Of a stretch of DNA of 9,932 nt, positions 1-9,932 are shown piece by piece. Origin of the DNA: Candidatus Helarchaeota ASGARD archaeon Hel_GB_B (lineage in GTDB: Archaea > Asgardarchaeota > Lokiarchaeia > Helarchaeales > HEL-GB-B); NCBI GenBank assembly GCA_005191425.1, contig SUPR01000111.1, positions 1 through 9,932 of the forward strand, given 5' to 3'. The number at the start of each line of letters is the position of its first letter. The stretch's first letter is position 1. The position numbers and the translations under genes were made by a program. The notes under the pieces were generated by a model. It saw nothing but the letters and a program-made list of their open reading frames with translations. It had not been told where the DNA came from and ran no database searches.

Positions 1-2065
1 AATCAAGTCTTAAAGCGATATCTAAAATTGAGTCGCCATTTTTTAGTTGTTGAATAATTTCTAAAGATTGGTCTGGAGTAAAAAAACTTATGGCTGTTGC
101 TCTTCCAAGTTTTGTAATTATATATTTACCATTTTTTTTACTTAGCATATTTTTTTTGTTTAGTTCTTTCAACAAATAATGGAATTCTTCTTCTGCACTG
201 ATCATCTTATCATAAAAAATCTGTATTTTATTGAAATCTAATCCTGAAGCAATACTAGCAAGGAGTTGTGCTTCGACTTCTTCAGGTTCCGCTTCAATGG
301 TTATCATCTCTTCTTTACCATCTAAGAGCGAGAGCGCAATTTGGTCTTCTGTCTTATCCGAGTTAAAAGTTTTTAAACCTAATTCTACCAAAAGGACTAC
401 TTTACCTAATTTATGTCTTTTATAACGTCCAGCTCTACCTGCCATTTGTAAAAACATATTTTGACTTAGATAATCTTTTCCCATTTTCATTGAATAAAAA
501 ATAACTTGAGAAACCGGCAAATCAATTCCTGCTCCAAGGGCATAAGTCGCCACAACGCCTGGTATTTCACCATTTTCGATTTTCTCTTCAATTTTTTTTC
601 GCTCATAATAACTTAACCCAGAGTGATATGCCGGGATCTCTAGTTTATGTCTCATAAACATTCTAGATAATTGATAAGTACCATGTCTGCTATTTGTAAA
701 TATAATTGATGCTCCAAGTTCTTTTTCTTTCTTAACAAGAAATGTTAAATTTAATTCTTTTTCAACATTTGATTTACATAAAACTAAGTGTCGCTCCACT
801 GGAACCGGTCTTGAGTTATAAATTACAGGAATTAACCCAAGCTTTTTACTAATTTCTTGAGTATTTGCAATAGTTGCGGATAACCCAATAATTTGAGCTC
901 CAGCATAAATAACTCTTAATCTTGAAATAAGTCCATCAAGTTCTACTCCTCTGTCTTTATCTCCTAAAGTTTGGATTTCGTCGATAATTATCGTCTGTAT
1001 ATTATCAATTTTTGTAAATTCTCCCTTTCTAATTAAATAATCAAATGCTTCATAAGACGCACAAATTATATCTGCATCGTCTAACCTACTATCTATAATT
1101 ACAAGGTCCTCTCCTTTAACATTAATTCTAGACATACCTACTCTTATTGCAACATTTAGAATTTTTCCATATCTTTTTTTAAATTTCTCAAATGTTGAGT
1201 TAGTGAGCGCGACCAATGGTGCCAAATACAACATTCTTCCACCATTTAACGCCCTAGAAACTCCCGCTAATTCGCCGCACAGAGTTTTCCCTGCAGATGT
1301 TGGCGCAACAATTAATAGATTCTGTCCTTCTAATAATCCATTTGTTATCGCCAGATTTTGGACTGGTAAAAATTCAATATTTTCTTTTTTTAATATTTGT
1401 TTCAATTTAGTTGGAATCTTTAAATCATCTATTTTATATGCAAATATATTTGTTCTATTCTTATGAGGCTCAATTATATCATATAAAGTAAATTCTTTAT
1501 CCTTGGCAGCAATAAATCCTGGTTTTATGATATTTAAAATTCTATTCACATTTCTAAATTTATCTAATATTTTATTAATATTATTCAAAAATTGGTCCGA
1601 AAAACTAAAATTAATGTATTTTAATTCATTTTTTATTTCTTTTAATGCACATTTCTTACAAATAAATTCGTTATAATATAAATATGCATTTTTATAATTA
1701 ATTACATTTAATTTATCATTATTAAAACAGAATCTACATATTTCTACAATTTCATATTTAATTTGAAAATCATTTAACATTTTCATTATATTCTTTAGCT
1801 CATTTTCAAATATTTTCGGAATCAAGACCTTTTTTACACATTTCAACATCTTAAAAAATTCTTTATATTCAATAAAATCTTGAAGTCCTTGATATTTATA
1901 CCATATTTTATAAGGTCTAAATTGACCTTTTTTCTTTTCCATTAATTCTACTCTAATTACAATATCTCGCCTTATATTTTCTCTATTTATTATAGAAAAT
2001 ATTTTTACTTTATCTTTTTTATATGGTATAAATGCTAAAGCTTCTATTCTACTTTTAAAATTCAT
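1..2065 (-). CDS. Archaea-specific Ski2-like superfamily 2 helicase (ASH-Ski2 / COG1202 type); 3' end lies outside the window
   Basis: Manual translation of the minus strand from ATG at 2065 (MNFKSRIEALAFIPY...) gives 688 codons with no stop before the window edge. N-terminal domain has CX2CX22CX2C (CRFC...CKKC, 1738-1649). Helicase motifs: Q motif FLPVQ, motif I APTSAGKT (1306-1283), Ia LAPLVAL, the COG1202-like segment VAIRVGMSRI, motif II DEIQ (982-971), III LSAT, YHSGL, V ATYALGAGIDLP, VI QMAGRAGR (448-425). Confidence 0.93.
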   Translation of the reverse strand, partial: MNFKSRIEALAFIPYKKDKVKIFSIINRENIRRDIVIRVELMEKKKGQFRPYKIWYKYQGLQDFIEYKEFFKMLKCVKKVLIPKIFENELKNIMKMLNDFQIKYEIVEICRFCFNNDKLNVINYKNAYLYYNEFICKKCALKEIKNELKYINFSFSDQFLNNINKILDKFRNVNRILNIIKPGFIAAKDKEFTLYDIIEPHKNRTNIFAYKIDDLKIPTKLKQILKKENIEFLPVQNLAITNGLLEGQNLLIVAPTSAGKTLCGELAGVSRALNGGRMLYLAPLVALTNSTFEKFKKRYGKILNVAIRVGMSRINVKGEDLVIIDSRLDDADIICASYEAFDYLIRKGEFTKIDNIQTIIIDEIQTLGDKDRGVELDGLISRLRVIYAGAQIIGLSATIANTQEISKKLGLIPVIYNSRPVPVERHLVLCKSNVEKELNLTFLVKKEKELGASIIFTNSRHGTYQLSRMFMRHKLEIPAYHSGLSYYERKKIEEKIENGEIPGVVATYALGAGIDLPVSQVIFYSMKMGKDYLSQNMFLQMAGRAGRYKRHKLGKVVLLVELGLKTFNSDKTEDQIALSLLDGKEEMITIEAEPEEVEAQLLASIASGLDFNKIQIFYDKMISAEEEFHYLLKELNKKNMLSKKNGKYIITKLGRATAISFFTPDQSLEIIQQLKNGDSILDIALRLD

Positions 2066-2319
2066 TTATCAAACACAACAAGTAGTAAATTTTTTTAATA
2101 ATTGAATCTATTAATTCAATATCCTTGTTAACTTTGTAAAATTTTTTATTATAATTATTGAATTAATCAAAAAATGCATTTATTATAAATTTTATTTCAT
2201 TTTATACTATTAATATTAAAAATTATTTACACTTACACTCATCCGATGAAAAATCGATACATAAAAATTCTGTTAAATTTTAGTAATTTAGAAATGATAA
2301 ACAATTTAGAAACTAAAAA

Positions 2320-4119
2320 GTGAAGTATTTGGTATCAGAGAAATTTTTATTTTTGCCTATGGACTTAAGAGAGGCAAAAATGAAGGGCTGGGACTATTTG
2401 GATGTCATTCTTATTACTGGCGACGCGTATGTAGACCACCCCGCATTTGGCGCTGCTGTTATTGGCAGAGTCCTAGAAAACATCGGGCTTAAAGTAGGTA
2501 TAATTTCCCAGCCACAAGATCAAGAAGATTATACTTGTTTAGGAACTCCAAGATTATTTTTTGGGATTACTGCTGGAAATTTAGATTCAATGTTAAGTAA
2601 TTATACTCCTTTGAAAAAGAAACGGGATAGAGATGTCTATTCTCCGGGTGGAAAAGTTGGGCTGAGACCTGATCGCGCGATAATTCATTATACTAATAAA
2701 GTCAAGAAGTTTTTCAAAAAAATTCCCATAATTATTGGTGGTATAGAAGCCAGTTTAAGAAGATTCGTCCATTATGATTATTGGGACAACAAATTACGGC
2801 GTTCCATTTTATTTGATTCAAAAGCTAATTTACTTGTTTATGGAATGGGTGAAAAACCCATTATTCAGGTCGCTAAAGATTTAAAAAATGGTAAATCAAT
2901 AAACGAACTCCAAAATATTAGGGGTACTTGCGTAAAAATTAAATCTCCACCTAAAAATGCTCTATATCTTCCATCTTATTCAGACCTAAAAAGTGAGAAT
3001 GACAAGTTAATTGATGCATTTTTGCTAATTCATAAGAATTCCAATCCATATACTGCCAAACCTCTTGTCCAGCTCCAAGATAACTTATTTTTACTACAAA
3101 ATCTTCCAATATTACCACTAAAATCCTCGGAATTGGACAATATTTATGAACTACCTTATCAATATAAGCCGCATCCAAAATATAAGGAAGAAATTCCTGC
3201 GTTCAAAACTGTTGTTAATTCGATAATTACTCATAGAGGCTGTTTTGGTGATTGTAATTTTTGCTCCTTAACTATTCATCAAGGTAAAATTATTCAAGAC
3301 CGCTCCATAGAATCTGTCATACGCGAAATAAAAAGGATTTCAAAATTGGATTCCTTTCATGGCACAATCTCTGATTTAGGCGGCCCATCTGCAGAGATGT
3401 TTGGCTTGGACTGTAAAATTAAAAAGTATTGTACTGATAAAAGTTGCTTGCTACCAGAAATCTGTCCCCATCTTGTAATCGATTTCTCGAAATTCAAATT
3501 ATTATTGAATAAAGCTCGCAAAATTCCTGGCATAAAACACATATTTATTAGTTCTGGCTTTAGGTTTGATTTATTACTTGAAGATAAAGAATTCTTAGAA
3601 GAACTCCTAAGAGACCATATCTCAGGTCAATTGAAAATTGCTCCAGAACATATAATTGATTATATTACTGTAAAAATGATGAATAAAGTTTCATCTAAGA
3701 AGTTTTTTACGTTTTACAAACAATTTAAAGAAATAACTAAAATGATCGGTAAAAAAATATTTTTAGTCCCCTATTGGATGTCTGCACACCCTGGTACCTC
3801 ATTAGAGCACCAAATAAAACTTGCTGAATTTCTTAAGAAAAACAATTTATACGTAAAACAAACTCAAACCTTTACACCAACTCCCATGACTGCTTCCACG
3901 TGTATGTATTTTACTGGAAAAGACCTAAATAAAAATAAAATTCATGTCCCCTACACTTTTAAAGAGAAAAAATTGCAAAAATCATTACTTCATTTTAAAG
4001 ACCCTAAACAATATGATAAAATTAGAGAGGCATTAAAATTGTGTAAAAGAGAAGATTTAATTGGAAGCCACAAAAATGCACTAATCAAAAACATTACCAA
4101 GAAAAAAAATCATTCTTAA
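2320..4119 (+). CDS. ygiQ: YgiQ family (UPF0313) radical SAM protein
   Basis: 599 aa. YgiQ-type N-terminus FLPMDLREAKMKGWDYLDVILITGDAYVDHPAFG, plus GITAGNLDSM, IIGGIEASLRRFVHYDYW, radical SAM motif RGCFGDCNFC (CX3CX2C), DLGGPS, GQLKIAPEH, YWMSAHPG and QTFTPTPMT. The start is uncertain (GTG 2320 or TTG 2329; no clear RBS). Confidence 0.93.
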   Translation: MKYLVSEKFLFLPMDLREAKMKGWDYLDVILITGDAYVDHPAFGAAVIGRVLENIGLKVGIISQPQDQEDYTCLGTPRLFFGITAGNLDSMLSNYTPLKKKRDRDVYSPGGKVGLRPDRAIIHYTNKVKKFFKKIPIIIGGIEASLRRFVHYDYWDNKLRRSILFDSKANLLVYGMGEKPIIQVAKDLKNGKSINELQNIRGTCVKIKSPPKNALYLPSYSDLKSENDKLIDAFLLIHKNSNPYTAKPLVQLQDNLFLLQNLPILPLKSSELDNIYELPYQYKPHPKYKEEIPAFKTVVNSIITHRGCFGDCNFCSLTIHQGKIIQDRSIESVIREIKRISKLDSFHGTISDLGGPSAEMFGLDCKIKKYCTDKSCLLPEICPHLVIDFSKFKLLLNKARKIPGIKHIFISSGFRFDLLLEDKEFLEELLRDHISGQLKIAPEHIIDYITVKMMNKVSSKKFFTFYKQFKEITKMIGKKIFLVPYWMSAHPGTSLEHQIKLAEFLKKNNLYVKQTQTFTPTPMTASTCMYFTGKDLNKNKIHVPYTFKEKKLQKSLLHFKDPKQYDKIREALKLCKREDLIGSHKNALIKNITKKKNHS

Positions 4120-5465
4120 TTTTCTCTTGAGTTATTATAGGTCATCATTGACTGCAATGCTTCTAACGCTCTTTCTATATTTTGTATATATGTAGTTATT
4201 TGTAAATTTTTTAGTCCATTAAGGATTCTTGTCAATGATGGTCTTTCAGTTTGAATTATCACTGCGATTATAGGTTTATTAGGGAATTTTCTTTTTAAAT
4301 GTTTAAATTTTTCTTCTACATCAAATTCAATTTCCTTGAAAATTTCTAAAATAATTATGATTGCATCGATATTAGGGTCGTTCAATAAGGTCTCTGCAGC
4401 TATTCTATATTTTTCTCCCACTTCTTCTCCATCAAACCTTGTTGGGGGCCAATAATCTACAGGATTATATTGTTGATTGCATTTATGGAGGACATTTTCT
4501 CGTAATATTAATTTTGATTGCTCTGTTAATTCTCCAAGTTCAAATCCATAATCATTTAATTTTGATATTATCAATGACAATGCCCCGCTACTAGGTCCAA
4601 TGAGTCCAATTTTATTTCCCTTTAATTGTGGGTTCTGGACAAAAGCTTTTGAAATTTCAAATAAATCTTGATAATCACTAACTGGAATTGCATTAAATTT
4701 CTCAAGAATATTTATTGGTGAATCTTTTGATGGTTTCAAAAAGAGAATTGGCTTTATTTTTGATATTTCTTTAACTTTTTTGCATAATTTTTCATTAATT
4801 TTTCTTAAAAATAAGAGAATCACTTTTGTTTTATCATCTTCACCTAAATATTCAAGTACTTCCGATTCATTAACATCACATGCTTCACCTAAATGAACTA
4901 TTTTACTAAAACCTATACCATGTTCTGGATTCCACCACCCACAACCACCAGCTAATCCTCCACTCTGAGCAATATAACCAACATTTCCCTCTTTTAATAT
5001 ACACCTCACCGGAATGATTGATGTTGTAAAATCATTATTAAAATTAATTATACCTATAGTATTTGAACCTACTATCCTAACATTATTTTCTTTTGCCATT
5101 TTTTTTAGTTTTAGTTCCATATTTTTTGTCAAAAACGAACTTTCAATCATTAAAAATTTTACTCCCAATTTAATACATGCTTCAGTGGACTTCATTACTT
5201 TTTGGGGTGGTAATACTACTATCCCTAAATCTGGAACTTCAGGAAGATCTGAAATTGCTTTAAATGGTTTTATCCCTAAAATTTCATCTTCATTTGGGTT
5301 TACAAGAAATATTTTACCCTTATAATTAAGTGTTTGCAGATTTTTTACAATCTGATACCCAAATTTTCCTACTTTTCCTGAAGCACCACAAATTAAAACA
5401 CTTCTTGGATTAAAAAACGGCTCAAGACTCCTATTCTTTTGATTTTCTAATTGTATTTGTTTCAT
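4116..5465 (-). CDS. Acetate/acyl-CoA ligase (ADP-forming, ACD) alpha-subunit homologue; CoA-binding protein apparently lacking the catalytic phospho-His loop
   Basis: 449 aa. CoA-binding Rossmann N-terminus (FFNPRSVLICGASGKVGKFG, VNP, DLPEVPDLGIVVLP), GSNTIG (family consensus GPNCLG), AQSGG, HLGEACDVNESEVLEY (consensus SxGNxxDV), and a C-terminal flavodoxin-like domain with NPVD and DPNIDAIIII. No ATP-grasp or GNAT domain is fused. The SHTG motif is absent. Confidence 0.85.
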   Translation of the reverse strand: MKQIQLENQKNRSLEPFFNPRSVLICGASGKVGKFGYQIVKNLQTLNYKGKIFLVNPNEDEILGIKPFKAISDLPEVPDLGIVVLPPQKVMKSTEACIKLGVKFLMIESSFLTKNMELKLKKMAKENNVRIVGSNTIGIINFNNDFTTSIIPVRCILKEGNVGYIAQSGGLAGGCGWWNPEHGIGFSKIVHLGEACDVNESEVLEYLGEDDKTKVILLFLRKINEKLCKKVKEISKIKPILFLKPSKDSPINILEKFNAIPVSDYQDLFEISKAFVQNPQLKGNKIGLIGPSSGALSLIISKLNDYGFELGELTEQSKLILRENVLHKCNQQYNPVDYWPPTRFDGEEVGEKYRIAAETLLNDPNIDAIIIILEIFKEIEFDVEEKFKHLKRKFPNKPIIAVIIQTERPSLTRILNGLKNLQITTYIQNIERALEALQSMMTYNNSREN

Positions 5466-5469
5466 ACTA

Positions 5470-6570
5470 TCACGATAAATACCTATACGCTTCTTTTAAT
5501 GCACTACATGAATTACAACGCACACATCCGGCCTTATTTTGAAATGGATTCAGAGAATTTTTATGTAAAATCTTTCCTAATTCACTATATATATTTAATA
5601 GGTCATCATATTCTGGTATTTTGATATCTTCTAATTTTGCTCCACTTATTGGTCTAACTTGAACAGGAAATGGTATTACCTCTAAATTTGCTATTTTCTC
5701 AAGATTTGCTATTAAATCCTCTATAGATTTTTCTAACCCAATTAAATAATATGTATCAACTTGATTTTTTCCAAATATGTCCAAACAATATCTCCAAGCA
5801 TTAATAAATGTTTCAATACTTGAACTATTCGATTTACCCGGACAATATTTACTAAAACTTTCTGGGTTCATTGTTTCTATATGTACCCCTATTGTTTCTG
5901 CCCCTGCATCATGTAATTTATCAAACCATTTAAAATCTTTTGGCGGTTCAACTTGTACGTGAATTGGTACCCCTAAAGTACTTAATTTTCTGACTATTTT
6001 CTCCATATATTTTGCGCCTTTATCTTCACTATTTACTGTCCCTGTTGTTAATGTAATATGTTTACACACCCCTTCTTCTATCGCAGATTGAGCGGTTTCA
6101 TACAAATCAATTGGATCTTTTTTAGCTACTGTTTCTGCTCTTTTTAACGACTCTTCAATACCGCAAAATACACATTGCTGCCCTGTCCTCCAATAATAAC
6201 ATCTTTGATTTACCGTAGTCGCCAAACAGTCCTCTCCATGAATCAATGCTATTTTTCTCATCATAATATTGTTTGATGTTTTTTTATCATAATAATCATA
6301 TCTTGATGGAATAAGCTCAACTTTTACTAATTCCTTCTCTTCTCTCCAAATTTCAAACTCATTATCTTCATATCTTAATTCAAATATTGATTCTTTTACA
6401 AATTTTGGCCATGTAGGGACATTTGCTATTATGTCTTTCGCTAATCTCAAAAACCTTCCTCCAGCTGGCCCTGCACCAGACCTACGGCCTTTACCTCCAA
6501 ATCTCTTATCATCAAATTTCAAACCATGACAAAATAACTCTATTTTTAATTTTGCTAAATCTTTTAACAA
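5470..6570 (-). CDS. Radical SAM protein, MSMEG_0568-like (TIGR04043 / biotin-synthase-related COG2516 group)
   Basis: 366 aa, TTG start with AAGGAG 10 nt upstream. Matches remembered family features: GRRSGAGP, KIALIHGEDCLATTVNQ, C124-X8-C133-X2-C136, HITLTTGT, IHVQVEPP, GVHIE, PGK, FGKNQVDTY, and C-terminal KAGCVRCNSCSAL (CX2CX2C). Confidence 0.85.
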   Translation of the reverse strand: MLKDLAKLKIELFCHGLKFDDKRFGGKGRRSGAGPAGGRFLRLAKDIIANVPTWPKFVKESIFELRYEDNEFEIWREEKELVKVELIPSRYDYYDKKTSNNIMMRKIALIHGEDCLATTVNQRCYYWRTGQQCVFCGIEESLKRAETVAKKDPIDLYETAQSAIEEGVCKHITLTTGTVNSEDKGAKYMEKIVRKLSTLGVPIHVQVEPPKDFKWFDKLHDAGAETIGVHIETMNPESFSKYCPGKSNSSSIETFINAWRYCLDIFGKNQVDTYYLIGLEKSIEDLIANLEKIANLEVIPFPVQVRPISGAKLEDIKIPEYDDLLNIYSELGKILHKNSLNPFQNKAGCVRCNSCSALKEAYRYLS

Positions 6571-6580
6571 ACTTTAATTT

Positions 6581-6586
6581 CTCCTT
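6581..6586 (-). promoter_or_regulatory. Shine-Dalgarno site (AAGGAG) for the radical SAM gene
   Basis: The minus strand reads tttaaAGGAGaaattaaagtTTG, with 10 nt between the motif and the TTG at 6570. Confidence 0.7.
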
Positions 6587-6789
6587 TAAATCAAAATCAC
6601 TTTTTTCATACTAATTATCTCATAACTAATGAACTTTTTTATACATTATTTAAAATTAAGTATTAACAATTTTTTAATATATAAAGTAAAATTTTCCCTT
6701 TATTACGATTTGACATTAAAAAAATTTAATAAAAATATAATCATGAATAATTTTTATAATCCATTTTATAAAATTAAATATTCTTTTTA

Positions 6790-6998
6790 TTAATATCATT
6801 TTTCTCGTTATTATTGTATCTGTTTTAGTAAATAATCATGTTTTTCTACCAGTATCTTTTAGTTTTTCCTAATACAATTCCTTTTTGGTCGTATTGTTTT
6901 CTTATTAAATTCTTTATTCAATATTTCTAAAATTCTTAATGCTTTAGGAATATCAGAAAATTTGACTCTTGGATTTTTTATGTTTGTTTTTTATCCAT
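6790..6998 (-). pseudogene. Possible decayed small gene (frameshifted, internal stops); weak resemblance to a winged-helix protein
   Basis: Minus strand is purine-rich here, like real sense strands in the window, and has a 43-codon stop-free stretch (6990-6862: KTNIKNPRVKFSDIPKALRILEILNKEFNKKTIRPKRNCIRKN). An out-of-frame ATG at 6998 and a second frame (ENNTTKKELY*EKLKDTGRKT*) can be joined by single-base changes in A-rich tracts. No family recognised. Confidence 0.25.
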
Positions 6999-7244
6999 GA
7001 ATGTTTATATCTGACGCTATATGTTGATTTTATGGTATTAATTAAATTGATATTTAGATGTATAATTGTGAATCCCTTTTAACTATCTTCACAAGCTGTA
7101 ATTTATATTTCCTTCATAAAAATATTAATTAATTATTATTAAATATTGCAAAATTTATTAAAACAATACAATCTCTATTAAATTAAGTATCAATACAAAA
7201 AATAAATTATCAAAAAATTGAATTAATAATTTAATTAGAACATT

Positions 7245-7250
7245 AAGGTG
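7245..7250 (+). promoter_or_regulatory. Shine-Dalgarno site (AAGGTG) for the HIT gene
   Basis: cattAAGGTGttaaattttaATG, 10 nt spacing; complementary to the archaeal 16S rRNA 3' tail (CACCU). Confidence 0.55.
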
Positions 7251-7260
7251 TTAAATTTTA

Positions 7261-7737
7261 ATGAGGTCTTTATTTGCTGGTTGGAGAATCGAATTAATTG
7301 AGAGAAAAAAGGAAAATGGGTGTATTTTTTGTAAATTTCCCGCAGAAAATAATGATGAAAAAAATCACATTATAAAAAGGGGTAAATTTTCTTTCATAAT
7401 TTTAAATGCTTATCCTTATTCGAATGGTCATTTGATGGTCGTCCCTTATGCTCACAAATCATCTCTTGATGAATTGACTGATGATGAAGCTCTTGAAATG
7501 TTTGAAATGAAAAAGATGGCTATAAATGCAATAAAAAAAGCAATGAACCCAGATGGATTTAATATTGGTATGAATCTTGGTAGTGAAGTTTCTGGTGCAG
7601 GTATTCCTGGTCATATTCATTGGCATATTGTCCCTAGATGGCGTGGAGATCATAACTTTATGGCAGTAATTGCTGATACAAGAGTAATTCCAGAGGCACT
7701 AGCCAGCACATATAAGAAAATTAAGCAATTTTTATAG
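7261..7737 (+). CDS. hit: HIT family nucleotide hydrolase/phosphorylase (FHIT-like, Ap4A phosphorylase Rv2613c-like subgroup)
   Basis: 158 aa. Histidine triad GHIHWHIVPRW, plus CIFC, LNAYPYSNGHLMVVPYAH, PDGFNIGMNLG, an N-terminal LFAGWR (cf. LWAPWR) and a C-terminal NFMAVIADTRVIPEAL. Confidence 0.92.
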   Translation: MRSLFAGWRIELIERKKENGCIFCKFPAENNDEKNHIIKRGKFSFIILNAYPYSNGHLMVVPYAHKSSLDELTDDEALEMFEMKKMAINAIKKAMNPDGFNIGMNLGSEVSGAGIPGHIHWHIVPRWRGDHNFMAVIADTRVIPEALASTYKKIKQFL

Positions 7738-7895
7738 AATATTTTTATTATAATAAGAAATAATTAGAAATTATATTTATAAAAAGTCAATTCTATATAA
7801 CTAATTAAAAATAAAATTTAGAAAATATAATTTAAACCAAAAATATAATCAATTTAATATCAATTATAATGTATTTTCAAAAGTAAGTGATTTAA

Positions 7896-8594
7896 TTGGC
7901 AAATAAAAAATGGCTATCTCTTAGGGGTACAGGAACTGATTTAGAAGTAATTGAGGAAAAAGATGACGAATGGGGTTCTGTTACTACAAAAAAGACGGAA
8001 TTTATAGAATCTCCATCTGGCGATTATTATAAAATTACAATCACATATGAAATGAATGGAATTTGGGAACAATTAACGGAGAAAAAGGGCCAAAAATTTG
8101 TCCAAATAGAAATTCCAAATGGTGGTTTAATGTTAGATATGCCTGGATGTCCTCAAATACCACAAGAGGGGCTATTGATCGCATTACCACATAATGCAGA
8201 AGTAATAGACGTTTCAATTACAGAATCTCAATTTAAGACCCACCAAATCGAAAATGAATTAATCCCAATATCTAAGCCCACCAGAGATACTCCTCTTGAA
8301 TTAACCAAAAATAAAACTTATGACCTAGACGAATTTTTTCCAGGTAATTTATTTAAAAACATAGGTTTACAAAAAATCGGCGATATTAAGGTATTACAAC
8401 TTATTGTATATCCCGTACAATATAACCCAATCTCACGCCAACTTAGAATATATTCCAAGATCATATTTGAAATCAAATATAAAAAGAAAAAATCAAAATT
8501 TCGTGGTGGGCTAAGGAGTGGTAGTGAAAAACCAAGGCGTAAACGCATCCCAGAAATTTATAAAGATAGTCTATTAAATTTAGAAAATATATAA
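7896..8594 (+). CDS. Stand-alone peptidase C25 (gingipain) propeptide-domain protein
   Basis: 232 aa, TTG start with an imperfect RBS AAGTGA at 7885-7890. Propeptide_C25-like motifs: IEIPNGG...PGCPQIP...LIALP, YDLDEFFPG, IGDIKVLQLIVYPVQYNPISRQLRIYSKIIFEIKY. It aligns by eye end to end with the prodomain of the next gene. No catalytic domain and no hydrophobic signal peptide. Confidence 0.85.
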   Translation: MANKKWLSLRGTGTDLEVIEEKDDEWGSVTTKKTEFIESPSGDYYKITITYEMNGIWEQLTEKKGQKFVQIEIPNGGLMLDMPGCPQIPQEGLLIALPHNAEVIDVSITESQFKTHQIENELIPISKPTRDTPLELTKNKTYDLDEFFPGNLFKNIGLQKIGDIKVLQLIVYPVQYNPISRQLRIYSKIIFEIKYKKKKSKFRGGLRSGSEKPRRKRIPEIYKDSLLNLENI

Positions 8595-8598
8595 TTTT

Positions 8599-8603
8599 GA
8601 GGT
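8599..8603 (+). promoter_or_regulatory. Shine-Dalgarno site (GAGGT) for the C25 peptidase gene
   Basis: TAAttttGAGGTttgaaaATG: the motif sits between the upstream stop (8594) and the ATG at 8610. Confidence 0.7.
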
Positions 8604-8609
8604 TTGAAA

Positions 8610-9932
8610 ATGATAAAAAATGCAAGATGGTTTCCTTTTCAAGAAAAAGATGAAGATTATGAGGTCGTAGAGACTAAGGATTATGGTAAAATCCCTTCCT
8701 CACCTTTTAGAAAATTAAGGTCAATTCAAACATCTGCTAAAGAATTTAGGTCCGCTGAAAATATCTATAAAGTAAATGTAATTTATCGTCCTAAAGGTGT
8801 CTGGTACAAAAAATTTGAGGAACAATCTCAAATCAGAGCAAAAAAAGATACTATATTCACAGATTTATTAATGCCAAGTGGGGGCGCTATTTTAGAGACT
8901 GGTGCTCCAATGCTACCAACTGAAGGACTTTTTGTAGCTTTACCACCGGGCACTACCTTTAAAGAACTCAAAATAGTAAATTATGTTGAACGGAAATTTC
9001 CCGAGCCTATCGATGTCTTACCAGCCCCAAAACCTACTAAAGATAATGGTAAAGATTGGGTAACTCCAGAATTTGAGCCTAATGAAAAAATATATTCAAG
9101 TGATGAATTATTTCCAGAAAATTTAGTCGAAATAATATCCACTGAAAACAAAATGGGTGATGTCTCAATAGTACATCTAATGATTTATCCTATGCGTTAT
9201 CGCCCAAAATCGAGAGAACTAATTGCTTATAGCAAAATAGAATTAGATGTATATTATACTCCCGCTCCTAAGTCTGGTAGGCGATTTAGAGGTGGTGCTG
9301 GTATAGGTAGAACTTTACCTAGAAGAGCACCTAGACAAACAGTAAGAAAAGAAATACAATCTGAAATTCTAAATTTGGATTCTGTCAATGAAGATACCGC
9401 TTTTGATTCTGATGGCGAAATGGGTATTATGACTGACGGCGGAGAATTTGATGAAGTTATCCCCGAAGAATTTGGACCATTATCTGATCTTAATAATTTT
9501 GGACGATATCTTATTATTACAAAGCCTGATTTAATTAAAGCTTTAGAGCCATTTATAAAATTAAAAGAAAAAGATTATTCTGTTAAAGTAGTAACTGATG
9601 TGGAAATTTATAAGGAATTTGGGAATAAAAAGGACGTTGCAATCCGGAACTTTCTTAGATATGCTTATGATAATTGGGAAGACCCGCCAGAATTTGTCCT
9701 CCTAGTCGGCGATGTTAACCGTATTCCTACACACCATGACCCAGATTATAATTGCGCCTCTGACCATTATTATGCTTGTCTAACTGATTCTGTTTATCCT
9801 GATATTCTTGTCGGAAGAATCGCAATTGATGATGCTACTGGATTAAAAAGATATTTTGAAAAAGTGCTCAAATTTGATAAATTGACATCAAAAGTTAAAC
9901 CAAAAGACTGGCAATTAAGAGTACTCTTGACT
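8610..9932 (+). CDS. Peptidase C25 (gingipain-like, clan CD) zymogen: propeptide, linker and start of catalytic domain; 3' end lies outside the window
   Basis: Manual translation from ATG 8610 (MIKNARWFPFQEKDEDYEVV...) gives 441 codons with no stop. Prodomain motifs: MPSGG...GAPMLP...FVALP, YSSDELFPEN, MGDVSIVHLMIYPMRYRPKSRELIAYSKIELDVYY. C25 catalytic-domain motifs: YLIIT (from 9507, Y300), IRNFLRYAYDNW, FVLLVGD (9693-9713), SDHYYA, PDILVGRI. The His/Cys dyad would lie beyond the window. Confidence 0.9.
   Translation, partial: MIKNARWFPFQEKDEDYEVVETKDYGKIPSSPFRKLRSIQTSAKEFRSAENIYKVNVIYRPKGVWYKKFEEQSQIRAKKDTIFTDLLMPSGGAILETGAPMLPTEGLFVALPPGTTFKELKIVNYVERKFPEPIDVLPAPKPTKDNGKDWVTPEFEPNEKIYSSDELFPENLVEIISTENKMGDVSIVHLMIYPMRYRPKSRELIAYSKIELDVYYTPAPKSGRRFRGGAGIGRTLPRRAPRQTVRKEIQSEILNLDSVNEDTAFDSDGEMGIMTDGGEFDEVIPEEFGPLSDLNNFGRYLIITKPDLIKALEPFIKLKEKDYSVKVVTDVEIYKEFGNKKDVAIRNFLRYAYDNWEDPPEFVLLVGDVNRIPTHHDPDYNCASDHYYACLTDSVYPDILVGRIAIDDATGLKRYFEKVLKFDKLTSKVKPKDWQLRVLLT

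What the first reader, a model, noticed from the sequence alone, without database searches (positions are those of the whole stretch)
7896..9932. Free gingipain prodomain gene immediately upstream of a full C25 zymogen: candidate protease / trans-inhibitor (or chaperone) system
Seen: a 232-aa gene encoding only a C25 prodomain is followed 15 nt later by a gene with its own RBS that encodes a second prodomain plus the C25 catalytic domain. The two prodomains are collinear but diverged (W...D.EV.E.KD; YK...Y...G.W; GG....G.P..P.EGL..ALP; PKPT/SKPT; Y..DE.FP.NL; GD...V.L..YP..Y.P.SR.L..YSKI). The free copy stops at LLNLENI*, which matches ILNLDSV in the zymogen, the apparent end of the prodomain. 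It has an intact frame. Established: Porphyromonas gingivalis gingipain prodomains act as folding helpers, and recombinant prodomains inhibit the mature enzymes tightly in trans. Inference: this is a maintained, dedicated gene whose product re-inhibits the activated protease, chaperones it, or serves a prodomain-less C25 gene further downstream. I am not aware of a described natural stand-alone C25 prodomain inhibitor operon.
Basis: partly seen in the sequence, partly recalled or inferred. Interest (0 to 1): 0.8.

Follow-up and report, generated by a model that had tools for sequence, protein, structure and literature searches.

The report
Free gingipain-type prodomain beside its protease
An Asgard archaeon (Helarchaeales) encodes a cell-internal gingipain-type cysteine protease precursor and, just upstream, a separate, anciently duplicated and conserved copy of the precursor's own inhibitory prodomain, most likely a free-standing safety-catch inhibitor that has not been described for this protease family.

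Summary
Window 7896-8594 (+) encodes a 232-aa protein (F) that is only a C25 prodomain (PF08126). Fifteen nt later, 8610-9932 (+) encodes a prodomain plus the start of a C25 catalytic domain (Z), cut by the contig end.

- **Relatedness:** F and Z's prodomain are 30% identical (E 4e-34), and F ends where the prodomain ends.
- **Conservation:** the F-Z pair occurs in every Helarchaeales locus recovered, across two families. No F orthologue continues into a catalytic domain.
- **Origin:** trees show one duplication older than the family split.
- **Selection:** F is under purifying selection (omega 0.10, CI 0.05-0.19).
- **Structure:** F folds like the RgpB and Kgp prodomains. It is predicted to dock on Z's catalytic domain with its PTRD loop at the His/Cys/Asp site (score 0.88, best control 0.00). 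A solved look-alike complex exists, so this shows likeness, not binding.
- **Location:** neither protein has a hydrophobic N-terminus, so both look cytoplasmic.

My best reading is a trans-acting prodomain-like inhibitor of a cytoplasmic C25 protease. Inhibition itself is an inference.

Free C25 prodomain genes also arose independently elsewhere: a bacterial F+Z pair, a split zymogen and orphan copies. This scan has noted similar cases on other DNA. I found no paper describing them. I rate it a new variant of a known kind, of moderate interest.

The parts
7887..7891 (+). Shine-Dalgarno-like GTGAT, 4 nt before the TTG start of F
   Evidence: Orthologues carry GGTGAT/GGTGA at the same spacing before their start codon. 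The N-terminus MxNKKWLS is conserved and matches MIKNARWF of Z.
7896..8594 (+). F: free-standing C25 prodomain gene, 232 aa, TTG start
   Evidence: PF08126 is its only Pfam hit. The AlphaFold model has pLDDT 88.6, and Foldseek matches only the Kgp (5MUN) and RgpB (4IEF) prodomains, E 4e-12 to 1e-10. Orthologues are 54-93% identical and all 230-234 aa. omega is 0.10.
8265..8288 (+). F residues 124-131 (PISKPTRD): counterpart of the RgpB inhibitory loop
   Evidence: phmmer aligns this segment to RgpB prodomain GVISRAENP, which contains Arg126 (loop defined in PMC4138498). P124, T129 and D131 are invariant in both F and Z. In the predicted complex, F residues 126 and 128-134 and Z's His496, Cys530 and Asp447 are all listed among the interface residues.
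8544..8591 (+). F C-terminal tail, residues 217-232 (R-x-P...D..LN..N[IV]); conserved end of the prodomain module
   Evidence: R217, P219, L227, N228 and N231 are invariant in 11 F proteins. Residues 217-225 lie in the predicted interface. In the full-length Z model the homologous helix is ordered and is followed by a disordered stretch.
8595..8609 (+). 15-nt F-Z spacer with GAGGT (8598-8602)
   Evidence: Read directly. In the other loci with an intact Z gene the spacers are about 13-29 nt, most with a purine-rich GGTG/GAGGT motif. This implies one transcript with separate translation starts (inference).
8610..9392 (+). Z prodomain, residues 1-261, with its own loop LPAPKPTKD at 9018-9044
   Evidence: PF08126 E 1.7e-10; alignment to F.
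9393..9932 (+). Z linker and first ~150 residues of the C25 catalytic domain, truncated by the contig end
   Evidence: PF01364 profile positions 1-163 of 374. The window equals the whole contig. The complete orthologue is 630 aa with NYRGHG and FSIACLN aligned to RgpB His211 and Cys244.

Best explanation
F and Z form a two-gene operon for a cytoplasmic gingipain-type (C25, clan CD) cysteine protease with two safety catches. Z is made as a zymogen of about 630 aa whose own N-terminal prodomain covers the active-site face. F is an ancient paralogue of that prodomain, translated separately from the same transcript. It binds the same face of the catalytic domain in trans: its P-x-x-x-P-T-[R/K]-D loop lies at the His/Cys/Asp site and its conserved C-terminal tail packs against the domain. 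F would therefore re-inhibit, or set an activation threshold for, enzyme that has shed its own prodomain. This works like stand-alone propeptide-like inhibitors of other protease families. Shown: gene structure, homology, fold, age, conservation and purifying selection. Predicted: docking. Inferred: inhibition, cytoplasmic location and co-transcription.
For: - **Domain content:** F has PF08126 only; Z has PF08126 plus PF01364. F against Z's prodomain gives E 4e-34.
- **Conservation of the pair:** it is found in 4 of 7 species representatives of the order (G000, G002, G004, G006). A fifth, G001, has Z cut at a contig start. Four further public loci with an intact Z gene (L027-L030) show the same pair, and a fifth (L031) keeps F beside a Z remnant.
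- **Constant end point:** all F copies end at the same position.
- **Age:** the first tree gives an F clade (97/94) and a Z clade (99/97), each splitting into the two families. The second tree keeps Z monophyletic at 100/99 with both F groups outside it. The duplication is therefore older than the family split.
- **Selection:** omega for F is 0.105, CI 0.05-0.19, at dS 0.30.
- **Fold:** the model matches only 5MUN and the 4IEF prodomain chains.
- **Docking:** the predicted complex of F with Z's catalytic domain scores ipSAE 0.88 against a best control of 0.00. That mark was reached by 58 of 80 solved complexes and 2 of 110 mismatched pairs. The runs share at least 72% of contacts and the partner pLDDT is at least 84. 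The interface includes Z His496, Cys530, Asp447 and Arg445, the F loop 126-134 and the F tail 217-225.
- **Interface conservation:** these positions are somewhat more conserved within F (0.69 vs 0.61, p 0.03) and between F and Z's prodomain (41% vs 28% identity).
- **Experimental precedent:** recombinant RgpB and Kgp prodomains inhibit their cognate mature enzymes in trans, with Ki 12 nM and 2 uM (PMC3677877; PMC4138498).
- **Natural trans case:** in L035 a 219-aa prodomain gene sits 8 nt before a C25 gene that lacks a prodomain. That C25 is 44% identical to Z's catalytic domain.
- **No export signal:** neither F nor Z has a hydrophobic N-terminus (maximum Kyte-Doolittle 15-residue mean below 1 in the first 60 residues), whereas the bacterial pair in L034 has one.
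Against: - No biochemical or expression data exist, and no RNA run holds the locus.
- The complex may score well from memory of the solved RgpB prodomain complex 4IEF, so it shows likeness rather than binding.
- The basic residue of the F loop (Arg130) is not invariant: it is Thr and Phe in two family-f2 copies.
- Z already carries its own prodomain, so a second inhibitor looks redundant.
- Most family-f1 F genes start with TTG, which would not favour an excess of inhibitor over enzyme.
- The Kgp prodomain inhibits only weakly in trans (PMC4138498).
- The window's own Z copy is incomplete.
Confidence: 0.58

Rival explanations
1. F is mainly a trans-acting folding helper (intermolecular chaperone) for the C25 catalytic domain, and any inhibition is incidental.
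For: Prodomains of many proteases assist folding (stated in PMC6993865 and PMC3677877). The split arrangement in L035, a prodomain gene followed by a prodomain-less C25 gene, implies that a free prodomain can supply whatever the cis prodomain supplies. The predicted docking fits a chaperone as well as an inhibitor.
Against: Z keeps its own complete, conserved prodomain (omega 0.056), so a second foldase is not obviously needed. In L031, F is intact although Z is reduced to a 27-codon remnant.
Confidence: 0.2
2. F acts on a different target than the adjacent Z, for example another clan CD protease of the cell or a foreign C25 enzyme, or it has a non-protease role for its beta-sandwich.
For: Orphan free prodomain genes exist with no adjacent C25 gene (L032 from a Nitrospira MAG, L033). 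L031 keeps F without Z. The genome holds other clan CD-like proteins: CHAT-like ORFs on C156, C158 and C78, and a fragmented prodomain-less C25 on C163.
Against: F-Z adjacency at about 13-29 nt has been kept since before two families diverged. Gingipain prodomains are selective for their cognate enzyme (PMC3677877). The F interface positions are the ones shared with Z's own prodomain.
Confidence: 0.1
3. F-Z is a triggered switch: a latent cytoplasmic caspase-fold protease held by a sacrificial inhibitor. Loss of the inhibitor releases the protease, as in toxin-antitoxin or securin-separase logic, possibly in antiviral defence or a cell-cycle step.
For: Both proteins look cytoplasmic. An inhibitor-like gene lies upstream of the effector. 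The inhibitor is retained after effector loss in L031. The locus is a strain-level divergence hotspot: 85-92% DNA identity against 100% in the flanks. Three assemblies break inside Z. An invariant Arg207 lies in the disordered F linker and could be a cleavage site.
Against: There is no PADLOC hit. The neighbours are housekeeping-type genes rather than a defence island. The hotspot has low dN/dS, which points to recombination rather than an arms race. No trigger is known.
Confidence: 0.09
4. F is a decaying remnant of a tandem duplication with no function.
For: It clearly arose by duplication of the 5' part of Z.
Against: The frame is intact and the end point is the same in eleven F proteins aligned, from the nine loci examined plus P0005 and P0009, across two families. 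omega is 0.10 with CI below 0.2. The model is a confident compact fold.
Confidence: 0.03

Closest known systems
N-terminal prodomains of Porphyromonas gingivalis gingipains RgpB and Kgp (PDB 4IEF, 5MUN; Pfam PF08126)
   Same: Same family and fold. The equivalent loop faces the active site in the predicted complex. The recombinant gingipain prodomains inhibit their mature enzymes in trans (PMC3677877, PMC4138498).
   Different: The gingipain prodomains are part of the protease polypeptide, are secreted with it and are degraded on activation. F is a separate gene kept beside a zymogen that still has its own prodomain. It occurs in an archaeon and has no signal peptide. Sequence identity to them is only about 17-18%.
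Stand-alone propeptide-like protease inhibitors: Plasmodium SUB1-ProM for subtilases (MEROPS I9, by my recollection) and CTLA-2alpha, crammer and BCPI for papain-like enzymes (MEROPS I29)
   Same: A free protein homologous to the propeptide of a protease, encoded next to the protease genes in the SUB1-ProM case, and acting as a selective tight-binding inhibitor (PMC6993865, PMC4089206).
   Different: Unrelated folds and protease clans (S8 and C1, not C25 or clan CD). Their inhibition has been measured, whereas here it is inferred.
Other free C25 prodomain genes found here and in earlier notes of this scan
   Same: L034: a signal-peptide-bearing 207-aa prodomain gene 30 nt before a type IX secretion (T9SS-type) prodomain+C25 protein. 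L035: a prodomain gene followed by a prodomain-less C25. L032 and L033: orphan copies. NCBI names such proteins 'C25 family peptidase propeptide domain-containing protein'.
   Different: They arose independently: the L034 free copy groups with its own zymogen's prodomain, and the L035 copy groups with prodomains of long C25 proteins. The Helarchaeales pair is archaeal, apparently cytoplasmic, minimal (prodomain plus catalytic domain only) and old at the family level.

Membership tests
Propeptide_C25 (PF08126), gingipain prodomain | Sequence match to the family profile above the curated cut-off | tested here: met
   F scores 53.8 bits against a cut-off of 22. Z's prodomain scores 40.8 bits.
Propeptide_C25 (PF08126), gingipain prodomain | Beta-sandwich fold of the solved RgpB and Kgp prodomains | tested here: met
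   Model pLDDT 88.6. Foldseek hits are 5MUN (E 4e-12, TM by target 0.79) and the 4IEF prodomain chains (E 1e-11, TM 0.70). No other hit falls below 1e-3.
Propeptide_C25 (PF08126), gingipain prodomain | Located at the N-terminus of the same polypeptide as the C25 catalytic domain | tested here: not met
   F ends with TAA at 8592-8594. The catalytic domain is in the next gene, which has its own start and ribosome-binding site. All orthologues show the same arrangement.
Propeptide_C25 (PF08126), gingipain prodomain | Inhibitory loop placing a basic residue in the S1 pocket (RgpB Arg126) | tested here: inconclusive
   The loop aligns and both the loop residues (126, 128-134) and His496, Cys530 and Asp447 appear in the interface list of the predicted complex. 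However, Arg130 is replaced by Thr or Phe in two family-f2 copies, and residue-level S1 pairing was not reported.
Peptidase C25 (PF01364), gingipain family, for Z | Profile match and the catalytic His-Cys dyad | tested here: inconclusive
   The window copy matches profile positions 1-163 at 112 bits, but the contig ends before the dyad. The same-species orthologue L027 has His496 and Cys530 aligned to RgpB His211 and Cys244. Both are invariant in 13 homologues.
Peptidase C25 (PF01364), gingipain family, for Z | Secretion apparatus of classical gingipains: signal peptide, Ig-like domain and T9SS C-terminal domain | tested here: not met
   There is no hydrophobic N-terminus. Complete orthologues end with the catalytic domain at 602-631 aa. 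The PorU models of NCBIfam are matched only far below their cut-offs.
Stand-alone propeptide-like protease inhibitors (functional class, e.g. MEROPS I9, I29) | Separate gene whose product is homologous to the propeptide of a cognate protease | tested here: met
Stand-alone propeptide-like protease inhibitors (functional class, e.g. MEROPS I9, I29) | Measured inhibition of the cognate mature protease | not testable with these tools
   Only a predicted complex is available.

The most novel reading that the evidence does not exclude
The F-Z pair, perhaps with the conserved small coiled-coil protein downstream, is a regulated cytoplasmic caspase-fold protease switch in Asgard archaea. F would be a sacrificial pseudo-substrate inhibitor whose removal fires the protease, in the manner of securin-separase or a protease toxin-antitoxin pair. 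The strain-level hypervariability of F and of Z's prodomain would then reflect selection on that lock.
Probability: 0.1. Interest if true: 0.85.

Novelty: new variant of a known kind. Interest (0 to 1): 0.55.

Why it matters
Gingipain prodomains are known as built-in latency devices of secreted bacterial virulence proteases, and they are being explored as inhibitors. This finding shows that nature has repeatedly turned that prodomain into a free-standing gene. In one Asgard order the free copy has been kept next to an apparently intracellular C25 zymogen since before its families diverged.

If F is confirmed as an inhibitor, it would found a new family of proteinaceous inhibitors for clan CD enzymes. 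It would also give a simple two-protein system for studying how a caspase-fold protease is kept safe inside a cell, in the archaeal lineage closest to eukaryotes. A further practical gain is a set of diverse natural scaffolds for C25 inhibition.

Tried and rejected
- **Continuation of Z on another contig:** the PF01364 hit at the start of C78 is a CHAT-like protein, not the missing half. No contig overlaps the window's end.
- **A prodomain-less C25 gene downstream that F might serve:** none appears in the complete loci L027, L028 and L029. The other PF01364 hits in the genome are CHAT-like ORFs (C156, C158) and a fragmented C25 on C163.
- **Expression:** no RNA holder is listed for the locus, only DNA runs from marine sediment and vent metagenomes. 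I did not lay reads.
- **Defence annotation:** PADLOC gives nothing for F or Z and only marginal LmuB-like noise for the small ORF.
- **NCBIfam:** no model matches F. Z matches the PorU models far below their cut-offs.
- **Atlas search of the small downstream ORF:** only sub-threshold hits.
- **Literature:** searches for PF08126, Propeptide_C25, 'Helarchaeota' with 'peptidase C25', and 'Asgard' with 'gingipain' found no description of free C25 prodomains. De Diego 2013 and Veillard 2013 are not held, so I cite them only through the review PMC4138498.
- **Cleavage sites:** a precise assignment of Z's autoprocessing sites was not possible.
- **Saturated comparisons:** dS is saturated above 1.2 for all pairs except window-L027, so those omega values are rough.
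Full report
**What is in the window**

The window is a complete 9,932-bp contig (G000:C15) of a 3.5-Mb, 29.6% G+C metagenome-assembled genome. NCBI names the closest protein homologues as Candidatus Helarchaeota, an Asgard lineage.

F lies at 7896-8594 (+). It starts with TTG, is preceded by GTGAT and encodes 232 aa. Its only Pfam match is Propeptide_C25 (PF08126, E 1.7e-14).

Its TAA stop is followed by a 15-nt spacer containing GAGGT. ATG 8610 then opens Z, which runs to the contig end. Z carries PF08126 (E 1.7e-10) and the first 163 of 374 profile positions of Peptidase_C25 (E 3.9e-32).

F and the first 261 residues of Z are collinear from residue 1 (30% identity, E 4e-34).

**The rest of the gene and the neighbourhood**

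No other contig continues Z. A candidate on C78 is a CHAT-like protein.

A same-species public contig (L027, 110 kb) is 100% identical to the window over positions 1-5100. It carries the whole locus: HIT hydrolase, F (232 aa, 93% identical), Z (630 aa), a 98-aa ORF, a DRG-type GTPase on the other strand and an S8 peptidase.

Z consists of a prodomain and a catalytic domain only. Its NYRGHG and FSIACLN motifs align to RgpB His211 and Cys244. An invariant Asp447 sits next to the position of the RgpB S1 residue Asp163.

Neither F nor Z has a hydrophobic N-terminal segment, whereas a bacterial pair (L034) does. Both therefore look cytoplasmic.

**Is F a maintained gene?**

- **Distribution.** Among the seven species representatives of the order, F-Z pairs are present in G000 and in all three genomes of a second family (G002, G004, G006). 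The same-genus genome G001 has Z cut at a contig start, so F could not be assessed there. The two genomes of a third family show neither gene.
- **Further loci.** Public assemblies add four more loci with an intact Z gene (L027-L030) showing the same order and a 13-16-nt spacer. A fifth, L031, keeps F beside only a remnant of Z.
- **Constant end point.** All F proteins are 216-236 aa and end within 0-6 residues of the same motif. None continues into a catalytic domain.
- **Age.** In a maximum-likelihood tree the F proteins (97/94) and the Z prodomains (99/97) form sister clades, each splitting into the two families. A second tree with other taxa keeps Z monophyletic (100/99) with both F groups outside it, although F monophyly is unresolved there. 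Either way the duplication predates the family split.
- **Selection.** For the only unsaturated pair (window against L027, dS 0.30), omega is 0.105 with bootstrap CI 0.05-0.19. Z's prodomain gives 0.056. Among family-f1 orthologues F is less conserved than Z's prodomain in 8 of 10 pairwise comparisons (51-68% against 66-77% identity outside the near-identical window-L027 pair), but it is clearly constrained.
- **Range within Asgard.** In 301 Asgard genomes sampled, 55 have PF08126. Only the Helarchaeales hits lie in frames under 300 aa.

**Structure and docking**

The AlphaFold model of F is confident (pLDDT 88.6). It matches only the Kgp (5MUN) and RgpB (4IEF) prodomain structures.

Sequence alignment places F residues 124-131 (PISKPTRD) on the RgpB inhibitory loop that inserts Arg126 into the S1 pocket (PMC4138498). 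P124, T129 and D131 are invariant in both F and Z.

The full-length Z model (pLDDT 83) has two disordered stretches:

- residues 227-242, the Arg-rich linker;
- residues 264-271, immediately after ILNLDSV.

F therefore ends at the last ordered element of the prodomain module.

A complex prediction of F with Z residues 262-630 supports binding:

- The score was 0.88 against a best control of 0.00.
- That mark was reached by 58 of 80 solved complexes and 2 of 110 mismatched pairs.
- The runs share at least 72% of contacts, and the partner pLDDT is at least 84.
- My own alignments were used, so these counts hold only roughly.

The interface contains His496, Cys530, Asp447 and Arg445 of Z, together with the F loop (126-134) and the F tail (217-225). 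Because the RgpB prodomain-enzyme complex 4IEF is solved, this pass may come from memory. It shows likeness, not binding.

Interface positions are modestly more conserved than the rest of F (0.69 vs 0.61, p 0.03). They are also more often shared with Z's own prodomain (41% vs 28%).

**Most likely mechanism**

Recombinant RgpB and Kgp prodomains inhibit their cognate mature enzymes in trans, with Ki 12 nM and 2 uM, and they are selective (PMC3677877, PMC4138498).

By analogy, the best-supported reading is that F is a trans-acting inhibitor, or threshold-setter, for Z once Z has lost its own prodomain. A cytoplasmic protease has no compartment boundary to protect the cell, which gives a rationale for a second lock. 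That rationale is inference.

F lacks two insertions that flank the loop in Z: seven residues after the first beta-hairpin and six to eight residues after PT[KR]D. These might make F less cleavable than the cis prodomain, but this is speculation.

Points against the inhibitor reading:

- Arg130 is not invariant.
- Most family-f1 F genes use a TTG start.
- Z already has its own prodomain, so a second one looks redundant.
- There are no expression data.

The rivals are a trans chaperone, action on another target, a triggered switch and a dead remnant. The last is contradicted by the conservation and selection data.

**Comparison with what is known**

Stand-alone propeptide-like inhibitors are established for two other protease families:

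- subtilases, for example Plasmodium SUB1-ProM, which is encoded beside the subtilase genes (PMC6993865);
- papain-like enzymes, MEROPS family I29 (PMC4089206).

I found no paper describing one for C25.

Free PF08126 genes are nevertheless not unique to this order.

- **L034:** a T9SS-type bacterial contig has a 207-aa free prodomain, with a signal peptide, 30 nt before a prodomain+C25 protein. The free copy groups with that protein's own prodomain, so the duplication was independent.
- **L035:** a 219-aa prodomain gene sits 8 nt before a prodomain-less C25 that is 44% identical to Z's catalytic domain. This is a natural split zymogen.
- **L032 and L033:** these carry orphan copies with no adjacent C25 gene.

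Earlier notes of this scan report similar cases on other DNA:

- e1-4806875 describes a 227-aa plus 613-aa pair, the same sizes as the G004 locus I analysed.
- e1-1374898 describes split zymogens in about ten bacterial lineages.
- e1-1118553 describes an extra prodomain copy beside a zymogen in a type II secretion (T2SS) operon.

I treated these as leads and checked the general claim with my own loci.

**Verdict**

Inhibition itself remains to be measured.

It is a new variant of a known kind: a propeptide-like free inhibitor for a protease family where none is described. Its distinctive features are that it is archaeal, apparently intracellular and old. Interest is moderate (0.55), because the principle is familiar and the phenomenon recurs.

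Noticed in passing
window 7500-9932, compared with L027:9600-12040: Strain-level divergence hotspot. The window and the same-species contig L027 are 100% identical over 1-5100, but only 85-92% identical across F and the prodomain half of Z, returning to 94-98% in the catalytic part. dS is 0.30-0.64 here against 0.01-0.07 in flanking genes, with low dN/dS. Three assemblies break inside Z: G000 at residue 441, L030 at residue 410 and G001:C192 starting at residue 344. This suggests co-existing alleles or recombination at this locus.
   Followed up: partly
L027:12723-13019; L028:10640-10939; L029:7639-7962; L024:9606-10013; L026:6108-6524 (-); L025:5567-5932 (-): A small acidic coiled-coil protein (98-138 aa, no family hit) is conserved just downstream of Z in both Helarchaeales families. 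It may be a third member of the operon. Its gene would lie beyond the end of the window.
   Followed up: partly
L031:1769-3045: In one 3-kb sediment contig F is intact (236 aa), but Z is reduced to a 27-codon remnant beginning MIKNARWFSFQD and then a stop. It is followed by the small coiled-coil ORF, so Z appears cleanly deleted while F is retained.
   Followed up: partly
L035:688-3392; L034:4001-8624; L032:2021-2704; L033:4001-4615: Free C25 prodomain genes arose independently in other lineages: a split zymogen (prodomain gene followed by a prodomain-less C25), a bacterial T9SS-type F+Z pair in which both proteins have signal peptides, and orphan copies in a Nitrospira MAG and another bacterial contig.
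   Followed up: partly
G000:C163:8310-10547 (L002:1231-3468): A second C25-like gene in the same genome has no prodomain and is broken into a 123-aa ORF and a 496-aa ORF, with a TAG and a TAA inside the profile match. The longer piece adds a Cys-rich zinc-ribbon-like region and a C-terminal hydrophobic tail. It is either a pseudogene or an unusual gene.
   Followed up: partly
window 2-2065 (-), 2320-4119 (+), 4116-5465 (-), 5470-6570 (-), 7261-7737 (+): The neighbouring genes are ordinary: a DEAD/Helicase_C helicase (with DUF5814 in the orthologue), a Radical_SAM_N/DUF3362 enzyme, a CoA-binding/Succ_CoA_lig protein, a radical SAM protein and a HIT hydrolase. HIT-F-Z synteny is kept in all family-f1 loci.
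   Followed up: no
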